A stretch of 64,000 nucleotides of DNA, taken from contig JAQXJR010000035.1 in the NCBI GenBank assembly GCA_029009055.1, positions 6,196 to 70,195 on the forward strand, in the 5' to 3' direction. Positions within the stretch are counted from its first letter, which is position 1, and every line of letters starts with the position of its first letter. Under the pieces are notes generated by a model that was not told the DNA's origin, did no database searches, and was given only the letters and a program-made list of their open reading frames with translations. Of the stretch, positions 1 through 64,000 are shown one piece after another. The position numbers and the translations under genes are program-made. This DNA is from Eubacteriales bacterium. GTDB lineage: Bacteria > Bacillota > Clostridia > Peptostreptococcales > Anaerovoracaceae.

Positions 1-224
1 CATCTGGTGACTTCATCCTTCTCGTAAGGAACTGTTGGGTTCTCTACGAGATCCTTGATAGTCAGATTGGCCAGGACGATCTTAGCGGCTACCCTTTCTG
101 TTTCCCCTGAAGCAGCTATGCCCTGCAATCTGTCTGCTGATTTAGGCTCGTTAGCCTTAGCCAGAACGTCTTTCACGTCCTTGAAGGAGTAAACTTCACC
201 ATTCAGCTTCGCCTTTAGTATCAT
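1..224 (-). CDS. eutB: Ethanolamine ammonia-lyase large subunit, 5' part only (runs off the window)
   Basis: Not in the ORF track. Manual translation from ATG at 224 gives MILKAKLNGEVYSFKDVKDVLAKANEPKSADRLQGIAASGETERVAAKIVLANLTIKDLVENPTVPYEKDEVTR, the characteristic EutB N-terminus. RBS GAAAGAGGTGG lies upstream. Confidence 0.93.
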   Translation of the reverse strand, partial: MILKAKLNGEVYSFKDVKDVLAKANEPKSADRLQGIAASGETERVAAKIVLANLTIKDLVENPTVPYEKDEVTR

Positions 225-239
225 GTTTCCACCTCTTTC

Positions 240-303
240 AAAAAAATTAGCTCATGAAAACCTGAGCATCTGACTTATCATCAGATCCCCTGTTTCATGA
301 GCT
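240..303 (-). terminator. Intrinsic terminator in the eutB leader
   Basis: Perfect 11-bp stem AGCTCATGAAA (249-259) / TTTCATGAGCT (293-303) with an inner ATCTGA/TCAGAT stem, followed on the minus strand by AATTTTTTT just before the eutB RBS. Confidence 0.75.
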
Positions 304-340
304 TCGTCACTTCGTGCCCCTAAGGGCTTAGAAACAATTA

Positions 341-934
341 TTATTTATCTCTGAGCAGGAATATGTCATAGGCTAGACCGGCTGCGTCGCCTGGATCTAG
401 ACCGTATTTCCCGCTTACAGACTTTAAGTATTCCGCGGCGTCATCTTCTGTCATTCTCTTCTCTTCCATGAGAAGGCTCACCGCGTATTTCATATTTCTC
501 GCGCCCGAGAATTTCTTCTCTGTCGCGTCTAACTCTTCGTCCAGCTCCTTAAGTCTTCTTTTCCTCGCGAAACTGAATTTAAGTTTAGCCAGGAGGTCTC
601 CCTTCCTGATCGGACTGGAAAGGTATATGTCAGCCGCGCCTTTGCTCTCTTCACGAGAAGCTGACCTGCCATCGTCCTTTATGACTCCGGTCGTCATATA
701 CCTCTCTTCTCTGGAAAAGTAATCCAGAAGCTTCACTCTGCGTTCGCTGTCGAGGACACCCCCCAGTATCACTCCATCCGGATGCTCATATTCTACCGCC
801 AATACCAGGTCCATAACGTCTTCGAAACAACTGGTCTCGATATCGCCGCTATCTAATGTATTTTCGACCTCTTCCCGGGCTTTATCATCGTTCACATATA
901 TGAATACCCGCTGCGGATCGTCATTTCTTCCCAT
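341..934 (-). CDS. Pseudo-receiver plus ANTAR-like domain protein
   Basis: Receiver-like fold with PDGVILGG where PDLVILD is expected (no phospho-Asp), then a coiled coil and a C-terminal ANTAR-like segment KYAVSLLMEEKRMTEDDAAEYLK. Confidence 0.7.
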   Translation of the reverse strand: MGRNDDPQRVFIYVNDDKAREEVENTLDSGDIETSCFEDVMDLVLAVEYEHPDGVILGGVLDSERRVKLLDYFSREERYMTTGVIKDDGRSASREESKGAADIYLSSPIRKGDLLAKLKFSFARKRRLKELDEELDATEKKFSGARNMKYAVSLLMEEKRMTEDDAAEYLKSVSGKYGLDPGDAAGLAYDIFLLRDK

Positions 935-956
935 ATTTCTCTCTATCCATTTCAGG

Positions 957-2300
957 CTATTTTATCAAATCGAATGTCTCAGTCGTCCCTTTCGGACCGG
1001 AGCTCACTTCGAACTCTCCTCCTAGCCTGTCCTTTATCATATCCCTGATTATGCCCAGACCGTATCCCTCGGCAGGACTATCAGCATCGAACCCCCGCCC
1101 GTCATCACTGTAAACTATGGTAGAAGATATCAGATCGTCTTTAAGTTCTATCTTTATTCTGCCTTCATTTCTTCCTTCGAAGGCATGCTTAAGAGAGTTG
1201 CAAATAAGTTCATATATGACTGTTAGTACTACGTTACATACGTCAGTCGTCACCATTATATCGTCACCGGAGATGTCTACGGTCACATTTTTACTGGTGA
1301 GATCCAGGGATATCCTACTTAAGGTATATTCCAAAGTGGATTTAAGTTCCAGCTCGCTGCCATTTCTAAGTTTCAGCTCGTTTATAGACTGGAGCATCCT
1401 GATCCTGTCTGCCATATCTCTATAAGCCTGGGAATCCTCACTCTCAGCCCTGTCCATAGCATAGTTGGATAAGAACATGAGCCAGTCCTTAGCCGAGTGC
1501 CTCTCTTCGTGGATAAGAAGGTCCAGATCCTTTATTTTCTGTTCCCTCTTCATCTTCTCCGTTATATCATCCATTATGACCGCGTATTTCACATTCTCCA
1601 TGCCGAGCCTTACGACTCTGCCTTCGAAAGAATAGCCGTTCATATTGAATGTTATCTTATCGTCCGGAACATCCGCTATGACGTTCTCTATGCCCATGCC
1701 GAGGACACGCCCTACATATCCCGCTACTTTCAATAAATTATCAGAATACTTATTGGAATAGCATATCTTATCCTGATTATTCACTAAGAGCAGGGCTTCG
1801 TCGAACCCATTAAGAAGCTTTTCTATATAAGCTGGGAGCGACACTTCTTTAACTCCCGCTCTGTCATTACCGAAATACTCAGCCTCGGTATCATTAATGA
1901 GGTGCTCATATATGAGAACAGCCACTACCTTATCCATAAACTTTATTGGAAATACCTGCTGCATCATGGCTTTGCCGGAGAAGACCTCGGATCCGGACAC
2001 ATTTCTCGTAGCTAGACCCGTATTGAAAGTTCTCTCTACAGCCGGCTCGTTCTCCGTGAACATGATGTCCCCGTAGAGCGGCTTATCGTATATGGTCCCC
2101 TTCGCTTCAGGATAGGCCTCGCCCACAATTATCATGGACTTCCCCGTAACGGTCATGCAGTCTATATACACGTTACACTGCTCGTTTTCGGCGAATTTCT
2201 GGAGATTCTTAAGGTAAGGATATATAGCCTCTATTTCCTCGTCGCTGAGCGCCGTGTATTTACGGCACAGCTCCTCACATTCACGGATCTCGTTAGCCAT
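957..2300 (-). CDS. eutW: EutW/PdtaS-type sensor histidine kinase (H_kinase_N GAF + PAS-like + HisKA_2 + HATPase)
   Basis: N-terminus LCRKYTALSDEEIE..NVYIDC is typical of EutW. N-box ELICNSLKHAF, G1 DDGRGF and G2 GYGLGII are present. ATG at 2300 has RBS AGAGGTGG and overlaps the eutV stop. Confidence 0.85.
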   Translation of the reverse strand: MANEIRECEELCRKYTALSDEEIEAIYPYLKNLQKFAENEQCNVYIDCMTVTGKSMIIVGEAYPEAKGTIYDKPLYGDIMFTENEPAVERTFNTGLATRNVSGSEVFSGKAMMQQVFPIKFMDKVVAVLIYEHLINDTEAEYFGNDRAGVKEVSLPAYIEKLLNGFDEALLLVNNQDKICYSNKYSDNLLKVAGYVGRVLGMGIENVIADVPDDKITFNMNGYSFEGRVVRLGMENVKYAVIMDDITEKMKREQKIKDLDLLIHEERHSAKDWLMFLSNYAMDRAESEDSQAYRDMADRIRMLQSINELKLRNGSELELKSTLEYTLSRISLDLTSKNVTVDISGDDIMVTTDVCNVVLTVIYELICNSLKHAFEGRNEGRIKIELKDDLISSTIVYSDDGRGFDADSPAEGYGLGIIRDMIKDRLGGEFEVSSGPKGTTETFDLIK

Positions 2301-2889
2301 TAGGTCCACCTCTGGAAATAATGATTTCCGCCACCTCAGCCATAGACATCTTATGCTTCCTGCTGATCTCTCTCATATTATCGTAAGCCTGGGTCTCGCT
2401 CACAGAATATCTGCTCATAAGCATAAGTTTAGCCTTCTCTATGATTTCGCGGTTCTCAACACGCTTATTAACGTTATCTATCTTCTTACGCATCTCGAAG
2501 AACTCGGCGCTGCTCTTCATGACGCTTTCTATAGTAGGCACCAGGAGATTCTTATCTAAAGGCTTAGTCATGTATCCTGAAGCCCCGGCTTCTATGACTC
2601 TATCCACCGTATCGCTGTCATCGAACGATGTGAGCACTATTACGCACTTAGCCAGGCAGCTGGAAACTATCTTCTCCGTCGCCGCTATCCCGTCCATGAG
2701 CGGCATCTTAATATCCACTATAGCTAAATCCGGCTTAAGCTCTGAACACAGCTTTACCATCTCCAGCCCGTTATGCGCTTCGCCCTCTACTTCATAGCCG
2801 GCCTCTATAAGGCAGTCCTTCAAGTCTCTTAGTAGGAAACGGTCATCATCAGCTATTACAGTTTTAAGTTTAGATTTAGAATTCTTCAT
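2293..2889 (-). CDS. eutV: Response regulator with ANTAR RNA-binding output domain
   Basis: Receiver motifs IADDD, DLAIVDIKMP and YMTKP, plus C-terminal ANTAR REIIEKAKLMLMSRYSVSETQAYDNMREIS. The start was moved to ATG 2889 because the ORF-track start lies inside the leader terminator. Confidence 0.88.
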   Translation of the reverse strand: MKNSKSKLKTVIADDDRFLLRDLKDCLIEAGYEVEGEAHNGLEMVKLCSELKPDLAIVDIKMPLMDGIAATEKIVSSCLAKCVIVLTSFDDSDTVDRVIEAGASGYMTKPLDKNLLVPTIESVMKSSAEFFEMRKKIDNVNKRVENREIIEKAKLMLMSRYSVSETQAYDNMREISRKHKMSMAEVAEIIISRGGPNG

Positions 2890-2906
2890 AAATATTACCG
2901 GATAAC

Positions 2907-2980
2907 AAAAAAGCACACTAAAACATTCCTGTTTAAGTGCACTACGTCGTACAAAAAATGTTCAATTCGGATGCGTCTCC
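2907..2980 (-). promoter_or_regulatory. Antitermination leader of eutV: two small hairpins plus an overlapping terminator
   Basis: Minus strand: GGA-GACGCA-TCC (2969-2980), a 16-nt linker, GTAC-GACGTA-GTGC (2939-2952) overlapping terminator GCACTTAAAC-AGGAAT-GTTTTAGTGTGC-TTTTTT (2907-2940). Confidence 0.7.
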
Positions 2981-2996
2981 TGATTTCGTCTGAAAT

Positions 2997-3025
2997 ATTT
3001 TATCATCTGATACGTTCGTTGTCAA
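2997..3025 (-). promoter_or_regulatory. Sigma-A promoter for the eutVW operon
   Basis: TTGACA-17 bp-TAAAAT with an extended -10 TG. Confidence 0.8.
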
Positions 3026-3242
3026 TTACATGAAAACACACACATCGATTCCGAATCTATAAAAAATGATTCCAATTCTCTATACTCAAATATATAATAA
3101 AAGTTGTTTAATGAATTTCTTTCGAATATTTTATATTTATTTTGCAAAGAAATCCCGGCACATGTGCCCGGGCGGCTGCCCCAGGTGGTAGCAGGCGGTC
3201 TGTGATTTACTGTACTACTAAAACTAACATTTGGTGGATTAT

Positions 3243-4574
3243 ATGAACTTCAAGGCAATAATAAAAAACGTTAATAAATATGGTATATCCGGCACCATCA
3301 GACTTAGAAACGATAAGAAGAGGATCACTGAAATCGTCGATAATTATCGAGCTGATTTTCTGAAAGAGAATGGTGTCAAATCTTTAGATGAGTTAGATAA
3401 GAAAGCTCTTAAAAAATACAGGAAGTCTCTGGAACGTAAATATATGTTCGAGATCCTACCAGCGGAATACGATGAATATAAGGACAGGCCGATCCAGAAT
3501 AAAGTAATAATGATGGAAAACGGCCATGCTCCTTCGCCTAGCCAGTCACACCTGGCTGACGTCATAAGGAAGCAGGGTAAATATAAGGTAGTCATGATGA
3601 GCATGAACCGCCAGGATGTGTCGTTAGAAGAGTATCTGGAAAACGGCAGAAAATTCGTGAGAGAGATAGCGGACGCTAAGGCTGTGTTCCTGTCTACGTC
3701 TAACTTCTTCCTATCCGGCTTCGACCTCAGACCGGAAACGAAGCTCATCCAGCTCTGGCACGGTGTTGGAACTTTTAAGAAAATCGGCTTCAGCACGGTA
3801 AACAGTAAGGGTTTCGGCCTGTCAGAATCTGAGAGAAAGAAAATCGACCTTTACAGGAACTATGACTATGTGACCATTGCTGCTGAATCTCAGCTCCCAA
3901 TATTTGAGGAAGCATTGAGGATACCGGCTTCTTCAGGTAAACTGGCTCCTATAGGGGTATCCCGTACTGACGTTTTCTACGATCAGGAATACATCCAGCA
4001 CACACACGAGAGATTCCTTAAAGCCATGCCACAGATCGAGGGAAAGAAGATCATCCTCTACGCGCCGACATTCCGCGGCCGCACGGCTAAAGCTAAGGCT
4101 CCTGACCGGCTGGATATAGCTAAGATGGCCGAAAGGCTTTCTGACGACTATGTCCTCCTCATAAAACACCACGGTTTGGCTCATAATATACCTGATATAC
4201 CTGAGGAATATAAGGATAAATTCGCTTTCGATGCCAGAGACCATAAGAATTTCGGCATAGAGCGCTGGCTGTCCGAAGCCGACATCCTGATCACCGATTA
4301 CTCTTCCGTCGCCTTCGAGTTCGCCCTGAAGGAGAAACCGATTATCTTCTTCTGCTACGATCTGGAGGAGTACGTGGAAGAGCGCGGCTTATATAACGAT
4401 TTCGAGACATTCGTGCCTGGGCCTGTGGTCAAGACGACAGACGAGATATGCGATTACATAGAGCACATAGACGAGAGATTCGATAAGCAAAGGGTAATAG
4501 ACTTCAAGCGCGACCAGGTCGGAGCCTGCGACGGACACGCTACAGAAAGAACTATAGAATTGATAGAAAAGTAA
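3243..4574 (+). CDS. CDP-glycerol glycerophosphotransferase family protein (TagB/TagF-like)
   Basis: Motifs QLWHGVGTFKKIG, ILYAPTFRG and LITDYSSVAFEF. Confidence 0.85.
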   Translation: MNFKAIIKNVNKYGISGTIRLRNDKKRITEIVDNYRADFLKENGVKSLDELDKKALKKYRKSLERKYMFEILPAEYDEYKDRPIQNKVIMMENGHAPSPSQSHLADVIRKQGKYKVVMMSMNRQDVSLEEYLENGRKFVREIADAKAVFLSTSNFFLSGFDLRPETKLIQLWHGVGTFKKIGFSTVNSKGFGLSESERKKIDLYRNYDYVTIAAESQLPIFEEALRIPASSGKLAPIGVSRTDVFYDQEYIQHTHERFLKAMPQIEGKKIILYAPTFRGRTAKAKAPDRLDIAKMAERLSDDYVLLIKHHGLAHNIPDIPEEYKDKFAFDARDHKNFGIERWLSEADILITDYSSVAFEFALKEKPIIFFCYDLEEYVEERGLYNDFETFVPGPVVKTTDEICDYIEHIDERFDKQRVIDFKRDQVGACDGHATERTIELIEK

Positions 4575-4630
4575 AATTTACAGAATAATTCCTGGTCCAA
4601 CGGCTCAGGAAAACTGATTTTCTCGAACTT

Positions 4631-4664
4631 AAAAAGGCGGCCTCAAATCTAGAGACCGCCTTTT
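4631..4664. terminator. Bidirectional intrinsic terminator
   Basis: AAAAAGGCGGCCTC-AAATCTA-GAGACCGCC-TTTT between convergent genes. Confidence 0.8.
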
Positions 4665-4734
4665 ACTATGTCTTTAATCATAAGACTCAACCCGAAACCG
4701 GAATGCTCTTATCACTTCAATACTTAACAAGCGA

Positions 4735-5412
4735 TTATTGCTTCGCGGAAGCCAGGATCCAGGCTATCCCCTTAGCCGTCCTCTTATCGCTGTCTACGAA
4801 ATGATTACCCTTATTCCACTCCAGGGTGTTCTGACGGTCAGAATCTTCGAATATCTCTGCCTGGCGCTTTATGCAGCTTCCTACTTTCGACATGACCTGG
4901 TTCTTCGTCTTTTCCTCCCTGTCACCCAGACTCAGATATACAGGGACTTTCCGGTCGCCATCCAGTGCTGCTTCCTTCTTCTCAGAATACTCTATCCATC
5001 CCGGATACCAAACAGAAGGTGAAGCAGCAGCCGCGCCACAGAAGGCGTCTGACTCGTATATACTCCAGAGCGCGAACAATCCCGCCAGACTGTAGCCGGC
5101 AATATAGAATCTCCTTCCCGGTTTTTCAAGCTTTGGAAGCAGCTCGTCCGTTAATGCCTTAAGAGTATCTGACGCCTCGGAGCCGAACGGAGTCTTTCCG
5201 AATACAGGCGGCGCTTCCCAGGGTGTAAGGTCCTGAAACCAGTCGTCCACCTTAACGGTCACAACGCACCAGTCATCGCTTCCCGTAAGGCATCGAACCG
5301 CCTCGACCTCCCCGTCCATGACTTCCATATCATTCTCATCAGTCATCTGGATGAAATAATTCAGAGAGTCTTTATTACCGAAAAATTCGATTTTATCATC
5401 ACTTATCCGCAT
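4735..5412 (-). CDS. Putative esterase, alpha/beta hydrolase fold (IroE/Fes-like)
   Basis: Nucleophile elbow GYSLAG, ASPSVW and C-terminal GNH. Confidence 0.75.
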   Translation of the reverse strand: MRISDDKIEFFGNKDSLNYFIQMTDENDMEVMDGEVEAVRCLTGSDDWCVVTVKVDDWFQDLTPWEAPPVFGKTPFGSEASDTLKALTDELLPKLEKPGRRFYIAGYSLAGLFALWSIYESDAFCGAAAASPSVWYPGWIEYSEKKEAALDGDRKVPVYLSLGDREEKTKNQVMSKVGSCIKRQAEIFEDSDRQNTLEWNKGNHFVDSDKRTAKGIAWILASAKQ

Positions 5413-5453
5413 TGCCAGCTCCTATAATCATAAAATCAATGCCGGGCGAAAAC

Positions 5454-6002
5454 CTACTTAATATTAAGAGTATATGAAGCCTTAGCGTTCTTAACGCCGT
5501 AAAGATATGAAGCTATGTAATACTTCTGCCCCTTCTTCAGCTTAAGCTTAGCGTAACGGGTCTTCATCGGATCCGATGTCTTCTTCGGCTTCTTCGTTCC
5601 GTTAACGTAGTGGATCTTATAGTATTTCGGCGAGCAGACATGGAAACTCGTGCTCTTACCGAAGTTCGTCTTAGCCTTCAGCTTTATCATGTATCCGTAG
5701 CGGTTCTCTTTAATGGCAGCGAACCCGTTCACTCTCTTATTCTGTCCCTTATAATTTCTGACTTTCGAGAAGGTGATCGTGTATGTCCTAGTCTCTGGCG
5801 CCTTGAACTTAACGATGGCTCCCCTCTTCTTTATTTTCACTCGGGTAGTACCCTTCTTAACAGCAGGGGCTTTGCTCGGTTTAGTCGTTCCCGTCGTGAC
5901 CTTTCTGGTGGCAGCGCCCGCCGTAATAAAAGAAGCCAGGCAGAATACCAGGGCCAGGGCTGTGGCTGTTATGGCAGTCAAAAACTTAGAGCTTTTACTC
6001 AT
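5454..6002 (-). CDS. Secreted lysine-rich hypothetical protein
   Basis: Signal-peptide-like N-terminus (MSKSSK-hydrophobic stretch-AGA), highly basic beta-rich mature part, and RBS AAGGAGG. Confidence 0.65.
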   Translation of the reverse strand: MSKSSKFLTAITATALALVFCLASFITAGAATRKVTTGTTKPSKAPAVKKGTTRVKIKKRGAIVKFKAPETRTYTITFSKVRNYKGQNKRVNGFAAIKENRYGYMIKLKAKTNFGKSTSFHVCSPKYYKIHYVNGTKKPKKTSDPMKTRYAKLKLKKGQKYYIASYLYGVKNAKASYTLNIK

Positions 6003-6133
6003 GTATATCCTCCTTAGCGTGAATTTCTTAATTATTTTTCATATTCTACCATAAATGTCTATACATGTGCAAATCCCACCCGCAGCGCCAGGCTTGCGCG
6101 GAGGCGGCATGCGCCGGGTTTTCTTTGCAAAGT

Positions 6134-6164
6134 AAAAGCCGGTCAGGGTATGGCCCCTGCCGGC
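6134..6164 (-). terminator. Intrinsic terminator after metY
   Basis: Minus strand GCCGG-CAGGG-GCCATA-CCCTGA-CCGGC-TTTT. Confidence 0.7.
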
Positions 6165-6194
6165 AGCTAAAGTATTAAAAAGGAATTGTGATGG

Positions 6195-7496
6195 CTATTT
6201 ATTAAGTTCTGCTACGGCCTTGAAGCCCTGCTCGAGGTCCCAGATGATATCGTCGATGTTCTCTGTTCCGATGGAAAGACGGATCGTATTCTCGGCGATT
6301 CCTGCTGCGGCGAGCTGCTCAGGTGTCATCTCAGCGTGTGTAGTGTCATATGGGTGGATGACGAGGGACTTAACGTCCGCTACGTTAGCCAGGTTGGAGA
6401 AGATCGTCAGCGCGTCTATGAACGCGTAAGCCTCTTCCTTACCTCCCTTAATGTTGAATGTGAATATGGAAGCTCCGCCGTTAGGGAAGTATCTCTCATA
6501 GAGAGCGTGGTCCGGATGGTCAGGAAGCGAAGGATGATTTACCTTCTCTACGAGAGGCTGCTTCTGCAGGAACTCTACAACTTTCTTAGTGTTCTCCACA
6601 TGTCTCTCGATTCTGAGTGACAGTGTCTCCAGGCCCTGAAGGAGGAACCAGGCAGCTATAGGTGAAATGGCCGCGCCAGTATCTCTGAGCAGGATGGCCC
6701 TAATGTATGTGACGAATGCCGCAGGGCCGGCTGCCTGTACGAAGGAAACTCCGTGGTAGCTTGGGTTAGGCTCTGTGAACTGAGGATATTTACCGGATGC
6801 TTCCCAGTCGAACTTTCCGCCATCTACGATGATGCCGCCGAGTGTAGTTCCGTGACCGCCGATGAATTTAGTAGCGGAATGGACTACGATATCAGCTCCG
6901 TGCTCCAGAGGTCTGATGAGGAAAGGCGTGCCGAATGTGTTATCGATCACTACAGGGATCTGATGAGCGTGTGCTATCTTAGCAACACCCTCGATATCAG
7001 GAATGTCTGAGTTAGGATTTCCCAGTGTCTCGATGAATACGGCCTTAGTCTTATCATTAATAGCGTTTTCTACCTCGTCCAGGTCGTGTACGTTTACGAA
7101 TGAAGTTTCTATGCCGTACTTAGGAAGTGTCTGGTCGAGGAGGTTGTATGATCCGCCGTAGATGCTGTTCTGAGCTACGATATTGTCACCCTGTCCCGCG
7201 AGAGCGAGGATGGAGTATGTGACCGCCGCTGCTCCTGCTGCTACGGCCAGTCCGCCTACTCCGCCTTCCAGAGCGGCTACTCTGTCTTCGAGAACGCCCT
7301 GTGTGGAGTTAGTGAGTCTGCCGTAAATGTTTCCGGCGTCTCTTAAGTTGAATCTGTCCGCGGCGTGCTGAGCGCTGTGGAAAACGTATGATGTCGTCTG
7401 GTAAATTGGAACAGCTCTGGAATCTGTAACCGGATCCGCCTGTTCCTGTCCTACATGCAGCTGCTTAGTCTCAAATTTAAATTCATGTTCACTCAT
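6195..7496 (-). CDS. metY: O-acetylhomoserine/O-acetylserine sulfhydrylase (PLP-dependent)
   Basis: FETKQLHVGQ, SRAVPIYQTTSY, IYGRLTN, HSATKFIGGHG (PLP lysine), NLANVADVKSLVIHP and IRLSIGTE. Confidence 0.93.
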   Translation of the reverse strand: MSEHEFKFETKQLHVGQEQADPVTDSRAVPIYQTTSYVFHSAQHAADRFNLRDAGNIYGRLTNSTQGVLEDRVAALEGGVGGLAVAAGAAAVTYSILALAGQGDNIVAQNSIYGGSYNLLDQTLPKYGIETSFVNVHDLDEVENAINDKTKAVFIETLGNPNSDIPDIEGVAKIAHAHQIPVVIDNTFGTPFLIRPLEHGADIVVHSATKFIGGHGTTLGGIIVDGGKFDWEASGKYPQFTEPNPSYHGVSFVQAAGPAAFVTYIRAILLRDTGAAISPIAAWFLLQGLETLSLRIERHVENTKKVVEFLQKQPLVEKVNHPSLPDHPDHALYERYFPNGGASIFTFNIKGGKEEAYAFIDALTIFSNLANVADVKSLVIHPYDTTHAEMTPEQLAAAGIAENTIRLSIGTENIDDIIWDLEQGFKAVAELNK

Positions 7497-7587
7497 TTTC
7501 TCGTCCCCTTTTCTTTGATCTTTATATGATATGGAAATTTTTGTTTGCGAATTTCTATAAATTCATTTCCCTAGTTGGTATGTATGT

Positions 7588-7616
7588 AATATAGCCCGAA
7601 GCGAGATCAAAGTCAA
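7588..7616 (-). promoter_or_regulatory. Sigma-A promoter for metY
   Basis: TTGACT-17 bp-TATATT. Confidence 0.6.
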
Positions 7617-7766
7617 CGGTTTTCCTTATAATTTCAATGCTTACAGCCATTGTTATATTAAATCTGTAGTTATTAGTATTATTTATATCAAACAATTTCG
7701 TTATAAATTCAATGGCTAGCGAGTTTCGAAAACCATAAAATATGGAGTTATTTGAAGCCCATATAA

Positions 7767-7813
7767 TAAAAATAGGCAGGGCCAGTAGATTAAATTATCT
7801 ATTGGCACTGCCC
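7767..7813 (-). terminator. Intrinsic terminator after the toxin gene
   Basis: Long imperfect stem GGGCAGTGCCAATAGAT/ATCTACTGGCCCTGCCT followed by a T-tract on the minus strand. Confidence 0.7.
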
Positions 7814-7829
7814 AATTATCATTGGTTCG

Positions 7830-8120
7830 TTACTCATAATGAGTCCACATACGAACGATTTTAATATAGCCATCATATTGTATATCGCCTTCAGTGAATG
7901 GCTCCTGATATATTCGATATACAAGGCGATGCTGGATATTGATTCGTCTGGAGTAGAGCCCACTGAGATTTCCAACTAAAGCTTCGTATCTAGGGGGATT
8001 TTCAAACGGATCCTCTCTGATAACATCGATCAAGCTTTTAGCTTTACCGTCAAGCCCAGAGGATTTTAGCTTCTTAATATCCTTTATCGCCTGCCGGTCA
8101 TATACTATCTTATAACTCAC
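7830..8120 (-). CDS. yoeB: Txe/YoeB family toxin (type II TA)
   Basis: DPFENPPRYEALVGNLSGLYSRRINIQHRLVY and C-terminal MWTHYE. The GTG start at 8120 overlaps the antitoxin TGA (GTGA). Confidence 0.9.
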   Translation of the reverse strand: MSYKIVYDRQAIKDIKKLKSSGLDGKAKSLIDVIREDPFENPPRYEALVGNLSGLYSRRINIQHRLVYRIYQEPFTEGDIQYDGYIKIVRMWTHYE

Positions 8121-8368
8121 CAATCCACCTCTTCTTCCGGTACGCATGATTCGATTGAAGAATCCCTACCTTCAATCAGCGATTCAGTCATTCCCGGAAT
8201 CGAATCCAGATATAGAGTTTCCTGTATAGCGCTCCAATCATCCTCACCAATGAGAACGCCATTCTTCCCCCTGGCGTTGGTGATCGTAATTGGTGTACTG
8301 CTTTCGTTCACATCGTTTAACAGCTGATATATATTTTCCCTGGCCTTCGTTACACTGATAGCAGCCAT
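8117..8368 (-). CDS. yefM: Phd/YefM family antitoxin
   Basis: ISVTKARENIYQLLNDV..PITIT..GKNGVLIGEDDWSAIQETLYL, directly upstream of the toxin. Confidence 0.9.
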   Translation of the reverse strand: MAAISVTKARENIYQLLNDVNESSTPITITNARGKNGVLIGEDDWSAIQETLYLDSIPGMTESLIEGRDSSIESCVPEEEVDW

Positions 8369-8392
8369 ATCTATTCACTTCCTCTCATGCAT

Positions 8393-8421
8393 ATTATAGC
8401 GTACGCTATTCCGTACGTCAA
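8393..8421 (-). promoter_or_regulatory. TA promoter with overlapping palindromic operator
   Basis: TTGACG-17 bp-TATAAT. A perfect palindrome ATAGCGTACGCTAT (8396-8409) and a second CGTACG core lie within the promoter. Confidence 0.8.
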
Positions 8422-8468
8422 CTTTTCTATAAATAATATTTTCCAATCTCGTTAACGATTCACGCTAG

Positions 8469-8509
8469 AAAAAAAGCTGCTTCGGACGGGCTCCCGCCAA
8501 AGCAGCTTT
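8469..8509 (-). terminator. Intrinsic terminator after the esterase gene
   Basis: AAGCTGCTT...AAGCAGCTT stem with a T-tract on the minus strand. Confidence 0.7.
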
Positions 8510-8534
8510 CTAATTCTAAAATATCATAATTACA

Positions 8535-9581
8535 TTAGTCTAGCGGTCCCCATAGTCCCTTCTTATCCAGGAGCAAAGCGATCTGGGATATGATCTTCTC
8601 AGCTTTACTGAACTCATACCAGTAAAGCATGAAACCGTGCATCATCCCCTCGCCCTCTATAGCGTCCACCTTATTCCCGGAGATCTTAAGCTCCTTAGTA
8701 TAAGCGGCGCCATCATCGTGGAGCGGGTCGCACTCAGCCGTCACATTAATGGTATAAGGCATATCCTCAGGCAGATCCTTAACACCAGGGTTCAGGAATG
8801 GATCCCTCTCCAGGTCTATAGCGGCCCTGCCAAGCGGCTTATAAAGCTCGCCGCAGTAATCCAGCATCTTCCTCGGAAGCACATACTCTCCTGTAGCGTA
8901 CTTCTTAACCGACTCCGAAACGTTATCCTTAACAGCGCCATATGTGCCATAGAAAAGCACCTGAGCGGAGATCTTCGGTCCGCCGACTACTGTGGTAAAT
9001 CTGGAAACAGCAGCTGAAATAGCAGCGCCGCTGGAATCTCCGGAAACCATGATCCTGTTCGGGTCTCCATTAATAGACTCAGCGTTCTCCTTCACCCATC
9101 TCAGAGCCGCAAAAGCGTCAGCAATAGCAGCAGGATAGCGGTTTTCAGGAGCCAGTCTGTAAGCGACAGAAACTACTACGCATGAGAGCTCAGTTGCCAG
9201 CTTCCTGCAGAGCGCGTCATGGCTGGCTATGTTATGCATGATGAAGCCGCCGCCGTGGAAATAGATCATCACCGGAAAACCTGTACCCTCTCCCGGAGTG
9301 TAGATCCTTATGTCCAGAGGCTCCACCCTGTCTTTCAGGATAGGATCCGCGTAGCGCCTTAAAACTTTCGCTTTGCTAAGCATAGCGCTCATTTCTTCCC
9401 TGTCTACCGGCGGCATCTCTATGGTCCTGTCCTCAGACTTATAGATCGGGATTATCTCCTTCTTATCGTTGAAGACCAGGTCCGCGCCAGCTCTCATGTC
9501 CTTATAATTAAGTGAAGGAGGATTGAAAGCCTTCTTCTCTATCTTCTCTTTATAAAATTCAGCAACTTCTGGATCAAGCAT
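8535..9581 (-). CDS. Alpha/beta hydrolase, hormone-sensitive-lipase family esterase
   Basis: HGGGF oxyanion motif, YRLAPE, GDSSG nucleophile, ECDPL and HGF. Confidence 0.88.
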   Translation of the reverse strand: MLDPEVAEFYKEKIEKKAFNPPSLNYKDMRAGADLVFNDKKEIIPIYKSEDRTIEMPPVDREEMSAMLSKAKVLRRYADPILKDRVEPLDIRIYTPGEGTGFPVMIYFHGGGFIMHNIASHDALCRKLATELSCVVVSVAYRLAPENRYPAAIADAFAALRWVKENAESINGDPNRIMVSGDSSGAAISAAVSRFTTVVGGPKISAQVLFYGTYGAVKDNVSESVKKYATGEYVLPRKMLDYCGELYKPLGRAAIDLERDPFLNPGVKDLPEDMPYTINVTAECDPLHDDGAAYTKELKISGNKVDAIEGEGMMHGFMLYWYEFSKAEKIISQIALLLDKKGLWGPLD

Positions 9582-9674
9582 ATTCCTCAGCTCCCTGTAA
9601 ATTTTTATTCAATAGTTATACAACCTTACTAATTTTACCATTCCGCGGCAGATTTACAAGGTCGAGGGGCTAAC

Positions 9675-9703
9675 TTGCAGTCGCGCTTTTTTCTATATAT
9701 AAT
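9675..9703 (+). promoter_or_regulatory. Sigma-A promoter for the GT4 gene
   Basis: TTGCAG-17 bp-TATAAT. Confidence 0.65.
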
Positions 9704-9875
9704 TTGAACGGAAACTTGAAATCGTACAGCAAATATAACACTCGGGCGCGTGCCGTTCGGCTTACACATAAGCAGCCGGAGGCAAAAGCGGCGTGTAGGC
9801 TTTGCTGGGCGGCGCTGGAACCGGGCTTAGAGAGCCGGTAAGTGCGTGAGATCGATCAGAAAGAAAGAAAAATAT

Positions 9876-11039
9876 ATGAAGATATTGATTACGACCGACT
9901 GGTATACGCCGGCTATAAACGGGGTAGTGACTTCTGTCCTCAACCTGACGAAGGGGCTCAGGGCTCTAGGCTGCGACGTGCGGATCCTGACACTCTCATA
10001 TGACAGCCACACCCATAGAGACGGCATAGTCACGTACGCGGGATCCGTGACTATGGATAAGGTATACCCGAATGCCCGGGCGCGCTTCCTGCCTTACGAT
10101 CCGGCCTTGAACGAAATAAAGAAGTGGAAGCCTGACGTAGTACACAGCCAGTGTGAATTCTCCACATACCCTATGGCGAGAAATATCGCTAAGGCTTGTA
10201 ACGCGGCCCTCGTCCACACTTATCACACCATGTATGAGGATTATTCCAAGTACCTGATACCTATAGAGAGCCTGGGCAGATCCGTAGCGGTCGGACTGAC
10301 TAAAAAGTTCCTAAAATACCCAGACCGGGTCATAGTGCCGTCGGAGAAGATAAAGAGGCTGCTGCTGAATTACGGTATAAAAACGCCTATAGATGTCGTG
10401 CCTTCTGGGCTGGATCTGGAGAAGTACGAAAAGCCGCTAAGCAGCGAGCGCAGGGCTGAGCTCAGGGCAGATTACGGGCTTAGCGCTGATGAGACCGTCC
10501 TCCTCTACCTGGGCAGGATCGCTTTCGAGAAGAACCTGGACGAGATCATAGAATATTCCATGCGATACAGCGGGAATCATAAATTCCTCATAGTCGGAGA
10601 CGGGCCTTACAGGCAGGAACTGGAACGAAAACTCAGTAAATACGGCGACAGGGTAATATTCACCGGCATGGTATCACCTAACGATGTGCCTGATTACTAC
10701 AGGCTGGGCGATATATTTTTAAGCGCGTCGCAGACTGAGACTCAGGGCCTTACGTTCTACGAGGCCATGGCGTGCGGACTGCCGCTCCTCTGTAAATGGG
10801 ACACCTGTTTGAACGGCGTCGTGGATAACGGGGTGAATGGCTACGTCTACGCTTCTGAGACGGAGTTCGCAGGCTATATGGAGAGGCTGCTTAAGGATGA
10901 CGCCCTCAGGCTGAAAATGGCCGAAGCCGCGAAGTCCACCGCTTTCAGCCGCTTTTCTTCTGAAGCTTTCGCCGCCTCAGCCATGGAGGTTTATCGGCGG
11001 GCGCTGGCAGATAAGAGCTCCGGGAAGAAAGGGAAATAG
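9876..11039 (+). CDS. Glycosyltransferase family 4 (diacylglycerol glycosyltransferase-like)
   Basis: MKILITTDWYTPAINGVVTSV, HTYHTMYEDY, GRIAFEKN and ETQGLTFYEAMACG (EX7E). Confidence 0.88.
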   Translation: MKILITTDWYTPAINGVVTSVLNLTKGLRALGCDVRILTLSYDSHTHRDGIVTYAGSVTMDKVYPNARARFLPYDPALNEIKKWKPDVVHSQCEFSTYPMARNIAKACNAALVHTYHTMYEDYSKYLIPIESLGRSVAVGLTKKFLKYPDRVIVPSEKIKRLLLNYGIKTPIDVVPSGLDLEKYEKPLSSERRAELRADYGLSADETVLLYLGRIAFEKNLDEIIEYSMRYSGNHKFLIVGDGPYRQELERKLSKYGDRVIFTGMVSPNDVPDYYRLGDIFLSASQTETQGLTFYEAMACGLPLLCKWDTCLNGVVDNGVNGYVYASETEFAGYMERLLKDDALRLKMAEAAKSTAFSRFSSEAFAASAMEVYRRALADKSSGKKGK

Positions 11040-11111
11040 ACCGGGACATTTAGGCCATTGGCCAGCACCTATTGATTTTCCTGACTTTGCCATTGAAATC
11101 AAATCATATGA

Positions 11112-11158
11112 AGCCGCTTCGAAGGTCAGATTAGACCTTTCGGGGCGGCTATTTTGTT
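11112..11158 (+). terminator. Intrinsic terminator
   Basis: AGCCGCTTCGAAGGTC-AGATTA-GACCTTTCGGGGCGGCT-ATTTTGTTT. Confidence 0.7.
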
Positions 11159-11253
11159 TGCGTCAGCGCGATGCAGTCGCACAGTAATGGAATAATTAAC
11201 ATATCCATCACATTTCAGCGCTATAATAGTTAAATTACTAATTTGGAGCTGAA

Positions 11254-12399
11254 ATGACCATGCATATGAAAATAGATAAAAAAAAACTCATTATTAAGAT
11301 TTTTATAGTCATCGCTGTATTCATCGGCGTGAGTCTCGCTATTTCCAATGACTACAGCCTTTATAGCCATGACATCGGTAAGATAACAGACGTCAGCGAG
11401 AAGTTCGCCTACGAACACACCAATCAGAACGTGAGCGGCAGGACTTACACAGAGAAGTTCTATACCCAGACCATGACCGCCGTCTTGAAAAACGGCGATC
11501 ATAAGGGACAGAAGGTCACCCTTAAGAACACATACGGTAAATCGCAAGTATACGATACGAAGTATTTCAAGGGTGAATCCATATTCATAGATAATATCAA
11601 AGCCAGCTCGGGCGGGCTCTACGGGTCTCCCGCCGGAGTGAAGAGAGACTGGGTCATAGCCTCAGTTACGGCTTTGCTGCTGGCCCTATTCCTGGTCATC
11701 GGCGGAAAGGAAGGAGCCCTGACCATACTCAGCCTCGGCCTCAACATGGTCGCCTTCTACTTCGTCCTGAAAGAATACACCCGTGGGCATAACATACTCT
11801 ACATGACCATACCTATGGTGATACTGTTCACCTGGCTCCTCCTGTTCTTCATGTACGGCAGGCACGAGAAGACATACCTGTCATTCGTCTCCACTCTGAT
11901 AACCATAATGGCGGCGGCTCTCATAGCGACGGTGGCCATGCGTTTCAGCGGCCGGATAGATTTCGACTTCATGGACTACCTGAACCAGCCGTACGACCAA
12001 GACGACGCGACGCTGATATTCCTATCCGAGCTCATCATAGGCTGCCTGGGAGCGGTCATGGACGTGGTCGTCACCATAGTTTCGACGGTCGCGGAGATCA
12101 CGAAGACAGCCGACCCTGACGCCCTCACATGGAAAAACGTGCTTAATTCATGCCGTGCCGTGGGCGATGACGTGCTCGGGACCATGATCTCGCTCATGCT
12201 CTTTACGAACATAGCCGCGGACATTCCGGCCTTCATCCTCTACATGAGAAACGGGGTAGCCATCATGACCATCCTCCGCTATAACGTGTTTTTCGAGCTA
12301 GCCAGGTTCCTGTCCGGCTCCATAGGCTGCGTCCTGTCCATACCCATCGCCTCCGCCGTCGCCCTGCTCTACTACAGGAGAAAGAAGGTGATAGCATGA
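11254..12399 (+). CDS. YibE/F family membrane protein (long copy)
   Basis: N-terminal TM, soluble beta domain, then multiple TMs with IIGCLGAVMDVVVTI and GDDVLGTMISLMLF. Confidence 0.8.
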   Translation: MTMHMKIDKKKLIIKIFIVIAVFIGVSLAISNDYSLYSHDIGKITDVSEKFAYEHTNQNVSGRTYTEKFYTQTMTAVLKNGDHKGQKVTLKNTYGKSQVYDTKYFKGESIFIDNIKASSGGLYGSPAGVKRDWVIASVTALLLALFLVIGGKEGALTILSLGLNMVAFYFVLKEYTRGHNILYMTIPMVILFTWLLLFFMYGRHEKTYLSFVSTLITIMAAALIATVAMRFSGRIDFDFMDYLNQPYDQDDATLIFLSELIIGCLGAVMDVVVTIVSTVAEITKTADPDALTWKNVLNSCRAVGDDVLGTMISLMLFTNIAADIPAFILYMRNGVAIMTILRYNVFFELARFLSGSIGCVLSIPIASAVALLYYRRKKVIA

Positions 12400-13184
12400 T
12401 GCTCGCCATATTATCAGCCGCGCTCTTCGCGCTCATCCTGATTTTCTGCGGTAATAAAGGAGCAAAGTCCATCGCCACCACCTGCATTAATGGTGCTTTC
12501 CTGCTAGGCATGCTGGCTGTCATAAACATGGGCGTCCCGCCTTTCATAGTTACGCTGGCCAGCGGGGTCATCCTTACATCTATCACCCTCTTCTACCAGA
12601 ACGAGGTGAACATAAAATCGAAGGTCTCATTCCTGTCGGTGCTCGCCGTGCTCCTGATCGTGCTCCCATTGGTATTCTGGCTTATCCGCAGCGCTAACGC
12701 CGGCGGCTTCAACAGTGAGCAGTACGAGATCACGGACGCTAACGGATACTCCCGGAACATAGGCATAAGCATGCCCGCCCTGGAGGCATGCGTCATGATA
12801 ATCGCTTTGCTCGGTACCCTGATAGACACCAGCATAGCCATATCGTCAGCCATATATGAGATCCGGGCGAATAACAGCCGCATCCCGCTCGCAGACCTGA
12901 TGAAGTCGGCATTCACCGTGGGTAAGGACGTGCTGAACACCTCGATCCACACGATTTTTTACATATACGTGGCCGAATACATGACCTTGATGATCCAATA
13001 CATAACGGATTATTCGTTTTCCTACGTGATAAATTCGAAATCACTGGCCGGAGAATTCGTGTCCGTGTCCCTGTCCGGAATCGGCTGCTGCCTTATCGTA
13101 CCGGTCACAGCGCTCCTCGGCAGCATACTCATTAAAGGAAGCGACACATCCGACGCTGAGCGTACCGAAGCTAGGGATGTTTGA
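12396..13184 (+). CDS. YibE/F family membrane protein (short copy)
   Basis: ATGA overlap with the upstream gene. LGTLIDTSIAISS and GKDVLNTSIHTIFY. Confidence 0.8.
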   Translation: MMLAILSAALFALILIFCGNKGAKSIATTCINGAFLLGMLAVINMGVPPFIVTLASGVILTSITLFYQNEVNIKSKVSFLSVLAVLLIVLPLVFWLIRSANAGGFNSEQYEITDANGYSRNIGISMPALEACVMIIALLGTLIDTSIAISSAIYEIRANNSRIPLADLMKSAFTVGKDVLNTSIHTIFYIYVAEYMTLMIQYITDYSFSYVINSKSLAGEFVSVSLSGIGCCLIVPVTALLGSILIKGSDTSDAERTEARDV

Positions 13185-13301
13185 GATATTGAGCAAATCC
13201 GCCCTATGTGTTAAAATTTCTAATTATACCGTTTATTCAAACTCTTCAAGGCAAGTGGCTCTGTCGGTCCTCGGCATGAGCGCATATGAAAGTGAGATAT
13301 T

Positions 13302-14132
13302 ATGAGTGAATTACAGGGACTGGATCCGAACGCCAACTTCGACTCTGGCACGGATACCTCAGTTAACGCCGACGCGAACGCTAATGTAAGTTTCGGTTTA
13401 GATAATACTATGAGCACAGACCCCGCTGATAACTCCTATCAGCCGGGAACGAACTTCGAAGCGGATTTCAATATAGACGAGACCATGAAGTCTGTCGAAG
13501 AAACAGCCGATAAGGCTGCCCGCGAGGCTGAGAAGGCTGCCGCTGCTTATTCCAACCAGAACGCGGAGAATTCCGGTTTTACTACCCGCCCAACCGATGC
13601 CGGTCAGAACGATCAGTTTAGTTACCAGTCCGACCAGGGCTACCAGACCGGCCAGAATTACCAGGCAGGTCAGACTCAGACCTCTGACTACAACTGGCAG
13701 AATAATTCAAACAGCCAGAATTATCAGAACAGCCAGAATTACGGCGGTCAGGGTCAAGCCGCTGACTATAACTGGCAGGACAACCAGAACGGACAATACT
13801 ATGGTGGCCAGAATTATAGCGGCCAGGGTTACCAGGACGGAGGATACGGAAACCCTCAGGATATGGATCCATTCCCACCGGGCGCTAAGATCGTCACCAT
13901 GGAGAAGAACCTCCACACATGGCTCTTCGCCTTCCTCTTAGGAGCATTCGGCGTCGACCGCTTTATCAGAGGTCAGATTGGCTTAGGAATCGCTAAGCTC
14001 CTACTTAACTGGGGCACATTCGGAATTTGGGCGCTGGTCGACTGGATCATCGCTATAGTAGAAGCTTATAGTAAAGATCACTTCGGAAATGACAGAGATT
14101 TCGTCTTCATAGACGGTAAATACGCGAAATAG
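13302..14132 (+). CDS. TM2 domain protein with a long Q/N/Y/G-rich low-complexity N-terminus
   Basis: C-terminal TM2 signature WLFAFLLGAFGVDRFIRGQIGLGIAKLLLNWGTFGIWALVDWI. Confidence 0.8.
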   Translation: MSELQGLDPNANFDSGTDTSVNADANANVSFGLDNTMSTDPADNSYQPGTNFEADFNIDETMKSVEETADKAAREAEKAAAAYSNQNAENSGFTTRPTDAGQNDQFSYQSDQGYQTGQNYQAGQTQTSDYNWQNNSNSQNYQNSQNYGGQGQAADYNWQDNQNGQYYGGQNYSGQGYQDGGYGNPQDMDPFPPGAKIVTMEKNLHTWLFAFLLGAFGVDRFIRGQIGLGIAKLLLNWGTFGIWALVDWIIAIVEAYSKDHFGNDRDFVFIDGKYAK

Positions 14133-14136
14133 TATT

Positions 14137-14186
14137 AAAATGGCAGCTCCATAAAGCCTGATACCGGCTTATGGAGCTGCCATTTT
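14137..14186. terminator. Bidirectional intrinsic terminator
   Basis: AAAATGGCAGCTCCATAA / TTATGGAGCTGCCATTTT perfect 18-bp arms between convergent genes. Confidence 0.85.
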
Positions 14187-14193
14187 CAATCGG

Positions 14194-15675
14194 TTATCTT
14201 CCGCTCTTCGTCCTCTCTATGCAGTCTTTCCAGCCCGCGTAGAGCCTTTCTCTCTCGTCAGCTTCCATAGCCGGCTCGAACACCCTGTTTATTACCCTGG
14301 ACTCCCTGATGACCTCCTTAGAATCCCAGACGCCAGTAGCCAGACCAGCCAGATAAGCCGCGCCCATGGCCGTCGTTTCCAGGATCTTCGGCCTCTTAAC
14401 AGACACATTAGCTATGTTTGCCTGGAACTGCATGAGGAAATTATTAGCTGAAGCGCCTCCGTCCACTCTGAGTCCGGCGATCTCCAGGCCTGTGTCAGCT
14501 TTCATGGCACGGAGGACATCTGTACTCTGATAAGCTATGGATTCGAGAGAAGCCCTGATGAGCTCATTTCTCCCGGTCCCGCGGGTAAGACCGTAAATAG
14601 CTCCGCGGGCGTCCATATCCCAGTAAGGAGCGCCTAAGCCAGTGAAAGCCGGCACTATGTAAACACCGCCTGTATCCTTACACTTAGTGGCGAAATACTC
14701 GCTGTCAGAGCTTTCCCTTATGAGTCCCAGCTCATCTCTGATCCACTGGATGATAGCGCCTCCAATGAACACACTTCCCTCCAGGCAGTACTGGACCTCA
14801 TCGCCCAATTTAACAGCTATGGTCGTAGCCAAGCCATTAGAACTTAGCGGCGCCTCCTTTCCGGTATTCATCAGCATGAAGCAGCCAGTGCCGTATGTAT
14901 TCTTAACTTCGCCCGGCTCGAAACATGCCTGCCCGAAGAGGGCGGACTGCTGGTCTCCCGCGGCGCCCGCTATAGGAACCTCTACGCCGCTTATATTCAC
15001 GTAGCCGTAGATCTCGCTGCAGCCCCTGACTTCAGGAAGCATGCACTCAGGAATGTTGAGGGCTTTCAGTATATCCTGATCCCACTTCATATCGTGGATG
15101 TTATACATCATGGTCCTGGCCGCGTTAGTCGCGTCCGTCACGTGAGCCGCGCCGTTAGTCAGCTTCCAGATGAGCCAGCTATCTATGGTACCGAACAGGA
15201 GCCCACCCTTCTCAGCTCTCTCCTGAGCGCCTTCTACGTTATCCAGTATCCAGCGCAGCTTAGTAGCTGAATAATAAGCGTCAGGCAATAGGCCCGTCTT
15301 CTTCTGAATAGTCTCAGCTGGGATCTTCTTAACGAGCTCCCTGGCTATATCCACACTCCTGCGGCACTGCCAGACTATGGCGTTATAAATAGGCTTTCCG
15401 GTCTTTTTCTCCCATACGACTGTCGTTTCGCGCTGGTTGGTGATGCCGATCCCGGCTATATCGCTGATATCCACACCGCTTCTGAGTATGGCTTCTGTCA
15501 TGACTCCGTACTGAGTACTGTAAATCTCTACCGGATCATGCTCCACCCAGCCCGGCTTAGGAAAGTGCTGCTGGAATTCGCTTTGCGCGAGTCCCACTAT
15601 ATTCTGCTCATTATCGAAAACTATGGCTCTGCAGCTGGTAGTTCCCTCATCGAGGGCGACAATATACTTCTTCAT
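14194..15675 (-). CDS. glpK: Glycerol kinase
   Basis: [51 protein letters not shown] and [10 protein letters not shown]. Confidence 0.95.
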
Positions 15676-15676
15676 A

Positions 15677-16633
15677 TCATTCCTCCCCGGCCCCAGAAGC
15701 CGCCTGGATCCTGTCGTTCATCCAGTCTTCTATGAACGTGAATACCTCTTCCTTATCGAGCTCATTATGGATCTCGTGCCTGTCATCAGGCCATATCTGG
15801 CAGGTCACATCCTGCTGGCCGGCTGAGATCAGCTTAGAGAACACCTTCCTCACTCCCTCGCCGTAATTTCCCACAGGGTCCATGCCGCCGGCTACGAGAA
15901 GAACAGGCAGGGTCTTATCCAGGTCGTCGAACCACTTCTGCTCGCTAACCTTGCAAAGCACTGTCAGCATGTCCCTATAGGCGCTGGCTGTGAACGGAAA
16001 TCCGCATCTCATGTCCTTCTTATAGTCTACGCAGACCTGGTCGTCCCTGGAAAGCCAGGCGTTAGCGTTCACCGGATTCTCTATCTTATCCAAGTAGTGG
16101 CCCATATTCGCCTTCACGATGACCCGGCTTATGTACCCCGGTCCCTTCACCGCCGCTATGACCTGAGCCATCTTCTTCCCAACTCCGTTTACAGTGGACG
16201 GTCCCGCCGTTCCTGATATCACAGCCGCCTTAATGGTGTCTGACCAGACATAAGCGTAAAGCCTAGCGAAGAAGCTTCCCATGCTGTGTCCGTACAGGAT
16301 CACCGGTACGTCCGGCCATTCCTCATGTATATTCTTATTCATGGCGCGAAGGTCGTGGAGGACATACTTCCAGCCGTCCTGAGCCGCGAAGAAGCCGAAA
16401 TGCCCCTGGGCGCTCCTTCCGTGCCCCAGATGATCGTTACCGGCGACAGCGTACCCCCGAGCGACGTACCAGTCTATCATAGGCTCGTAGCGCTCTATGT
16501 ACTCTGACATGCCGTGGACGAGCTGTATCACCGCTTTCGGCTCCTTATCAGGGTCGCGGTAGTAGTAAGAGCTTATCATGTGTTCCCCGTCATCAGACAG
16601 GAATGTCCTGGTCCCCTTCTGAAAATGAGCCAT
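15677..16633 (-). CDS. Lysophospholipase / monoacylglycerol lipase family alpha/beta hydrolase
   Basis: [29 protein letters not shown] and RHEIHNE. Confidence 0.85.
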
Positions 16634-16712
16634 AAATTACTCCTTTTCTCATTTAGCAAAGCGTTTCTTTATAGTCATAACTAATATCTCGGCGCCGCCT
16701 CGGGCGCCCCAT

Positions 16713-16761
16713 AAAAAAGCAAAGGCGCTCAGGGAGAAATACCATATCTGCCCTTTGCGCC
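16713..16761 (-). terminator. Intrinsic terminator after the NSS transporter gene
   Basis: Minus strand GGCGCAAAGGG...CCCTGAGCGCC-TTTGCTTTTTT. Confidence 0.6.
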
Positions 16762-16829
16762 ATTTACCCCATAAATATAATTATGCCATCAAATCGATTT
16801 ATGTCCATATGCATAAATCGAAAAATGTT

Positions 16830-18224
16830 CTACCAGAATTCCCTTATCTGTCCGTAAATTATCAGGATCATGAAGATAGGTCCGACCCATTTAATGCAGA
16901 AGTCAAACATCTTCCTAGTCTTAAACTGACTGCTGATCGTGACTTCATCATCCAGGCAGTGCGGCACGACCCATCCGACCAATATAGCCATGATAAGGCC
17001 GGTTATCGGCATCAGCAGACCCTCTGCCACGCAGTCCCAGACGTTAAGCACGCTGGTCTGACCGAAGATGTGGAACCAGGCTACAGCCTTAGAAGCTCCC
17101 ATCTGGTCAGCGGAAGTAAGGTAATTTCCTATCCAGGCGAAAGCCGTGAACACTATGGTCCAGAACGGTCTGTTCCCGCTCTTACCTTTATTCTCCCTTC
17201 CGGCGATAATGGATGAGATGCCGGCTTCCATCATTCCAATCGAGCTGGAAAGCACAGCCAGGAATACCAGTACCCAGAACATGAGCTGGAAGAGCCTGCC
17301 CGCGAATCCCATAGAGCTGAACACGCCTGTCATAGATACGAACAGGAGTCCAGGGCCCGCCGATGGCTCCATGCCGAAGGCGAATACAGCCGGCATGATA
17401 GCTACAGCAGCGAGGACAGCGGCCAGAGTATCGCCGAACGTTACGATCAAAGCGTCCTTCTCCAGGTCGTGTTCCTTATCCAGATATGAACCATATGTTA
17501 TGATAGCCGCCGACGAAAGCGACAGGGAGAAGAACATCTGTCCTCCTGCCAGGCAGAGTATATCCAGGAATTTCTTCGGGCTCTCCCAGCCTGAAATGTC
17601 AGGCTTGAACAGGAAGGCCAGGCCCCCTGAAGCTCCCTTCAGCATGCATGACCTTATGGCCATGATGACCAGCATCACGAACAGGACCGGCAGAGCGATC
17701 TTACAGAAATTCTCTATTCCTTTCTGCACACCGGCGAATACTATGACCATGGTGAGAAGCAGGAAGATAGTCATCCACAGGACCGCCGTCTTCGTATTTC
17801 CCATGATAGAACCGAAATAGCCGGCTGGGTCCGCTGTGAGTATCTCGGCGTTACTATCGAAAACAGCCTGTATAGAAGCTATGAGATACTTAGTTATAAA
17901 GCCGCCGAACGTGCAGTAGAAGCACATGAGCAGCCAAGGCACAGCCGTCTGCAGCACGCCGTTGAACTTAAATCTATGGTCAACCGTGTTATACGCTTCG
18001 ATCGTAGCCTTCTGAGTCTTCCTGCCCAGCGCCATCTCCGAAAGCACGAGCGGGTAGCCGACCAGAACCGCCATGATCAGATACAGGATGAGGAAGCCGA
18101 ATCCCCCTCCTATACCTATCTTATAAGGGAAAGACCAAAGGTTCCCTAAGCCTACCGCCGCGCCCAGCGTCGCCATCAGGAAACCGAAATTGGACTTAAA
18201 GCCCTTCTTCTTACCATCTTCCAT
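16830..18224 (-). CDS. Sodium-dependent transporter, neurotransmitter:sodium symporter (NSS) family
   Basis: GAAVGLGNLWSFPY, EMALGR, GQMFFSLSL, YGSYL and GPGLLF. Confidence 0.92.
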   Translation of the reverse strand: MEDGKKKGFKSNFGFLMATLGAAVGLGNLWSFPYKIGIGGGFGFLILYLIMAVLVGYPLVLSEMALGRKTQKATIEAYNTVDHRFKFNGVLQTAVPWLLMCFYCTFGGFITKYLIASIQAVFDSNAEILTADPAGYFGSIMGNTKTAVLWMTIFLLLTMVIVFAGVQKGIENFCKIALPVLFVMLVIMAIRSCMLKGASGGLAFLFKPDISGWESPKKFLDILCLAGGQMFFSLSLSSAAIITYGSYLDKEHDLEKDALIVTFGDTLAAVLAAVAIMPAVFAFGMEPSAGPGLLFVSMTGVFSSMGFAGRLFQLMFWVLVFLAVLSSSIGMMEAGISSIIAGRENKGKSGNRPFWTIVFTAFAWIGNYLTSADQMGASKAVAWFHIFGQTSVLNVWDCVAEGLLMPITGLIMAILVGWVVPHCLDDEVTISSQFKTRKMFDFCIKWVGPIFMILIIYGQIREFW

Positions 18225-18311
18225 TCCTTAGATCCTCCAAACACCAATACATCCTAAAATACATAGTGATGATTTTATCACTTTATCAGTATAAAGTCAC
18301 TAGCAAAGTCA

Positions 18312-19331
18312 TTAATTCTGCCTTTCTGTCCCAGAATCGTCTGAACGCTTGCCTTTCATGCCGCGCTTCTTCTTTTTCTGCTCCCTTTTCTGTTCGTCAG
18401 AAGTGTGCCGCTCCCAAAAGACTCCGTCGGTATAACCCTGGATGGTCTTATCCGTGTCCGCTGTCTCAAGCCTCTTCTCGGCCCAAGCGCAATACTGCGG
18501 ATTTATCTCTATCCCTATATATCTGCGTCCCAGCTTCTTCGCCGCCACCGCCGTAGACCCGGACCCAGCGAATGGATCCAGCACCAGGTCTCCCGGGTCA
18601 GAGCTCGCCAATATCAACTTAGCCAGCAGCTTCTCCGGCTTCTGGGTCGGGTGAGCGGTGTTCTCAGGCATAGACCAGTATGGCACAGAAATGTCATCCC
18701 AGAAATTAGAGGCGTACGTATTGCGAAAATTCCCACGGCTGGTCTCCTCCCAGTCCTTTGGCTCCCCATCCTTCTTATATGGGGCGAGCACCTGCCTCCT
18801 CACCTTCACGGCGTCAGCGTGGAACTTATAGCCATCACCGAGCACGGCGTACCATATATCCTCCATGGAGTTCTTCCAGTTGTTTTCTGTGCCTCTGCCC
18901 TTCTCGCGCTCCCAGGTTATCCTGTTCCTTATGTTGAAATACCTGCCCAGGATCGTGCCTATAAGAGGGCTGGTCTTCCAGTCACAGCAGACATAAACGC
19001 TGCAGCCCGCTTTCAAGGCCGGGAACACGGCTTCTATCCACCTGACCGTGAACCGCTCATACTCCTCCGGACTCGTCTTCTTAAATTTCCTGCCCGAGAA
19101 ATCCTTATCCATATTGTATGGAGGATCCACTATGAGAAGATCCACGCTTTCCTTCGGCAGCCTCTTCAGGACATCGAAACAGTCCCCCAGTATTATAGTG
19201 TCATTCGCTTCTCCCGTGGCGAATGGCGCGTCTGAAGCGTCTCCCCTCAGGCACATGTCCAGGTATTTCTGTCCCTCTTCCAGGCTGAAGTCTATCGTTT
19301 TATTTCTCTCTGATTTTATTTTCTTCCGCAT
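18312..19331 (-). CDS. Solitary site-specific DNA methyltransferase (N4C/N6A, beta class)
   Basis: Motif IV DPPY near the N-terminus, HPTQKP, motif I DPFAGSG near the C-terminus, and GIEIN. Confidence 0.88.
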   Translation of the reverse strand: MRKKIKSERNKTIDFSLEEGQKYLDMCLRGDASDAPFATGEANDTIILGDCFDVLKRLPKESVDLLIVDPPYNMDKDFSGRKFKKTSPEEYERFTVRWIEAVFPALKAGCSVYVCCDWKTSPLIGTILGRYFNIRNRITWEREKGRGTENNWKNSMEDIWYAVLGDGYKFHADAVKVRRQVLAPYKKDGEPKDWEETSRGNFRNTYASNFWDDISVPYWSMPENTAHPTQKPEKLLAKLILASSDPGDLVLDPFAGSGSTAVAAKKLGRRYIGIEINPQYCAWAEKRLETADTDKTIQGYTDGVFWERHTSDEQKREQKKKKRGMKGKRSDDSGTERQN

Positions 19332-19845
19332 TACAGTGTTTCGCTCGATTTACATTAATATTTAGATCCTTGCTTACATTTATAACATATCCGAGTAATT
19401 CTTTCACGCCGGGTTTATCCCTCGCTGCTGCCCGAGCAAAGCCGCGAGCTCTGACTTTGCTCAGGAGCGATCCAGCTTAATACGGCACTTGATTACGGTC
19501 AGCCACAAAATTTCTCCGACGTGTTTTGTATACATGAAACAGAAATAGAACACCCGACTAAAAAAATAAATGGATTTTTATTCATCCGCAATAATCTACC
19601 TTACAAAATAATGTTTGAGAAAAATCACTTTTGTTATATCACACTACAGACATTTTATTTATTTTGTTTTTGACCCACAATATTTTCGGGATTTTTTGAA
19701 AAATCGTTAATAAATATAAACTTTTAGGTGCATAAATTTCCCAACGTGCTAAAATGCTATGGTAACGCTATTCAGGACCGTGACGAAAAACTAGCCGGAC
19801 TTGTTACACGTTATCATAAAATTATTTATTACATAAGGAGTTATT

Positions 19846-21762
19846 ATGGACAAGAAAGAATTCAAGCCTTATGTCCCAGCCAGCTCAGCCATGTCGGAAA
19901 TGACAGCGGCTTCACTCGTACTGGGAATCATACTGGCAATAGTCTTCGGCGCCGCTAACGCTTACCTGGGACTCCGCGTAGGACTCACAGTGTCAGCTTC
20001 CATCCCGGCTGCCGTAATTTCCATGGGTGTCATCCGCTTCATCCTGAAGAAGGACTCCATCCTGGAGAACAATATGGTCCAGACCATTGGTTCCGCCGGT
20101 GAGTCTCTGGCGGCCGGCGCCATATTCACACTTCCTGCCATCTTCATGTGGGTACATGAGGGTTCGGTTACGGAATCACCTAACCTGCTCACTATCGCTG
20201 TAGTCTGCATCTCCGGTGGTATCCTGGGAATCCTCTTCATGATCCCTCTCAGAAGAGCCCTCATCGTTAAGGAGCACGGTGTTCTCCCTTATCCGGAGGG
20301 AACAGCCTGCGCTGAGGTACTGATCGCCGGCGAGAAAGGCGGATCAGCAGCCAGCACAGTATTCGCGGGACTGGGACTCGCTACGCTCTATAAGTTCGTA
20401 GCAGACGGTCTTAAGTTATTCCCGAGCGAGATCGCTACTAAGATAAAAGGAATGAAGGGCGCGGGCTTCGGTATGGACGTACTTCCTGCCCTGGTAGGTG
20501 TAGGATACATCTGCGGACCAACCATCTCAGCATACATGTTCGGCGGAGCTATCCTGGCATGGTTCGTTATCATGCCGCTTATCGCCCTGTTCGGAGGAGA
20601 CATAACCATGTTCCCTTCAACAGTTCCTATCAGTCAGATGGAGCCATCAGCTCTCTGGTCCAGCTATATCAGATACATCGGAGCCGGAGCCGTAGCTGCC
20701 GGCGGTATCATCTCTCTGGTTAAGGCCCTCCCTCTGATCGTCCGCACGTTCAGAGACAGCATGAAGGACCTGACATCAGGAGCTGGCGGAGAAACTACAC
20801 TCGAGAGGACGAACATAGACCTTCCTAATAAGGTGATCATTACGCTCTCAGCCATCATCCTTCTGGTACTGGCCTTCTTCCCTGGTCTTCCGCTCAACCT
20901 GTTCACAGCGATCCTGATCCTGATCTTCGGTTTCTTCTTCGCTACAGTATCTTCTAGAATGGTAGGTCTGGTTGGAAGTTCCAATAACCCTGTATCAGGA
21001 ATGGCCATCGCCACACTGCTGATCTCCACACTCCTGCTGAAGGTAACAGGAAACGGCGGCGCTTCCGGCATGGTATCCGCTATCATGGTCGGCACAGTTA
21101 TCTGCGTAATAGCAGCTATAGCCGGAGATATCTCTCAGGACCTGAAGACAGGATATATCGTAGGAGCTACTCCTAAGAAACAGCAGATCGGAGAGATCGT
21201 CGGAGTCATCGCTTCCGGCATCGCTATCGCTTTCGTACTCAACCTGCTTAACACAGCATGGGGCTTCGGAACAGCTGAGCTCCCTGCTCCACAGGCTACA
21301 CTTATGAAGCTGGTAGTTGAAGGCGTTATGGGCGGAAACCTTCCTTGGAACCTCGTATTCATCGGCGTATTCATCGCTGTAGTAGTAGAGCTCCTGGGCC
21401 TGCCTGTACTCCCTGTAGCCATCGGTCTCTACCTGCCTATATTCACATCATCCGCTATCATGGTCGGAGGAGTCGCTAGATGGGCAGTAGAGAAGAAGAC
21501 AGCTAAGGACGCTGAGAAGCAGAAGACAGCCACGACTAACGGCGTTCTTTACTGCTCAGGTCTCATAGCCGGCGAGGGAATCGTAGGTATCCTCCTGGCC
21601 CTCTTCGCTATCATCCCGCATGGTAACGGAACACTGGCTCAGGCAGTAGACCTCTCAGCAAAGGGAATCTCTCTCGGCGCTCCGGGGAGCATCGTAATAT
21701 TCGCCCTCCTCATAGCATCACTGTTCATGTTCTGCTTCAGAAAGGACAAGGCTTCTAAGTAA
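19846..21762 (+). CDS. Oligopeptide transporter, OPT family
   Basis: AYLGLRVGLTVSASIPAAVISM, LENNMVQTIGSAGES, LPYPEGTACAEVL, SNNPVSGM, SQDLKTG and LPAPQA. Confidence 0.93.
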   Translation: MDKKEFKPYVPASSAMSEMTAASLVLGIILAIVFGAANAYLGLRVGLTVSASIPAAVISMGVIRFILKKDSILENNMVQTIGSAGESLAAGAIFTLPAIFMWVHEGSVTESPNLLTIAVVCISGGILGILFMIPLRRALIVKEHGVLPYPEGTACAEVLIAGEKGGSAASTVFAGLGLATLYKFVADGLKLFPSEIATKIKGMKGAGFGMDVLPALVGVGYICGPTISAYMFGGAILAWFVIMPLIALFGGDITMFPSTVPISQMEPSALWSSYIRYIGAGAVAAGGIISLVKALPLIVRTFRDSMKDLTSGAGGETTLERTNIDLPNKVIITLSAIILLVLAFFPGLPLNLFTAILILIFGFFFATVSSRMVGLVGSSNNPVSGMAIATLLISTLLLKVTGNGGASGMVSAIMVGTVICVIAAIAGDISQDLKTGYIVGATPKKQQIGEIVGVIASGIAIAFVLNLLNTAWGFGTAELPAPQATLMKLVVEGVMGGNLPWNLVFIGVFIAVVVELLGLPVLPVAIGLYLPIFTSSAIMVGGVARWAVEKKTAKDAEKQKTATTNGVLYCSGLIAGEGIVGILLALFAIIPHGNGTLAQAVDLSAKGISLGAPGSIVIFALLIASLFMFCFRKDKASK

Positions 21763-21836
21763 TACTTAGTAAATAAGCGCTTTTAGGCGGAGAGACATTT
21801 GCTTCTCTTCGCCTTTTATTTTAGAATGAACATATT

Positions 21837-22217
21837 ATGGGTAAAAAGATAAATAAAAATGATAACTACCTGGACCTGATTCCATCTGTAAGAGATGGGC
21901 TTAAGTGGAAGGAAGCTGACGGCATCGTCACCATATTCCAGGAGAATAAGGGATTCTTCAACGGTGTGGCTCAGAAGTTCTTCGGCAGGCCTAAGGTAAG
22001 TGAAATAGAGCTGGATAAGTTCGGCAGTTTCGTATGGCTCAGCATAGATGGAGTTAACGACATAGCGAAGATCGGCGAAGCCGTTAAGGCGGAATTCGGC
22101 GATGAGGCGGAGCCGCTCTATGAGAGGCTTTCCAAGTATTTCAACACTCTGGACATGCTTCATTACGTCACGCTGGAACAGCCGGCTCAGGAAAGGACAG
22201 ATACAGAAAATGAGTGA
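21837..22217 (+). CDS. PqqD-family / RiPP recognition element-like small protein
   Basis: NYLDLIP..IELDKFGSFVWLSIDG..IGEAVKAEFGDEAEPLYERLSKYFNTL fits the PqqD winged-helix pattern. Confidence 0.75.
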   Translation: MGKKINKNDNYLDLIPSVRDGLKWKEADGIVTIFQENKGFFNGVAQKFFGRPKVSEIELDKFGSFVWLSIDGVNDIAKIGEAVKAEFGDEAEPLYERLSKYFNTLDMLHYVTLEQPAQERTDTENE

Positions 22218-23664
22218 AGAAATCAACGTCCCAGGCACAGTAGAAGTATTTAAGTTTTTCTCAGAGCTTTCCCAGGTCCCACGTGGATCCAGGTACACGA
22301 AGAAGATAAGCGATTTCCTCGTAGATTTCGCTAAAGAGAGAAATCTCAGCTATTATCAGGATAAGCTGAATAACGTCATTATCCGTAAAGAAGCCTCTGA
22401 GGGCTATGAGAACGCGGATCCTGTCATCCTCCAGGCCCACATAGACATGGTATGTGAGAAGGTACCGGGATCTACTCATGATTTCGAAAACGATCCTATC
22501 TCTATTCATGTAGATGGAGACTGGATGACTGCAGATGGAACCACCCTGGGCGGTGATGACGGCATAGGCGTAGCCATGATCCTCACAGTTCTGGATTCCG
22601 ATGAGATAAAGCACCCTGCCATAGAGGGCATATTCACAGTAGATGAAGAAATCGGCCTCCTGGGAGCTGCCGGTCTGGACGCGAATCAGATCCACGCCAG
22701 AAAGATGATAAACCTGGATTCAGAAGAGGAAGGCATCATCACAGTAGGGTGTGGCGGCGGTGCTGAAGCCGACATCATACTTCCTGTAGCCAGAGAGAAT
22801 AAGAAGGGCCTTAATGTCACACTTAAGATAGACGGCCTCAGAGGCGGCCACTCCGGAGCAGAGATCCATAAGGAGCGCGCTAACGCCAACATACTCATGG
22901 GAAGACTGCTCTACGAAGTTAAGAGATCTGTTCCATTCAGCCTGGTAAACCTGGCAGGAGGAAATAAGAATAACGCCATCACTAAGATCTGCGAGGCTGA
23001 CATAGTAATAGAGCCTGTAGATTATGAAGAACTCTGCGATGTAGTAGATCAGGTGGCTAAGGACCTGGCTCACGAATACAGGAACTCTGATCCTGACGTA
23101 AAGCTCAGCGTAATTAAGGGTGAAGTAGGTAAAGCACTGGCAATCACAGAAGGTTCCCTGGAATGCCTGGTAACGTTCCTTATGAACGCTCCTCAGGGCA
23201 TCCAGCACATGTCCACAGACCTGGAAGGCCTGGTAGAAACCAGCCTTAACCTGGGCGTCCTGAACCTGACGGAAAACGAGCTCAGAGGCGAGTTCTGCGT
23301 GAGAAGCGCTGTAGCCAGCAGAAGACATAATCTCCAGGATAAGCTCGACTCCCTGCTTACCAGCCTGGGCGGATATGTAAATATCCAGGGCGAATACCCA
23401 GCATGGGAATATAAGGCTGACTCTACCCTGCGCGACGTCAGCGTTAAGGTATACGAAGAACAGTATGGAGAAGAACCTAGAGTAGAAGCCATCCACGCCG
23501 GTCTGGAATGCGGCCTCTTCGCAGGAAAACTCGGCGAGGACTATGACGCCATCTCCATCGGACCTGACATGGAAGGAGTCCACACGACAGAAGAAAGGCT
23601 CAACATCCCTTCAACTAAGCGCGTTTGGAAGTACCTCACAGGTGTACTCGCGGCAATGAAATAA
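22210..23664 (+). CDS. pepD: Aminoacyl-histidine dipeptidase (M20)
   Basis: ILQAHIDMVCEK, TTLGGDDGIG, FTVDEEIGL, NLDSEE, GGHSG and IHAGLECG. The true start is ATG 22210 (MSEEI), overlapping the pqqD-like gene. Confidence 0.92.
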   Translation: MSEEINVPGTVEVFKFFSELSQVPRGSRYTKKISDFLVDFAKERNLSYYQDKLNNVIIRKEASEGYENADPVILQAHIDMVCEKVPGSTHDFENDPISIHVDGDWMTADGTTLGGDDGIGVAMILTVLDSDEIKHPAIEGIFTVDEEIGLLGAAGLDANQIHARKMINLDSEEEGIITVGCGGGAEADIILPVARENKKGLNVTLKIDGLRGGHSGAEIHKERANANILMGRLLYEVKRSVPFSLVNLAGGNKNNAITKICEADIVIEPVDYEELCDVVDQVAKDLAHEYRNSDPDVKLSVIKGEVGKALAITEGSLECLVTFLMNAPQGIQHMSTDLEGLVETSLNLGVLNLTENELRGEFCVRSAVASRRHNLQDKLDSLLTSLGGYVNIQGEYPAWEYKADSTLRDVSVKVYEEQYGEEPRVEAIHAGLECGLFAGKLGEDYDAISIGPDMEGVHTTEERLNIPSTKRVWKYLTGVLAAMK

Positions 23665-23692
23665 TATCAATTATATATTTCTGTAATGAATT

Positions 23693-23722
23693 GGGCTGTC
23701 CCTACGTAAAAGGCAGCCTTTT
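23693..23722 (+). terminator. Intrinsic terminator after pepD
   Basis: GGCTGTC...GGCAGCC-TTTT. Confidence 0.65.
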
Positions 23723-23730
23723 CACTACTC

Positions 23731-23923
23731 TGTGAAGGGCGGCTTCGCTAAGTCCTCGGGCCAGGCGGTCAGCGCGCTCACTCGCAAAGGACAGAAGCCA
23801 TGGAAAACTCGCTCCATAAGTCGCTCGAACGATCCCATGGCTTCTGTTCTTTTTGCTCGTATCGCTGCTTCCCGCACGCTGTCCCTGCGGAGCCGCTCAA
23901 CCGCCCTCCCCCGAGCATTCACA
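23731..23923. repeat. 193-bp nested palindromic element (MITE/REP-like or structured ncRNA)
   Basis: Nested inverted pairs: TGTGAA/TTCACA, CTCGGG/CCCGAG, GGCGGT/ACCGCC, and a perfect 13-bp core ACAGAAGCCATGG/CCATGGCTTCTGT. Confidence 0.55.
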
Positions 23924-24049
23924 AGTCTACTCTTTGCTCAGTTCCAAACCAATCATCACAGAAAATTCAACTGAATTAAGATAAAATAATTAGCCCCCTA
24001 TATCCCTCCAATGGTAGAATAAAGTGAATATTTATATGGAGAACAATTA

Positions 24050-25111
24050 ATGGATAAGAAAAATGTACGTTCGAAGGTTATTTGGGCGCTGCTTTTCATA
24101 TTAATAATGTGGTTGACTGTTAAGGCAGTCTCGACCCAGGCGGAGGATTTCTCGCTCAGTCAGCTTCTGGACATGATGAAGGACGCGAGGAAGATCCCTC
24201 TCATCCTGGCATTTCTAGCTTCGGCGGGATACGTCATATTCGAGGGAGTCGCCTTGCTGAGGATATCAGCGGAACTCGGCTATAAGAAGCCTGTTCATAG
24301 AGGCATGCTATACGCCGTGGCGGATGTATATTTCTCAGCCATAACCCCGTCAGCATCGGGTGGTCAGCCTGCTGTCCTCTACTTCATGAAGAAGGACGGC
24401 ATACCGGTTCCGGTCGGGACCGCCGCTCTGGTAGCTGACCTGGTCGCTTATACGATCGCGATCCTTATTCTCGGCGCCATATCTATAATTTTCGGCTTCA
24501 AGACATTCACAGAGTTTTCTATATTTTCTAAATTCCTGATCATAATCGGCTATGTCACCCTGACTGGGCTGGCGGTCTTCTTCATACTTCTTCTAAAGCG
24601 GGTGGACCTGCTTAGAAAGATGGCGGACTGGGTCATAAAGCTCCTGGTAAAGCATAATGTCATAAAACAGGAAGAGAAAATCAGAAATAATATCACTGGA
24701 ATACTGGACAGGTATTCACAAGCCACAGATATAATGAATGGCAGGAACAGGCTCACGTTCGACCTGGTAATTATGACCTTGATCCAGAGAGCGTCCCAGA
24801 TAGCGGTCCCGGTCTTCCTTTGGCTGGCTATATGCCCGGCGGGTATGGGGCGCCTCGCCCTGAGGGCCTTCTTCGTGCAATGCTTTGCTGTATTAGGCTC
24901 CAACTGCATGCCGGTACCGGGCGCCATGGGCGTGATAGACATGCTGATGTATGACGGCTTCAACGAATTCATGAGCCCCGCCACAGCCGTTAAATTCGAG
25001 ATATTGAGCCGCGGCATAAGTTTCTATATCTCAGTCGCCCTGAGCCTGCTGATCGTCGCTGTCGGCTACATCATAAGCCTGATCCATAAGAATCGGCTGG
25101 CGGAGAATTGA
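24050..25111 (+). CDS. Lysylphosphatidylglycerol synthase TM-domain (UPF0104 flippase-like) protein
   Basis: Multi-TM protein with YFSAITPSASGGQP, PVPGAMG and SRGISFY. Confidence 0.85.
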   Translation: MDKKNVRSKVIWALLFILIMWLTVKAVSTQAEDFSLSQLLDMMKDARKIPLILAFLASAGYVIFEGVALLRISAELGYKKPVHRGMLYAVADVYFSAITPSASGGQPAVLYFMKKDGIPVPVGTAALVADLVAYTIAILILGAISIIFGFKTFTEFSIFSKFLIIIGYVTLTGLAVFFILLLKRVDLLRKMADWVIKLLVKHNVIKQEEKIRNNITGILDRYSQATDIMNGRNRLTFDLVIMTLIQRASQIAVPVFLWLAICPAGMGRLALRAFFVQCFAVLGSNCMPVPGAMGVIDMLMYDGFNEFMSPATAVKFEILSRGISFYISVALSLLIVAVGYIISLIHKNRLAEN

Positions 25112-25162
25112 TAAAGCATACACTTCTATGATATCGTATAAATAAGATACAGCCTTGAATTT

Positions 25163-27028
25163 ATGAAGGATAAAAATATGACGGAAACAACAGATAAAAT
25201 CATTAAAGGTACTGATTTTAAGAAATACTGGTATAAGGACATACGCGAGATAGAGACCATTAAGGAGATGCTCGAGCAAAGCGCTGACGAGTTTTCTGCC
25301 AATCCGGCTTTCTGGGTGAAGTACAGGCAGGGTGCCCCGTATAACGCTATAGATTACAAGGTCCTCCTCCACGATGTCCAGGCTTTCGGCTCAGCCATGA
25401 GGGACAGAGGGATGACGGACATGAAGATCGCTGTCATGGGCGAAGGAAGCTACGAATGGATAGTTTCATACCTCGCCGTCATATGCGGCCTCGGAGTAGT
25501 CGTTCCTGTGGACAGGGAGCTCGAGAGCGAGAGCATAGATAACGTACTCAGAGCAGCCGGCTGCGACACTATGATTTGCTCATATAACGACTGCCATAAA
25601 CTTTCAGATATATCGTCTATAAATAATCTAGTCGTGACAGAATTCTACGGCGACAGAAATAAGATAGACGAACCTCCTGCAGCCCCGGTCCGCGACATGT
25701 CCCCATTCGAACAGGACGGAAGAGACGTTTATTCCTGGAGAGCCCTGCTTCGCGAGGGCGATGAGCTGCTGGAGGCTGGCTACAAGGAATACACGGACCT
25801 GGATATAGACCCTGACGCTCTTGCTGTCATCCTCTTCACATCCGGGACTACGGGAAATCCTAAGGGCGTCATGCTCACTAACAGGAACATCACGGCTAAC
25901 ATAATGGATGTCTGCCGTATAGCCCACATACACACCTGGGATAAGACACTGTCATTCCTCCCGATCCATCATACGTATGAATGCACTCTCGGCATGCTGC
26001 TCGTGCTCTACAGAGGGGCGAGCACGGCTTTCTGCGAGGGACTGAAATACATAATGAAGAACATGAAAGAGGCACAGAACACTGTCATCATCGTGGTGCC
26101 TAGGGTCTTAGAAATGATCCACGGCAGGATAATGAAGACGGTGAAGAAGGCAGGTAAGGAGAAGACCATCAAGAGGGCTATGCGTATGAGCCACATGATG
26201 GGTAAGGCTAATATAAATATCAGCCGGAAGATGTTCCAGGAGATCATAGATAATCTGGGTGGAAAGCTCCGTCTGGTGATAACAGGCGCGGCAGCCCTAT
26301 CGCCTGAACTCTACAGGGACTTCGAGGACTTCGGCATAACGGTCCTCCAGGGCTACGGCATGACTGAGTGCACGCCTCTTATAGCGGGAACGCCGGAAAG
26401 CGCCCGCGGCCAGCGCTACGATAAGGCAGGCTCTGTTGGAACAGTAGTAAACTCCGGCGAAATTAAGATCCTCGAGCCGGACGAACACGGCATCGGCGAG
26501 ATCCTGTTTAAGGGTCCTAATGTCATGAAGGGCTATTATAACATGCCGGAAGAAACGGCTGAAGCCCTGTCTGACGGCTGGCTCTACACAGGCGACCTCG
26601 GCTATGTGGATAAGGACGGCTGGCTTTATCTGACCGGCCGCAAGAAAAATATCATAGTCACGGACGCTGGTGAGAACATCTACCCTGAGGAAGTCGAAGA
26701 CCACCTGAAAGACAGCCCTTATATTGCTGACTGCATGGTATACGCGGCAGGCGAACACGAGGACCAGGTCGGCGTACAGGTATGGCCTGACATGGAATAT
26801 ATAAGGGAAAGTTACGGCGAGATCCCGGAAAGCCATGAGATAGAAAGCATCATAAAGGCTGAGATAAAAGACCTGAACCAGGGACTGGCCCCATTTAAAA
26901 GGATCCGTAAGCTCTATGTCCGTAAGGAGGATTTCATCCGCACGACCACAGAGAAGATCCGCCGCCAGGATAATACCATATCCCATGAAGACGACTACGG
27001 TCTGAACCAGGCGGGTCTTACGGTCTGA
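25163..27028 (+). CDS. Long-chain fatty-acid-CoA ligase (AMP-binding enzyme)
   Basis: ILFTSGTTGNPKGVMLT, QGYGMTE, TGDLG, GRKKN and GENIYPEEVE. Confidence 0.9.
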   Translation: MKDKNMTETTDKIIKGTDFKKYWYKDIREIETIKEMLEQSADEFSANPAFWVKYRQGAPYNAIDYKVLLHDVQAFGSAMRDRGMTDMKIAVMGEGSYEWIVSYLAVICGLGVVVPVDRELESESIDNVLRAAGCDTMICSYNDCHKLSDISSINNLVVTEFYGDRNKIDEPPAAPVRDMSPFEQDGRDVYSWRALLREGDELLEAGYKEYTDLDIDPDALAVILFTSGTTGNPKGVMLTNRNITANIMDVCRIAHIHTWDKTLSFLPIHHTYECTLGMLLVLYRGASTAFCEGLKYIMKNMKEAQNTVIIVVPRVLEMIHGRIMKTVKKAGKEKTIKRAMRMSHMMGKANINISRKMFQEIIDNLGGKLRLVITGAAALSPELYRDFEDFGITVLQGYGMTECTPLIAGTPESARGQRYDKAGSVGTVVNSGEIKILEPDEHGIGEILFKGPNVMKGYYNMPEETAEALSDGWLYTGDLGYVDKDGWLYLTGRKKNIIVTDAGENIYPEEVEDHLKDSPYIADCMVYAAGEHEDQVGVQVWPDMEYIRESYGEIPESHEIESIIKAEIKDLNQGLAPFKRIRKLYVRKEDFIRTTTEKIRRQDNTISHEDDYGLNQAGLTV

Positions 27029-27073
27029 ACCGGTCTGACTCGAATCAGACTCTGCAATTAATAAAGACACTAA

Positions 27074-27117
27074 ATAAGGCAGCTCCGGATCTTATTCCGA
27101 AGCTGCCTGTTTTTCTT
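27074..27117. terminator. Bidirectional intrinsic terminator
   Basis: AAATAAGGCAGCT-CCGGATCTTATTCCGA-AGCTGCCTGTTTTT. Confidence 0.7.
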
Positions 27118-27175
27118 TGAAAAGCGCTATTTGAACGCAATACGAATATTCTCTATAGCCTTATGCTTTCGGGGC

Positions 27176-27733
27176 TCAGGCTTTCTCCATCTCGTCCCTA
27201 TCGCCTATCCTCTCAATTTTAGACTTCAGCAAATTCACTACTCGGTCCTTATCCTTACCCAGGCACCTATATGGCACTATGAGGGCTTTCATAGGGTCTA
27301 TGTAAAGGTAAACAGCGTCATCCACGAATACCGCGTTAAGCACCTGATCATAAGGGAGCTCGAATGATCCCTCGTCTGAGAAATCATAAACGCCATCCTC
27401 GTTGAATGTGATCTCCTCGTTCTCGGCGTAGAACTTCTTACCCTTAGCCGCCGCCCTGTCGACATTCGCCCTGACGCTTCGCTCCATGATTTTCAGGATA
27501 TTGATCATCCATAAGATAGACGCCACAGCCAGCGTGCCCGCCGTCCACGCTATGAACTGCCTCTCGACCTTCAGCAGGATCATTACGATCACGACCACTA
27601 TCGAAATAGTCGGCAGCAGCAGCCTGGAGTAGAGGATGTTCTTACGGCCTATCCTGTTATGCTCCATCTGATGCATATTGAATTTAATGAAATCTTCTTT
27701 GCTGATTTCCAAAATATATCTCATCTTACTCAT
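27176..27733 (-). CDS. YcxB family membrane protein
   Basis: Two TMs, then EITFNEDGV..LPYDQVLNAV..YLYIDPMKALIVPYR. Start ATG 27733 with RBS GGAGGG. Confidence 0.75.
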   Translation of the reverse strand: MSKMRYILEISKEDFIKFNMHQMEHNRIGRKNILYSRLLLPTISIVVVIVMILLKVERQFIAWTAGTLAVASILWMINILKIMERSVRANVDRAAAKGKKFYAENEEITFNEDGVYDFSDEGSFELPYDQVLNAVFVDDAVYLYIDPMKALIVPYRCLGKDKDRVVNLLKSKIERIGDRDEMEKA

Positions 27734-27829
27734 GTTTTCCCCTCCGTTTACGCGCATGTGTCATAGTATATCCCCGCGGGACTGGCATGTAAAGACTTTG
27801 CTAGAGCTATAACTGTAAGGTTGCTGTAG

Positions 27830-28705
27830 CTATGACTGCAAAGACCTGTATATCTCACGGAAATCATCGTCGAAAATAGTGCCCTTACGGTATATGAAGC
27901 TTATTGGGTGCTTTATCTTAAAATCTGTGAGATTGACTTTCGCTATGGTGCCCTTCTCTATCTCCTGGCTGAACGCCGCCTGGTAGACGAAGGAAACGCC
28001 CAGGCCTGCCGCCGTCATATCCCTGATAGCCGCTATACTCGCGATCTCAGCCACGTTATCGAAGTTTTTGATAGATAGTCCCAGCTCGTTCAAATAATGT
28101 TCCAGGATCTCCCTGGTGCCCGATTTCGGTTCCCTGAGCAGGAGTCGCTCGCCCAGCATGTCTTCCGTTTTCTTACCGTCGTATTTTCGGGCTATTTCAG
28201 GCGCCGCGGCAGCTATGAACTCCTCGTCGCTCATGACGAAATACGAATATTTATCCTTAGGGAAATCCCCCTCGACTACAGCAAAGTCTATTTCCCCGTT
28301 ATTCAGCTCTCTGAGCAACTCATCTGTGTTCTGGCAGACCATGCAGATATGGGTGTTCCTGTCCCTCTTCATGAAGCGGATCAGCCTCTCCGGCATGAAG
28401 AAGCCGGCTGCGGTGAGTGTGGCGCCGAAATTATACACTTTACGGCCGTCTATCGCCTGAATCCTCTCTTCTATGAATTTCTCATCGTTCTGGATCTTCC
28501 TAGCGGAGTCCAGAAGGAATTCCCCTGCCTGTGTCAGCTTCAGCTTCTTTCCCTCGAACGTGAAGAGCTGGGCACCGTATGTCTGCTCGAGGTATTTTAT
28601 ATGGTGTGTGACCGCCGGCTGAGTTATACAAAGGTGTTCAGCCGCCTTCGTGTAGTTCATGTCTCTGCATACCTGCAGAAATGTCTTCATTCGGAAATCC
28701 TGCAT
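27830..28705 (-). CDS. LysR family transcriptional regulator (CysL-like)
   Basis: HTH YTKAAEHLCITQPAVTHHIKYLE, LTQAG, IDFAVVEG and LREPKSGTR. Confidence 0.92.
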   Translation of the reverse strand: MQDFRMKTFLQVCRDMNYTKAAEHLCITQPAVTHHIKYLEQTYGAQLFTFEGKKLKLTQAGEFLLDSARKIQNDEKFIEERIQAIDGRKVYNFGATLTAAGFFMPERLIRFMKRDRNTHICMVCQNTDELLRELNNGEIDFAVVEGDFPKDKYSYFVMSDEEFIAAAAPEIARKYDGKKTEDMLGERLLLREPKSGTREILEHYLNELGLSIKNFDNVAEIASIAAIRDMTAAGLGVSFVYQAAFSQEIEKGTIAKVNLTDFKIKHPISFIYRKGTIFDDDFREIYRSLQS

Positions 28706-28770
28706 TTCCCTGCCTTTCCCGCCATTTATACATCATAACGCAAATTTATCGTTCTATTAATATATATAAT

Positions 28771-28799
28771 TTTACATTTTGTTTTGCAAGATATATTAT
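28771..28799 (+). promoter_or_regulatory. Sigma-A-like promoter divergent from lysR
   Basis: TTTACA-17 bp-TATTAT, with no full gene downstream. Confidence 0.55.
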
Positions 28800-28842
28800 T
28801 CAATTGTAACCAAACAAGAAAACAGATAGGCCTTCACATAAC

Positions 28843-28915
28843 CGAAGACTTACGCAAAACTCCATTTTGCGGTTCGCCATTCTTTCTTTCGCCGGGTGGA
28901 TCGCTTTTTTATTTT
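28843..28915 (+). ncRNA. Candidate attenuator / small RNA with mutually exclusive hairpins
   Basis: The hairpin CGAA..CGCAAAA/TTTTGCG..TTCG (28843-28876) overlaps the left arm of terminator GCGGTTCGCC/GGTGGATCGC (28869-28904), which is followed by TTTTTTATTTT. Confidence 0.45.
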
Positions 28916-28995
28916 AAACGCGTTTAAGCATGATCATAGAACCGGCTGAGCTTGTTGAGGTCGACCCGGAGGGTGAGCTGCCGTGATGGCTTTGC

Positions 28996-29026
28996 AAAAT
29001 AAAACCCCGGCGAAACCGCCGAGGCA
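28996..29026 (-). terminator. Intrinsic terminator after the amidotransferase gene
   Basis: Minus strand CCTCGGCG-GTTT-CGCCGGGG-TTTTATTTT. Confidence 0.7.
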
Positions 29027-29045
29027 TTAAAATTCCAGTATAGAT

Positions 29046-29819
29046 CTATAATTCTGAGTATGCCATGAATATCTCGTTCATCTTCTTCTCATCCATGACG
29101 AACTCGTACCCGTGGCATTTACCTTCCATTACCTGCCTGCCGTCACGGTAAGCCGTGAGCGTCATAAACGGGACCTGCTGCCAATCGCCTTCTGTGAGCG
29201 GCTTAGTCGAGAATGTGTATCCACCCTCGCTGATTCTCCTGTGAAGTGTGCCCCGCTCGTTGGAATGGACGTAGAGCAGCTCGCCATCGTATATCAAGAG
29301 GTTCAGCTTATTCTCCGGCGCCAGTTCTTCCACGAGTTCCTCGATCACGGCGAATCTCTCTTCCGGGCTGAGCGGCGCGCCCTTAAGCTTTATGGCGTAA
29401 TTCAACCTGTCGAGCATATACAGGAATACCCGCTCGCTGTCTGTGGTGCCTTTCTGCCGGTAGAAGTAGCTGTTCAGCACGTCTCCCTCGAATATGGTGC
29501 CATTATGGGCGAACACCCAGGTCCTGCCGCTCGCGTCCTCGCCCCAGAAAGGGTGGGCGTTATCGTATTCCTCATAGCCTACTGTCGCGTATCTGATGTG
29601 GGCGATGGCCGAGGCGCTTTCTATAGGCTCATTCAGTATGGCGTCGAGCTTAGCGCTCTTATATGCCGGCTTCGGGCTCTTATCTATGAACCGTCCGCTT
29701 TCGTTGAAATAGGCGAGTCCCCATCCGTCAGGGTTCGTCGTGGAGTGCGAGTAGAATTCCCTGAGCTCCTCATTAAGTTCTCTTGCCTTGCTGCCGCTGA
29801 AGCCGTAAAGTTCACACAT
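29046..29819 (-). CDS. Class II glutamine amidotransferase (YafJ/GATase_4-like)
   Basis: True start MCELYGFS (N-terminal Cys nucleophile), NPDGWG, AHIRYATVG, NAHPF, FAHNGTI and GTTDSE. Confidence 0.88.
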   Translation of the reverse strand: MCELYGFSGSKARELNEELREFYSHSTTNPDGWGLAYFNESGRFIDKSPKPAYKSAKLDAILNEPIESASAIAHIRYATVGYEEYDNAHPFWGEDASGRTWVFAHNGTIFEGDVLNSYFYRQKGTTDSERVFLYMLDRLNYAIKLKGAPLSPEERFAVIEELVEELAPENKLNLLIYDGELLYVHSNERGTLHRRISEGGYTFSTKPLTEGDWQQVPFMTLTAYRDGRQVMEGKCHGYEFVMDEKKMNEIFMAYSEL

Positions 29820-30040
29820 GCCCGATGCCCCCTCTCTCGTAGGATCCAGGCTCAGAGCTTCCGTCAGCATCCGAACCTTTTTCTTAAGAAGATATTTTAA
29901 CACCTTTATCGGGGATGTGTATAGGTAATTTTCCCTATTTACCCACTTCTTTTATATGATTATTTAGCAAAGTCCCGACACGATATCTGCTTCCAGCGGC
30001 TGCCTCCTTAGCTTGATCTTAACTCGTTCCCGAGCCAGCG

Positions 30041-30259
30041 TTCGACAAAAATTTTTAAAACGACAATTATAGTCGATTTTTCGAACAAAATCGAGGAAAT
30101 CAAGATTTCAGTCGACATTGACAAATGCTGGAAATTGTGATTCTACACATGATGAGTACATGACCGAAAGCGCAGCCTCGATGCCGTACATGAGTTCTAT
30201 AAAAACAATCGTAATCGCCGATTTTTATCGACATTGACAAATGCTGGAAATGATGATTC
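30041..30259 (+). repeat. Cluster of modular dispersed repeat units (A and B modules)
   Basis: 32-bp direct repeat TCGACATTGACAAATGCTGGAAAT(TG/GA)TGATTC at 30112-30143 and 30228-30259. Palindromic B module at 30195-30232. Homologous copies at 54213-54548. Confidence 0.8.
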
Positions 30260-30264
30260 AGCCA

Positions 30265-31395
30265 TTAACACTCTTCTGAGCTGGATTTGGCGATTCCCGG
30301 CTGTGCTGTCGATTCATCTTCAGGTGCATCCGGCGCAACTTCAACAGTATCCTCAGCATCTTCTTCCGCCGGCTCTTCTGAATCAGCCTCAATGGAATGA
30401 TCCGCCTGCTCTATGAAATCCATAGCAAGCTGTTCGCCATCAGAATCATCAGATTCATCCGACAAGTCATCCTTTCCAGTTTTTTCAACTGTTTCCGCGG
30501 CGTCTGTCTTCTCAACGACCTCAACTGTTTCCGCCTCGTCAGATTTCTCAACGGTTTCCGCGGTATCATTTTTCAATTCAGCAGCATCTGAAACCGCCAC
30601 ATCCTCAGACGCGCCCTTTACCGCGCCTTCCGCGGCGTGTTCAGCGGCCTTCTTAGCCGCGGACGCCTTATCAGCCGCCATTCCGGCATAGCCGTACACA
30701 GCGTTCAACACCTTACGCCCCAGGGCGCCTCGTGAAAGCAGCTTATCATAATAATAGAAAGGCACAGAGAAGAAAACACACAGAAAAGCCCAGAAAGTAG
30801 GTCTCAGAGACAGCCTGCCAGTGCTGGCGTAAGCTAAGATTCCCAGCTGTCCGTAGACAGAATCCATATATGACTTTGCTGCAGCCGTAAATATCAAGGT
30901 CATGACGAGAAGCACGGCCGCGCTTATTGGAAACAGCAAACCTTTAAAGTAAAGCTTCCGCTTCCAAACAGAAAACAGGCTCAGGACAGCGCCCGCGACA
31001 GTCGCCAGAAATACTAGCGAAAACAGCCAGAGAGCCGCCATAGTCCCGGCAGGCATGCCGCCCCCGTAGCCATTCGTGATTTTTATCAGACTCCTGACCG
31101 CCCCGGATACCTGGAACATCTCGAAAGCCGAAAGCCCCAGATTCCGCGACGCTTTCAGGATTACGCTCACATCGCTTCCGACCTTATTCGTCGTATTGTA
31201 ATTCCCCGTGTAGAACACAGAGCCCAGGTCATCGAGCGGCATCTCAGACGCCTGCCTCATGGCATCCTTCACCAGAGAACTCATCTCGCTGTTAAGCCCT
31301 CCGATCTTCACCCACGAAAAGAGCAGCAGAACGACCGCCGCCACAGCGAACGCGACCGAAAGCATCTTAAATATTTTCAATCTCTTATCATCCAT
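30265..31395 (-). CDS. Hypothetical membrane protein with a long acidic C-terminal tail
   Basis: Start MDDKRLK at 31395 with RBS GGAGG, about 4 TM segments, and an E/D/A-rich tail with repeated ETVEK units. Confidence 0.7.
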   Translation of the reverse strand: MDDKRLKIFKMLSVAFAVAAVVLLLFSWVKIGGLNSEMSSLVKDAMRQASEMPLDDLGSVFYTGNYNTTNKVGSDVSVILKASRNLGLSAFEMFQVSGAVRSLIKITNGYGGGMPAGTMAALWLFSLVFLATVAGAVLSLFSVWKRKLYFKGLLFPISAAVLLVMTLIFTAAAKSYMDSVYGQLGILAYASTGRLSLRPTFWAFLCVFFSVPFYYYDKLLSRGALGRKVLNAVYGYAGMAADKASAAKKAAEHAAEGAVKGASEDVAVSDAAELKNDTAETVEKSDEAETVEVVEKTDAAETVEKTGKDDLSDESDDSDGEQLAMDFIEQADHSIEADSEEPAEEDAEDTVEVAPDAPEDESTAQPGIAKSSSEEC

Positions 31396-31468
31396 GACTA
31401 AACCTCCCTGAGCGTTCATTCCCCCAGCAAAGCCATTTCGCGCATGTCCCTCCGGGCCCCGGCCTTGT

Positions 31469-32977
31469 CTAAAGTTCGTAGAGCTCCGTGTACTTATTTT
31501 CCAGATAATCCAGGAAATCGTCCGGCGTGAGCTCGCGCCCCGTGATGTCACGGATCCACTCGCCCGGCGCCAGCCTGTCTGCCTTCTTAAACACATGCTC
31601 AGCCATCCAGCCGTTAATTTTCTCAAAGTCGCCATTAGCGACCGTCTCGTCTATATCCATGTCCTCCGCCATTTTATTATAATACATAGCGTTATACATG
31701 TTTCCTAAGGCGTAAGTCGGGAAATAACCGAAACCGGAAGCCCAGTGGACATCCTGAAGCACACCTTCCCGATCATTCGAAGGCCTTACGCCGAGATACT
31801 TCTCATACATATCAGCCCAGGTCTCAGGCAGACGCGTAAGGTCCGCCTCGCCCGCGACAATCCTCTTCTCCAGCTCGTAGCGTATTATTATGTGAAGCGT
31901 GTACGTGAACTCATCAGCCTCAGTCCTGATAAGGCTCGGCTCCACGACATTAAGCGCCTCATAAAGCTCCCTCTCCGACACATCATACATGGCTTCAGGG
32001 AATATGCGCTTAACATCCGGGTAAATCAGATGAACGAACGCCTCCGACCTTCCGATCCTCTTCTCATAGAACCTGGAAACAGACTCATGCTGGCCCATAG
32101 TCTTCTCCATCTGGATATGGTGGTCGAAATTCTCCGCCGGCTGCAGCTGCTCGAATAAGGCATGCCCGCCCTCATGTATGATGGAATACATGCTCGACGC
32201 GAAATCCGCCGGGTAATAATGAGTCGTCACCCGAGCGTCATCCCTGGCCAGGCCGTCCGTGAACGGGTGCTCCGTCGTCGTGAAAGCGCCCCTCTTGAAA
32301 TCGAAGCCAATCGTTCCGAGCAGGAACTCAGCCATCTCTCTTTGCTGTTCGTCCGACACGAGCCTATGCAGGAAGTCCGTGCGAATTCTCTTCTTACTAT
32401 GTGTGATTCTATCGAGCAAAGGTGTCAATCTTTCGAGGCACTTCGTGAAGATTTCGTCCAGTTTCTCTGACCGCATGCCGCGCTCATAATCGTCGAGAAG
32501 GTTATCATACACATTCGGCAAAGGCTGCTCGCGAAGCTCCACTTCGCGCAGGTTCGCGTCTCTGACCGCCTGTAGAGATGGCAGAAATACGCTGTAATCT
32601 GACACCTTCTTAGCCTCAAGCCAGTCTTCATACGCCTTATTATATACTTGCTCCAACCGGTGCTCCTCATCCGGCGTAAGGTTTTTCGTCTTTTGGCGCT
32701 CGCGGTGGAGCAGCTCCGCCAGAGTTCTGTCGAACTCGCCTAAGGAATCCCTTTGCTGGTATAAAAATTCAGCTGCCTCTATGAATTTCTCGTCCTTCTT
32801 CAGTCGGAAAGCCTGGTTAGCCAGAAATGCTATGGTCTTCCCCTGCTCGCTCATACCTCCGGTCGGACAGATAGTCTCCAGGTCGTAATTCAGCACCCTG
32901 ACAGCGTGCTCGTACGTTTCCGCCTGTTTAAGCACATCATCTACATATTTCAGATTTTCTTCAAGTAAATTATTCAT
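31469..32977 (-). CDS. Carboxypeptidase, M32 family
   Basis: HPFT, DARVTT, IIHEGGHALFEQ (HEXXH), HESVSRFYE, IRTEADE, QDVHW and GYFPTYALG. Confidence 0.93.
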   Translation of the reverse strand: MNNLLEENLKYVDDVLKQAETYEHAVRVLNYDLETICPTGGMSEQGKTIAFLANQAFRLKKDEKFIEAAEFLYQQRDSLGEFDRTLAELLHRERQKTKNLTPDEEHRLEQVYNKAYEDWLEAKKVSDYSVFLPSLQAVRDANLREVELREQPLPNVYDNLLDDYERGMRSEKLDEIFTKCLERLTPLLDRITHSKKRIRTDFLHRLVSDEQQREMAEFLLGTIGFDFKRGAFTTTEHPFTDGLARDDARVTTHYYPADFASSMYSIIHEGGHALFEQLQPAENFDHHIQMEKTMGQHESVSRFYEKRIGRSEAFVHLIYPDVKRIFPEAMYDVSERELYEALNVVEPSLIRTEADEFTYTLHIIIRYELEKRIVAGEADLTRLPETWADMYEKYLGVRPSNDREGVLQDVHWASGFGYFPTYALGNMYNAMYYNKMAEDMDIDETVANGDFEKINGWMAEHVFKKADRLAPGEWIRDITGRELTPDDFLDYLENKYTELYEL

Positions 32978-33032
32978 AATCTTCTCCCATGTGTATTAAT
33001 ATATCTATATTACATTAATTTGGAGGATACTG

Positions 33033-34010
33033 ATGATTATTTCTCAGATGTTCATATTATTTATCGTCGCCTCGTTCGGAGGCTGGGTCTATGAGTGCAT
33101 ATATTGTACCATTAACACGAAGCACTGGCAGAACAGGGGCTTCCTGCACGGACCTATCTGCCCTATCTACGGGGCGGGAGTGGCCGCGGCTTATGGCCTG
33201 TTCAGGCTTCTGCCTCTCTATGTGCCTAAGGCGGACATAGGGACGGATACTGCCTGGTGGAAGATATTCATCATCTGCGCCGTCGGGTCAGCCGTGCTGG
33301 AATACGTGACCAGCTACGTCCTGGAGAAGAGATTCCACGCCCTCTGGTGGGATTATTCGAAAGTGCCTCTTAACATTAACGGCAGGATCTGCCTGCCGGC
33401 TACCACCGCCTTCGGTGTAGCGGGAGTCATGATCGTGAAATTTCTCATCCCGTATATTTCAGCCATCCCGGCTAATGACCACCCGCTTATAAACGAGATC
33501 ATCGCCCTGTGTCTCATGATGGTCCTGGGCATGGATATAGCGATAACGAACGCTGATCTGTCAGACCTCATCCAGAGGATAGACGCAGTCGAGAAGGAAT
33601 TCAACGAGAGGATGGAATCCGGCGTCGTCTTGGTCCAGGAAGGGCCTGCGGCTGTCGCTGCCGCTGCGGGTAACGCCGCCAGGAATGCCGCTGAGACAGT
33701 GCGCGATAAGGGGCGCGAGGCTACGCTCAGAAGGCAGATGGAATTGGAAGACCGGAAGAACGCTTTACTGGCTGAACTTTCAGAACGTCAGAAATACAAC
33801 TTGAGATCCATAAGAGAACTCAGACTGAGGTCATCCGGCGAGACTGATCGGAAGATAAAACTCACGGCCAGATCGCTTCAGGAAGCCATGATGAAGAGAA
33901 TAACAGCAGACGCCGAAGCGACAGAGGACGAAGCTCGTAAAGCCGTAGACGACCCTTTGCTGACTGACACATATAGGGATAAAAATGAAGAAAATGACGA
34001 AAAACAATGA
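33033..34010 (+). CDS. Putative ABC transporter permease family protein (DUF1113-like) with coiled-coil tail
   Basis: GWVYEC, NRGFLHGPICPIYG, WWDYS and NINGRICL. Confidence 0.8.
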   Translation: MIISQMFILFIVASFGGWVYECIYCTINTKHWQNRGFLHGPICPIYGAGVAAAYGLFRLLPLYVPKADIGTDTAWWKIFIICAVGSAVLEYVTSYVLEKRFHALWWDYSKVPLNINGRICLPATTAFGVAGVMIVKFLIPYISAIPANDHPLINEIIALCLMMVLGMDIAITNADLSDLIQRIDAVEKEFNERMESGVVLVQEGPAAVAAAAGNAARNAAETVRDKGREATLRRQMELEDRKNALLAELSERQKYNLRSIRELRLRSSGETDRKIKLTARSLQEAMMKRITADAEATEDEARKAVDDPLLTDTYRDKNEENDEKQ

Positions 34011-34545
34011 TGATATTCCAGAAACTGCGGCAGTTCCATCTAGAAACGGCTCAGGGCAGGAGGACATAGAAACTGCCTTGAAGAAAGCGGCTACTGCCCT
34101 GTCACCGGAGGAAGAGAAGGATTTTCGGGCACTTATAGCTGACATAGCGTCAGACCCCCGGACACGGCAGATGGAGCAGTTCAAGCAGCATGGCTCTACT
34201 AACACGTACGAGCACTGCCTGTCCGTCGCCAGGTGCGCCTTCGGCCTCGCCCGCCATCTCCACCTGAGCGTGGATGAACGGGTCCTCATAACAGCTGCCT
34301 TGCTCCACGACTACTGCCTTTACGACTGGCACGGGTCCGGCGATCACCTGCACGGCTTCCACCACCCATATATAGCAGCTGATAACGCTATCCGGGATTT
34401 CGGCATACCGCCTGAGGCGGCTGACGCCATAAGATCGCACATGTGGCCTCTTAACCTGACCCAGTTCCCTAACTCCATGGAAGCCTGGCTCATAACCACA
34501 GCGGATAAGATCTGCGCCGCGCGGGAATCCATATTCAGAGGCTGA
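33985..34545 (+). CDS. HD-domain phosphohydrolase
   Basis: QHG..TYEHCLSVA, ALLHDYCLYDW, HGFHHP, IRSHMWPL and ADKICA. Confidence 0.85.
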   Translation: MKKMTKNNDDIPETAAVPSRNGSGQEDIETALKKAATALSPEEEKDFRALIADIASDPRTRQMEQFKQHGSTNTYEHCLSVARCAFGLARHLHLSVDERVLITAALLHDYCLYDWHGSGDHLHGFHHPYIAADNAIRDFGIPPEAADAIRSHMWPLNLTQFPNSMEAWLITTADKICAARESIFRG

Positions 34546-34674
34546 TACGCTGCCGACGCCTATAATCAGAAAAACTTTAAATCAAACCATACGAAAAAGC
34601 TCCGATGCCGCGCCAAATATTGATGACGCGCCCGGAGCGTTCTATTCAAGCTATGATCAAGCTATGGCACTGTG

Positions 34675-35307
34675 TTAGCCTATGACCCCGCGGATAAATA
34701 TCTCGAGGCCTATCCCAATCAGTATTACGCCGCCCAGGATGCCTGCCTTATCCACGACCTTCTCTCCGACTTTCTTACCTATGCGAAGTCCGCCCATACA
34801 GATGAAGAACGTGACCACGCCGATTATGACGGCTGAAATGACCGCCATTGCCGCGTTATATGAAGCGGTGGTAAAGCCGACAGACAGGGCGTCTATGGAT
34901 GTCGCTACACCCTGGACCATCAGGACACCGATCGTCAGATTCTGACTTCCTGTTTTACCATCTTTCTCAGCCTCTTCGGCTTCCTCCTCTTTCTCGCGGA
35001 CCTCTGCGCTCTCACGCTTAGCCAGTCCTTCAAACAACATCTTACCACCTATATAGAGAAGTAGGATAAGGGCTATCCAAGGTATGAACTTCTCGAACTG
35101 CCTGAAATAGCTGACGAACCAGTGGACAGCCACCCAGCCCAGTATAGGCATGGCTATCTGAAAACCGGCGTAAACTCCCGCTATTCCCGCCATCCTGCCA
35201 TGCTTCATGTCCGGCTCTGTCATGGCGTTTACTATTGAAACTGAAAAAGCGTCCATAGCCAGACCCACGCCCAGTAAAATACTAGTGATAAAAAAACTAA
35301 GATCCAT
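34675..35307 (-). CDS. mntP: Manganese efflux pump MntP family
   Basis: Paired motifs LAMDAFSVS and ATSIDALSVG, plus FQIAMP. Confidence 0.9.
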   Translation of the reverse strand: MDLSFFITSILLGVGLAMDAFSVSIVNAMTEPDMKHGRMAGIAGVYAGFQIAMPILGWVAVHWFVSYFRQFEKFIPWIALILLLYIGGKMLFEGLAKRESAEVREKEEEAEEAEKDGKTGSQNLTIGVLMVQGVATSIDALSVGFTTASYNAAMAVISAVIIGVVTFFICMGGLRIGKKVGEKVVDKAGILGGVILIGIGLEIFIRGVIG

Positions 35308-35424
35308 AAAAACTATTCCTGAAGCCTCTTCAACTCAGTTCATCCAACTCAGTTGGTCCGGGCTTTCCAATCATTCTCTTCATCTAAACAGCCCTGATCC
35401 GGCTGATCAGGCTTCATCGCCCTC

Positions 35425-36684
35425 CTAATCATCCTGATCCAGCTTCAGCACAGCCCTGTACAGCATGTCCGTCCCGTAAGCCGCGTCCTCCCAACTAGTG
35501 TATTCTTCCTTACAATGCCCTATGCCGTTCTTACTCGGAACGAATATCATGGCGACAGGGACTCTCTGGCCTATGGCGTTACTGTCCTGTCCGGCGCCGC
35601 TGTGGAGCTCCTTATGCGAGATTCCACCTTCGTCCCCGCACCTGGCTAATATGTCTCTCAACCTCTTATCGCAGACCACAGAAGGTTTCTTAACTAACGG
35701 CGTGAATACGGTCGTCACCCCATCTATACTGTCAGCGAAATCCTTCACCCTGTCCACGAAGTCGTTTATATGAGCCTGCCTCATGTGCCTTACTTCCAAG
35801 GTCATGGTCACCTTACCCGGAATTATGGTCGCGGCTCCCGGACTCACCCTCAGCATTCCTATGGTCGCTACCAGGTGATCCCCATCATCGCAGGCCGCGT
35901 CGTTCACGAACTGGACGATTTTAGCCGCCGCGACGAGGGCGTCATGCCGCTCCCTCATCCTCGTGGTCCCGGCGTGGTCGCTCTTACCGTTAACGGTTAT
36001 CCTGTACCTGGTTATACCGGCTATACCTGTGACTATGCCGGTCCTGATCTCTTCCTTTTCCAGCCTCGTAGACTGCTCTATATGAAGTTCCAGGTACTCC
36101 CGCCAATCGCTGGTATCTACCTGGCATGAGAGGATATCATCGTATGTGAGCCCGTGTTTATCCAGGACTTTCTGATATATCTTATTAGGTTTTCCGATCA
36201 GGCCCATCATAGCCCGGCTGCCGAACGTCCCGCCGAGAGCGCTTCCTTCCTCACCCTGGATGCCCATGACCAGAAGAGAATGGCGGAGGCGCACGCCCTC
36301 ATCCAGGAGACGCTTTGCTAAACTGAGAGAAGCCGCCACGCCCAGGCATCCATCATAAAGGCCGCCGTTAAGAACAGTGTCGAGATGAGAACCCGTAACG
36401 ATCGTTCCCGCTTCAGGATCAGTCCCCTCTAGCAAAGCCAGCCTGTCACCGACTCTGTCTTTCGTCACGGTCATGCCTAGAGACTCGGCTATCTCCCGAA
36501 ACTCCTCAGCCGCCTCCTCATACTCCGGAGAAAGGGGAAGCCTGGAATACGAACCGTCCTCGGTCTTACCATGCGACCCGATCCGCAAAGTATATTCTTC
36601 TAGTATCTCTGATATGTAGTCTATCGTATCCCGACTTACCGGCCCCTCAGCCGCTAAAGCTTTATTCCTTTCATAACTATCCAT
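35425..36684 (-). CDS. M20 Zn-dependent amidohydrolase (hydantoinase/carbamoylase, allantoate amidohydrolase family)
   Basis: GSHLDTV.NGG.YDG.LG, EEG, ELHIEQ, HAGTT and SGAGQD (Q replaces the usual H). Confidence 0.85.
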   Translation of the reverse strand: MDSYERNKALAAEGPVSRDTIDYISEILEEYTLRIGSHGKTEDGSYSRLPLSPEYEEAAEEFREIAESLGMTVTKDRVGDRLALLEGTDPEAGTIVTGSHLDTVLNGGLYDGCLGVAASLSLAKRLLDEGVRLRHSLLVMGIQGEEGSALGGTFGSRAMMGLIGKPNKIYQKVLDKHGLTYDDILSCQVDTSDWREYLELHIEQSTRLEKEEIRTGIVTGIAGITRYRITVNGKSDHAGTTRMRERHDALVAAAKIVQFVNDAACDDGDHLVATIGMLRVSPGAATIIPGKVTMTLEVRHMRQAHINDFVDRVKDFADSIDGVTTVFTPLVKKPSVVCDKRLRDILARCGDEGGISHKELHSGAGQDSNAIGQRVPVAMIFVPSKNGIGHCKEEYTSWEDAAYGTDMLYRAVLKLDQDD

Positions 36685-36917
36685 GTGTTCCCCCTAGATT
36701 CCCCTTTAATATTTTGCTTCACATTATACATCAAATCCCGACATAATATTCAATTCCATGTGAAGTTAATAGGTATACAATTATCAAAAATTATTCAAAT
36801 ATACATAGAATAATGGTAAAATATGTGCATGTACTAAATTCAAATCAGGGATTAGATGTGTCTGATTATTTATTTGCATTATACGTTATTTCGAAATCAT
36901 CGATTGGAGGATAGTTT

Positions 36918-38291
36918 ATGTCCGAAGAAAAAATCCAGGATCAGGCTGCAGAAAGCCCTGAAACTTCCGATTCCAGCACTCCTGAGGAAGAAACAGCCAT
37001 CATGAAGGACGCCGCTAACGCTAAGGAAGATTTTAAGGAACCTAAGAAACACCAGATGCCTCTCGCGGGCCAGATCTTCATAGCTCTGGTGTGCGCCATA
37101 GTAGTAGGAATGCTGATCCGCAACCACGCGGATTTCGCTGTCACTTACATACAGCCGTTCGGAACGATTTTCCTTAATCTCGTTAAATTCATCGTCGTTC
37201 CTATCGTGCTCTTCTCGATCATGGCAGGTGTAGTTTCCATGAGCGATATTAAGAAGGTAGGATTCATCGGAGGCACGTCTCTGGTCTACTACATGCTGAC
37301 TACAGCCTTCGCGACCACGATCGGCCTCATATTCGCTAACATTTTTAAGAGATTCTACCCGCTGCTGAACACGTCGAACCTGAGCTACGACGCTCCGCCT
37401 AAGACATCATTCATGGACACGATAGTTAATATATTCCCGTCCAACTTCATAACGCCGATGTCTGAAGCCAACATGCTGCAGGTCATCGTCATGGCTCTGC
37501 TCATAGGTTTCGCCATCATCCTGGCGGGTAAGGACGCCCAGCACGCTGTCGGGACTATAAACACGTGGAACGCCATATTCATGAAGGCCATGGACATGAT
37601 CCTGCGCCTGTCTCCTATCGGCGTTTTCTGCCTGCTCTGCCCGGTAGTAGCTCAGAACGGAGCCATGATCATAGGATCTCTGGCTATGGTCCTGCTGACA
37701 GCCTATATCTGCTATGTAGTTCATGCCGTATGCGTTTACTCGTTCACAGTCAGCACGCTTGGTAAGATGTCCCCGATAAAATTCTTTAAGGGCATGATGC
37801 CGGCCATGCTGTTCGCTTTCTCCAGCGCTTCATCTGTCGGAACGCTGCCGCTTAACATGGAGTGCGCTCAGAAGCTCGGAGCTTCTAAGGAAGTAACATC
37901 ATTCGTACTTCCGCTCGGAGCTACGATAAACATGGACGGAACAGCCATCTATCAGGGTGTCTGCGCTATATTCATCGCCAGCTGCTATGGCATCCACCTG
38001 ACACTTCCTCAGATGGTAACCATAGTACTTACAGCTACCCTCGCTTCCATAGGTACAGCAGGTGTTCCTGGCGCGGGCATGGTAATGCTGGCCATGGTAC
38101 TGCAGTCCGTAGGTCTTCCTATCTCAGGTATCGCCCTCGTAGCTGGTGTAGATCGTATATTCGATATGGGTCGTACTACACTTAACATCACAGGAGACGC
38201 TTCCTGCGCAGTAATAATCTCACACATGCAGGATAAGAGGAACGCTAAGAAAGCCGCTAAGGAAGCTAAGGTCGAGAACGCCCAGGCGTGA
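36918..38291 (+). CDS. Dicarboxylate/amino acid:cation symporter (DAACS)
   Basis: FSSASSVGTLP, LPLGATINMDGTA and SIGTAGVPG. Confidence 0.93.
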   Translation: MSEEKIQDQAAESPETSDSSTPEEETAIMKDAANAKEDFKEPKKHQMPLAGQIFIALVCAIVVGMLIRNHADFAVTYIQPFGTIFLNLVKFIVVPIVLFSIMAGVVSMSDIKKVGFIGGTSLVYYMLTTAFATTIGLIFANIFKRFYPLLNTSNLSYDAPPKTSFMDTIVNIFPSNFITPMSEANMLQVIVMALLIGFAIILAGKDAQHAVGTINTWNAIFMKAMDMILRLSPIGVFCLLCPVVAQNGAMIIGSLAMVLLTAYICYVVHAVCVYSFTVSTLGKMSPIKFFKGMMPAMLFAFSSASSVGTLPLNMECAQKLGASKEVTSFVLPLGATINMDGTAIYQGVCAIFIASCYGIHLTLPQMVTIVLTATLASIGTAGVPGAGMVMLAMVLQSVGLPISGIALVAGVDRIFDMGRTTLNITGDASCAVIISHMQDKRNAKKAAKEAKVENAQA

Positions 38292-38497
38292 TCTCGAGCA
38301 AAGACATAACGCGTGCTATACGCTCCGCGTTGACCGGTATACCCCGGCGCGCAGATAATTAACAGCGTTGGGAAATCAAAAAATGAAGAACCGCGCCTAT
38401 GGCGATTTCCTAAGTTGAATATCTTTACTGACATTCATCTGTGGAACGCTTAAGGCGCGGTTTATTTTAGTTTTCGATAACAAATTTCGGCTGGATC

Positions 38498-39259
38498 CTA
38501 ATATACTCCCAGTACTCTCAAAGCCAGTAAGATCAATACTCCTATGATCACCGGGCGTACTATGGCAGCCCCTTTCTTTATGGCCAGGCCGCTTCCGACA
38601 TAGTTCCCCGCTATGTTGCAGAGAGCCGCGGCGACGCCTAAACCTATCAGGACTTTGCCGCTTATAAGAAATGTTATGAGAGCCGTCATGTTGGTCGTGA
38701 CATTTATCACCTTAGCCTGGGCGTTAGCGACTCCGACCTTCATGTGGGCGAATACCGTAAAGGCTATTATCAAGAAGGTTCCTGTGCCCGGGCCGTAGAA
38801 GCCGTCGTAGAAGCCGACTACTAAAGCCGCGACCGCAGCCACGATGATGGTCTTACGATTCACTACCGCCTCTTCCTTACCCTCGTCGCTGAAAAGATTC
38901 TTATTCAGAACGACGAAAGCCGCTACAGGAAGAACGACCAGCAGAACGTATTTCATGATTTTCTCGTCTACCCGCATAGAGACCTGCGCTCCGAGAGATG
39001 ACCCGATGATCGCCGCAATCACAGAAGGCACTGCCAGCTTAGCGCTCACGAGCTTCTCCTTAATGAAGCGGACTGTCGTAAGAGCCGTACCGAACGTCGA
39101 AGACATCTTATTCGTGCCTACAGCCAGATGCGGAGGAAGACCGGCTATGAGGTAGATAGGAAGCGATATGAGCCCGCCTCCTCCCGCGATGGAATCGACC
39201 AAACCCGCTAGAAACAGGAATGGGCAGACCAATAGATATGTGTAAATAGTAGGTGTCAT
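38498..39259 (-). CDS. Sulfite exporter TauE/SafE family protein
   Basis: DSIAGGGGLISLP, GTNK and GFYDGFYGPGTG. Confidence 0.9.
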   Translation of the reverse strand: MTPTIYTYLLVCPFLFLAGLVDSIAGGGGLISLPIYLIAGLPPHLAVGTNKMSSTFGTALTTVRFIKEKLVSAKLAVPSVIAAIIGSSLGAQVSMRVDEKIMKYVLLVVLPVAAFVVLNKNLFSDEGKEEAVVNRKTIIVAAVAALVVGFYDGFYGPGTGTFLIIAFTVFAHMKVGVANAQAKVINVTTNMTALITFLISGKVLIGLGVAAALCNIAGNYVGSGLAIKKGAAIVRPVIIGVLILLALRVLGVY

Positions 39260-39358
39260 ATATACTCCATTAATTATTTAGCAAATACTACCCGAGCTCA
39301 TTCCCTCCGGGTTTCCGGATATCAACCCCGCCTGCGATGGATGCCGCCGGACAGCCCG

Positions 39359-40066
39359 TCAGAACAGGCTCAGCTGCTCGAACTCTCGAGATCTCTTAAG
39401 CTCAGGGTCCGAAGCCGCCAAGAATTCAGCTGTGAGCTCCGGCTTGAATATCCAGTCTCGGATATTTTCCTCCGGTAAAATGAGCGGCATCCTGTCGTGG
39501 ACGGGAGCCATGCTCTCATTAGCGGCTGTTGTAAGTATAACGAATTCCTTATTAATATCAAGAAGCCCGCGACTTCCATCCTCAAATTGGCACCCGCCTT
39601 CAGAACCTGTAGGCTTTCGGCGCGGGACCAGCCTGTAGAAACCTGCCAGAAATATGGTGTGAGCCAGCTCCAGAGAGAAAGTTACCTTATTCTTCTTTGC
39701 GTCCCACTCATAAAACGTAGTGGCGGGGATGGCGCAGCGGCGCTTCTTCACGCTGTCGGAAAATGTCGGCTTATCCATGGCCGTCTCAGCTCTGGCGTTA
39801 ATAAGGAGCCTTCTGCCGGCTCCGGCCTTACCGCTTTCCCGCGAACGAGAATACACAAAATCATCCCCGCGACTGTCACCCGGCATTTCGAAGCCCCAGC
39901 GCATGTTCTCCGCTTTCAGCATGTAGCCATCGCCCGCTATGATGACGGCTTTCTCTGATGGGAAAACATCCCTATCGCCCAGCCAATCTATATCCGGATC
40001 GACCTCATCGACCACCCGCCTTATATCGTTCTCAGACTCTATGTCCATAGAATATCTGCCACACAT
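39359..40066 (-). CDS. SOS response-associated peptidase (SRAP/YedK/HMCES family)
   Basis: True start MCGRY (catalytic Cys2), MRWG, INARAET, FYEW (Glu) and HDRMP (His). The start overlaps the upstream stop (TGATG). The protein ends in EQLSLF. Confidence 0.92.
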   Translation of the reverse strand: MCGRYSMDIESENDIRRVVDEVDPDIDWLGDRDVFPSEKAVIIAGDGYMLKAENMRWGFEMPGDSRGDDFVYSRSRESGKAGAGRRLLINARAETAMDKPTFSDSVKKRRCAIPATTFYEWDAKKNKVTFSLELAHTIFLAGFYRLVPRRKPTGSEGGCQFEDGSRGLLDINKEFVILTTAANESMAPVHDRMPLILPEENIRDWIFKPELTAEFLAASDPELKRSREFEQLSLF

Positions 40067-41994
40067 CAGAATTCCTCCGTCGAAAGCCCGCTCGCGACCG
40101 GCATATGACCGAAGCCCTTTACACGCGCCCGACCATTCGCACTTATGAGCCTGCATCTATTGAGAGAAGCGTATATCTCCTGAGGCCTCACCATAGCCAG
40201 ATTCCCCGGGATCCTGCCCGAAAATACAGAAGAAAATCCCTTATCGCGGAGTTTATTCCAAGCCATGTCTATAACATCCCGATAAGCCTTTCTGCCATCT
40301 AGCTCAGGGAGAAGCCCCACAGCCAGCACGGCCAGGAGTTCTGTCTGCTCGCCGTCAACTATCTGGCTCAAAGCTCTTAGGTCTACCATGCTATGACCTA
40401 TCATGAAGCCATCACTTCCCAGGTTCTTATGCTTCACACGGTCGCCGCCGCGGCCGTGCCTTACCTCTGAAGACAAACTTCCTTTAAGCCGCCTGGAATT
40501 GAGATCCAGGTCCCGGAATTCTTCCCCGAACTTATCCACATCTTCCCCATTTTCTCTCAGCGGAACGAGTTTACGGACTTTATCCGTCACGTCATACGGT
40601 TCATACCTATCCATCTGTATGATCCTGTCTGCCTCGGCGAAAAAAGCTCCCGAGCTTCCCGCGACCAATATGGTCGATATGCCCATCTCCCTGTAGAGCC
40701 CGCGCATCTTAAGATTATACGGCTGGATCGGTTCCTGATCTCGGTTCACGATCTTTCTCATGAGGTCGTCGCAGACCATGAAATTCGTAGCGCATGTATC
40801 TTCATCCATAAGCAAGACCTTCGCCCCGGCTTCTATACTTTCGATCACGGAAGCCGCCTGGGATGTGGAGCCGCTGGCGTCCAAGCTGGAGAAGTGGCTC
40901 GTATCCCTGCCGTCAGGAAGTTCCCTGATAAATGGGGATATATCCACATCCGTTATAGACCTGCCGTCTTCCGCCCTGACCTTCATGGATGTAGGGTCTG
41001 TCATGACGAACTCTCTCCCGTCGCCCGCCACATGGTCGTAGACGCCTCGTTCCAAGGCTTCCAGTAATGTGGACTTACCGTGGTAGCCTCCGCCTATTAT
41101 GAGCGTGACACCCGGCCTTATCCCCATACCGGTGATTTTCCCCTTGTTAGGTAAAGTGAACTCCACCCGATCTTCCTCCGGCGACGTGAATAACTTAGCC
41201 CCATTCATCGGCTTCTGAGAAATGCCGCTTTCTCTAGGCAGCAAAGCCCCATCGGCCGCGAAGGCTATGAGTCCGGCCTCCCGCGTCATATCTCGCAGAG
41301 CCGTCCTGTCCTCAGCCAGTTCTATAGTTTCCCTTACTTCACTCTCCGACAGAGAATGGTAGAAAAGTGTTTTCCCCACACAATCCGGTAAGAAATCAAA
41401 GAGAATCTTCTCCAGTTCACGCGCGAGAACAGTGCGCCCCGCCGCAGGAAAGCCCACAGAAAGCCTGAAAACCATGTCTCGTGAATTCTTATCTATAGAT
41501 AGGGCACTTCTTTCAAGCACCTCCTGACCTGGGTCTGAACAGGAAACGAGGCCGCTCTTACCCGACCCCTTAGCCTCATGTGAAATCTTACCTATAGCCC
41601 TGTGAAACTTCCTTATGAGGAAATCCTCCAGAGCTGTTTTATTAGTCCTGGTATAAGGCCGTTCCGGGTCATAGAAACACCAGTCAGGAAACCCAGCCCG
41701 AGAGCCTTTAATATGAACGCTCACAGATGTTGGCGCCGCGAAAGGGTCTCCCTGGACGTGGTCTATACCTAAAACATAAGAACCGAAGTCGTAACTCCCC
41801 TGTAGGTCCTTATATGCCGGATAACCCCTGTGGTCTATCCTATACAGCATGTCGCGGAGGTCTTCCGCGCTTCCGCGCCTGCCCCTATCGGCATTAGGCG
41901 ACCCGAAACCACGGGAGCTGTTCTTATCCGGCCTCCTGCCGGATGGCCTGTTTTCTCCGCCCCTTCCACTGTAGCTTCTATTATCTCTTCTCAT
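40066..41994 (-). CDS. ABC-class ATPase domain protein (COG3044-like)
   Basis: HVQGDPFAAP, GSGKSG, Walker A GGGYHGKST, ASGSTSQAA and DEDTCATNFM. RG-rich N-terminal tail. Confidence 0.85.
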   Translation of the reverse strand: MRRDNRSYSGRGGENRPSGRRPDKNSSRGFGSPNADRGRRGSAEDLRDMLYRIDHRGYPAYKDLQGSYDFGSYVLGIDHVQGDPFAAPTSVSVHIKGSRAGFPDWCFYDPERPYTRTNKTALEDFLIRKFHRAIGKISHEAKGSGKSGLVSCSDPGQEVLERSALSIDKNSRDMVFRLSVGFPAAGRTVLARELEKILFDFLPDCVGKTLFYHSLSESEVRETIELAEDRTALRDMTREAGLIAFAADGALLPRESGISQKPMNGAKLFTSPEEDRVEFTLPNKGKITGMGIRPGVTLIIGGGYHGKSTLLEALERGVYDHVAGDGREFVMTDPTSMKVRAEDGRSITDVDISPFIRELPDGRDTSHFSSLDASGSTSQAASVIESIEAGAKVLLMDEDTCATNFMVCDDLMRKIVNRDQEPIQPYNLKMRGLYREMGISTILVAGSSGAFFAEADRIIQMDRYEPYDVTDKVRKLVPLRENGEDVDKFGEEFRDLDLNSRRLKGSLSSEVRHGRGGDRVKHKNLGSDGFMIGHSMVDLRALSQIVDGEQTELLAVLAVGLLPELDGRKAYRDVIDMAWNKLRDKGFSSVFSGRIPGNLAMVRPQEIYASLNRCRLISANGRARVKGFGHMPVASGLSTEEF

Positions 41995-42001
41995 TACATC
42001 C

Positions 42002-42451
42002 TCATTTCAATGGTATATCGCTGTAGTTCATGCAATAAGCCGCGAGCACCAGATTTCCACCTTTATCCAGATAGAATCTCAACTGCGAGTCCCTCTGAGC
42101 GCTGTCCGACCCTTCCGGCATTTCGTACATGAGGACTGTTTCAGCCTCTTCCAGCACTTCTGTATCCTCCATGTTGTTGGCCTTCCCGTTTATATAAACG
42201 CGGTCAGAGACGGGATCGAAAGGTTCCGGCTTTGCTGTGTCATCCCCATACGCTTCCTCTATGTCGGAAAGTGAGGCAGGAAAGGTAATGCCCCGCCTGG
42301 TCATGAAATCATCGCCGGAAACGAATGTCACGAAACCGCTCTTATAGCCTTGTTTCTCCAGGAGCGTAAGCACGTTCCCCGTTTTAATGGCCTGAGTCAC
42401 GGGATTATCCCCTGAAACCGCGAAATCAGACCTTCTTATCTCTTTATCCAT
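42002..42451 (-). CDS. Hypothetical protein
   Basis: 149-aa ORF in operon context with genome-typical codon usage and an RBS-like GGGGAT. Confidence 0.6.
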   Translation of the reverse strand: MDKEIRRSDFAVSGDNPVTQAIKTGNVLTLLEKQGYKSGFVTFVSGDDFMTRRGITFPASLSDIEEAYGDDTAKPEPFDPVSDRVYINGKANNMEDTEVLEEAETVLMYEMPEGSDSAQRDSQLRFYLDKGGNLVLAAYCMNYSDIPLK

Positions 42452-42502
42452 ATTATCCCCTTTTTATGTACGAAAGCTTTATCAGGTAAAATTCTACCAG
42501 AT

Positions 42503-43837
42503 TCAGCCACCTATTTTATATATTTTCTTTCTCCTGTACTCAGCGTATGAGATAAGGAAATTCACGAGCCAGCCGAGCGGCACCGGGAGCCAGACGAAAG
42601 CGACGCCATACCGGGGAGCCAGCAGCCAGGCGCCCAGCACTCTGACCGTTAGATTCACCAGGTTCGCGACCATGAAGACGTTCATGTAGCCCATGCCCCT
42701 AAGCACGCCGTCCGTAGCCATCTTAATGCCCATGAATATGTAGAAATAGCCTATCCATTTCATGTAGCCAATAGACACGTAGTAAGCCATGTCCGTTCCT
42801 TTATCCGTCAGGAAGAGTCCCGCTATCTGCCTGTTGCAAAGCATAATCACGGTGAAGGCCAGGGCCGCTCCCATAGCGTCCAGAACCAGGCCCGCCTTAT
42901 ATCCTTCCCTTATCCTCTTAAGTTTCCCCGCTCCATAGTTCTGCGAGACGAATGGGGAAACAGCGTTTCCTATGGAAACGAATATCATGGAAAATATGCT
43001 TTCCACCCGGCTCGTAGCTGTATAACCCGCGAGAGCGTCTGTTCCGAAGCTGTTCACGACAGACTGAACCAGCATCATTCCTATGGATATGGTCGCCTGC
43101 TGGATAATAGACGGGATAGCGAGACGCAGCATGGCCAGGAGTTCTTTGCTGTCGAACCGGGAGAATTCATCCCCATACTTCCTCATTTCACGGATAAAGA
43201 GGAAAAGAGACAGGACAGCAGATATACCCTGGGCTATCAGAGTCGCGAGCGCCGCTCCGAACACACCTAAGTCCAGCGAGATAACCATCCATAGGTCCAG
43301 GACTATGTTGAGCAGCGACGAGAATATGAGCAGATAAAGCGGGACTCTCGATTTCCCGACGGCGTTGAACATGCTGGCGAGCACGTTATAAATGAACAGG
43401 AATGGGAAGCCGGCGAAATACACTTTCAGGTAGAGCACCGCCATGCTCATGACATCGTCCGGCGTGTTTAAGGCGCTCATTATGGGCCTGCTGAATATGA
43501 AGCCGATCAGGCCCATGACTATGCTCATGCCGAGGAAGAACCACATGGCCGTGGAGACTCTAGTCTTCATCTTCCCATACTCCCGAGCGCCGAAGCTGCG
43601 GCTGACCAGGATGGACGAACCCACGCCCGCTCCCACAGCTACGCAGATGAAAACTGTTGTGAGGGCAGACGATGCTCCCACTGCGGCCAGCGCCTCCTGG
43701 CTCACGAACCTCCCCACGATCACGGAGTCCGCCATGTTGTAGACCTGCTGGAACAGGCTGCCCAGGATCATCGGAACGGCGAAAACGAACAGGGCCTTAA
43801 GCGGTTTTTCAGTTATAAGGTATTCATCATTGCTCAT
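42503..43837 (-). CDS. MATE family efflux transporter
   Basis: FQQVYNMADSVIVG, ALAAVG, NIVLD, GAALATLIAQ and SQNYGAG. Confidence 0.92.
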   Translation of the reverse strand: MSNDEYLITEKPLKALFVFAVPMILGSLFQQVYNMADSVIVGRFVSQEALAAVGASSALTTVFICVAVGAGVGSSILVSRSFGAREYGKMKTRVSTAMWFFLGMSIVMGLIGFIFSRPIMSALNTPDDVMSMAVLYLKVYFAGFPFLFIYNVLASMFNAVGKSRVPLYLLIFSSLLNIVLDLWMVISLDLGVFGAALATLIAQGISAVLSLFLFIREMRKYGDEFSRFDSKELLAMLRLAIPSIIQQATISIGMMLVQSVVNSFGTDALAGYTATSRVESIFSMIFVSIGNAVSPFVSQNYGAGKLKRIREGYKAGLVLDAMGAALAFTVIMLCNRQIAGLFLTDKGTDMAYYVSIGYMKWIGYFYIFMGIKMATDGVLRGMGYMNVFMVANLVNLTVRVLGAWLLAPRYGVAFVWLPVPLGWLVNFLISYAEYRRKKIYKIGG

Positions 43838-44438
43838 GTGGCATCCTCGCCTGATTTTCCTTTTTCTTCTTACGTAAAGCGTATGTCCTGGCGGTGAGTA
43901 TATAGAAGCCAGCCGTGATCACTCCAATCAGAGTGATAGGCGGCCAGATGAAGAAGCCCCCAAGCAAACATATTATTTTGATCAAAATATCGAGCCTCAA
44001 TGTCTTCTCGGCGTAGACGAGGAAGCCTATGGACTCGTTTTCATCAGCGTTATCCTTAGCTAACGATATGTAAATGAAGTATAAGGTAAGGGTCGTGATG
44101 AGTATGACTATTCCGTAAAGCAGCTCATCCGCCCTAGATTCCGGCCATTTACCCACCAGATATGTCATGTATGGCTGGAATGAAGCAAAGAACAGCAGGA
44201 GTATAGAAAGTCCCAGCGTCCTGTGCGATATAACGTTTATATGTCTCCATGCGTCGTGCAGACTTATCCACATGCTGGCCAGCCAGAAGAAACTTAAGGC
44301 GTATGTCACATAGCTTACCCATAGATCCGCGAAAGCCTGAAACGTAGGCGCCGTCGGCTTCTCGAGCTCCAGCACCAGTATAGTCATTATGATTGCCAGA
44401 ATGGCGTCCATGAACGCCCCTAACCTGTCCTTTTCCAT
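43827..44438 (-). CDS. TMEM175 family potassium channel (DUF1211)
   Basis: RLGAFMDAILAIIMTILVLEL (FSD-like motif), SFFWLASMW.SLH and P.MT. Confidence 0.85.
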   Translation of the reverse strand: MEKDRLGAFMDAILAIIMTILVLELEKPTAPTFQAFADLWVSYVTYALSFFWLASMWISLHDAWRHINVISHRTLGLSILLLFFASFQPYMTYLVGKWPESRADELLYGIVILITTLTLYFIYISLAKDNADENESIGFLVYAEKTLRLDILIKIICLLGGFFIWPPITLIGVITAGFYILTARTYALRKKKKENQARMPHEQ

Positions 44439-44542
44439 ATATACACCTCGGTTTTACCAAAACCTCTGTTTTAATTATCTATGGGGATTATATTGCAAAA
44501 TCCATCCTCATTCACCCTTATTTATCGTAATAAGGCTTTTAT

Positions 44543-45559
44543 TTATGATTCCTGCCTGTTCACTATCACTATGCCCGCCGAAACCAGAGCCAGAGCCCCA
44601 ATTCCGGCCAGACTGAAAGCCTGATTCGTCTCTCCAAGCAGCAAAGCGGAAAGCATCACTCCCACTACCGGGTTCACGAAGCTGAAAACAGCCACCCTGC
44701 TGACCGGGTTATACTTAAGCAGCATACTCCAAAGTGTGTAGGCGCAGGCCGATATGAAAGCCATGTATAGAAGCAGGAATATGCCTAATGCTATATGAGC
44801 GCCTCCGGAGGAAACGCCGGACGCCGCGTAAAGTAAGGAGCCCTCAACTCCGATCCTCTCCATGGCGCCTTCCTGGCCCGTTAGACGCAGCCTTCCTCCC
44901 GCTGCCAGAGATCCTAGAGTCAGGAATATACCGCCCAAGATGAACTGCCAGCCTGAAAGTGCCATAGGATCTTCTTCCTTACCGGCGTATTTAATGTAAC
45001 AGGCCGCCAGCGCCGCCGAGACCGTGGATAAAAGCACAGCCCCCTCTCCAGCGATAGAAAAACCGAAATTCCCTGCCCCGTTACCCTGCCAAGGCACTTC
45101 TATCAGCGCTACGCCGGCGAATCCTATCAGGCAGCCTACGACCTTCCTCACGGTCATTTTCTCCGTGCGGAATATCAGAGCCGCGAAAAGTATGGTTATG
45201 AACGTGTTTGCCGCCGATATGAGTGATGAACTTACGCCGCTCGCGTGTGCCAGCCCTACGTAGAACAGGAAATACTGGCCTATGGTCTGCGTAAGCGCCA
45301 GAACGATGACATGTTTTATGCTGGATCTTTTAACTGTAGCAAAGTGTCCCCGCATAAAGCTCGCTGCCGCGATGACCATGATCCCGGCTATGGTGAAGCG
45401 GACGCCGGCGAAAATGATCTGTCCCGCCGTATCAGCCGTTCCTATGCCGAAAAAAGCGTATCCTATCTTAATGCAGGGAAAGGCGCTTCCCCATAGAAAT
45501 GTGGCGATCAAAGCCATCGATACCAATACGGGAGTTTTCTCCCAATAACTTTTCCCCAT
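44543..45559 (-). CDS. DMT/EamA family transporter
   Basis: LWGSAFPCIKIG, AGVRF, QYFLFY.GL and PVVGVMLS. Start ATG 45559 with RBS GGAG. Confidence 0.88.
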   Translation of the reverse strand: MGKSYWEKTPVLVSMALIATFLWGSAFPCIKIGYAFFGIGTADTAGQIIFAGVRFTIAGIMVIAAASFMRGHFATVKRSSIKHVIVLALTQTIGQYFLFYVGLAHASGVSSSLISAANTFITILFAALIFRTEKMTVRKVVGCLIGFAGVALIEVPWQGNGAGNFGFSIAGEGAVLLSTVSAALAACYIKYAGKEEDPMALSGWQFILGGIFLTLGSLAAGGRLRLTGQEGAMERIGVEGSLLYAASGVSSGGAHIALGIFLLLYMAFISACAYTLWSMLLKYNPVSRVAVFSFVNPVVGVMLSALLLGETNQAFSLAGIGALALVSAGIVIVNRQES

Positions 45560-46020
45560 ATATATCCGCTCCAATTAATTTTCAACAGCGGAGAAACGTT
45601 TATATTTCCCCATTCAAAACCCTTTTCCACAGAATAGGCAAAAATCGTATACAATCTGATCGACATTTCCATGTGGATATGTCAAAGCACTGCTTATATT
45701 GAAATTCCAACATTTAACCGAATTATCCATTATCTGGTATTCCTTTTATCCACAAGTTTTCAACAATTCATTTCTGCCTGAATATGTCAGAATCATGAAA
45801 GTTCCCCAAATGTGTAAAATTCCTGCGCTCAGGGCACGCGTCAAGCTCGATAAGAATCAATGGCGCGCGATAAACCTTGAATGACCATAAGAAAGACCGG
45901 AAAACCATCTCTGATCCTCCGGTCCCATTATAAACTTTTCAGAAAACTTTTCTGCCGAAAAAGGCGCCTGGCCAAATACACGTGTCTGCTTTGCTCAATA
46001 AAGCCATACGCCAGGCACGT

Positions 46021-47457
46021 CTATTCTGTCTGCTCAGAAACTCCGGTTTCTTCCTGCTTAGCCTTTATCTTACGGAAGTAAGAACCCGTCAGCTTCACGA
46101 CCTGAGGCGACAGAGCCAGGAGGGCTATCAGGTTCGGGATGGCCATGAGGCCGTTCATAGCATCCGCGATCGTCCATACCATGCTCAGCTTTACTGTGGC
46201 GCCAACTACTACGAACACTACATATATAGCCTGGTAAGCCAGCATGCCCTTAGGCCCGGCCAGGAATTCCACGCATCTTCCGCCGTAAAGACTCCAGGAA
46301 AGCAGCGTCGAGAAGGCGAACATGGTCAGGCAGACAGCTATGATGATCGAAGCCAGTTTACTGCCGAATGTCGTGCCGAAAGCCAGGATCGTGAGCTCAG
46401 CTCCGACCTGCTGACCGTAGAAGCCGGCAGCCTTACCGGAAACCAAGATGGAGAGAGCTGTCAAGGTGCAGATGACTATGGTATCAGCGAAAACTTCGAA
46501 CACGCCATACATGCCCTGCTGGACCGGGTGATTAACGTCAGCCGCCGCGTGAGCTATCGGAGCTGTTCCGAGTCCTGCCTCATTAGAGAATATGCCGCGT
46601 CCGAAACCGGCTTTCATAGCCTGCTGAATAGCTACGCCAGCCAGACCTCCGCTTATGGATGCCGGTTTGAAAGCTCCTTCGAATATATCCCTGAATACAG
46701 GCCCGATCATGTCCAGGTGGTCGAATACCACGATAAGCGCAGTCACTATATATATAAGCGCCATGATAGGAACGAGCTTCTCTGTAACGTTTCCTATTCT
46801 CTGAAGTCCTCCGAACAGGACCAGGATAGTGAGCACAGCCCCGATGATACCGATGATCAGGTAAATGATCTCCAACTGTTCTGTCGTCATGCCCGGGTTA
46901 TATGCCTGGAAAACAGAGCCGATGGAAGTCGCGATCGTGTTTATCTGGGTCATATTTCCCGTTCCCATAGCAGCGACCGCGCCGAAAACGCAGAAAATCA
47001 CAGCCAGGAAGTTCCACTTCTTCCCCAGACCGTTACGGATGTAATACATAGGTCCGCCTATGAAATCACCCTTCTCGTTCTTCTCTCTGTAATGCACGGA
47101 TAGTATGATCTCAGAGTATTTCGTGCACATGCCGAAAAGAGCCGCCAGCCACATCCAGAATATGGCACCAGGCCCACCGAGCCCTATAGCTCCGGCTACG
47201 CCCGCTATGTTACCGGTTCCGACCGTTCCCGCCAGAGCCGTCGTCAAGGCCTGTATCGGGGTGAGCGCCCCGTCCTTACACTCCTTCTTATCGAACAGCT
47301 TTCCGACCGTGGACTTCATTATGAATCCGAACCTGCGGAACTGGATGAATCCCAGCCTGCAAGACATGAAGATACCCGTACCGATCAAGAGCGCCATAAG
47401 AGGAACTCCCCAGATGAAATTATCCGCGCTGGTCAGGAACTTACTAAATCCTTCCAT
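46021..47457 (-). CDS. Alanine/glycine:cation symporter (AGCS family)
   Basis: ALAGTVGTGNIAGVA, GGPGAIFWMW, GGPMYY, RGIFSNEAGLG and DTIVICTLT. Confidence 0.93.
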   Translation of the reverse strand: MEGFSKFLTSADNFIWGVPLMALLIGTGIFMSCRLGFIQFRRFGFIMKSTVGKLFDKKECKDGALTPIQALTTALAGTVGTGNIAGVAGAIGLGGPGAIFWMWLAALFGMCTKYSEIILSVHYREKNEKGDFIGGPMYYIRNGLGKKWNFLAVIFCVFGAVAAMGTGNMTQINTIATSIGSVFQAYNPGMTTEQLEIIYLIIGIIGAVLTILVLFGGLQRIGNVTEKLVPIMALIYIVTALIVVFDHLDMIGPVFRDIFEGAFKPASISGGLAGVAIQQAMKAGFGRGIFSNEAGLGTAPIAHAAADVNHPVQQGMYGVFEVFADTIVICTLTALSILVSGKAAGFYGQQVGAELTILAFGTTFGSKLASIIIAVCLTMFAFSTLLSWSLYGGRCVEFLAGPKGMLAYQAIYVVFVVVGATVKLSMVWTIADAMNGLMAIPNLIALLALSPQVVKLTGSYFRKIKAKQEETGVSEQTE

Positions 47458-47666
47458 CAACTACACCTTCATTCTTTACATAGATTTTTTGCATATTTAG
47501 GTATATTTTAGCATTATAGCCCCACATATACAATAATTATGTCTGCATACATAAAAAAAGAGTTTCGGTTTTTGTCCGAAGCTCCAATTAATTTCTATAG
47601 CAAAACCGCTCGCAGCCTTTATTTCACAGCAAAGCCGCTTGCCGTCTTTCTTTCTAAGTTCACGGC

Positions 47667-48593
47667 TTATAGGGGCTCAGGCCCCATGACTTCTTCCAGC
47701 TCGCCGTCTTCTCGATAAAAGAGCTTCATGCGGAACTTACCGCCTTCGCCCATTACAGTCGGTATGAATTTCCTATCGCCCTCCCACATAGGGATGGAAT
47801 CGAAATCTTCTTTCCTGATCCAGGCCAGGTCACCCTCATCGCACTCTATGAGGCTGCCCGAATATTCTTTGCTGAGGAAAACGTACATCCTCTCGTAATG
47901 ATCGCCCATATAGAAATCTATGACGCCTCGGTATTCCAGGCTGTCTAGGGTAAGGCCCGTCTCTTCCATAACCTCGCGGCGGATGGAATCCTCGGGAGTC
48001 TCGCCCGCCTCCATGTGGCCGCCGACTCCTATCCACTTACCCTCATTCGGGTCGTCCTTCTTCTTAGTCCTGTGGAGCATGAGCCAGTTCTCCCCATCGC
48101 CTATGTAGCACATGACGGTCTGGCTTCTATGGAGCCTAGCGAATAAGCCGGATACAGCCTCGTCTATATCGTTATACGCTGTCTCGAAGTCTCGGGTATA
48201 CCATGGGTCGGCTATATACTTTCCCTTATTCTCTCCCCGGCAGTAGTCAGATAAAAGTCTGATTTTCCTCTGGGGATCGCCGCCGAGTTTTCTCTCCAGG
48301 TGGATAAGGTTTTCCTCATCCATGGCCAGTATGATATCGAAGTCCTCATAATCCCGCCTGGTGAAAAGCCGAGCCCAGTGGTTTCCCAGAGGGACCCCCT
48401 TCTCGGCCAGCTTTCTCTTTGCTGGGGGATAGATGGGATTGCCTATCTCTTCCGTCGTCATGGCGGCTGAATCCACCTCGAACAGGGAATCTTCCCCGGC
48501 CCTGCTCAATTTATCCCGCAAAATGTATTCTGCCATCACGCTTCTGCAGATGTTGCCGTGGCAGACGAATAAGATTTTTATCACTTTTCTCAT
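47667..48593 (-). CDS. Fusion of low-molecular-weight protein-tyrosine phosphatase and MutT-like Nudix hydrolase
   Basis: N-terminal P-loop CHGNICRS and DPWY, then a C-terminal Nudix box GGHMEAGETPEDSIRREVMEETGL, in one uninterrupted frame. Confidence 0.88.
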   Translation of the reverse strand: MRKVIKILFVCHGNICRSVMAEYILRDKLSRAGEDSLFEVDSAAMTTEEIGNPIYPPAKRKLAEKGVPLGNHWARLFTRRDYEDFDIILAMDEENLIHLERKLGGDPQRKIRLLSDYCRGENKGKYIADPWYTRDFETAYNDIDEAVSGLFARLHRSQTVMCYIGDGENWLMLHRTKKKDDPNEGKWIGVGGHMEAGETPEDSIRREVMEETGLTLDSLEYRGVIDFYMGDHYERMYVFLSKEYSGSLIECDEGDLAWIRKEDFDSIPMWEGDRKFIPTVMGEGGKFRMKLFYREDGELEEVMGPEPL

Positions 48594-48634
48594 ATCCTCT
48601 CATAAGTACTGTTTTTCGTCTCAAAGCCTTGTAT

Positions 48635-49960
48635 TTATCTCTTCTTCGAACCCTGTTTCAGATTCACCTCTTTTTCTTTATACCAAGAAATTGAAGAAAT
48701 CACCTCTTCACTGTCTAAGTTGTAATCTTCGAGATCGGACAGATGAATGGCATCTATTATCTCACGTTCTGGAAAACGATCCCTCACATAAGTAAGCGGC
48801 ACCTGGTCCGGAACGATCCCATAAAGCCCTGTGCCTTTAAAACGTTCCAAAATTTCAGCTGCATCGGCCAGATAAACCGGATAAGTTCCCTCCCTGCAAA
48901 TGGTATTGAAAAAACGCACAACCTCATGCGTACGATATTTCCCATTTAAGAACAAATGGAACTTTCCATTTTTATCCAGGTAGACGTCAAAGCTTACATG
49001 GGTTGCATTGCCACCCGGGATAACTTCCCAGGGATGCGAGCCGTTAAATTCCTGTAATTCTCCGGAAAACCACCGCCGAAGTTCCTCTTCCGAATCCGAC
49101 CGGATTTTTGAAAGGCCATCATCCCTACTATCGGAAAGCCGGCGATACAGGTCCACATCATTCATGAAAGAATCATACCGTTCCGGATATGCTTCCCGGT
49201 ATCCCAGCCGGCAGAGTCTGAAAAATTCTCGGCTCGTAAAATGGGGAATTGCGTTTTCATCTTCGGAAAGCATATTAGCGGTATTTTTTTCAAAATCAGC
49301 GATCTCTTCTTCTGACAATCCGTCACGATCATATTCACAAAATTCCGGAACTAACTTCCAAAGCATCTCCCGTGGCATCGTGCCTGTTCTGTATTTAAAA
49401 GGCAACTTCTTCTCAATATCGGAATTATATGTGCCATCTTTCAGCTTCCTTACAGTTTCTTCCACCCGATCCAGGGAATAACGCAGGTACTCTATATAAT
49501 AAGATTCCACATTTTCATACACCTTATCTTCACGCGGATCAAAACGAAGGAACGCCGTGTCCCTGCCGTTATTTACAAGAAAAGCCATATAGCCTTCCTC
49601 TGTCGTGGAAAATGCGCAGTGATACCAGCAGTTGTCGTCCGGGTAATAATACTCCCATAGGTCTTCGTACTCATCCCTGGTTTTTATTTCATCATATTCC
49701 TGTGCGTCTTCCCATGTCTCCCAGTTTTCAATCGGGCCCCTCGGAATCACAATCCATACACATGGATTCGAATTTTGGTCATGATCGATCTTATCAAAAA
49801 TCTGCTGAAGCTCACGCAAAAGATCAACTTCCTGTGAAGTAAGAACCGGAGTGCCATTTGGTTGACGATTTACACCGGTCCTTAGAATCAGCTGATCATA
49901 TTCGGGGGCACACGTAATAGTATTCGTCATTTGTTCATTTAATTTTTCCCCATATGTCAT
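48635..49960 (-). CDS. Hypothetical protein of unknown family (acidic, aromatic-rich) in a lower-GC segment
   Basis: 441-aa ORF with RBS AAGGAG. Codon usage is visibly more AT-rich than in the flanking genes. No recognisable motif. Confidence 0.75.
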   Translation of the reverse strand: MTYGEKLNEQMTNTITCAPEYDQLILRTGVNRQPNGTPVLTSQEVDLLRELQQIFDKIDHDQNSNPCVWIVIPRGPIENWETWEDAQEYDEIKTRDEYEDLWEYYYPDDNCWYHCAFSTTEEGYMAFLVNNGRDTAFLRFDPREDKVYENVESYYIEYLRYSLDRVEETVRKLKDGTYNSDIEKKLPFKYRTGTMPREMLWKLVPEFCEYDRDGLSEEEIADFEKNTANMLSEDENAIPHFTSREFFRLCRLGYREAYPERYDSFMNDVDLYRRLSDSRDDGLSKIRSDSEEELRRWFSGELQEFNGSHPWEVIPGGNATHVSFDVYLDKNGKFHLFLNGKYRTHEVVRFFNTICREGTYPVYLADAAEILERFKGTGLYGIVPDQVPLTYVRDRFPEREIIDAIHLSDLEDYNLDSEEVISSISWYKEKEVNLKQGSKKR

Positions 49961-50407
49961 AGCTGGTCTCCTTATATAACTTTTTTAACTATTTTAAGAT
50001 TACCTGCATCTGTAGATACCAGCAAAAATTTTATCGTAGCACGTCTAATTTCGCAGCGGAACATTTCATCGTATTCATGGTCTTCATGCAACTACTCATA
50101 CCTTCTAATATCCCCGAATAGTTTACCAACTGTTAGTATGAAAACGCATTGTTCTGAAATTCTACATTTGTACCAAAACGCATTGTTTTCCGAATCATTT
50201 TGCGCTATTCGCAGAGAGGAAATGCATCGTGAACACATGGTGACAGTTGGCGAACCGTTTACGACAATTCGCGCTCCTGTCCCTCTGAAAACTTTACATA
50301 CATTTGAAAAAGCCTGTTCGGGTATAATGATACACTTACTTTACAGTAACCTGTTTTTCAAGTTTCTCCGATGGCTGTCGAGAATATACAGGCAGCAGTT
50401 AAACCAA

Positions 50408-51940
50408 ATGAATAGCAGACCACAGCGTAATACCTATTATAAACCTTCCATTGCCGGGCAGATCCTCCCAATGCTCGTCGCGTTTGTTTTTGTCTTATTC
50501 TTTTCTCTGCCCATGATCGAAACAGTAAACGCAAAGCAATTTCAAGGCACTATCATAAAACAAAGTGCCGTAGAATGGCATAATACCGGTAAAGATGACG
50601 ACTCTAAATCCTACTATACGCAGGATGATATCGTCCGAGTAGAGATGGGACATGGTGATTCGATCGAGGTGAGAATCGAAGCCAGAGAAGATAATGAGTC
50701 AAAACTTCCGCAGATGGGTGACACAGTGACTGTTATGCGTTCTCATCAGCTTATCTCGAACAGTGAGGTCTGGCGATTCGGCACTGTAAAAAAAAGAAGC
50801 TCCAATTATATCCTGGGAATCGTTATTCCGGCAGCAATTGCTGTGATATTCTTTCTACGCCTGCTCTCTGTTATCCGTATTCGCAGAAAGATCGATCAGA
50901 TGAATCAAACCGGTTTTATTCCTTACAGGCAGCCTCAGGAATATCGGGAAGATCAGGAATGCAAACCCTTTTCCACGCCTGCAGCCAACCGCATCATGCT
51001 TTCCCGCGACTTTCTTCTGGAGCAGCTGAAGAATAAAAGAAAGCAGTTAAGGATGGTATTCTGTGTCACTGCCGTTATCCTCGCAGCAGATGTCTTATCC
51101 GGCATTCTGGGCAGCCTGCATATATTTATCATTCTGATCTGTATCGCCACAATGTCAGTCTGTACTTTGCAAATTAAAAACGCCTTATATGAATACACCC
51201 TGGTTCGTAATGGGAATTTTAAAATCGTCGAAGATGTCATCACATGGAAGAGGATCGTGGAAGGCACAGACAGTGATGGCGCTACTACCTACCGCAACGT
51301 AATTCATGGAGAGTTCTCCGGTTCACAAACCATTTTCGACAAAAATATTTACCGAAACTGCACTCCGGGGCAGAAGCTCTATGTTGTCTGTCTGATCAAA
51401 CCTGTTATGGATACGGATCTCCATCAGTTTTATGGCTTGTCTGATAGCCGGAATAGATTTGAAAAGTTCAGGCTATACTCTAAAAGTATAATATCTGGAA
51501 AAAGAAACGTCATTGGCTGTTATCCGGAAGGCGTCTACGAGCTCGCTCCGGATCTCGAGCCTTATACAGAGCGTCCGGCTGCCGGAATGGAAATTCCCTA
51601 TGATTATGACAGCTCAGGCGCTATTAATGAAGAAAGAATCCACGGTGATCCTGAAACTACTGAAGCACCATCCCACGGCAATAGCAATACAACGGCGATT
51701 CTAGCCTTGATTGGCCTGGTTCCGGGAATCGTTTTACTTGCATTCGGGACCACCCTGGAATTGAAAGCCCGTGATCTCATTCCCAACAGTGGAAACCCCA
51801 CCTACCATGGTGGAGCCGTTATTTTTCTTGCCTGGGGCGGTATTCAGAGTCTGGTCTTTCTTATTCTCATGCTGGTATCAGCCATTCAAAATAAACACCG
51901 CAGAAAATCGCAGCAGAAAAATCAGACTAACAACTGGTAA
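50408..51940 (+). CDS. Hypothetical multi-module membrane protein
   Basis: Probable start MNSRPQ at 50408 (TATAAT at 50321-50326 lies inside the longer ORF). TM hairpins alternate with soluble beta-rich domains. Confidence 0.65.
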   Translation: MNSRPQRNTYYKPSIAGQILPMLVAFVFVLFFSLPMIETVNAKQFQGTIIKQSAVEWHNTGKDDDSKSYYTQDDIVRVEMGHGDSIEVRIEAREDNESKLPQMGDTVTVMRSHQLISNSEVWRFGTVKKRSSNYILGIVIPAAIAVIFFLRLLSVIRIRRKIDQMNQTGFIPYRQPQEYREDQECKPFSTPAANRIMLSRDFLLEQLKNKRKQLRMVFCVTAVILAADVLSGILGSLHIFIILICIATMSVCTLQIKNALYEYTLVRNGNFKIVEDVITWKRIVEGTDSDGATTYRNVIHGEFSGSQTIFDKNIYRNCTPGQKLYVVCLIKPVMDTDLHQFYGLSDSRNRFEKFRLYSKSIISGKRNVIGCYPEGVYELAPDLEPYTERPAAGMEIPYDYDSSGAINEERIHGDPETTEAPSHGNSNTTAILALIGLVPGIVLLAFGTTLELKARDLIPNSGNPTYHGGAVIFLAWGGIQSLVFLILMLVSAIQNKHRRKSQQKNQTNNW

Positions 51941-51941
51941 A

Positions 51942-52469
51942 TCACTCTTCCCAAGTAGCATATTTCTTAAGAAGCCCGCTGAGTTCCGCAAGTTCCGCCT
52001 CAGAAAGAAGAGTACGGTCTATGAGAAACACAGCCTTATCCTTACGCTGTATGTAAATGAAATGGCTGTGATCCCCCTACTTCTCAACGGAGCTCCATGG
52101 AGTCTCACCCTTCCCCAGCGTTGAGTCAGTAGCGATTCCCTCGTCCGAAAATGTCCAGGTGCCGTATCCGTTTAGATAATCCTTATCCATCCGCTTTACA
52201 TTTCTAAGGATCATCCATACTTGCACCCGTTTCAGCATTATCGCGTATATCAACGCCGCCGTGCCGAATACTATAGCGAAAATAGAATACCCGTCTATTA
52301 TTCCGTTAGCTATCAGCTTATATCCGTTGTAATACAAAACACCCACACATATGATGATCAATATCCGCAAAATCATACGTGTCCTGGCAACAGACTTCTC
52401 ATCCGCCTTGATCTCCGCCAGCGCTCGTCTCATCGCCTCATCATTGTGAAAATTATATACTACCCTCAT
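51942..52469 (-). pseudogene. YcxB family gene interrupted by an in-frame TAG
   Basis: After ...TPWSSVEK the TAG at 52077-52079 is followed in frame by 44 YcxB-like codons (GDHSHFIYIQRKDKAVFLIDRTLLSEAELAELSGLLKKYATWEE) to TGA at 51942-51944. Confidence 0.75.
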
Positions 52470-52541
52470 AATTTCTCTCTTTTACAGTTCTTTACAGTTT
52501 TCATTTTTGGCCCATCCATGATACGCAAGGCCAGCACGGCT

Positions 52542-53741
52542 TTACCGCCTGCCTGACTTATCCCTCAGCCTCTTTTCTATCGCTCTCTTCCCATTCTTAA
52601 GCGCCCATTCTCTCGCCCATTTCTGTACATCCTGTGACGCTTCCTTATGGCTGAGGCTATTCATATATGCCTGACCATAATGCTGAGCCAGCTGTAAAAG
52701 GATCCTCGTTATCTCCATTTGCCGCTCCTTAGGAAGCTCCCTCAGAGACTTTATTATCTGAGGATACGACTTATACCAGTTGGCGTTCATGTCATCCACA
52801 GTCTCATAACCGGTTTCCTCGAACACATCGAATACGTTCTCTATGAACAGATGCCGGTCCTGATCATCCAGCTCGCTCAGCCATGACCTCACAGCCTCAT
52901 CGAACACCAGAGACTCTGACGTCCTGCTGTCGGACTCTATGAAATGGTCACGCATGACCTGCCAGGAAAGGGCGTCGTGCTGAGCCACACCTTTCTCGTC
53001 AGACTTAATGATCCGCATCTCGACGCCGCTGTTCATCAGCACGCCCACCAGGCTGCTCTCCGGTATGAACGTATGGATCCTGTCCCTTATCTTCCCGTAC
53101 TCCTCGCCCTCGGTTATGGCCTTAGTGAAGCCCGGGCCGTCATTATTATATACATCCGTTATCATGTCGCGGATCTCAGGGTCGCAGTAAGCCGCCGCGT
53201 ATACGGCGAAATTTCCACCCTTACTGTGGCCGCCCACCATGATTGGGTAAACGCCGCCCTTCAGGTGATTCATATACTCAGCCGCTTCCCGCTGCCCGGT
53301 CGTCTGATTCATATATGAGAATTCCAGGTTCTCCTTCCAGCCGACTATAGACCCGTCGCTGCCCCTGAAGCAGACATAGACCCTGTTATCCGGGAGGAAA
53401 AACGTGACGGCTGCCATTTGCACATCGAGCTCGTTAGAAATGTGGTTCCTGAACCAGCAGATCCTGGTGTCCTGAAATCTCCGGCTTTCAGCCAATGGAT
53501 CCAGCAGAAGCGGCACCGGTCCCGTGAACGTCTTCCTCTCCGCGACTTCCTTACGGCTATGCAGGCTGAAATATACGTCCCTGAGCTCAGGTATCGTCAA
53601 GGCCTCCCCACTCTCGTCCAGGACCTCATCGAAATCCCCGTACGAAAGCTCCGACAGGACCAGATTATCAACTTCATTAAACGGCGCGTCCTCGAACGGG
53701 AGATCGCCCCTCCATTCCAGGTAATCGTAAAGGTTAGCCAT
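52542..53741 (-). CDS. DUF2974 family alpha/beta hydrolase (lipase-like)
   Basis: YLEWRGDL.F..FNEVD.LVLSELSY, FRGSD.SIVGWKEN, GHSKGG, DGPGF and QHD..SW. Confidence 0.88.
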   Translation of the reverse strand: MANLYDYLEWRGDLPFEDAPFNEVDNLVLSELSYGDFDEVLDESGEALTIPELRDVYFSLHSRKEVAERKTFTGPVPLLLDPLAESRRFQDTRICWFRNHISNELDVQMAAVTFFLPDNRVYVCFRGSDGSIVGWKENLEFSYMNQTTGQREAAEYMNHLKGGVYPIMVGGHSKGGNFAVYAAAYCDPEIRDMITDVYNNDGPGFTKAITEGEEYGKIRDRIHTFIPESSLVGVLMNSGVEMRIIKSDEKGVAQHDALSWQVMRDHFIESDSRTSESLVFDEAVRSWLSELDDQDRHLFIENVFDVFEETGYETVDDMNANWYKSYPQIIKSLRELPKERQMEITRILLQLAQHYGQAYMNSLSHKEASQDVQKWAREWALKNGKRAIEKRLRDKSGRR

Positions 53742-53889
53742 TCTTCTCCTCCAATCTTTCCTACATTATAATCCGCGGGCAGGCTTTAATCCACCGCTTG
53801 AAACCGTGATATAATATAGCAAAGCACACCTGGCGGCTTCGGCTCCGCCAGGACATGGACCCGCGCTTTCACGCAAAGGGGGGATAACA

Positions 53890-54183
53890 ATGGACGTTGG
53901 GACGATATTAGAGGAACTCAGGAAAATGGCAGAAAAGGATCCGGCAGTAAGGGACAGGCTGCTGGCGTCTGAGAAGGCAGATGACCCAATCACGGATTTC
54001 TGCCGTTACGTCCGCGGGCTCGGATTCGAGCTGTACGAAGCTGACCTGGTCTTCAGCGGCGAAGAGATGTACGCTCAGATGAACAGGTCTATTAACGGGG
54101 GCGGCGAGAATCACCCGACACTCCCGGGAAATGACGACTACTACGCCCAGTTCATGGCTGACCTGAAGGAGCTAATGGACTGA
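53890..54183 (+). CDS. Small conserved-looking hypothetical protein with Nif11-like N-terminus
   Basis: 97 aa with RBS AAAGGGGGG. Acidic helical N-terminus, then RSINGGGENHP. Confidence 0.6.
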   Translation: MDVGTILEELRKMAEKDPAVRDRLLASEKADDPITDFCRYVRGLGFELYEADLVFSGEEMYAQMNRSINGGGENHPTLPGNDDYYAQFMADLKELMD

Positions 54184-54212
54184 GGCGATGACGAACTTTG
54201 CCTGCAGGATTT

Positions 54213-54548
54213 GAATCACAATTTCCAGCATTTGTCAAGTTCTATAAAATCGGCGATTTTTTGATTTTTTATAGAATAATTCTATAAAAACAAAAAAACT
54301 TACTTTGGATACAAGCCATCTCTGTGTCGGAATCCAGCACGGTAGATGGCTTTTCCTATATGAGAGGGTCGAATTGCACGATATTCTGAAGAATTGGCGA
54401 CATATTCCGGCATTATAAAACGTCTAATTGCGATATAGAGACCGATGAAAGAGCTTTGGCTAGAAATGTGCCCAAGTACCGCCGGGCAAAAATTATTTTT
54501 TATAGAATAGTTCTATAAAAATCGGCGTTTTCGACTGTTTTTATAGAA
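54213..54548 (-). repeat. Modular repeat / MITE-like segment homologous to the 30-kb cluster
   Basis: A module (26/26 match to 30118-30143) at 54213-54238. Six TTCTATAAAA half-sites form two triplets (54240-54290 and 54496-54548) in inverted arrangement. Confidence 0.8.
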
Positions 54549-54637
54549 TGCGACACTGTGACGTCAATCATAGTTAAGTGTGTCTTGGATGTAGAATTAT
54601 AATTTCCAAAATTCACCAAAACTGTGCCCCTGCTGCA

Positions 54638-55273
54638 TCATTCCTGAACATCTGATTCCGCCAAATCCTCGTCCAGCAGCTCCTCGAGCCTAGCGTGGGT
54701 CGTCTGATAGCCCTCGAACAGAATAGTCTTCATGCCCACATGGTCCGCGGCCTTTATGTTAGCCGGGTTATCGTCCACGAACACGCATTCATCCGGCGAG
54801 AGATCATACTTAGATAAAAGTATCCAATAAATCTTATGGAAAGGCTTTACCAGCCCAGTCGTCCAGGACCAGACGCCGCCATCCATGTGATCGACGAAGT
54901 CCAGGGCTTCCCGGTTACACTTCGTCACGTGCTGGGAGTAATTCGAGAGAAATAAGACCCTATAACCCTTTGCCTTCAATTCTTCCACCCAAGGGATGGC
55001 GAAATCCGTCCTCGTAACACAAGTTCCCACATCGTTAAATGCCGATGTGATCTCATCCTTATAGGCAGGATCCCGGCTGATCATCTCCTCCAGGATCTCA
55101 TCTTCGTTCAGGATCCCCCTGTCCATTTCATTCCAGATATTCGGTCCGCCCCACATAGCCTCATTAACGTGAGACACGGTATCAGGGTCGAACTTTGCTC
55201 CTATATAAGCTTGCCAGTCGAAGCCGACCAGCACTTTACCTATGTCGAAAACGACCGTAGTTATCTTACTCAT
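54638..55273 (-). CDS. HAD family phosphatase (YihX-like)
   Basis: Motif I FDIGKV, LSN, KP and FVDD..N. Confidence 0.88.
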   Translation of the reverse strand: MSKITTVVFDIGKVLVGFDWQAYIGAKFDPDTVSHVNEAMWGGPNIWNEMDRGILNEDEILEEMISRDPAYKDEITSAFNDVGTCVTRTDFAIPWVEELKAKGYRVLFLSNYSQHVTKCNREALDFVDHMDGGVWSWTTGLVKPFHKIYWILLSKYDLSPDECVFVDDNPANIKAADHVGMKTILFEGYQTTHARLEELLDEDLAESDVQE

Positions 55274-56031
55274 TTATCCTCCCCGAAAAACTCCAGTATA
55301 GTGTGAATAGCCATGTCCATGAGCTTAGGGTTCCTGAACGTGTGATCGGCGCCCTCGACCGGCACGAAATTTATGACGTTATTCTCCGCGAAATCCTTTG
55401 AATCGTCGTAGGATACCATGTGGTCATTCGTGCCCTGGATTATCAGCATATCGTCCGCCCAGTCGAAATACTCGCGCTTCGTGACGTCCGCCGCCTTCAG
55501 GTCATCCATGAACTTCTGATCCACCTTCATCTTCCTGTCGAAGCCGACCATTACTTCCTTCCCCTTAGAAAGCTTTACCAGGTCATCGTCCGACACCTTA
55601 GCCCGCATGAGATCGTACATCTTTATGCCCGGGCAGCGGAGAGCGATCTTCGCGAATGGATTTCCCCTCTCGGCTATGTATTCAAGCGTCAGGTAAGCCC
55701 CGAAGCTCACGGAATAATTCAGCAAAGTCTTAGCTTTAAGTTTCTCTTTCGAGTATCTAATCACTAAACCTAGGTATTCCAGGCACTCGCTGAGCTCCAG
55801 CTTCTTCCTGGCGTCCTGGCCGTGGCAGGGCCAATCGAAGCATATGACAGCATCTTTCTTATATTTCGCGGTCTCCTTCTCGGCGAACTTCGAGATGTTA
55901 GGCGCGTCCTTACTGCCTCCGAAGCCATGTGTACAGATGACGACCCTGTCGTATTCCCTGGCATCCTTCTGAGCCTGGATCCAGCAGCGGACAGAATAGC
56001 CCTCTTCATTTATATCGAATTTTTTTAACAT
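55270..56031 (-). CDS. Alpha/beta hydrolase
   Basis: HGFGGSK, FDWPCHG, SVSFGA nucleophile elbow, QGTND and ADH. Confidence 0.8.
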   Translation of the reverse strand: MLKKFDINEEGYSVRCWIQAQKDAREYDRVVICTHGFGGSKDAPNISKFAEKETAKYKKDAVICFDWPCHGQDARKKLELSECLEYLGLVIRYSKEKLKAKTLLNYSVSFGAYLTLEYIAERGNPFAKIALRCPGIKMYDLMRAKVSDDDLVKLSKGKEVMVGFDRKMKVDQKFMDDLKAADVTKREYFDWADDMLIIQGTNDHMVSYDDSKDFAENNVINFVPVEGADHTFRNPKLMDMAIHTILEFFGEDK

Positions 56032-56360
56032 TTGAATTTCTATCCCTTTCCCAATGATTCCCCATATATTTTTTCTTAATACACCTTTTTTATTATATAC
56101 CAGCCGGCTCTATGTTTCACCGTAAAGCTTAAGCGAGCCCCAATTACCCCTATCTTGTGGTATATTATAAAGTGATATGAAGACGGGTACTAAATAGCAG
56201 GAAGTCCCGTAAAGCTTGGGCGCCCACATTCCGTGGCCGGAGGCATAGGAGGCGGGGTTTCTTTGCTCCCAATTTAAGCAATATTTTACAAGGTCTTAAC
56301 AGAAGACTCAGGCGTTTTCGATACAATTAGTAGTGATGATTAAAAGGAGAAAAGCGCTAT

Positions 56361-57371
56361 ATGTACGGAATTATAGATATCGGTTCTAATACGATCCGCC
56401 TGGTGCTCTATCACGTGGAGCATTCCGATAAGACTGGGGCTTACCGGATACAGAGGATCATGAATAAGAAATACACGGCTTCCCTGGCAGGCTACGTGAA
56501 TAAGAAGGGAAATTTAAGCAGCAGCGGTATAAAACGCGCCTGCAATATACTGTCAGAGCTGAGGGCGATAGTCGACAGCATAAAACTGGAGCAGGTGTAC
56601 GTTTTCGCTACGGCTTCATTCAGAAATATAAATAATACGGCGGAAGTCCTCAGGAGGACTCAGGCGGCTTCAGGCTTCCAGATAAAAGTGCTGAGCGGTG
56701 AGGAAGAAGCGAACTGCGGATTCTACGGACTCTTAAGCGAGGTGTTCGACGCTAACGAAGGCGACGTGGAAGCCGGAAACGGAGTGCAGATAGACCTGGG
56801 AGGAGGCAGTACGGAGTTCGTATTCTTCAATGGGCATAAGATAGAGAAATCTCTGTCCATACCTGTCGGATCCCTTAACCTGTACGAGAAGTTCGTATCC
56901 GGCATCCTGCCTACATCGGGAGAGATAAAGAAAATAAAGAAATACGTCCGCGACCAGCTTAAGAAGGCGGACCTCCCGGAGGGATTTAAGGCGGACATGC
57001 TTTGCTGCGAAGGTGGTACGGCGAGAGCGCTGGAAAGCCTGCTGACCCGGGCCTACCCGGAAGTAGCGGACAGGGAGGATTACTCCACGAACTACATGGA
57101 CGAATGGGAACAGCGCTACCTGGAGGACAGGGAGGCCTGCCAGAAGGACATCCTGAAGACATGCCCGGAGAGAATCCATACAGTCCTGCCGGGCGCTATA
57201 GCCATACACTACATAAGTCAATATTTCGGAAGTAAGAAGATCCTGACAGTAAGAAACGGTGTCCGCGAGGGTTATCTCCTGTCGATACTTTACGGTAAGG
57301 ACGGCAGCAATTCTATGGCGGATATGATTTACGGAAGCACGGTAATCCCGGAGGTCGATCATGAGCAATAA
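56361..57371 (+). CDS. ppx: Exopolyphosphatase, Ppx/GppA family (short form without HD domain)
   Basis: IDIGSNTIRL, ATASFR, LSGEEEA, DLGGGSTE and GVREG. Confidence 0.9.
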   Translation: MYGIIDIGSNTIRLVLYHVEHSDKTGAYRIQRIMNKKYTASLAGYVNKKGNLSSSGIKRACNILSELRAIVDSIKLEQVYVFATASFRNINNTAEVLRRTQAASGFQIKVLSGEEEANCGFYGLLSEVFDANEGDVEAGNGVQIDLGGGSTEFVFFNGHKIEKSLSIPVGSLNLYEKFVSGILPTSGEIKKIKKYVRDQLKKADLPEGFKADMLCCEGGTARALESLLTRAYPEVADREDYSTNYMDEWEQRYLEDREACQKDILKTCPERIHTVLPGAIAIHYISQYFGSKKILTVRNGVREGYLLSILYGKDGSNSMADMIYGSTVIPEVDHEQ

Positions 57372-59817
57372 AGATAAGAATTTCATGCAGAACAGAGAAC
57401 TATCCTGGCTTAAGTTCAACGAGAGGGTCATGGACGAGGCGCTGGACCCGACAGTGCCTCTCCTGGAGAGGCTCCGCTTTCTGACTATATTCACGACGAA
57501 CTTGGACGAATTCTTCATGGTGCGCGTGGGAAGCCTGCTGGACATGGTGCCGCTCGGTGACGAAGCCGCGGATAATAAGACGGGCATGACGGCTCAGCAG
57601 CAGCTTGACGCTATATACGAAGACGTGCGCGCTCTCTACACTAAGAGGGATAAGCTGTTCGCCGACCTGGTCCAGGAGCTGAAGCTTAAGGACATACACT
57701 TCCTGACATTCGCCGAACTCACAGCCGACGAGCAGGAGACGGTCGAGCACTATTTCAGTCACGAGATAATGCCGCTGCTCACACCTCAGATCGTGGATAA
57801 ACTCCATCCTTTCCCTCAGATGCAAAGTAAGACCATAAATATAGGCGTCTGGCTGAAGCAGGAAGGGAGCAAGAAACTCATACCGGCCTTCCTTCCGCTC
57901 CCGGCTACCATTCCTCAGGTCATATACCTGCCGGGAAGCGGCGTCAGGATGATATCTACAGCGGATATCCTTTATGAATTCGCGGACGTGGCCTTCTCGA
58001 CATACGAAGTAACGAGCAAGGTAAAGCTTTGCATAACCAGAAACGCCGACATCCACGCCGAGGACGAGGACCTGGAGATGAGCGATGACTTCAGAGATCT
58101 CATGAAGAAGATGCTGAAGGACCGCCGCCATCTGGCGCCGCTCAGACTGGAGCTGTCGCATGAGATAAGCGGTGACGGGCTCAAGTTCCTCACGGAGAAG
58201 CTCGGTATCACGGAAGCGCAGGTGTTCTATTCCAACGCGCCTCTTATGCTGGATTTCGCTTATTCCATGGAGGAGAAGCTGAATGAGCGCGAGAAGGCAG
58301 AACTCCTGTACACGCCGTACAGCCAGAGGATCCCTTATCAGATAGAGCCGGGCGTATCTATGTTCGAGCAGATTCAGAAGCACGACATAATGCTGTCCTA
58401 TCCGTATGAGAGCATGGATCCGTTCCTGGACCTCTTAGACGAGGCTTCCAGAGATCCCGGTGTCGTTTCTATCTCCATCACGATCTACAGACTGGCGAGG
58501 AAGAGCCGTCTGGTGCACGCTCTCATGAGGGCTGCCGAGAAGGGTAAGAATGTCACGGTCCTTATGGAGCTTCGCGCCAGGTTCGATGAGCAGAATAACA
58601 TAGACTGGTCTGAAGAGCTGGAGAAAGCCGGATGCACGGTCATTTACGGTACGCCTAATTATAAGGTGCACTCTAAGATCTGCCTCATCACCCGTAAGGA
58701 GGGCGATGACATCCAGAGCTACACTCAGGTCGGAACAGGAAACTATAACGAGAAGACATCTCAGTTATACACAGACCTCTGCCTGATGACCTGTAACACT
58801 TATATCGGTAAGGACGCCCGCACATTCTTCCGCAATATGGGAATAGGAAACCTGCAGGGATCATACAGGTCGCTCATAGTATCCCCTGTCAGCCTGAAGT
58901 CTACGGTCATAGACCTCATAGACCAGGAGATACAGAAGGGTAAGAACGGCTTCATGTTCTTTAAGATGAACTCCTTGACCGATAAGGAAATCATAGAGAA
59001 GCTGCACGAGGCGTCTAAGGCAGGCGTCACTGTAAAGATGATCATCAGAGGCATCTGCTGCCTGATCCCGGGTAAGAAGGGCGAGACGGATAACATAGAG
59101 GTCCGCAGCATGGTCGGTCGCTATCTGGAGCACTCCAGGGTGTATATCTTCGGCAAGGGCGAGGAAGAGAAGATGTATATCGCTTCCGCGGACTTCATGA
59201 CGAGGAATACTAGCCGCCGTGTAGAAGTAGGCTGCCCTATTTACTCTCAGGCTGTGGCTTCTAAGATCCATAACATGCTGGCTATCATGTGGGCTGATAA
59301 TATGAAGGCCCGCCGCCTGTCCGCTGACGGAAAGTACAGATGGATAGATAAGAACCTGATCGAAGGCGAGATCCCGCAGTCGTATGACGAGGCTAACGCT
59401 GAGATCGCGGCAAGCCGCGCCTCAGCTGAAACGTCGGTCAATGAAACCGAACAGTCAGTTGAGATCCTGGCTGATGAGGCGGGAGATTTCTCTAAGGACG
59501 GAAATTACAGCGATAAGGCGCCTGTTAGAGAGGATAAGCGCATTCCGCTCTGGCTCACAGAGATGATAAATGAAGCGAGGGAGACACGCGGCTTCAGCGC
59601 CCAGGACGCTCAGATGGAGCTGGCTGAGAAGAACGGCTACCTGCCTGAAGACGCGGCTAAGATCCGTAAGGAGAAGAAGCTAGAGGAAGTAAGGGCTATA
59701 GAAGCAAAGCGTAATGAGGAAGTTGCCGCCCAGGCATCCGCTAAGGCTGACGCAAAGGCGCCGGAAACTCCTGAGAAGAAGAAATCTTTCTTACAGAAGC
59801 TGATGTTCTGGAAATAA
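57361..59817 (+). CDS. ppk1: Polyphosphate kinase 1 with an extended C-terminus
   Basis: NRELSWLKFNERV, LDEFFMVRVG, HPFP, ELRARFDE, KVHSK, GTGNYNE, RYLEHSR and SADFMTRN..RRVE. Confidence 0.95.
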   Translation: MSNKDKNFMQNRELSWLKFNERVMDEALDPTVPLLERLRFLTIFTTNLDEFFMVRVGSLLDMVPLGDEAADNKTGMTAQQQLDAIYEDVRALYTKRDKLFADLVQELKLKDIHFLTFAELTADEQETVEHYFSHEIMPLLTPQIVDKLHPFPQMQSKTINIGVWLKQEGSKKLIPAFLPLPATIPQVIYLPGSGVRMISTADILYEFADVAFSTYEVTSKVKLCITRNADIHAEDEDLEMSDDFRDLMKKMLKDRRHLAPLRLELSHEISGDGLKFLTEKLGITEAQVFYSNAPLMLDFAYSMEEKLNEREKAELLYTPYSQRIPYQIEPGVSMFEQIQKHDIMLSYPYESMDPFLDLLDEASRDPGVVSISITIYRLARKSRLVHALMRAAEKGKNVTVLMELRARFDEQNNIDWSEELEKAGCTVIYGTPNYKVHSKICLITRKEGDDIQSYTQVGTGNYNEKTSQLYTDLCLMTCNTYIGKDARTFFRNMGIGNLQGSYRSLIVSPVSLKSTVIDLIDQEIQKGKNGFMFFKMNSLTDKEIIEKLHEASKAGVTVKMIIRGICCLIPGKKGETDNIEVRSMVGRYLEHSRVYIFGKGEEEKMYIASADFMTRNTSRRVEVGCPIYSQAVASKIHNMLAIMWADNMKARRLSADGKYRWIDKNLIEGEIPQSYDEANAEIAASRASAETSVNETEQSVEILADEAGDFSKDGNYSDKAPVREDKRIPLWLTEMINEARETRGFSAQDAQMELAEKNGYLPEDAAKIRKEKKLEEVRAIEAKRNEEVAAQASAKADAKAPETPEKKKSFLQKLMFWK

Positions 59818-59819
59818 AA

Positions 59820-59928
59820 TAAGAAAACCTGCTGAACGGGGCTTGATTTCAAGCCGAGATCGATATTAAGCCGATGCTTGATAATTGATCCGCGTAACTA
59901 AGAAAACCTGCTGAACGGGGCTTGATTT
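59820..59928 (+). repeat. Perfect 30-bp direct repeat (2 copies, 49-bp spacer)
   Basis: TAAGAAAACCTGCTGAACGGGGCTTGATTT at 59820-59849 and 59899-59928. Confidence 0.9.
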
Positions 59929-59960
59929 TTGATTTCAAGTCTCCTGCCAGCAGGTTTTTT
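59903..59960. terminator. Terminator between ppk1 and the convergent kinase gene
   Basis: AAAACCTGCTG / CAGCAGGTTTT outer stem with an inner GGGGCTTGA/TCAAGTCTCC stem, then a T-tract. Confidence 0.7.
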
Positions 59961-60061
59961 GTGCTTGTATTTTCTTGATTTTGAGGCGTGAGCTATTGTT
60001 CCGGTAGATTGCTTTGCGGCACAGCGAATTGTAGTGGCTCGCTTTGCGGCGCTATGCCACA

Positions 60062-61720
60062 TTACTGTTGTTTCTTCCGGCGGGCACGCATCTTCCGCAT
60101 AGTGCGGCGGCGGTGGATCTTCTTCCTCAGCCATGTCTCCCAGAAGAATCTCATAGTGAAGAATGCTGTCGCCAGGACCGCTATGAAAAAGCCGAGGAAA
60201 CCAAGCATAGGTATCCCGAAAATCTTCGGCGACATGTCCGTCGTGCAGAGTATGGCGGATCCGACGAGCAAGGCGGCTATGCACATGCCGATTACCAGGT
60301 TCCTCACGGCAGCCCTGATGATCACTACAGTCGACTGAGACATATTCAGCCTCAGATTCATCCTCGACTCACCGGACAGGTACTCCTTAAGCGCGTCGGA
60401 AGCCAGGCCAGGAATCTCCACGCTCTTAGACATGGACCGCCAAAGTCTCCTGCTCCCATTTGTCAGCTCTTCCCGCCAGTCTATGTCCCTGAACATCTGC
60501 TGGGTTATTCTTTGCTCGGCTATAGCGGACATGCTGATATCAGGGCTAATCTTCGCGAGCACGCCCTCCATCTGCGCCAGACTCCTCCCGAGCATAGTAA
60601 CACCGTGCGGTAGCGCTATCCCGTTATTTTTCATGACGTCGAACATGTCGAGCACCGCCTCGCTCATGCTGATGCTCCCCATATCCTCGCTGCCGTATTT
60701 ATCCAGGTAATTTCTCAGGTCCTCATATAGCTTGCGGCGGTTAGGCGGTTCCTGGAACTCGCCCAGGTCTATGACCGCGTCCTCGACTATTCTGACATCG
60801 TGTAAAGCGATACCTTTCACGCCTCTGGCCATGATCTGCCGCAGCCGCTCCGTGAGTCTCCCCATCATCCCCATGTCCAGCCAGACGATCTTCCCGTCTC
60901 TGACCTTCACGTTTCCGGGGTGCGGATCCGCATGGAAGAAACCGTCGTCCATGATTTGCTTAATATAATTATCGACGAACTTCTCCCCGATTTCACTTAA
61001 ATCATAGCCCAGCTCCCGCAGTCTGTCCGCGTCATCGATGGCAACGCCGTCGATATACTCCATCACCAGGACCCGGTCGGTCGTGTACTCCCTGTAGAGT
61101 TCCGGTACGTAAACATACTGGATCTCCCGGTTCAGTTTCCGGAATTCCTGCATATTCGCCGCCTCTTTCAGGAAGTCCATTTCCTCCTGCGCGACCGCCC
61201 AGAGTTCATCCAGCACCATATCGAAATCCGCGACTCCGGATAGGCCGCCGACAGCTGGCATGTGGCTGACAAGCCTATGCAGCAGGCCGATATCCCGGGC
61301 CATGGTGTCATAGATTCCCTTCCGCTGGACTTTTATCACGACTTCTCCGCCGTTCTTCAGCGTAGCCCGGTGGACCTGCGCGATCGAAGCGGACCCCAGC
61401 GGTTTCTCCTCGATCGACCGAAAAATCTCATAGGGGTCCAGGCGGTAGCTGTGCGAGAGAACATCCAGGACGTCCTCGAACGGCATCGGATCCACTTCGC
61501 TGGTCAGCTTCATCAGCTCATCACAGTACCGCTTCGGCAGGATATCCGAGTGGAGCGACATGATCTGTCCCAGCTTCACATAGGTCGGACCCAGCTCTAC
61601 CAGGAGCTGCCTGAGCTTCTCCGGCGTGATCCCCCGCGTGATATGATATTTACGGACGATCATCCGGATCTCCCGGAAACGTCCGCTGCTGTCGTTCATC
61701 GTTTTCTGCGTGTCGGACAT
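60062..61720 (-). CDS. ABC1/AarF/UbiB family atypical protein kinase
   Basis: LGPTYVKLGQ, PLGSASIAQVH, VVIKVQR, VLVMEYIDG, GFFHADPHPGN and LDMGMMG. Confidence 0.92.
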   Translation of the reverse strand: MSDTQKTMNDSSGRFREIRMIVRKYHITRGITPEKLRQLLVELGPTYVKLGQIMSLHSDILPKRYCDELMKLTSEVDPMPFEDVLDVLSHSYRLDPYEIFRSIEEKPLGSASIAQVHRATLKNGGEVVIKVQRKGIYDTMARDIGLLHRLVSHMPAVGGLSGVADFDMVLDELWAVAQEEMDFLKEAANMQEFRKLNREIQYVYVPELYREYTTDRVLVMEYIDGVAIDDADRLRELGYDLSEIGEKFVDNYIKQIMDDGFFHADPHPGNVKVRDGKIVWLDMGMMGRLTERLRQIMARGVKGIALHDVRIVEDAVIDLGEFQEPPNRRKLYEDLRNYLDKYGSEDMGSISMSEAVLDMFDVMKNNGIALPHGVTMLGRSLAQMEGVLAKISPDISMSAIAEQRITQQMFRDIDWREELTNGSRRLWRSMSKSVEIPGLASDALKEYLSGESRMNLRLNMSQSTVVIIRAAVRNLVIGMCIAALLVGSAILCTTDMSPKIFGIPMLGFLGFFIAVLATAFFTMRFFWETWLRKKIHRRRTMRKMRARRKKQQ

Positions 61721-61721
61721 A

Positions 61722-62051
61722 TTATTCCGCTTCGCCGGCGTCCTTGGCGGCCAGGGCCTTCTTCAGCTCCTCCAGTTCTTCGTCTGACATGCTGTCCAGC
61801 ATAGACTTAATATCTTTCTTCTCCTCTTCCGGCTGCGCCTTCTCCTCAGGAGCATCCTTTCTCTCCCGGTTCTCCTTCACGGTGCGTCTGAGCTCCTGGT
61901 TCAGGGTCTTCCCCTGTTCTACCGTAAGCTCCCCCTTCTCGACCATGCTGTTTACCAGCTCGTCCGCCTTCTCCGCGCTCATAGCCAGCGCGCCGACGCC
62001 CGCGAGAAAAATCTTCTTCGCTGTGTCTGAAAGATAGTTCTTATTATCCAT
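61722..62051 (-). CDS. Phasin-like (PhaF/PhaI N-terminal-like) small protein
   Basis: KKIFLAGVGALAMSAEKADELVNSMVEKGELTVEQGK. This type is typically found next to ABC1 kinases. Confidence 0.78.
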   Translation of the reverse strand: MDNKNYLSDTAKKIFLAGVGALAMSAEKADELVNSMVEKGELTVEQGKTLNQELRRTVKENRERKDAPEEKAQPEEEKKDIKSMLDSMSDEELEELKKALAAKDAGEAE

Positions 62052-62196
62052 AGTAATACCCTCCCTTACATTCTATCTGCCGGTATGTCCGGCTGCCGCG
62101 AGAACCGCCGCGGACCCTCTGTCCGCCTTAAACTAGGTCTCTAGGCTTCGCCCTCCCTGGCTCTTCTACCGCAAAGCTTCTCCTTCGCAGCCCTCT

Positions 62197-62562
62197 CTAG
62201 AGCAGCGCGGCGAGCTTCGGCAGGAAAATGACCAGGCCGACGAAAGCCGCGCAGATCGCCGCCGCGAGAACAGCTCCCGCTGCCGCGTCCTTCGCCTTCT
62301 TCGCTAAAGGCTTCCGTTCTTCCGTCGCCAGATCCACGACCGCCTCGACCGCCGTATTTACCAGCTCCAGGCTGATCACCAGGCCGATGAAAATCGCGCA
62401 TACGAACCATTCCATCTTCGAAATATGGAGAATCGATCCGAAAATCACGACCAGGGCGGTCGCTGCCAGATGGATCTTAATATTTCTTTCCTCGCGGATC
62501 GTGTTCCAAATGCCCTGAAACGCGTATCCGAAGCTTCGATAGAGCGGTTCGTGCTTTCTCAT
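62197..62562 (-). CDS. dgkA: Diacylglycerol/undecaprenol kinase (DgkA family)
   Basis: SFGYAFQGI..ERNIKIH, ELVNTAVEAVVD and AKDAAAGAVL. Confidence 0.9.
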   Translation of the reverse strand: MRKHEPLYRSFGYAFQGIWNTIREERNIKIHLAATALVVIFGSILHISKMEWFVCAIFIGLVISLELVNTAVEAVVDLATEERKPLAKKAKDAAAGAVLAAAICAAFVGLVIFLPKLAALL

Positions 62563-62624
62563 CTTATGACCTCCGGCAATTCCTTTCTACTACAAATATA
62601 CTACTTCACGCCCATAAAATCCAT

Positions 62625-62681
62625 AAAAGCCGGGGCACCGCAGCTGAAGTCGAAAAATCGAAATCAGCCGCAGACCCCGGC
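62625..62681 (-). terminator. Intrinsic terminator after the surface-protein gene
   Basis: GCCGGGG...CCCCGGC-TTTT on the minus strand, with an inner GCTGA/TCAGC stem. Confidence 0.6.
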
Positions 62682-62721
62682 CTTCTATAGAGAGGTATAA
62701 AGAGTGGTAAGCAAATTTTAT

Positions 62722-64000
62722 TTATTTCACGCGCACCTTTATGGTCTTCGAATAAGACCCGTATACGCGCTTTTTTCCTTTTAATTTATAAGCCCTGACA
62801 CGGAAGTAATAGGTCCCCTTCTTAAGCTTCCAGCTTAGGGAACGTTTCTTAGAAGAAACCCTGCGGATTTTCCTGCCCTTGGAGAACTTCTTATTCTTCG
62901 CGAGGACCACTTCGTAGCCCTTAACGCCGGAACCCTTCTTCCAGCTGAGAACGGCCTTCTTCTTATAGCCTTTTCCCTTAACGCCAGTGACTCTGGCCGG
63001 TTTCTTAACAGAAGCGGAAGGAGCCTGAACGGATCCCTTCGGCTTCAAGATCCGCACCAGATACTCCGCGGAAGCCGTACCATCCGCCGAGGTCACCTGA
63101 ACGCGTACCGAGCTGTTATAAGCGGGATCCACAGCAGTCAGCGGATAACGGTAGGCGCCGTCCTTCTCCTGCCAGTCATAGAGAAGCTGCTCCCCCGCTT
63201 TCGCAGGCTTCCCGCCGAATCCGATCACATTCTCCCCCGCGAGGACCTTGATCGAAGCCGCGGTGTGCCTTGGTTTCAGCCAAAGATTAAACTTCGCCCG
63301 GCCGGAAGACAGCTTCGCTGTCTCATAGGTCGCCTTTCCCTTCGAGAAAGCCGGGAGAAGACCCGGGTCTTCCTGTCCGCCGTTCGTAAGCGTAAATACA
63401 GAAAGTCCCGTATCATTCGCCGGCGTCTTATGGATCCGGAAGTTGTATGCCGTTTTCAGGCTTCCCAGGGAAGATACGACCTTGACTTCTGTCAGCGCGC
63501 CCGTGAGCTCGATTTCACCCGGATCTGAGATTTTCTCCCCATTCACAGTAACCTCGGAGGTGACCTCCTGATCCGTACTTTCCAGGTCCAGAGCCGCTGC
63601 CCGGGTTTGGTCTCCTGCCGCGACATCATATACCCTTTTCTTCGCATCGAAAACGCTGGACGGCCAAGCCAGGTCATCTCCGGAATCCGCGTCTGTGAAG
63701 CTTACCGATTTCAGAAGTTTCGGCGCAATCGCCATCAGATGGTTGCTGTCGTTCTTATAATAGAGAATCCCGTCGCCGGATACCGCAAGAGGGGAGATGC
63801 AGAACTGCTTCTGTTCGTCGTTAGGGAGAAAGACCTTCTCGACGGCAGGAGCCCGGTCCGTAGCCGGACTATCCTGAAAAGCGTAGATCCCACCCTCATT
63901 AATATTACACGTAAAATAGAGCGTGACTTTCCCGGATGCCTTCTCGCCGGCTATAGAAAGGATCGGAGCTCCGGTCGGCTTTCCCGCTACAGGCACCTTA
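62722..64000 (-). CDS. 3' part of a large secreted/surface protein (beta-propeller end, cadherin-like beta-sandwiches, C-terminal FN3-like basic domain)
   Basis: The frame is open to the window edge. CISPLAVSGDGILYYKNDSNHLMAI resembles PQQ-like propeller blades. PAFSKGKATY and VQVTSADGTASAEYLVRI are cadherin-like. C-terminal LSWKK..GYEV..YYFRVRAYK. Confidence 0.72.
   Translation of the reverse strand, partial: KVPVAGKPTGAPILSIAGEKASGKVTLYFTCNINEGGIYAFQDSPATDRAPAVEKVFLPNDEQKQFCISPLAVSGDGILYYKNDSNHLMAIAPKLLKSVSFTDADSGDDLAWPSSVFDAKKRVYDVAAGDQTRAAALDLESTDQEVTSEVTVNGEKISDPGEIELTGALTEVKVVSSLGSLKTAYNFRIHKTPANDTGLSVFTLTNGGQEDPGLLPAFSKGKATYETAKLSSGRAKFNLWLKPRHTAASIKVLAGENVIGFGGKPAKAGEQLLYDWQEKDGAYRYPLTAVDPAYNSSVRVQVTSADGTASAEYLVRILKPKGSVQAPSASVKKPARVTGVKGKGYKKKAVLSWKKGSGVKGYEVVLAKNKKFSKGRKIRRVSSKKRSLSWKLKKGTYYFRVRAYKLKGKKRVYGSYSKTIKVRVK

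What the first reader, a model, noticed from the sequence alone, without database searches (positions are those of the whole stretch)
341..934. Third component in the eut two-component system: pseudo-receiver/ANTAR paralogue
Seen: between eutW and eutB lies a second receiver-ANTAR-like gene whose phospho-acceptor position reads G (PDGVILGG). Its ANTAR helices have lost several basic residues relative to the neighbouring EutV (KYAVSLLM vs EKAKLMLM). Known: characterised eut loci use a single EutV/EutW pair, and ANTAR domains act as dimers. Inference: this may be a phosphorylation-independent modulator that heterodimerises with EutV, acting as an inhibitor or specificity factor, which would be an undescribed layer of eut control.
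Basis: partly seen in the sequence, partly recalled or inferred. Interest (0 to 1): 0.68.

Follow-up and report, generated by a model that had tools for sequence, protein, structure and literature searches.

The report
Degenerate EutV paralogue in eut loci
Next to the two-protein switch that turns on ethanolamine-utilisation genes sits a conserved third gene: a copy of the RNA-binding regulator that has lost both its phosphorylation site and its RNA-contact residues. It most likely tunes the switch by pairing with the working regulator, which would be an undescribed control layer.

Summary
Window 341-934 (- strand) encodes a 197-aa protein ("X") between eutW and a terminator leader that precedes eutB.

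- **Homology:** Pfam barely detects X (ANTAR 19.9 bits, below threshold; no receiver hit). The family profile aligns end to end with EutV and Rv1626 (E 2e-17), and hhalign against EutVs gives 99.7%. An AlphaFold model (pLDDT 84) matches EutV best, then AmiR.
- **Degenerate sites:** Gly replaces the acceptor Asp. No family member keeps the receiver acidic pair.
- **RNA contacts:** The aromatic residue that stacks on the RNA guanine (EutV Y164, NasR W362) is absent in every member. K147 is always Tyr or Phe, and the ANTAR domain is acidic.
- **Not a one-off:** about 19 members under purifying selection (dN/dS about 0.15) form their own clade. Every member with recoverable flanks lies in a eut locus, in four gene orders. 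Where the eutV side was recovered, the partner EutV belongs to one lineage. An E. faecalis-type locus lacks X.
- **Mechanism:** X's linker helix is acidic and its partner EutV's is basic, which suits a mixed coiled-coil dimer. Whether X inhibits or sets specificity is unresolved.

No description was found in the searched literature.

The parts
341..934 (-). Gene X: a 197-aa degenerate REC-ANTAR paralogue of EutV. Pseudo-receiver residues 9-106, long linker helix 111-159, ANTAR-like three-helix bundle to 196. Gly58 sits in the acceptor column.
   Evidence: ORF. Family. Profile against PDB EutV/Rv1626 E 2e-17. hhalign 99.7%. AF2 pLDDT 84. Foldseek EutV TM 0.70. Residue table. dN/dS 0.165 against L001.
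957..2309 (-). eutW-type sensor histidine kinase (GAF_PdtaS + HATPase_c), 22 nt upstream of X.
   Evidence: Pfam. The same gene precedes X in L001, L005, L006/L007, L008, L009, L010, L011 and L012.
2293..2889 (-). eutV-type response regulator (REC + ANTAR) with an intact D-D-D-T-K quintet, and the RNA-contact residues R142, K147, K149, E160 and Y164 of the seven listed for E. faecalis EutV. The likely start is the ATG at 2889; the GTG at 2916 listed by the ORF finder lies inside the leader terminator.
   Evidence: Pfam 83.6 and 55.8 bits. Residue table. Sequence.
2907..3025 (-). Promoter-like site and eutV leader. -35 at 3025 and -10 ending at 2997. P1 GGA[GACGCA]UCC at 2980-2969. P2 UGUAC[GACGUA]GUGCA at 2953-2938, overlapping the terminator hairpin at 2942-2913. 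U tract at 2912-2907.
   Evidence: Promoter scan 11 of 12 matches with TG. Hexaloop scan. Fold. Sequence.
225..340 (-). X-eutB leader. P1 hairpin GCCC-UUAG-GGGC at 327-316, with a non-canonical loop. P2 AGU[GACGAA]GCU at 311-300. Intrinsic terminator at 303-249 with a U tract at 246-240. RBS at about 238-228.
   Evidence: Fold z = -5.18. Terminator scan. Hexaloop scan. Alignment with L001, L011 and L012 shows compensatory P1 changes and an invariant P2.
1..224 (-). 5' end of eutB (ethanolamine ammonia-lyase large subunit), cut by the window edge.
   Evidence: Pfam EutB 75.9 bits and NCBIfam PRK15067. Start codon read.

Best explanation
X is a degenerate paralogue of the antiterminator EutV. 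It is inherited together with one particular EutV-EutW lineage as a three-gene module.

**Shown:**
- X keeps the whole EutV architecture: receiver fold, long linker helix and ANTAR three-helix bundle.
- It has lost the receiver active site. In the window protein the acceptor Asp is Gly, the acidic pair is Val-Asn, Thr/Ser is Lys and Lys is Ser.
- It has lost the residues that EutV and NasR need to grip the RNA hexaloop: the stacking aromatic residue, R142, K147 and K149.
- It has its own conserved signature and is under purifying selection.

**Inferred:** X cannot be switched by EutW phosphorylation and cannot bind the hexaloop in the canonical way, so it acts through protein contacts.
- The most likely partner is EutV. 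X's acidic linker helix would pair with EutV's basic linker helix in a mixed coiled coil.
- Such a heterodimer has only one working ANTAR head. EutV antitermination is thought to need both heads of a dimer, handing over from hairpin P1 to P2. X would therefore damp or reshape the response.
- In the window X is encoded directly after eutVW, with no terminator predicted between them and behind an ANTAR-controlled leader. If it is co-transcribed with them, it would rise with induction and give negative feedback.
For: - **Homology and architecture:**
- **Receiver residues lost across 17 full-length members:** none has the acidic pair, 2 have Thr/Ser, 3 have Lys, and the acceptor is D in 11, G in 3 and E in 3. 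All 13 EutV/PdtaR comparators keep all five.
- **RNA-contact loss:** position 164 is never aromatic and position 147 is always Tyr/Phe in all members. The ANTAR net charge is -6 to 0, against -1 to +5 in EutVs.
- **Experimental importance of those residues:** PMC8934654 and PMC7496416.
- **Functional gene:** dN/dS 0.13-0.17 in three independent pairs.
- **Context:** every member with recoverable flanks lies in a eut locus, and a canonical eutV-eutW pair is present wherever that side of the contig was recovered. This holds in four gene orders.
- **Phylogeny:** the X clade has 200/200 bootstrap support. EutVs of X-bearing loci form their own 200/200 clade, and the two topologies are largely parallel.
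- **Negative control:** the E. faecalis-type locus L014 lacks X.
- **Linker helix (EutV 126-141) net charge:** -2 to -5 in 17 of 17 X, and 0 to +4 in 9 partner EutVs, with no overlap.
- **Autoregulated operon:** promoter, dual hexaloops and terminator lie upstream of eutV.
Against: - No interaction was modelled or measured.
- The charge contrast is not phylogenetically independent. One X-less EutV (L014) also has a basic helix, so basicity is not special to X partners.
- The EutV ANTAR-ANTAR contacts R142-E146 are not conserved in X.
- X keeps K/R at position 143 and mostly E at 160, and has a conserved aromatic residue at 147. A remodelled but conserved surface could still bind RNA.
- Eleven of 17 members keep the acceptor Asp and three also keep the Lys, so some members might still take phosphate.
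- X lies directly upstream of a leader RNA in most loci, which also fits a cis-acting RNA role.
Confidence: 0.45

Rival explanations
1. X is still an RNA-binding antiterminator subunit with altered specificity. As a homodimer or paired with EutV, its remodelled ANTAR surface (Tyr/Phe at 147, Tyr at 166, K/R at 143) would recognise a non-canonical loop and give leader-specific control. The tetraloop-like P1 of the eutB leader is a candidate target.
For: - The remodelled surface is conserved rather than decayed: Y/F147, Y166 and K/R143 are nearly invariant.
- X sits directly upstream of a structured leader in most loci.
- In the window, L001, L011 and L012 the eutB-leader P1 is a covarying hairpin whose loop is not ANNGNN, while P2 is canonical-like.
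- L008, L009 and L010 have a hairpin between X and eutB with GACG in its loop and no classical terminator.
Against: - The X ANTAR domain is net acidic.
- The aromatic residue required in both EutV and NasR is absent in all members.
- Other leaders next to X (L002, L005, L006) have two ordinary hexaloops. The same GANGNA loops occur in the X-less locus L014, so no RNA motif tracks with X.
Confidence: 0.22
2. X acts on the kinase EutW rather than on EutV. It would be a pseudo-substrate that docks on the kinase and limits phosphotransfer to, or dephosphorylation of, EutV. In Asp-bearing members it could be a phosphate sink.
For: - X directly follows eutW in most loci, 22 nt after it in the window.
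- The receiver fold is retained with good model confidence.
- The acceptor Asp is kept in 11 of 17 members, and Lys as well in the P0009/P0013/P0014 group.
Against: - The window protein and its closest relative have Gly at the acceptor, and three other members have Glu.
- No member has the Mg-binding acidic pair.
- This role does not explain why the whole linker helix and the ANTAR bundle are conserved under selection with their own signature.
- In L002-L004 X is separated from eutW by three genes.
Confidence: 0.15
3. X is a decaying duplicate of eutV with no function of its own.
For: - X has lost catalytic and RNA-contact residues.
- The Aminipila terrae copy is frameshifted.
- The family is rare: 12 hits at E <= 0.001 among 1.84 billion cluster representatives, two of them generic receivers.
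Against: - X has intact ORFs in about 10 lineages.
- dN/dS is 0.13-0.17.
- The family has its own invariant residues.
- It forms a deep monophyletic clade with only 18-39% identity among subgroups, which implies long retention.
Confidence: 0.03

Closest known systems
EutV (Enterococcus faecalis; PDB 6WSH, 6WW6), the ethanolamine-responsive REC-ANTAR antiterminator
   Same: - Same domain order and length, with an end-to-end profile alignment.
- Best structural match, TM about 0.70.
- Encoded in eut loci alongside eutW.
- Extended linker helix like the dimeric EutV form.
   Different: - Only 13-26% identity, in a separate clade with 200/200 support.
- The receiver quintet is degenerate.
- R142, K147, K149, Y164 and M172 are not conserved, and the ANTAR domain is acidic.
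- It occurs in addition to a canonical EutV, never instead of it.
AmiR (Pseudomonas aeruginosa; PDB 1QO0), a pseudo-receiver + coiled coil + ANTAR protein
   Same: - A phosphorylation-independent pseudo-receiver fused to an ANTAR domain through a long helix.
- Structural match with TM 0.67.
- Activity is governed by protein-protein contact rather than by phosphorylation (PMC12591593; general knowledge of AmiC-AmiR).
   Different: - AmiR is itself the RNA-binding antiterminator. X has lost the RNA-contact residues that EutV and NasR need.
- No AmiC-like ligand-binding partner is encoded near X.
- X co-occurs with a complete two-component pair.
Rv1626/PdtaR (Mycobacterium tuberculosis; PDB 1S8N)
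   Same: - REC-ANTAR architecture, and the best sequence-profile hit (E 2.2e-17).
- Its partner kinase has the PdtaS-type GAF domain, as eutW does here.
   Different: - PdtaR has an intact receiver and the RNA-contact residues.
- The X model is extended, not the compact PdtaR monomer (TM 0.51, rmsd 15 Å).
EutX/Rli55 small RNA (E. faecalis, Listeria), which sequesters active EutV
   Same: A functional analogy only: a eut-locus-encoded factor that would titrate active EutV and add a second input or a brake (PMC5821096).
   Different: - EutX is an RNA carrying an AdoCbl riboswitch and a decoy hexaloop site. X is a protein with no recognisable ligand domain.
- No cobalamin riboswitch was found in any X-bearing locus, nor in the X-less control L014. 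No substitution pattern could therefore be shown.
Dominant-negative dimerisation partners that lack the nucleic-acid-binding residues, such as Id proteins against bHLH factors (from general knowledge)
   Same: The proposed logic matches: X keeps the dimerisation element and has lost the nucleic-acid contacts, so a heterodimer would be inactive or altered.
   Different: These are unrelated folds in eukaryotes. The resemblance is a mechanistic analogy recalled from knowledge and was not tested here.

Membership tests
ANTAR domain (PF03861) | Sequence match to the Pfam model at the gathering score | tested here: not met
   19.9 bits against a cut-off of 27.3, E 6.3e-4, covering model positions 16-50 only. 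8 of 11 family members match at E < 0.1, best 5.8e-5.
ANTAR domain (PF03861) | Three-helix bundle after a long coiled-coil helix, homologous to solved ANTAR proteins | tested here: met
   The family profile aligns through the whole ANTAR domain of 1S8N and 6WSH. hhalign 99.7%. The AF2 model has helices at 111-159, 163-177 and 181-196. Foldseek finds EutV, Rv1626 and AmiR.
ANTAR domain (PF03861) | RNA-contact residues: basic at EutV 142/147/149 (NasR 340/345/347) and aromatic at 164 (NasR 362) | tested here: not met
   Window X has A, Y, V and A at these positions. Across the family, 164 is never aromatic and 147 is always Y or F. The requirement comes from PMC8934654 and PMC7496416.
ANTAR domain (PF03861) | Binds hexaloop RNA and prevents terminator formation | not testable with these tools
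   Needs EMSA/SPR and in-vitro transcription.
Response-regulator receiver (PF00072) | (beta-alpha)5 CheY-like fold | tested here: met
   The AF2 model has beta1-beta5 and alpha1-alpha3. The alpha4 region (87-102) is low-confidence coil. The profile matches many solved receiver domains. There is no Pfam hit for the window protein.
Response-regulator receiver (PF00072) | Active-site quintet: acidic pair, acceptor Asp, Thr/Ser, Lys | tested here: not met
   Window X has V14-N15, G58, K86 and S107. No family member has more than two of the five.
EutV orthologue (the eut antiterminator itself) | Groups with EutVs in a tree and is the only REC-ANTAR of the locus | tested here: not met
   X forms a separate clade with 200/200 support. 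An intact EutV is encoded alongside it in every locus where that side of the contig was recovered.
AmiR-like pseudo-receiver antiterminator | Pseudo-receiver + coiled coil + ANTAR | tested here: met
AmiR-like pseudo-receiver antiterminator | Retains RNA-binding residues and is controlled by a ligand-binding partner (AmiC-like) encoded alongside | tested here: not met
   RNA-contact residues are lost. No periplasmic-binding-protein-like gene appears in any X locus.
Proposed new family: eut-locus degenerate EutV paralogue ('X') | About 190-206 aa. Motifs ARK...L..L...E..F in the linker, Y/F at EutV-147, Y at EutV-166, non-aromatic at 164. Encoded in a eut locus with V1-type eutVW. | tested here: met
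   The window protein matches all of these. The nearest member is 92% identical, and the others 18-39%.

The most novel reading that the evidence does not exclude
X is a protein anti-antiterminator: a dead-head paralogue that forms acid-base coiled-coil heterodimers with phosphorylated EutV. It would give the EutVW circuit built-in negative feedback, or convert EutV into a single-headed form with different leader preferences. This would be the first protein-level antagonist or partner subunit described for an ANTAR regulator. It would also be a protein counterpart of the EutX/Rli55 RNA sponge in Clostridia, whose eut loci lack a recognisable AdoCbl riboswitch.
Probability: 0.35. Interest if true: 0.75.

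Novelty: new variant of a known kind. Interest (0 to 1): 0.6.

Why it matters
EutV/EutW is the model system for ANTAR antitermination, and eut regulation matters for how gut bacteria use host-derived ethanolamine. The published models have one regulator, one kinase and, in some species, an RNA sponge.

A conserved third protein, made from a disabled copy of the regulator, would add a protein-level layer: feedback, thresholding or leader selectivity. It would also offer a natural test of the proposal that antitermination needs both ANTAR heads of a dimer. Finally, it flags a class of 'response regulator' annotations in gut Clostridia that are unlikely to be phosphorylated or to bind RNA canonically.

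Tried and rejected
- **Word-indexed homologue search with X alone:** found only a 92% twin. The family emerged only from the exhaustive HMMER search.
- **Single-sequence AF2:** poor, pLDDT 61. It was replaced by an alignment-based model.
- **The search for related loci with the broad alignments:** X alone found nothing in the GTDB species genomes. A sub-alignment found L008/L009 and one metagenome contig, L010.
- **Idea that hexaloops starting with G (GANGNA) mark X-bearing loci:** rejected, because the X-less locus L014 has them too.
- **Idea that X replaces the AdoCbl-riboswitch sRNA EutX:** no support. No cobalamin riboswitch was found in any locus, with or without X.
- **Idea that X supplies the trans-acting K143 that its partner EutVs lack:** weak. 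L002 and L004 EutV keep K143, and the X-less L014 EutV lacks it.
- **Expression evidence:** one metatranscriptome contig covers only part of eutW, so it says nothing about X.
- **PADLOC:** no match. **Rfam on the region:** only a chance lncRNA hit.
- **My first eutB dN/dS:** computed out of frame and discarded.

Full report
**What is there**

On the - strand the window carries the following, in order:
- a sigma-70-like promoter (-35 at 3025, 11 of 12 matches with an extended -10);
- a leader with two hexaloop hairpins and a terminator;
- eutV (REC + ANTAR, 83.6 and 55.8 bits) and eutW (GAF_PdtaS + HATPase);
- 22 nt later, the 197-aa ORF at 934..341, called X here;
- a 116-nt leader whose terminator hairpin folds far better than shuffled sequence (-39.5 kcal/mol, z = -5.2);
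- the start of eutB (ATG at 224), which runs off the window.

No eutA lies between eutW and eutB. The organism is an uncultured livestock-gut bacterium: pig, sheep and bovine gut metagenomes hold the sequence. It has no close relative of X among the GTDB species genomes.

**Is X really receiver-ANTAR-like?**

Standard libraries barely see it. Pfam gives ANTAR at 19.9 bits (cut-off 27.3) and no receiver hit. NCBIfam gives only a weak PhoB receiver alignment. BLASTP against the neighbouring EutV gives 19% identity over 128 residues.

An exhaustive HMMER search of 1.84 billion cluster representatives found a small family: 12 hits, ten of them family members and two generic receivers. Three further lines establish homology:
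- A profile of the family aligns end to end with the solved REC-ANTAR proteins Rv1626 (E 2.2e-17) and E. faecalis EutV (E 2.9e-17).
- hhalign against an alignment of EutVs gives 99.7% probability, E 5e-26, over 186 columns at 13% identity.
- AlphaFold with the family alignment gives pLDDT 84.2. The model has a (beta-alpha) receiver fold, one long helix at 111-159 and two more helices. Its best PDB matches are EutV with RNA, EutV alone, Rv1626 and AmiR (TM 0.69-0.70 for EutV, 0.67 for AmiR).

**What has been lost**

I mapped the residues described for E. faecalis EutV in PMC8934654 onto a MAFFT alignment that is gapless across the ANTAR domain. Those residues are the acceptor D54, the RNA contacts R142, K143, K147, K149, E160, Y164 and M172, and the coiled-coil residues L128, I132, L135 and L139.

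| EutV position | Role | Window X |
|---|---|---|
| D9-D10 | acidic pair | V14-N15 |
| D54 | phospho-acceptor | G58 |
| T/S82 | receiver active site | K86 |
| K104 | receiver active site | S107 |
| R142 | RNA contact | A145 |
| K143 | RNA contact | R146 |
| K147 | RNA contact | Y150 |
| K149 | RNA contact | V152 |
| E160 | RNA contact | E163 |
| Y164 | stacks on the loop guanine | A167 |
| M172 | RNA contact | G175 |

The NasR study (PMC7496416) independently found the equivalents of 142, 147, 149 and 164 necessary for RNA binding, and an aromatic residue required at 164.

Across the 17 full-length family members:
- none has the acidic pair, 2 have Thr/Ser and 3 have Lys;
- the acceptor column is D in 11, G in 3 and E in 3.

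Across all 19 members, including two fragments, position 164 is never aromatic and position 147 is always Tyr or Phe.

The ANTAR segment has a net charge of -6 to 0, against -1 to +5 in EutVs. All 13 EutV/PdtaR comparators keep the full receiver quintet and the aromatic residue.

X has its own conserved residues: D102, P108, R124-K125, L131, E139, F142, M156, A166, Y169 and Y189.

**Is it a functional, conserved gene?**

Three independent close pairs give dN/dS of 0.165, 0.134 and 0.150.

All members for which flanking DNA could be recovered lie in eut loci. A canonical eutV-eutW pair is present wherever that side of the contig was recovered. There are four gene orders:

| Gene order | Loci |
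|---|---|
| eutV-eutW-X-eutB(-eutC) | window, L001, L008, L009, L010, L011, L012; L001 and L010 are short contigs holding only the end of eutW |
| eutV-eutW-X-(400-460 nt)-eutG-eutS-eutP | L005, L006/L007 |
| eutV-eutW-eutQ-eutA-BMC-X-eutB-eutC | L002/L003 (Candidatus Pelethocola excrementipullorum, Lachnospiraceae) and L004 |
| X(frameshifted)-eutV-eutW-eutB-eutC | L013 (Aminipila terrae, complete genome) |

In a neighbour-joining analysis of 30 sequences, X forms a clade with 200/200 support. The EutVs of X-bearing loci form their own 200/200 clade, which excludes E. faecalis EutV, Rv1626, the second EutV of L005 and the EutV of L014. The X and partner-EutV topologies are largely parallel. 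L014, an E. faecalis-type locus (eutG-S-P-V-W-A-B-C), has no X.

X therefore behaves as the third gene of a specific eutV-eutW lineage, not as an accident of this window.

**How it most likely works**

The receiver pocket is gone and the hexaloop-gripping residues are gone. The linker helix and the bundle are nevertheless conserved under selection, so a protein-contact role is the simplest reading.

One new piece of circumstantial evidence points to EutV as the partner. Over the dimerisation-helix segment (EutV 126-141), X carries a net charge of -2 to -5 in 17 of 17 members. The partner EutVs carry 0 to +4, with no overlap (Mann-Whitney p = 3e-5; the sequences are not phylogenetically independent). 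This pattern favours mixed over like-with-like coiled coils.

The hydrophobic positions equivalent to L128, I132 and L139 are kept (L131, L135 and F142 in X). The L135 equivalent is mostly polar.

A heterodimer would have one working ANTAR head. In the published model both heads of a dimer are used in turn on P1 and P2. X would therefore be expected to damp or alter antitermination.

In the window X is encoded directly after eutVW, behind an ANTAR-type leader. If co-transcribed, its level would follow induction, giving feedback. None of this was tested. I put it at about 0.45.

**Rivals**

- **Altered-specificity RNA binder or subunit (about 0.22).** The changed surface is conserved rather than random: Y/F147, Y166 and K/R143. 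In the window, L001, L011 and L012 the eutB-leader P1 is a hairpin with compensatory stem changes (GCCC/GGGC against GUCCGC/GCGGAC) whose loop is not the ANNGNN type, while P2 (AGU[GACGRA]GCU) and the terminator arm are invariant. Against this: the domain is acidic, the required aromatic residue is missing, and no RNA motif tracks with X. Other X-adjacent leaders have two ordinary hexaloops, and GANGNA loops also occur in the X-less L014.
- **Action on EutW, as a pseudo-substrate or sink (about 0.15).** It fits the adjacency to eutW and the Asp kept in 11 of 17 members. It does not explain the conserved ANTAR half, nor the members with Gly or Glu at the acceptor.
- **A decaying duplicate (about 0.03).** It is contradicted by the selection and conservation data, despite the frameshift in Aminipila terrae.

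**Comparison with what is known**

X works most like a dominant-negative or accessory dimer partner. It is not a member of the functional classes 'EutV orthologue' or 'canonical ANTAR RNA binder', because the defining residues were tested and not met.

Structurally it is a REC-ANTAR protein. Its nearest precedent for a pseudo-receiver is AmiR, which is itself the RNA-binding antiterminator and is controlled by AmiC.

The searched literature describes only EutV, EutW and the EutX/Rli55 RNA sponge, and mentions no second REC-ANTAR protein in eut loci. This covered ANTAR and eut reviews up to 2025. The one named database entry for the family reads simply 'response regulator'.

The 2018 review notes that Clostridium eut loci have EutV but no obvious AdoCbl riboswitch. 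I found no cobalamin riboswitch in any locus here, with or without X. A substitution of X for EutX can therefore be neither supported nor excluded.

**Verdict**

I rate it a new variant of a known kind, with interest 0.6.

Noticed in passing
L008 7754-12948 (MAG Eubacterium sp. RGIG5802), L009, and L011/L012: These are short eut loci of only eutV-eutW-X-eutB-eutC, with no microcompartment shell genes, eutA, eutT or eutH nearby. L008 is flanked by barnase/barstar and nusG. The reviews read here place EutVW in long, microcompartment-type Firmicute loci, so a minimal EutVW-regulated lyase operon is unusual.
   Followed up: partly
L005 816-2799 and 5835-7795: One contig carries two complete eutV-eutW pairs. 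One is a V1-type pair followed by X. The other is an E. faecalis-type pair in the usual eutP-V-W-A-B-C position. The two EutVs fall in different clades.
   Followed up: partly
L013 6397-6965 (Aminipila terrae CP047591.1): This X-family gene, closest to P0010, lies upstream of eutV and is split by a frameshift into a 73-aa receiver piece and an 80-aa ANTAR-like piece. It could be a pseudogene or a sequencing error. This is the only cultured, complete genome found that carries the family.
   Followed up: partly
window 316-327 (- strand); L011 about 9640-9665; L012 about 7255-7280: The first hairpin of the X-eutB leader shows compensatory stem changes between lineages. Its loop is tetraloop-like (UUAG, AUAG, UUAA or AGAG), not the A1/G4 hexaloop expected of an ANTAR P1. 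A tandem ACGAAG...ACGAAG follows it.
   Followed up: partly
L008 10613-10686; L009 about 5560-5633; L010 721-808: In these loci the X-eutB spacer holds a strong hairpin with GACG in its loop (GACGGUA in L008, GACGGAA in L009; a larger loop containing GACGUA in L010), and no classical U-tract terminator follows. It could be a single ANTAR-type site acting on translation or stability.
   Followed up: no
window 1-2900 against L001: Nucleotide identity to the 92%-twin contig is mosaic: 73-94% across eutW (dS 0.98), 90-97% across X (dS 0.23), 98% in the leader and 100% in eutB. This suggests recombination between strains or a chimeric metagenome assembly.
   Followed up: partly
L011 6259-6840 and L012 3869-4441: A conserved, very hydrophobic protein of 190-193 aa with no Pfam hit sits just upstream of eutV in both loci. 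It is possibly a small membrane transporter for ethanolamine.
   Followed up: no
window 7830-8147 (- strand): This 105-aa ORF has a sequence (…RINIQHRLVYRI…) that resembles YoeB/Txe-type toxins of toxin-antitoxin pairs, judged by reading only.
   Followed up: no
window 1075-1295: A gut metatranscriptome run (X23) holds a 221-nt contig identical to part of eutW. This is the only hint of expression found, and nothing covers X.
   Followed up: partly

Follow-up and report, generated by a model that had tools for sequence, protein, structure and literature searches.

The leader upstream of the eutV-like gene in this stretch of a Clostridia-type genome (the window, 64,000 nt in all) is best read as an ANTAR-type transcription attenuator that places the eutV-eutW operon under positive feedback, with the G at position 1 of both hairpin loops (G1) being a tolerated variant; judging from sequence, we give this reading a probability of roughly 78%. 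An autoregulatory ANTAR target is favored because a leader with two hexaloop hairpins, overlapping a terminator, sits directly upstream of a REC-ANTAR gene in a eut locus. The first-pass annotation of this DNA had described a variant autoregulatory ANTAR target with a new recognition code; the autoregulatory ANTAR leader survives as the most probable account, but the new code does not.

The eutV-like gene (2293..2889, minus strand, with its ATG at 2889) encodes a 198-aa response regulator with REC and ANTAR domains (Response_reg 1.2e-23, ANTAR 3.6e-15), and among solved structures E. faecalis EutV is its nearest relative (6wsh, 6.3e-42). Its stop is overlapped by a eutW-like gene (957..2309, minus strand) for a sensor histidine kinase with GAF_PdtaS and HATPase_c domains, so that a REC and ANTAR regulator lies beside a PdtaS/EutW-type kinase inside a eut locus, and this eutV-eutW gene order is common to the related loci L082, L084, L087, L088, L086, and L169. 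Next on the minus strand come a gene for a 197-aa degenerate EutV paralogue (341..934) and the 5' part of eutB, the gene for the ethanolamine ammonia-lyase large subunit (1..224; EutB 3.2e-21), which runs off the end of the window. In relatives at 63-65% identity, the gene order is unchanged and EutB and EutC follow, and more distant ones, including Aminipila terrae (48%), lie in full eut/BMC loci, with EutB, EutC, EutA, and BMC shell genes carried by the relatives. This gene context, together with the eut/BMC loci of relatives and E. faecalis EutV as the closest solved relative, justifies the name eutV.

The eutV leader lies wholly on the minus strand. The first-pass annotation had proposed a TTGACA-17-TAAAAT promoter driving a leader of about 100 nt that contains three GACGNA hexamers, two of them hairpin loops 16 nt apart with G at positions 1 and 4, the second overlapping a U-tailed terminator just before eutV, and this anatomy was confirmed at each point. 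The promoter (2997..3025) is of the sigma-70 type and near consensus, matching at 11 of 12 positions, with TTGACA at 3025-3020, a 17-nt spacer, a -10 hexamer at 3002-2997, and the TG of an extended -10 element (TGaTAAAAT). From its position, the transcript is predicted to start near 2991/2990, giving a leader of ~100 nt in which the hexamers are GACGAA (2990-2985), GACGCA (2977-2972), and GACGUA (2948-2943). Between this promoter and an esterase gene, the window carries a TagF-like CDP-glycerol glycerophosphotransferase gene (3231-4574, plus strand) that is missing from L081, a 94%-identical relative, and so was gained or lost recently; at about 3155-3172 there is a perfect palindrome, CCCGGCACATGTGCCGGG.

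The first hexamer is outside any hairpin and forms part of a single-stranded GACGAAA (2984..2990), a putative element at the predicted transcript 5' end. This GACGAAA is conserved and unpaired in four leaders (the window, L081, L082, and L084), and in L087, L170, and L172 its counterpart, GCGAA, pairs as the 5' side of a longer P1 stem. The minimum free energy (MFE) fold of the leader pairs the GACGAAA with the U-tract, a pairing that was rejected as it is not kept in L084. The second and third hexamers are the loops of hairpins P1 and P2. P1, GGA[GACGCA]UCC (2969..2980), has a stem of 3 bp worth -1.5 kcal/mol alone (ViennaRNA), closed by an A-U pair rather than the canonical C-G; P2, UGUAC[GACGUA]GUGCA (2938..2953), a putative antiterminator element, has 4-5 bp (-4.2 kcal/mol, ViennaRNA) and closes with C-G, and the linker between them (2954..2968) is 15-16 nt long. 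The intrinsic terminator (2907..2943) consists of a 13-bp bulged stem (2943-2912) of sequence AGUGCACU-U-AAACA[GGAA]UGUUU-U-AGUGUGCU, with a stability of -12.7 kcal/mol, and a U6 tract (2912-2907); a simple terminator scan missed it because of its two bulges. Five nucleotides of the P2 3' arm (2942-2938) are shared with the terminator 5' arm, and the terminator state of the leader (-16.1 kcal/mol) is more stable than the state with P1 and P2 (-7.8 kcal/mol), whereas the MFE fold of an RNA cut before the terminator 3' arm contains both P1 and P2. The leader thus shows two tandem stem-loops of at least 3 bp, hexaloops with G at position 4 (G4) in both, a linker within ~2-25 nt, and a P2 that is mutually exclusive with an intrinsic terminator, all as in known ANTAR targets; the expected A at loop position 1 (A1) is replaced by G in both loops. 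Between terminator and ATG (2890-2906, minus strand), no recognizable Shine-Dalgarno sequence precedes eutV, while eutB, unlike eutV, is preceded by GAGGUGG; in L082, the eutV ATG is only 6 nt past the U-tract.

From this arrangement, we infer a switch of the following kind. A strong, constitutive-looking promoter would start the ~100-nt leader, and by default the 13-bp terminator (-12.7 kcal/mol) would outcompete the weak P2 (-4.2 kcal/mol), with most transcripts ending at U6 before eutV. Ethanolamine would activate the kinase, leading phosphorylated EutV to dimerize, and the dimer would bind the P1 and P2 hexaloops on the nascent RNA, G4 stacking on the conserved Tyr169. Closed P2 would then sequester AGUGCA of the terminator 5' arm and permit read-through into eutV, eutW, and the paralogue gene, raising the levels of all three products in a positive feedback, while a second attenuator of the same kind would gate eutB.

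Conservation among relatives is consistent with such a switch. Seven distinct orthologous eutV leaders were compared (the window, L081, L082, L084, L087, L170, and L172), and all seven keep the promoter, the (A)GGA[RACGNA]UCC(U) hairpin, P2, and the terminator, the promoter standing at an equal distance in the six relatives. The linker, by comparison, has diverged completely in sequence and measures 12 to 18 nt, and the spacing of the hexamers differs among orthologues. The P1 stem is unchanged across all seven leaders, around a loop that reads GACGCA in the window, L081, L082, and L084, GACGUA in L087, AACGGA in L170, and AACGAA in L172. Compensatory changes occur in the terminator stem of L082/L084, and in the L087/L170/L172 subclade P2 is without a clean 3-bp stem. 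Relatives whose proteins are 94%, 65%, 63%, and about 50% identical keep the arrangement.

Adding the Aminipila-group leaders L086, L169, L171, and L088 gave an eleven-leader clade alignment, with linkers trimmed to 12 nt and hairpins picked by eye, a choice that biases it toward structure. All six stem pairs show compensatory changes in this alignment, all 11 leaders have hexaloops, and the G4 column is invariant; 95.5% of cells are paired compared to 68% in shuffled and 18-45% in slid-partner controls, figures that reflect the hand-picked hairpins. One surplus A in the L088 linker affects a linker column only. The clade itself is rare: only some eleven EutV members turned up among 5.8 billion proteins, and a scan of representative-genome contigs returned only relatives at 40% identity or less, meaning that the species is absent from the representative genomes. 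A metagenome-contig scan with generic receiver-domain motifs returned no member of the clade.

Loop position 1 is where the leader departs from published descriptions. Ramesh et al. (2012; PMC3369931) give A and G as loop positions 1 and 4 in their text, and the first-pass annotation took the G1 loops as a sign of a shifted ANTAR-RNA code. Such a code would require that EutV proteins of the clade have co-evolved with G1...A6 hexaloops and read them differently from A1 loops, for example through an Arg or Lys replacing Met172, and although we consider this unlikely, it has the loop statistics in its favor: G1 loops number 22 of 31 in the clade (with 7 A1 loops and 2 register-ambiguous ones) and all 22 end in A, compared to G1 in 5 of 58 loops among the 29 non-redundant top hits of Ramesh et al. 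(2012; PMC3369931). A P1 closed by a pair other than the canonical C:G is a further point in its favor.

Against a separate code, however, A1 and G1 loops occur side by side in single loci, and one replaces the other at orthologous positions even where the regulators are nearly the same (L087 versus L170/L172; L086 versus L171), such that EutVs nearly identical in their RNA-binding region face both loop types, sometimes in one locus. Beyond the orthologous P1 loops given above, Aminipila-group P1 loops read GUUGAA, GGUGAA, and AUUGAU, and P2 loops read GACGUA in the window, GACGAA in L081, GGCGAA in L082/L084, and AACGGA in the L087/L170/L172 subclade. G1 loops are, moreover, already part of existing ANTAR alignments, an outcome that the first-pass annotation had itself named as refuting its idea: besides the 5 of 58 loops just mentioned, the seed alignment of Ramesh et al. 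(2012; PMC3369931) includes the L. monocytogenes eutA P2, AAGC[GAUGAA]GCUU, and published G1 loops come from Listeria, Alkaliphilus, C. perfringens, and Desulfotomaculum (PMC3369931, Figs S1/S2), even though we found no explicit treatment of G1 loops in the literature searched. Finally, in the crystal structure of Walshe et al. (2022; PMC8934654), G4 stacks on Tyr164 while A1 makes no specific contact with EutV, and those authors suggest that A1 is retained to avoid cross-loop pairing. Because A and G swap in orthologues, G1 occurs in a published alignment, and position 1 is uncontacted by EutV, the claim of a shifted code is not supported, and we read G1, common in the Aminipila-related clade, as a purine variant tolerated in place of the canonical A, not a different recognition code.

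The comparison of RNA-contact residues with E. faecalis EutV that the first-pass annotation had suggested gave a divided answer. Mapped onto the window EutV at an offset of +5, seven contact equivalents are kept (Arg142, Glu146, Lys147, Lys149, Glu160, Tyr164, and Arg168 in E. faecalis numbering), the G4-stacking Tyr164 being Tyr169 in the window protein, while five are changed (Lys143 to Glu, Met172 to Arg, Asn173 to Lys, Arg175 to Lys, and Arg177 to Ser). The Met172 position is Arg, Lys, or Ser and AKL replaces AKG (Leu for Gly152) in all 11 clade EutVs (P0001-P0011), which speaks for a shifted code; against such a code, the residue, which Walshe et al. (2022; PMC8934654) report to be essential for binding, varies outside the clade as well, relatives there having Met, Leu, or Lys. 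From these sequences, the clade appears mildly unusual in being G1-rich and in having an EutV with Arg, Lys, or Ser in place of Met172. The Met172 replacement keeps the co-evolution scenario alive, whereas the mix of A1 and G1 within the clade speaks against a strict switch. We find it improbable that clade EutV reads a distinct loop geometry, protein and RNA having co-varied into a second ANTAR recognition mode. The geometries to consider under that mode may include a G1.A6-closed loop and, for GACGCA and GACGUA, a G1-C5/U5 pseudo-triloop, the latter being the cross-loop pairing against which conservation of A1 has been suggested to guard (PMC8934654). The G1...A6 bias of the clade, the Met172 replacement, and the conserved 5' GACGAAA are the points left over from our analysis.

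The first-pass annotation had also supposed that canonical motif models could miss this leader, and they do, though not through G1. The canonical covariance model used here is a reconstruction based on the 29 published hits, distinct from the file of the original authors; run unfiltered, it gives the eutV leader only 6.8 bits (E=6.3) against the published cut-off of 10 bits, aligning P2 alone, and to the model's P1. The eutB leader is absent from its match list. G1 is not the cause of the miss because A1-bearing orthologues score equally low (L170 at 7.3 bits and L172 at 6.9 bits, with G1-bearing L081 at 8.0 bits); it is due instead to divergence of stems and linker and to the low information content of the motif. 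Rfam likewise gave no family match at either leader, at gathering thresholds over the whole window or at E<=10 over positions 1-3300. Mehta and Ramesh (2021; PMC8164766) reported that focused firmicute models miss divergent targets, and that A1 and G4 conservation in actinobacteria is only slightly above 50%. The eutV leader offers a concrete case of how narrow ANTAR covariance models can miss real targets.

A second attenuator lies upstream of eutB (240..327, minus strand) and consists of a GCCC[UUAG]GGGC hairpin (327-316), a P2, AGU[GACGAA]GCU (311-300), a terminator (303-249), and a U7 tract (246-240). Its P2, AGUGACGAAGCUC, agrees with the AGCAANGRRGCUY motif in 11 of the 13 positions, and P2 loops of eutB leaders read GACGAA in the window, GACGGA in L082/84, AACGGA in L087, GAUGGA in L086, GAUGAA in L171, and GAAGAA in L169. 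The alternative register preferred by RNAfold, GUGA[CGAAGC]UCAU, was rejected, as it is not conserved in L087, L086, and L169. A canonical hexaloop P1 is lacking from this attenuator in the window, L082, L084, L087, L086, L169, and L171; 4-15 nt upstream of P2 there is a GC-rich hairpin, its loop 3-5 nt long except in L087 (12 nt), with a covarying stem (GCCC/GGGC, GUCCGC/GCGGAC, GACCGGG/CCCGGUC, AUUCC/GGAAU). Farther upstream, a GGC[GACGCA]GCC hairpin (380-391, minus strand) is contained in the final paralogue codons, 68 nt from the eutB-leader P2. Its loop is identical to that of the eutV-leader P1, and the hairpin reaches 16.1 bits with the clade model (E=0.14); L087 preserves the stem (GGU[GACGUA]GCC), and an A.C mismatch weakens it in L082/L084. 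This hairpin could represent a remote P1, or it could simply follow from the G-D-A-A codons.

The paralogue itself has a pseudo-receiver and an ANTAR-like C-terminus, and it is conserved in eut loci of the clade, placed after eutW or before eutV, although a word-index homology search with the 197-aa sequence returned one close relative only. In Aminipila terrae CP047591 (L086 9397-9965), its position is called as a 73-aa receiver and an 80-aa weak ANTAR, which suggests a frameshifted or decaying copy. The paralogue could modulate EutV, e.g. through a coiled coil. That it, as one candidate for a factor other than EutV, binds the leader hairpins is a much more doubtful proposition: its conservation and the GACGCA-loop hairpin inside its own coding end would fit, but the paralogue is without the G4-stacking Tyr, in the window lineage it has also lost the phospho-acceptor Asp ("PDGVILGG"), its Pfam ANTAR match is below threshold, and EutV keeps most contact residues.

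Controls within the window bear on whether the hairpins could have arisen by chance. GACGNA is not enriched over the 64 kb (115 found, 109 +/- 11 expected). A stem of at least 3 bp encloses 11 of the GACGNA hexamers, 4 of them in the 3 kb of eut regulatory sequence, and two hairpins with GACGNA loops lie within 60 nt of each other in 0.7% of 300 shuffles. Out of 53 terminator-like hairpins found in the window by a descriptor scan, the eutV leader is the sole one with an overlapping G4 hexaloop hairpin plus an upstream one. The covariance model from orthologous leaders proposed in the first-pass annotation was built from the clade leaders, but yielded no further convincing site over the 64-kb window, its best other match being the 16.1-bit hairpin in the paralogue gene (E=0.14), and over related loci it found nothing besides its own training leaders. 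Two canonical-model matches, at 16702-16730 (plus strand) and 35409-35461 (minus strand) with 12.9 and 11.4 bits (E 0.15-0.39), were judged chance hits and rejected, one being without a hexaloop P1 and the other running across a stop codon upstream of an MntP gene. The latter, GUAC[AGGGCU]GUGC ... GGGC[GAUGAA]GCCU (E=0.39), is probably a chance match; the stop codon that it spans belongs to an M20 peptidase gene, and the MntP gene encodes a manganese exporter.

It is very improbable that there is no protein switch at all, the terminator being a constitutive damper on eutVW and the hairpins or GACGNA repeats incidental or DNA sites for a transcription factor, since the marginal stability of P1 alone and a whole-leader fold no more stable than shuffles (z = -0.6) are set against P1 and P2 kept while the linker diverges, the same loop type in the eutB attenuator, hexamer spacing that varies between orthologues, contrary to phased DNA sites, and the rarity of such a hairpin pair in shuffles.

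The attenuator reading itself has evidence counted against it, namely a P1 of only 3 bp with A-U closing, the 6.8-bit score, Met172 to Arg, the changes at Lys143, Asn173, Arg175, and Arg177, the P2 stem of L087/L170/L172, and the unexplained 5' GACGAAA. On the closing pair, C:G was preferred in NasR SELEX, and eutP induction is reported to be sensitive to the P1 closing-pair sequence. With these reservations, the leader adds to the known EutV attenuators a well-conserved, putatively autoregulatory one from a Clostridia lineage that is poorly sampled. The natural G1/A1 pairs at orthologous positions also make it possible to test why position 1 is usually A though uncontacted, and whether Met172 is truly indispensable.

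Among known systems, the closest are the eut leaders of E. faecalis and L. monocytogenes, which are controlled by EutV/EutW ANTAR antitermination (Fox 2009; Ramesh 2012, PMC3369931; Walshe 2022, PMC8934654). The eutV leader shares with them two short hexaloop hairpins with G4, a linker in the published 2-25 nt range, and a P2 that overlaps an intrinsic terminator, and the regulator, with REC, coiled coil, and ANTAR, is likewise paired with a GAF_PdtaS-type kinase. Listeria, too, has a leader directly upstream of eutV, and as the L. monocytogenes eutV leader is in the seed of Ramesh 2012 (PMC3369931), autoregulatory placement was already known. The eutB-leader P2 of the window (AGUGACGAAGCUC) is similar to theirs in its 11 of 13 AGCAANGRRGCUY positions. 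Unlike in those systems, both eutV-leader loops of the window are G1, P1 closes with A-U, and P2 resembles a canonical P1 (GUAC...GUGC); the window EutV has Arg at Met172 and Leu for Gly152, the locus has an extra degenerate EutV paralogue, and the portion of the locus that the window covers showed neither an AdoCbl riboswitch nor an EutX-like decoy.

The G1...A6 hexaloop has a counterpart in the AAGC[GAUGAA]GCUU P2 of L. monocytogenes eutA and Alkaliphilus metalliredigens (Ramesh 2012, Figs S1/S2), which gates eutA/eutB and corresponds to the GAUGAA, GAUGGA, GAAGAA, and GACGAA loops of clade eutB leaders, although those two species have one G1 loop per pair while both loops of the window eutV leader, like most clade loops, are G1. 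As with actinobacterial ANTAR targets (PMC8164766), real targets escape models made from closely similar firmicute sequences and clade-specific models are needed; the actinobacterial targets, however, are mostly translational and lack terminators, whereas the leader described here has the form of a classic terminator/antiterminator switch in a Clostridia-type genome.

Follow-up and report, generated by a model that had tools for sequence, protein, structure and literature searches.

RiPP recognition elements (RREs) serve as a class-independent beacon for the mining of RiPP gene clusters, and for small soluble regulators that are encoded beside their own transporter glnK-amtB provides the precedent. 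To our knowledge, bacterial transporters of the OPT family have hardly been characterised, and we know of no soluble partner for them. It has been reported in the survey of Gomolplitinant and Saier (2011; PMC3061005) that prokaryotic OPT genes commonly stand in operons with peptidases, and a P. gingivalis opt mutant shows reduced uptake of several dipeptides (PMC8048996). Here we analysed a window of 64,000 nucleotides, by which we mean the whole stretch of DNA, in which an OPT gene, a small PqqD/RRE gene and pepD form three real ORFs (Table 1). The initial annotation had described them as co-oriented, and all three are indeed on the + strand. They are surrounded by genes for a methylase, an SNF symporter, an LPG-synthase-like protein and an acyl-CoA ligase. 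As had been claimed, no radical SAM gene lies near the locus, neither in the 64-kb window nor on the whole contig (C35), and an Rfam scan of 19200-24100 gave no match, with no riboswitch and no T-box leader.

Table 1. Features of the OPT, small PqqD/RRE-fold and PepD locus (positions in the window)
Feature	Position	Strand	Details and basis
Intergenic region upstream of OPT	19332..19845	+	AT-rich, GC 0.29-0.43; divergent from DNA methylase gene
Possible extended -10, TGCTAAAAT	19747-19755	+	Read by eye from sequence only
OPT-family oligopeptide transporter, 638 aa	19846..21762	+	PF03169 and TIGR00733
Intrinsic-terminator-like hairpin and T-run, between OPT and small gene	21785..21823	+	11-bp stem, 8-nt loop
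-10-like hexamer, TAGAAT	21822..21827	+	9 nt before small-gene ATG; sequence
Stand-alone PqqD/RRE-fold protein, 126 aa, pI 4.8	21837..22217	+	PF05402, AlphaFold2, structure matches
PepD, M20 Xaa-His (aminoacyl-histidine) dipeptidase, 484 aa	22210..23664	+	TIGR01893, PF01546, PF07687
Weaker terminator-like hairpin after pepD	23693..23723	+	8-bp stem, 11-nt loop, UUUU, z -2.6

The outer two genes encode clear family members. The OPT protein, the product of a single-copy gene in this genome, matches PF03169 (E 3.7e-103, 346.7 bits, above the curated cut-off) and TIGR00733 (438.9 bits, cut-off 182.5) at full length, the matches covering residues 18-587, and among solved structures its only relative is barley YS1 (7wsr, E 9e-14). 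PepD gives a full-length match to the subfamily TIGR01893 (572.6 bits, cut-off 343.75) and contains the M20 catalytic and dimerisation domains; since it falls below the level of the E. coli PepD equivalog (NF011600, 315 vs 991), it is classed by its profile scores as a family member and not as a strict orthologue of E. coli PepD. With a pepD start at ATG 22210, which is supported by the TIGR01893 alignment and by the orthologue in the closest species (G411), the last 8 nt of the small gene are shared with pepD (ATGAGTGA), in line with the overlap first noted, and the same ATGAGTGA junction is present in G411. A start at 22102, as in the longest pepD ORF, would probably make the gene too long.

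The transcript layout differs from the one first proposed. The strongest terminator-like site of the region is the hairpin at 21785-21814, with six G-C pairs in its stem and a T-run, and the 86-nt segment 21755-21840 around it folds with -21.1 kcal/mol (z -2.6); in G411 a hairpin of different sequence occupies the equivalent position between OPT and the small gene. A terminator-like hairpin also follows pepD, although it is the weaker one and was skipped by the consensus terminator scan because its loop exceeds 8 nt. The initial annotation was therefore right to place a terminator after pepD but not in calling it the only one, and the locus is more than a plain operon with a single terminator. 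Similarly, the region 5' of the OPT gene is AT-rich as stated (GC 0.29 at 19550-19849), but as a promoter it is not confirmed: no consensus sigma-70 promoter scored upstream of OPT. A dispersed repeat with a long palindrome lies 3' of the hairpin after pepD. No Shine-Dalgarno sequence is present before the small gene, and the TAGAAT hexamer, whose counterpart in G411 is TATAAT at equal distance to the small gene, may, to judge from the sequence, mark a leaderless small-gene/pepD transcript. In the window genome and its nearest relative, the hairpin would uncouple the small gene from OPT, with translational coupling to pepD instead, and the small gene would possibly be expressed from such a leaderless transcript.

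The initial annotation had taken the small protein for an RRE and had proposed a check against PF05402. This profile is matched with 28.4 bits (cut-off 23.4) over residues 57-107, and a precomputed PF05402 match is present in most homologues, while the PqqD equivalog TIGR03859 is missed (13.8 bits, cut-off 46) and the annotated neighbourhood of the gene contains no pqq genes. In the AlphaFold2 monomer model (pLDDT 81) a beta-sheet is followed by three helices in a winged-helix fold that is superposable on solved RREs, namely TbiB1 (5v1u; Z 11.2, rmsd 2.5 Å, 84/84 residues aligned), 6jx3 (Z 9.8) and PqqD (5sxy; Z 8.7), and the better-aligned matches among the top 40 Foldseek rows are mostly RRE-containing proteins; the RRE fold is thus borne out. 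The family comprises 815 representatives (50%-identity clusters) at E<=1e-10. Its core motifs LD..GS.VW...DG and FG..AEP...R are conserved regardless of the upstream transporter, which fits a common ligand class. Residues 37-53 form a conserved, family-specific insert (pLDDT about 54 in the monomer model), the sequence of which varies between Clostridia, Bacilli and Bacteroidota. A search for fused longer forms found none, which is weak evidence, and a single-protein locus scan with the small protein gave 3 loci only. One representative of 477 aa consists of the small-protein domain and a cadherin-like domain. A 167-aa protein made up of an OPT fragment and PqqD has the look of an artefact of gene calling or assembly.

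The neighbourhood survey that had also been proposed shows that the gene order of the window recurs. In the Clostridia sample of 400 scored genomes, the small gene was found in 101 and OPT in 117, and by coordinates the small gene lies directly downstream of OPT in 97 of the 98 genomes with both. It follows OPT in 20/20 Bacilli loci and directly follows either OPT or an MFS transporter in 25/28 Bacteroidota loci. The two genes are closely packed, with a gap of at most 17 nt or an overlap in 51 of 60 full OPT/small-gene pairs and a start/stop overlap in 17 of the 60. The order OPT-small gene-PepD was seen in at least six species of the window's genus, in 2/20 Bacilli loci and in 17/28 Bacteroidota loci. 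Seven other Bacteroidota loci have a version with a non-homologous transporter, in the order MFS transporter-small gene-X250, where X250 denotes a protein of 250 aa that is predicted to form an outer-membrane barrel; an M29 aminopeptidase comes after X250 in both loci scanned (L134 and L135). In one Clostridia genome a TldD/PmbA peptidase pair precedes the small gene. A transporter/small-gene/peptidase module, and with it the peptide uptake and hydrolysis originally suggested, is well supported by these arrangements. However, PepD is absent downstream of the small gene in 29/29 Clostridia loci and 18/20 Bacilli loci, and it is therefore with the transporter, rather than with the peptidase, that the small gene is constantly paired. 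Conversely, OPT and PepD are adjacent without the small gene in G012 and G063, and the small gene is absent with eukaryotic OPTs and with a bacterial OPT clade of about 30% identity, so that it is not required for transport itself.

We tentatively favour, at slightly under an even chance, the explanation that the 126-aa protein assists proton-coupled peptide importers as a cytoplasmic, peptide-binding accessory with an RRE fold, acting between uptake and exopeptidases and with no role in RiPP or PQQ biosynthesis. Its partner would be OPT in this and most other genomes, and one particular MFS transporter in part of the Bacteroidota. Oligopeptides would enter via OPT, and the small protein would then bind the incoming peptide on the cytoplasmic side as an added strand in the beta3/alpha3 groove, as an RRE binds a leader peptide; this could trap the substrate and limit back-flux through a reversible secondary carrier. 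In a third step the small protein would pass the peptide on to exopeptidases of the cytoplasm, and PepD would deal with the remaining dipeptides. We observe the fold, the lack of RiPP genes and a conserved gene linkage; that peptides are bound, trapped and handed on is what we infer from them. The hand-off of imported peptides to PepD, as initially envisaged, is a plausible proposal; however, a dedicated hand-off of this kind cannot be the general role, as most Clostridia and Bacilli loci have no adjacent peptidase. Moreover, PepD acts on dipeptides, which do not reach the length that strand binding of the RRE type requires.

A subunit or regulator of the transporter would account just as well for the tight overlap of the two genes. 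We consider it unlikely, though not far-fetched, that the small protein docks on the cytoplasmic face or a loop of OPT or MFS and gates or stabilises it in the manner of GlnK-AmtB, perhaps responding to the cytoplasmic peptide pool, with no onward carriage of substrate. The position of the small gene immediately 3' of the transporter gene in all three groups would be expected of a subunit, and the start/stop overlaps suggest matched co-production, yet the core motifs are unchanged whether the upstream transporter is OPT or the non-homologous MFS protein, a few genomes (G194 and G245) have the small gene without any OPT found, and in the window genome and G411 the hairpin splits the gene from OPT, to be coupled to pepD. 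We modelled an artificial read-through chain, in which the single TAA between the two genes was read as Gly, on the basis that OPT and the small gene share a frame in 15 loci; the alignment, with L073 (758 aa) as its first row, was built from unpaired OPT and small-protein rows, leaving out nine distant OPT rows that were misaligned into the RRE part. The AlphaFold2 model of this chain has pLDDT 82.9 and pTM 0.76, global scores that are silent on docking. The conserved insert, poorly modelled in the monomer, counts for a subunit in that its pLDDT is 81 in the chain, albeit with another sequence and a deeper alignment than in the monomer model. We draw no conclusion on an interface from this construct. 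The linker and the C-terminal tail of OPT are disordered in it, and the differences in insert sequence between Clostridia, Bacilli and Bacteroidota also argue against a subunit.

A role as a winged-helix transcription regulator of the peptide-uptake locus, that is as a DNA-binding relative of RREs, appears improbable. RREs are structurally akin to winged helix-turn-helix DNA binders, no other regulator gene was seen in the locus, and the authors of RRE-Finder remark that discrete RRE-like proteins outside RiPP clusters may bind DNA (PMC7470986). Against this, the window protein is acidic (net charge about -7; the family-core median pI is 5.9), its best-conserved motif (AEP.., where helix 3 begins) is acidic as well, a Pfam search gave no HTH family match, the best structure matches are peptide-bound RREs over the full length, and regulators are not usually coupled in translation to a membrane transporter. 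On charge and fold we have set this explanation aside. Most improbable of all is a true RiPP recognition element working for a maturase elsewhere or for an unrecognised peptide exported or imported by OPT: PF05402 membership, the RRE fold and the 15 radical SAM genes of the genome, one of them for a SPASM enzyme, would allow it, but this SPASM enzyme, the only RRE-bearing one, has its own fused N-terminal RRE, for which reason a RiPP cluster elsewhere using the small protein was set aside, the contig is free of radical SAM genes, the locus has unrelated neighbours in place of a precursor peptide and modifying enzyme, the gene after the OPT/small-gene pair is not constant and frequently lies on the other strand, and in more than 150 loci, drawn from three large taxa, it is importers and exopeptidases that are conserved next to the small gene, and in no case RiPP maturases. 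The early reading of an RRE outside any RiPP pathway is supported.

In hundreds of bacteria, spread over three large groups, an RRE-fold gene directly follows a peptide importer and often precedes a peptidase, which points to a hitherto undescribed function as a helper in everyday peptide nutrition. We would go further only with added reserve, and see it as possible that a so far undescribed role of the RRE fold in primary metabolism is widespread: the small protein would receive peptides in the cytoplasm, dedicated to OPT and one MFS clade, and couple their uptake to exopeptidases. It would then correspond, as a soluble protein inside the cell, to the binding proteins that ABC peptide importers have outside it; RiPP recognition elements may have been recruited from such a receiver family, or the reverse. 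For RRE-based genome mining, the family is a systematic source of non-RiPP matches. Its genes lie in loci for peptide nutrition in Bacillota and Bacteroidota of the gut, rumen and mouth, and as a conserved partner of OPT it offers a concrete handle on the carrier mechanism and on the tie between uptake and hydrolysis. The organisms that carry it are peptide-dependent, and related Bacteroidota include the oral P. gingivalis, in which OPT contributes to peptide uptake (PMC8048996). A literature search for PqqD together with OPT or with aminoacyl-histidine dipeptidase yielded no paper combining both, and two RRE survey papers, searched by term, gave no mention of oligopeptide transporters or of the OPT/small-gene context.

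Among known systems, the small protein is most similar to the discrete RREs, the lasso-peptide B1 proteins (TbiB1, 5v1u/5v1v; 6jx3) and PqqD (5sxy, 3g2b). Like these it is a small stand-alone protein (about 90-125 aa) with a PF05402 domain and the strand-plus-three-helix winged-helix fold, and the three superpositions given above have rmsd values of 2.5-3.3 Å. Unlike these it has no precursor peptide, protease, cyclase or radical SAM partner, its conserved neighbours being primary-metabolism peptide importers and exopeptidases, and its family adds an N-terminal N.L...P motif, the 17-residue insert before beta3 and a C-terminal strand; from PqqD it is further set apart by the missed equivalog. 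With GlnK-AmtB it shares the conserved two-gene unit, often translationally coupled, of a membrane transporter and a cytoplasmic protein of about 115 aa. However, the folds are unrelated, PII in GlnK and winged helix here, the transporter partner comes from two superfamilies, and docking would be hypothetical in the unit described here. Finally, the locus resembles the prokaryotic OPT-peptidase operons and the eukaryotic OPT-peptidase fusions (Gomolplitinant & Saier, 2011; PMC3061005), in which the linkage of OPT to a cytoplasmic peptidase is read as coupled uptake and hydrolysis; we found OPT-PepD linkage in four separate settings. A term search of that survey brought up no PqqD-like small gene standing between the two, while in the loci described here this gene is the most constant partner of OPT.

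The initial annotation had described three co-oriented genes in the window, the second of them a small PqqD-like gene with a RiPP recognition element (RRE) fold that overlaps pepD, and each of these points was borne out. Family models identify the first gene as a full-length OPT-family transporter, which a scan of the 1.71-Mb genome found to be its only OPT gene, and with the most likely pepD start the overlap between the small gene and pepD is 8 nt (ATGAGTGA). A solitary N6/N4 DNA methyltransferase gene lies divergent from the OPT promoter region, with no restriction gene among its annotated neighbours. The small protein passes the PF05402 cut-off (28.4 against 23.4 bits), its match to the true PqqD equivalog model being below threshold. 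An AlphaFold2 model built from 29 homologues (pLDDT 81) has three strands, an insert (residues 37-53, conserved yet of low confidence), a fourth strand, three helices and a final strand. RRE-containing proteins made up most of the better-aligned matches among the top 40 from Foldseek, and in VIA-align the model matched the lasso-peptide protein TbiB1 (5v1u; Z 11.2, rmsd 2.5 Å, all 84 residues), a second B1 protein (6jx3; Z 9.8) and PqqD (5sxy; Z 8.7), by which the RRE fold was confirmed for the predicted structure.

Features of the window and related genes elsewhere (L numbers, fetched loci; C20, another contig of the same genome)
Feature	Position	Strand	Details
DNA methyltransferase	window 18312-19331	minus	PF01555
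OPT transporter, 638 aa	window 19846-21762	+	PF03169 E 3.7e-103; TIGR00733 439 bits
Terminator-like hairpin followed by TTTTATTTT	window 21785-21823	+	11-bp stem, 6 G-C pairs
Small gene, 126-aa acidic protein, pI 4.8	window 21837-22217	+	PF05402 (PqqD)
pepD, 484-aa M20 Xaa-His dipeptidase	start most likely ATG 22210	+	TIGR01893 573 bits
Weaker hairpin after pepD	window 23693-23723	+	8-bp stem, UUUU
GC-rich intergenic repeat, about 190 bp	window 23731-23923		20-bp palindromic stem, z -4.7
X250, about 250 aa	L135:1766-2527; homologues in L144, L145, L150, L155, L158, L160		directly 3' of small gene in MFS-linked Bacteroidota loci
Radical SAM/SPASM enzyme, 502 aa	C20:42894-44402 (L002:217-1725)	minus	PF04055, PF13186, weak PF05402

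The constant partner of the small gene is an importer. The family comprises 815 representatives (50%-identity clusters, E<=1e-10), and of the 150 listed almost every one is a stand-alone protein of some 105-135 aa. Among 400 Clostridia genomes scored, 101 have the small gene and 117 an OPT gene; in 97 of the 98 genomes with both, they lie side by side in the same orientation, the exception (G126) having the small gene on another contig beside a phage-type integrase gene. The two are separated by at most 17 nt or overlap in 51 of 60 full Clostridia pairs, and in some loci they have a common reading frame. Within Clostridia the pairing holds down to OPTs only 33% identical to that of the window, and in this sample no OPT of a shorter clade, at about 30% identity, had the small gene as its partner. 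In Bacilli the small gene was present in 27 of 251 genomes, and OPT lies directly 5' of it in 20/20 loci. The neighbourhood survey therefore upheld the OPT link of the proposed operon, but PepD proved optional, being downstream of the small gene in none of the 29 Clostridia loci, where the gene after the pair is often on the opposite strand, and following it in only 2/20 Bacilli loci.

The link with PepD is nevertheless real, if secondary, and PepD is best described as a recurrent, optional third member. At least six species of the window's genus have OPT, the small gene and PepD in collinear order, with spacings between the last two genes from overlap to about 570 nt. In Bacteroidota (family present in 28 of 251 sampled genomes) this order accounts for 17 loci, beside OPT-MFS-small gene-X250 (three), MFS-small gene-X250 (four), OPT-small gene and small gene-PepD (one each) and other arrangements (two). 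In all eight OPT-small gene-PepD loci retrieved with extended flanks an MFS gene comes next, followed by X250 in six, the remaining two ending before that point. An M29 aminopeptidase gene (PF02073) lies 3' of X250 in both MFS-linked loci scanned (L134, L135), and one Clostridia genome has a TldD/PmbA peptidase pair followed by the small gene. Thus the small protein recurs between importers of two unrelated superfamilies and exopeptidases of three unrelated families, and the common theme is peptides. The core motifs LD..GS.VW...DG and FG..AEP...R are kept across the four groups irrespective of the upstream transporter, and the insert before beta3 differs in sequence by group. X250 matched no Pfam or NCBIfam family; in the ESM Atlas it lies close to clusters of outer-membrane beta-barrel or opacity-porin-like proteins (scores 0.97-0.98), a resemblance that we treat as a lead only. 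If X250 were such a barrel, the locus would span outer membrane, inner membrane and cytoplasm. OPT and PepD also adjoin, in either order, without the small gene in two Clostridia genomes (L106 in G012, L108 in G063), which could serve as natural controls lacking the partner in comparisons or experiments.

A single terminator had been placed after pepD. A hairpin is indeed present there, but it is weaker, and the site most like a terminator in this region falls within the 74 nt that separate OPT from the small gene, where an 86-nt segment around the hairpin folds at -21.1 kcal/mol (z -2.6). No Shine-Dalgarno sequence is present before the small gene, and a -10-like TAGAAT lies 9 nt 5' of its ATG. 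In the closest species found (G411; OPT 79% identical), the layout is the same and the letters differ: a hairpin lies 3' of OPT, a perfect TATAAT 9 nt ahead of the small-gene ATG, and the junction with pepD is identical to the window's. From this layout we infer that in both genomes OPT would end its own transcript, at least partly, and that the small gene and pepD may be translationally coupled in a unit that is possibly leaderless. Just 3' of the pepD hairpin lies a repeat that resembles a dispersed element of the REP or MITE type; about 10 copies (77-89% identity) are found elsewhere in the genome, on contigs C1, C10 (three), C12, C19, C23, C31 and C34 (two), and the congener G408 has copies too.

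To our knowledge, the RRE fold is known for one biochemical activity only, in which a short linear peptide is bound as an additional strand. Taking this together with the gene linkage, we tentatively suggest, at slightly less than even chances, that the small protein serves secondary importers as a peptide receiver in the cytoplasm, which would trap incoming oligopeptides on the cytoplasmic side and keep them accessible to exopeptidases. The chief alternative is that the protein acts as a transporter subunit, regulatory or structural, comparable to GlnK. This would explain the tight overlap with OPT equally well; however, the exchange of OPT for MFS and the apparent uncoupling from OPT in the window genome fit it less well, and we consider it rather unlikely. 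A DNA-binding regulator is improbable given the acidic charge and the fold matches. Genuine service in a RiPP pathway is the least credible, as every context examined speaks against it: the absence of a nearby radical SAM enzyme, noted initially, holds for the entire contig, which carries none of the genome's 15 such genes, and the window neighbours encode a DNA methylase, an SNF symporter, an LPG-synthase-like membrane protein and an acyl-CoA ligase. PF05402-like sequence occurs at just one other place in the genome, the N-terminus of the C20 radical SAM/SPASM enzyme, a possible RiPP maturase that thus has its own RRE.

NCBI names members of the small-protein family only 'PqqD family protein', and our literature search found no paper that mentions PqqD together with either OPT or aminoacyl-histidine dipeptidase. 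The RRE-Finder paper speaks of 'false positives', discrete RRE-like proteins that lie outside lasso clusters (PMC7470986); term searches of that paper and of an RRE survey from 2025 based on structures turned up neither oligopeptide transporters nor an OPT-linked context. In a Porphyromonas gingivalis opt mutant, uptake of several dipeptides was moderately lower (PMC8048996). Saier's group reported that prokaryotic OPT genes are often in operons with peptidases and proposed coupled uptake and hydrolysis; a term search of their paper found no small PqqD-like gene mentioned (PMC3061005). The peptide-salvage module proposed initially is right in outline, the handing of peptides from OPT to PepD by the RRE being plausible, but its fixed element is the importer and not PepD, and its terminator picture differs. 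We class the system as a putative case of an RRE fold at work in primary peptide metabolism.

Follow-up and report, generated by a model that had tools for sequence, protein, structure and literature searches.

Do bacteria, like humans, hold an SRAP enzyme on the replication clamp? SRAP proteins are universal; to our knowledge, a route to the fork is established for the human member alone, and none is for E. coli YedK. The question is raised by a gene in a 64-kb stretch of DNA from a Eubacteriales bacterium (called the window here; 64,000 nucleotides in all), for which the original prediction had proposed a clamp-linked SRAP. The comparisons reported below support that interpretation. We imagine a catalytically competent, short-form SRAP whose C-terminal QLSLF tail would tether it to the sliding clamp, DnaN, at replication forks, where it would shield abasic sites, and we give this reading a probability of about 0.7.

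The gene lies at positions 39359 to 40066 on the minus strand and encodes a 235-amino-acid protein that begins MCGRYSMD and ends REFEQLSLF (KRSREFEQLSLF), followed by a TGA stop codon. Pfam, the predicted fold, and the catalytic residues show its product to be a member of the SRAP (SOS-response-associated peptidase; HMCES-YedK) family. The match to Pfam SRAP (PF02586; E value of 9.7e-35, 120.5 bits against a cutoff of 27.1) spans profile positions 1 to 182 of 214, the last 32 or so (positions 183 to 214) being absent, which makes this a short form. A sequence search of the PDB with the window protein returned BT_1218, YedK, and HMCES. The AlphaFold2 model, built with 138 homologues, has a mean pLDDT of 89.2 and a pTM of 0.85, and its 21 significant fold matches in the PDB fall without exception on SRAP structures (YedK, HMCES, BT_1218, and others; TM scores of 0.61 to 0.70, probability 1.00).

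The active-site residues of YedK, whose roles come from biochemistry (Cys2, Asn75, Glu105, and His160; PMC9436759), all have counterparts here, each encoded on the minus strand. Cys2, the predicted nucleophile, would be N-terminal once Met1 is removed (Met1-Cys2, 40061 to 40066; Cys2 codon, 40061 to 40063); Asn90, in INARAE, corresponds to YedK Asn75 (39797 to 39799); Glu120, in FYEW, corresponds to the general acid/base Glu105 (39707 to 39709); and His190, in VHDRMP, corresponds to His160 (39497 to 39499). Across the 138-representative alignment, Met1, Cys2, and Glu120 are invariant, Asn90 is present in at least 90% of sequences, and His190 is present in 137 of 138. The original prediction had described the Cys, the Glu of FYEW, and the His of HDRMP as intact and the protein as ending exactly in EQLSLF and a stop, with the motif at 39362 to 39376; translating the gene again gave the same result on both counts.

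The start codon can be assigned with some precision. An in-frame ATG at 40156 was rejected; it lies inside the upstream gene. The ATG at 40066 is the correct start because it provides the obligatory Met-Cys, has a Shine-Dalgarno sequence, GGAGG (40074 to 40078, minus strand), 7 nt to its 5′ side and inside the 3′ end of the upstream gene, and forms a TGATG overlap with the upstream stop codon. That upstream gene (40066 to 41994, minus strand) encodes a 642-amino-acid protein with ABC_ATPase, ABC_N, and MRB1590_C matches in Pfam. Because its TGA overlaps the SRAP ATG by 1 nt, cotranscription and translational coupling of the two genes are likely, and no promoter- or terminator-like site was found between them. 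As a conserved operon partner, the ABC_ATPase/MRB1590-like gene was rejected, since it is not a recurrent neighbor in the 80 related loci described below; the other neighbors in the window are ordinary chromosomal genes (TauE, SDF symporter, M20 peptidase, MatE, EamA, and others).

Metagenome contigs from sheep and bovine gut cover the gene, tail included, with zero differences; the gene is therefore not an assembly artifact. A single run of raw reads that was examined held no reads from it. None of the RNA runs searched contains it either, a point against the clamp reading. The window protein is a divergent member of its group, with at most 45% identity to any species representative, and it has two lineage-specific insertions. 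The first, a surface loop at residues 63 to 82 (GDSRGDDFVYSRSRESGKAG; 39821 to 39880, minus strand), is missing from all 15 other sequences of alignment A2 (see below) and falls in columns with less than 30% occupancy; its residues 68 to 76 have a pLDDT below 50. The second, a hairpin loop within residues 147 to 172 (39551 to 39628, minus strand), lies in a block with a pLDDT of 68 to 70.

What, then, is the tail? QLSLF (39362 to 39376, minus strand, adjoining the stop codon at 39359 to 39361) is a candidate β-clamp (DnaN)-binding pentapeptide. Bacterial clamp-binding motifs are described either as a pentapeptide, Q-phi-x-L-F, with the consensus QL[S/D]LF, or as a hexapeptide, Q-phi-x-L-x-L (bioRxiv 10.64898/2026.05.27.728225), and the consensus named in the original prediction agrees with this definition. 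In the same work, the Leu-Phe of such motifs docks in subsite I of the DnaN cleft and the Gln in subsite II, the QLSLF motif of Bacillus subtilis PolC binds B. subtilis DnaN with a Kd of 3.1 µM, and Asp at position 3 gives the tightest binding in fluorescence polarization (FP) assays (bioRxiv 10.64898/2026.05.27.728225). The SRAP tail fits the pentapeptide and is identical to the PolC motif; at position 3, tails of this family have S, T, R, or K, not Asp. We counted the low-micromolar affinity of QLSLF and the non-Asp residue at position 3 against the clamp reading.

To collect homologues, 1.84 billion representatives clustered at 50% identity were searched exhaustively with HMMER, which gave 11,113 matches at an E value of 1e-3 or less; the best 150 of these 11,113 were examined, and the outer boundary of the tailed clade was sampled from this best 150. 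Column statistics come from alignment A1, with 138 representatives that are 36 to 56% identical to the window protein (for some columns, n = 135 to 136). Alignment A2, of 16 sequences, was used to scan species-representative genomes, from which 80 loci were taken.

Of the 120 nearest clusters at 90% identity, about 85% end in [YF]EQ[LMQI][STRK][LF]F, including EQMSLF (32 clusters), EQLSLF (25), EQLTLF (8), EQMRLF (7), and EQQSLF (5); the remainder mostly have the motif plus a few trailing residues. Among 142 additional sequences from the best 150 of 11,113, a strict Q[LMIQVF]x[LFM]F occurs within the last 25 residues in 82, and the others are mostly hexapeptide-like, for example, QLSLPL, QLTLDF, QQRLPF, and QLSLDLF. 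For the 80 species genomes, the tail is a pentapeptide (Q[LMQI]x[LF]F) in 61, hexapeptide-like (QLxLx[LF]) in 13, and neither in 6, so that 74/80 have one or the other. In two loci, L053 and L092, an amber codon interrupts the tail. Both classes of clamp motif are thus found at one position of one family. In homologues that have it, the motif ends the protein or comes close to doing so, and up to about 10 trailing residues and variable spacing occur.

At the level of single columns in A1, Q231 is present in 133/136 sequences and carries 4.09 bits, compared with 4.26 bits for the catalytic His190. Position 2 of the motif is L, Q, M, or I; position 3 is S, T, or R; position 4 is L in 102 sequences and F in 22; and position 5 is F in 86, D in 17, and P in 8, the last two representing the hexapeptide forms. 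In the stretch before the motif (residues 217 to 227), most columns carry 0.7 to 1.3 bits, with higher values at L223 and at the prolines at 220 and 221. Directly before QLSLF, Phe229-Glu230 (39377 to 39382, minus strand) forms a [YF]-E flank that is itself conserved (Y in 98 and F in 13 of 135 sequences; E in 108 of 136). A survey of SRAP C termini had been suggested with the original prediction, and both the species genomes and the Q231 column find the motif conserved among relatives, the opposite of the refuting outcome named there.

The seven-codon motif is spelled in 45 distinct 21-nt versions, which draw on five codons for Leu, six for Ser, and both of those available for Gln and for Phe; because codon usage at the conserved positions is so varied, selection acts on the peptide. 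The strict motif is found within the last 25 residues of 59/76 SRAP open reading frames (ORFs), compared with 2/577 neighboring ORFs, one of these two being a Y-family polymerase. A six-frame reading of the window yields 157 open segments with 100 amino acids or more, and the SRAP gene alone among them ends in the motif. The motif is beyond chance.

The distribution of the tail is narrow. Almost all of the 80 genomes are Lachnospiraceae (Acetatifactor, Blautia, Dorea, Butyrivibrio, Roseburia, Mediterraneibacter, Faecalicatena, Lacrimispora, and Hungatella), with a few other Bacillota (Solobacterium and Bacilliculturomica), and an SRAP on a plasmid of Subdoligranulum (Oscillospiraceae) ends GQLRLW. 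From these comparisons, the tail appears to be a clade-specific addition to a truncated SRAP domain, in Lachnospiraceae and some Oscillospiraceae, and not a general bacterial trait. Several of the scanned genomes have two SRAP copies, and an abundant subclade, P0007 (EQLSLF; close relatives mostly EQMSLF), is found on a conjugative element with a relaxase, RepA_N, and a DprA-like gene. A phage origin was considered and rejected: a scan of IMG/VR viral contigs gave 15 SRAP loci, none of which aligned through the tail, and SPbeta YoqW and the SRAP of a Listeria-phage contig are tailless. A third match from the phage collection, on an unverified fecal contig, ends ..DGQMSFGDLL.

How might such an enzyme work? 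With Met1 removed, Cys2, together with Glu120 and His190, would attack an abasic site, in its aldehyde form, within single-stranded DNA (ssDNA), and the resulting covalent thiazolidine DNA-protein cross-link would shield the site from strand scission and error-prone bypass. We infer cross-linking by the window protein from its homology to YedK and HMCES, and the short form is assumed to be active. In place of the roughly 30 canonical C-terminal SRAP residues, the protein would present an eight-residue tail ending in QLSLF, a short linear motif predicted to insert into the hydrophobic cleft of DnaN, where Leu-Phe would occupy subsite I and Gln would occupy subsite II. The enzyme would thereby be concentrated at primer-template junctions and replication forks. 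When a polymerase stalls at an abasic site in the template, the lesion would lie in ssDNA beside the clamp, and the tail would hold the enzyme on the clamp face toward the primer 3′ end. HMCES cross-links to abasic sites where ssDNA meets dsDNA and a 3′ end is free, and the same geometry would apply to a tailed SRAP. Both DnaN binding and recruitment to forks are predicted here from the motif.

The neighborhoods of the relatives bear on what clamp binding might be for. When all ORFs within 4 kb of the SRAP gene were clustered across the 80 loci, one neighbor dominated: a Y-family polymerase (PolY; IMS, IMS_C, and IMS_HHH), present in 30/80 loci and always on the same strand as the SRAP gene. 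For the 27 loci in which its position could be measured, it was downstream in 22 and upstream in 5, and it was within 500 bp in 20; the other 50 of the 80 loci have no adjoining polymerase. In most of these PolYs, an internal Q[LM]x[LM]F (QLDLF, QLDMF, QMVLF, QLSLF, and others) follows the little-finger domain, some 60 residues before the C terminus; they serve as a positive control from the same clade, showing the form that working clamp motifs take in these organisms. An ORF of about 104 amino acids with no Pfam match is found in 17 loci, directly downstream of PolY where both are present. In loci L026, L037, L081, L083, and L087, the adjoining PolY has an exact GAAC-N4-GTTC box a short way upstream; given such a LexA box upstream of PolY, the gene order PolY-ORF104-SRAP would place SRAP inside an SOS-controlled unit.

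An association of SRAP with UmuC was described by Aravind et al. (2013), in a paper whose main text is silent on the clamp and PCNA, and a 2026 survey proposed SRAP-like proteins as PolY-associated subunits, with the clamp motif unmentioned (PMC12926913). The pairing found here extends that association. It suggests that one lesion can be met from the clamp in two ways, by shielding or by translesion synthesis; the DnaN dimer, having two clefts, could carry an SRAP and a polymerase at once.

One can therefore envision a tail that binds the clamp for chiefly regulatory ends, competing with PolY or handing over to it and so gating translesion synthesis. Such a role is a variant of the clamp-tether reading. 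In its favor are the same-strand PolY genes, with clamp motifs of their own, that adjoin the tailed SRAP gene in more than a third of the loci and mostly at short range, the LexA boxes just upstream of several of them, and the report that HMCES inhibits mutagenic translesion synthesis (PMC9436759). However, the tail is kept in the loci without an adjoining polymerase and in the window itself, and the full conservation of the catalytic residues implies that enzyme activity is also under selection; we consider gating as the chief function unlikely.

The window is atypical of the clade in this respect. Within its 64 kb, a tblastn search found no Y-family polymerase, and no exact GAAC-N4-GTTC LexA (Cheo) box is present; boxes with one mismatch number 24, where chance would give 20.5. 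The window also has no dnaN gene. The original prediction had noted neither umuC or dinB nor a LexA box nearby, and their absence holds across the whole window. SOS control of the SRAP gene in the window was rejected, with both box and polymerase lacking in the 64 kb.

If the tail is not for the clamp, it may bind another partner, such as PolY or the ORF of about 104 amino acids, or it may pack on the SRAP domain and replace the C-terminal segment that the short form has lost. The conserved [YF]-E flank, outside the described clamp motif, could point to a different or additional partner; the missing stretch at the end of the Pfam profile would leave room for packing; and the proposal of SRAP-like proteins as PolY-associated subunits (PMC12926913) is consistent with a polymerase partner. 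The structure model bears on this as well. Mean pLDDT is 69 for the last 5 residues, whereas it is 92 for the preceding 10 (residues 221 to 230), values that give confidence at the level of the block. In the model, residues 221 to 230, with a strand at 224 to 227, are confidently packed on the domain, so that only about 5 to 8 residues may protrude, which could limit access to the DnaN cleft. Lower confidence at the terminal motif itself is typical of modeled linear motifs.

This drop at the motif argues against packing, as does the tolerance of trailing residues and variable spacing. So do natural short forms without the tail: the SRAP of an Enterococcus plasmid ends ..MPELTRTEVAK and that of the Listeria-phage contig ends ..MPELVMEKV, just before the site at which the Clostridia proteins add their eight-residue tail, implying that the fold does not need it. 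Against a different partner, the tail fits the clamp consensus both as a pentapeptide and as a hexapeptide, and it is retained where PolY is not nearby. We regard a partner other than DnaN, or a packing role, as improbable.

A hydrophobic C terminus might also mark a protein for destruction. Hydrophobic C-terminal tails can serve as degrons, and SRAP-DNA cross-links need eventual resolution, so that the tail could be imagined as a tag for protease removal of the protein or of its DNA cross-link. But an invariant Gln, in tails that switch between Qxx[LF]F and QxxLx[LF], is the mark of clamp motifs and not of known degrons, and motifs with up to about 10 trailing residues would fail as a terminal tag. 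This seems very improbable. A functionless chance match can be set aside almost entirely, since a lone five-residue C-terminal match would be weak evidence on its own, but here about 75 to 90% of more than 300 sampled homologues conserve the motif, down to 36% identity and with synonymous codon turnover, against the background rate in neighboring ORFs given above.

The clamp-tether reading is therefore the one we carry forward. Hundreds of related proteins from Lachnospiraceae share the conserved tail, which suggests that bacteria, like humans, tether an SRAP to the replication clamp. A literature search found no paper that links a bacterial SRAP (searched as SRAP, HMCES, YedK, YoqW, and DUF159) to the sliding clamp or DnaN. 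What is found here is a known enzyme family and a known class of motif, joined in a hitherto undescribed way. If it is true, clamp coupling of SRAPs would be a recurrent solution and not a eukaryotic peculiarity, a new class of enzyme would join the β-clamp interactome, and the eight-residue tail, with PolY adjoining in 30/80 loci, would offer a simple bacterial system for studying the choice between shielding and translesion synthesis at a stalled polymerase.

A broader picture can be sketched, and we hold it only tentatively, as rather less probable than its negation. Clamp tethering of SRAPs may have arisen independently in bacteria (Qxx[LF]F with DnaN) and in eukaryotes (HMCES with PCNA); the tailed SRAP of Lachnospiraceae might form, together with an SOS-controlled PolY and the protein of about 104 amino acids, a clamp-centered module that decides, at stalled primer ends, whether an abasic site is shielded without error or bypassed with mutation, and the conjugative copies might protect incoming ssDNA.

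How does the tailed SRAP compare with known systems? Its pentapeptide is identical or nearly identical to those of established clamp partners, namely, PolC (QLSLF), Pol Y1 (QLDLF), Pol Y2 (QLNLF), and MutS (QLSFF) (bioRxiv 10.64898/2026.05.27.728225), and the variants QLSFF, QMSLF, and QLTLF of the SRAP clade fall in the range that binds experimentally. No SRAP enzyme is among the partners described, and the [YF]-E flank is not described in them.

Among SRAPs, E. coli YedK (PDB 6NUA and 2ICU) is the best structural match; 6NUA, in which YedK is cross-linked to abasic DNA, was matched with an E value of 4e-13 and a TM score of 0.66. The active-site residues are the same, at a sequence identity of about 21%, but YedK is a long form that keeps the canonical C-terminal segment (...HPVSRAVGNVKNQGAELIQ..) and is without a clamp motif. 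This is true also of other long-form SRAPs, including SPbeta YoqW of B. subtilis, BT_1218, the SRAP domain of HMCES, and the Rhodococcus, Paenibacillus, and Methylomonas plasmid genes: they belong to the family but have no Qxx[LF]F tail, and they end in a VNSPxNNxPELIE-type segment that is absent from the window protein. Bacterial long forms are often linked to Y-family polymerase or umuD genes (Aravind et al., 2013); the Methylomonas SRAP gene has both adjoining. The short architecture is shared by the Enterococcus plasmid and Listeria-phage SRAPs, of about 190 to 196 amino acids, whose alignment reaches residue 223 to 226 of the window protein and which, in contrast to it, have no [YF]EQxx[LF]F.

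The nearest functional parallel is human HMCES. It has the SRAP fold in common with the window protein (TM scores of 0.67 to 0.70 to 5ko9, 6oov, and 6oea) and shares the catalytic Cys2, Glu, and His, and its clamp element, like the candidate one here, is C-terminal to the catalytic domain. HMCES is reported to travel with forks and to bind PCNA, which bears out the fork link cited in the original prediction, and Mohni et al. reportedly found in 2019 that it uses a PIP box to do so. The two tails differ in kind. That of HMCES is a long disordered extension, whereas that of the window protein is eight residues set straight after a truncated domain, a bacterial Qxx[LF]F predicted for DnaN and not for PCNA. 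The window tail, a bacterial motif on a truncated domain, is not homologous to the PIP region of HMCES, and on this reading the tailed SRAP would resemble the HMCES-PCNA link by convergence, not by inheritance.

A Y-family polymerase (PolY) gene adjoins the tailed SRAP gene, that is, one whose product ends in a QLSLF-type peptide, in 30 of the 80 loci from species-representative genomes, almost all of them Lachnospiraceae (range L016 to L095, where L-numbers denote SRAP loci from other genomes or contigs; PolY lies at 4708-5976 in L060, for example). Exact GAAC-N4-GTTC (LexA/Cheo) boxes are found just upstream of the PolY starts in L026 (4696), L037 (2341), L081 (1918), L083 (944), L087 (1597) and others; across 582 kb we counted 14 such boxes, 8 of them at or near PolY genes. 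An ORF of about 104 aa is present in 17 loci (in L024, at 4196-4510) and directly follows PolY wherever both are present. This ORF, for which a Pfam search gave no match at E<=0.01, is a candidate for an uncharacterised accessory subunit of PolY.

In 9 of the 80 loci (L036, L043, L055, L057, L063, L065, L071, L073 and L085), the immediate upstream neighbour of SRAP is a Metallophos (calcineurin-like phosphoesterase) gene; in L001-L004, a Metallophos gene lies two genes upstream, with a His_Phos_1 gene in between. Several genomes (Faecalicatena contorta ET51, isolate A85_79 and Lachnospiraceae 62-26) encode the tailed SRAP twice, once on each of two contigs (locus pairs L025/L029, L055/L065 and L063/L085). 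An abundant 192-aa tailed SRAP, that of the clade of the homologous protein P0007 (L006-L008), is carried by a conjugative element, and its neighbours there include relaxase, NikA-like, RepA_N, DprA-like (DNA_processg_A) and SLFN/AlbA_2 genes.

In the window, the start of the SRAP gene is overlapped (TGATG) by the stop codon of a gene for an uncharacterised 642-aa protein with Pfam ABC_N, ABC_ATPase and MRB1590_C matches (40066-41994, minus strand). No such ABC_ATPase/MRB1590_C-SRAP pairing was seen among the neighbours in the relatives' loci. Elsewhere in the window, a 308-aa protein (47667-48593, minus strand) fuses a low-molecular-weight phosphotyrosine phosphatase (LMWPc) domain to a NUDIX domain, and four ORFs had no Pfam match at E<=0.001: 441 aa (48635-49960, minus), 600 aa (50138-51940, plus), 456 aa (30265-31635, minus) and 149 aa (42002-42451, minus).

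In P0002, from a 32.8-kb ENA contig, the protein is 95-97% identical to the window copy, with the match confined to residues 1-174; its end, ...SSQLNSWRLRTLSLRDLESSSS, equals an alternative-frame reading of window positions 39370-39585 (minus strand). Thus, the P0002 assembly has a frameshift, which removes both His190 and the tail and which is absent from the sheep and bovine contigs covering the SRAP gene. In two species-representative genomes, L053 (SRAP from 2299) and L092 (SRAP from 4001), the SRAP ORF ends ...EYE-TAG-QSLF..., an amber stop replacing the first Gln codon of QQSLF while the rest of the motif remains readable beyond it. Either CAG-to-TAG changes have removed precisely the tail on two separate occasions, or the stops are variants at the level of strain or assembly.

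An unverified phage contig of human faecal origin (L014) encodes a short-form SRAP (2082-2678) whose end, ..TDGQMSFGDLL, is a more diverged form of the tail and resembles the ..TDGQLRLW of the Subdoligranulum plasmid copy.
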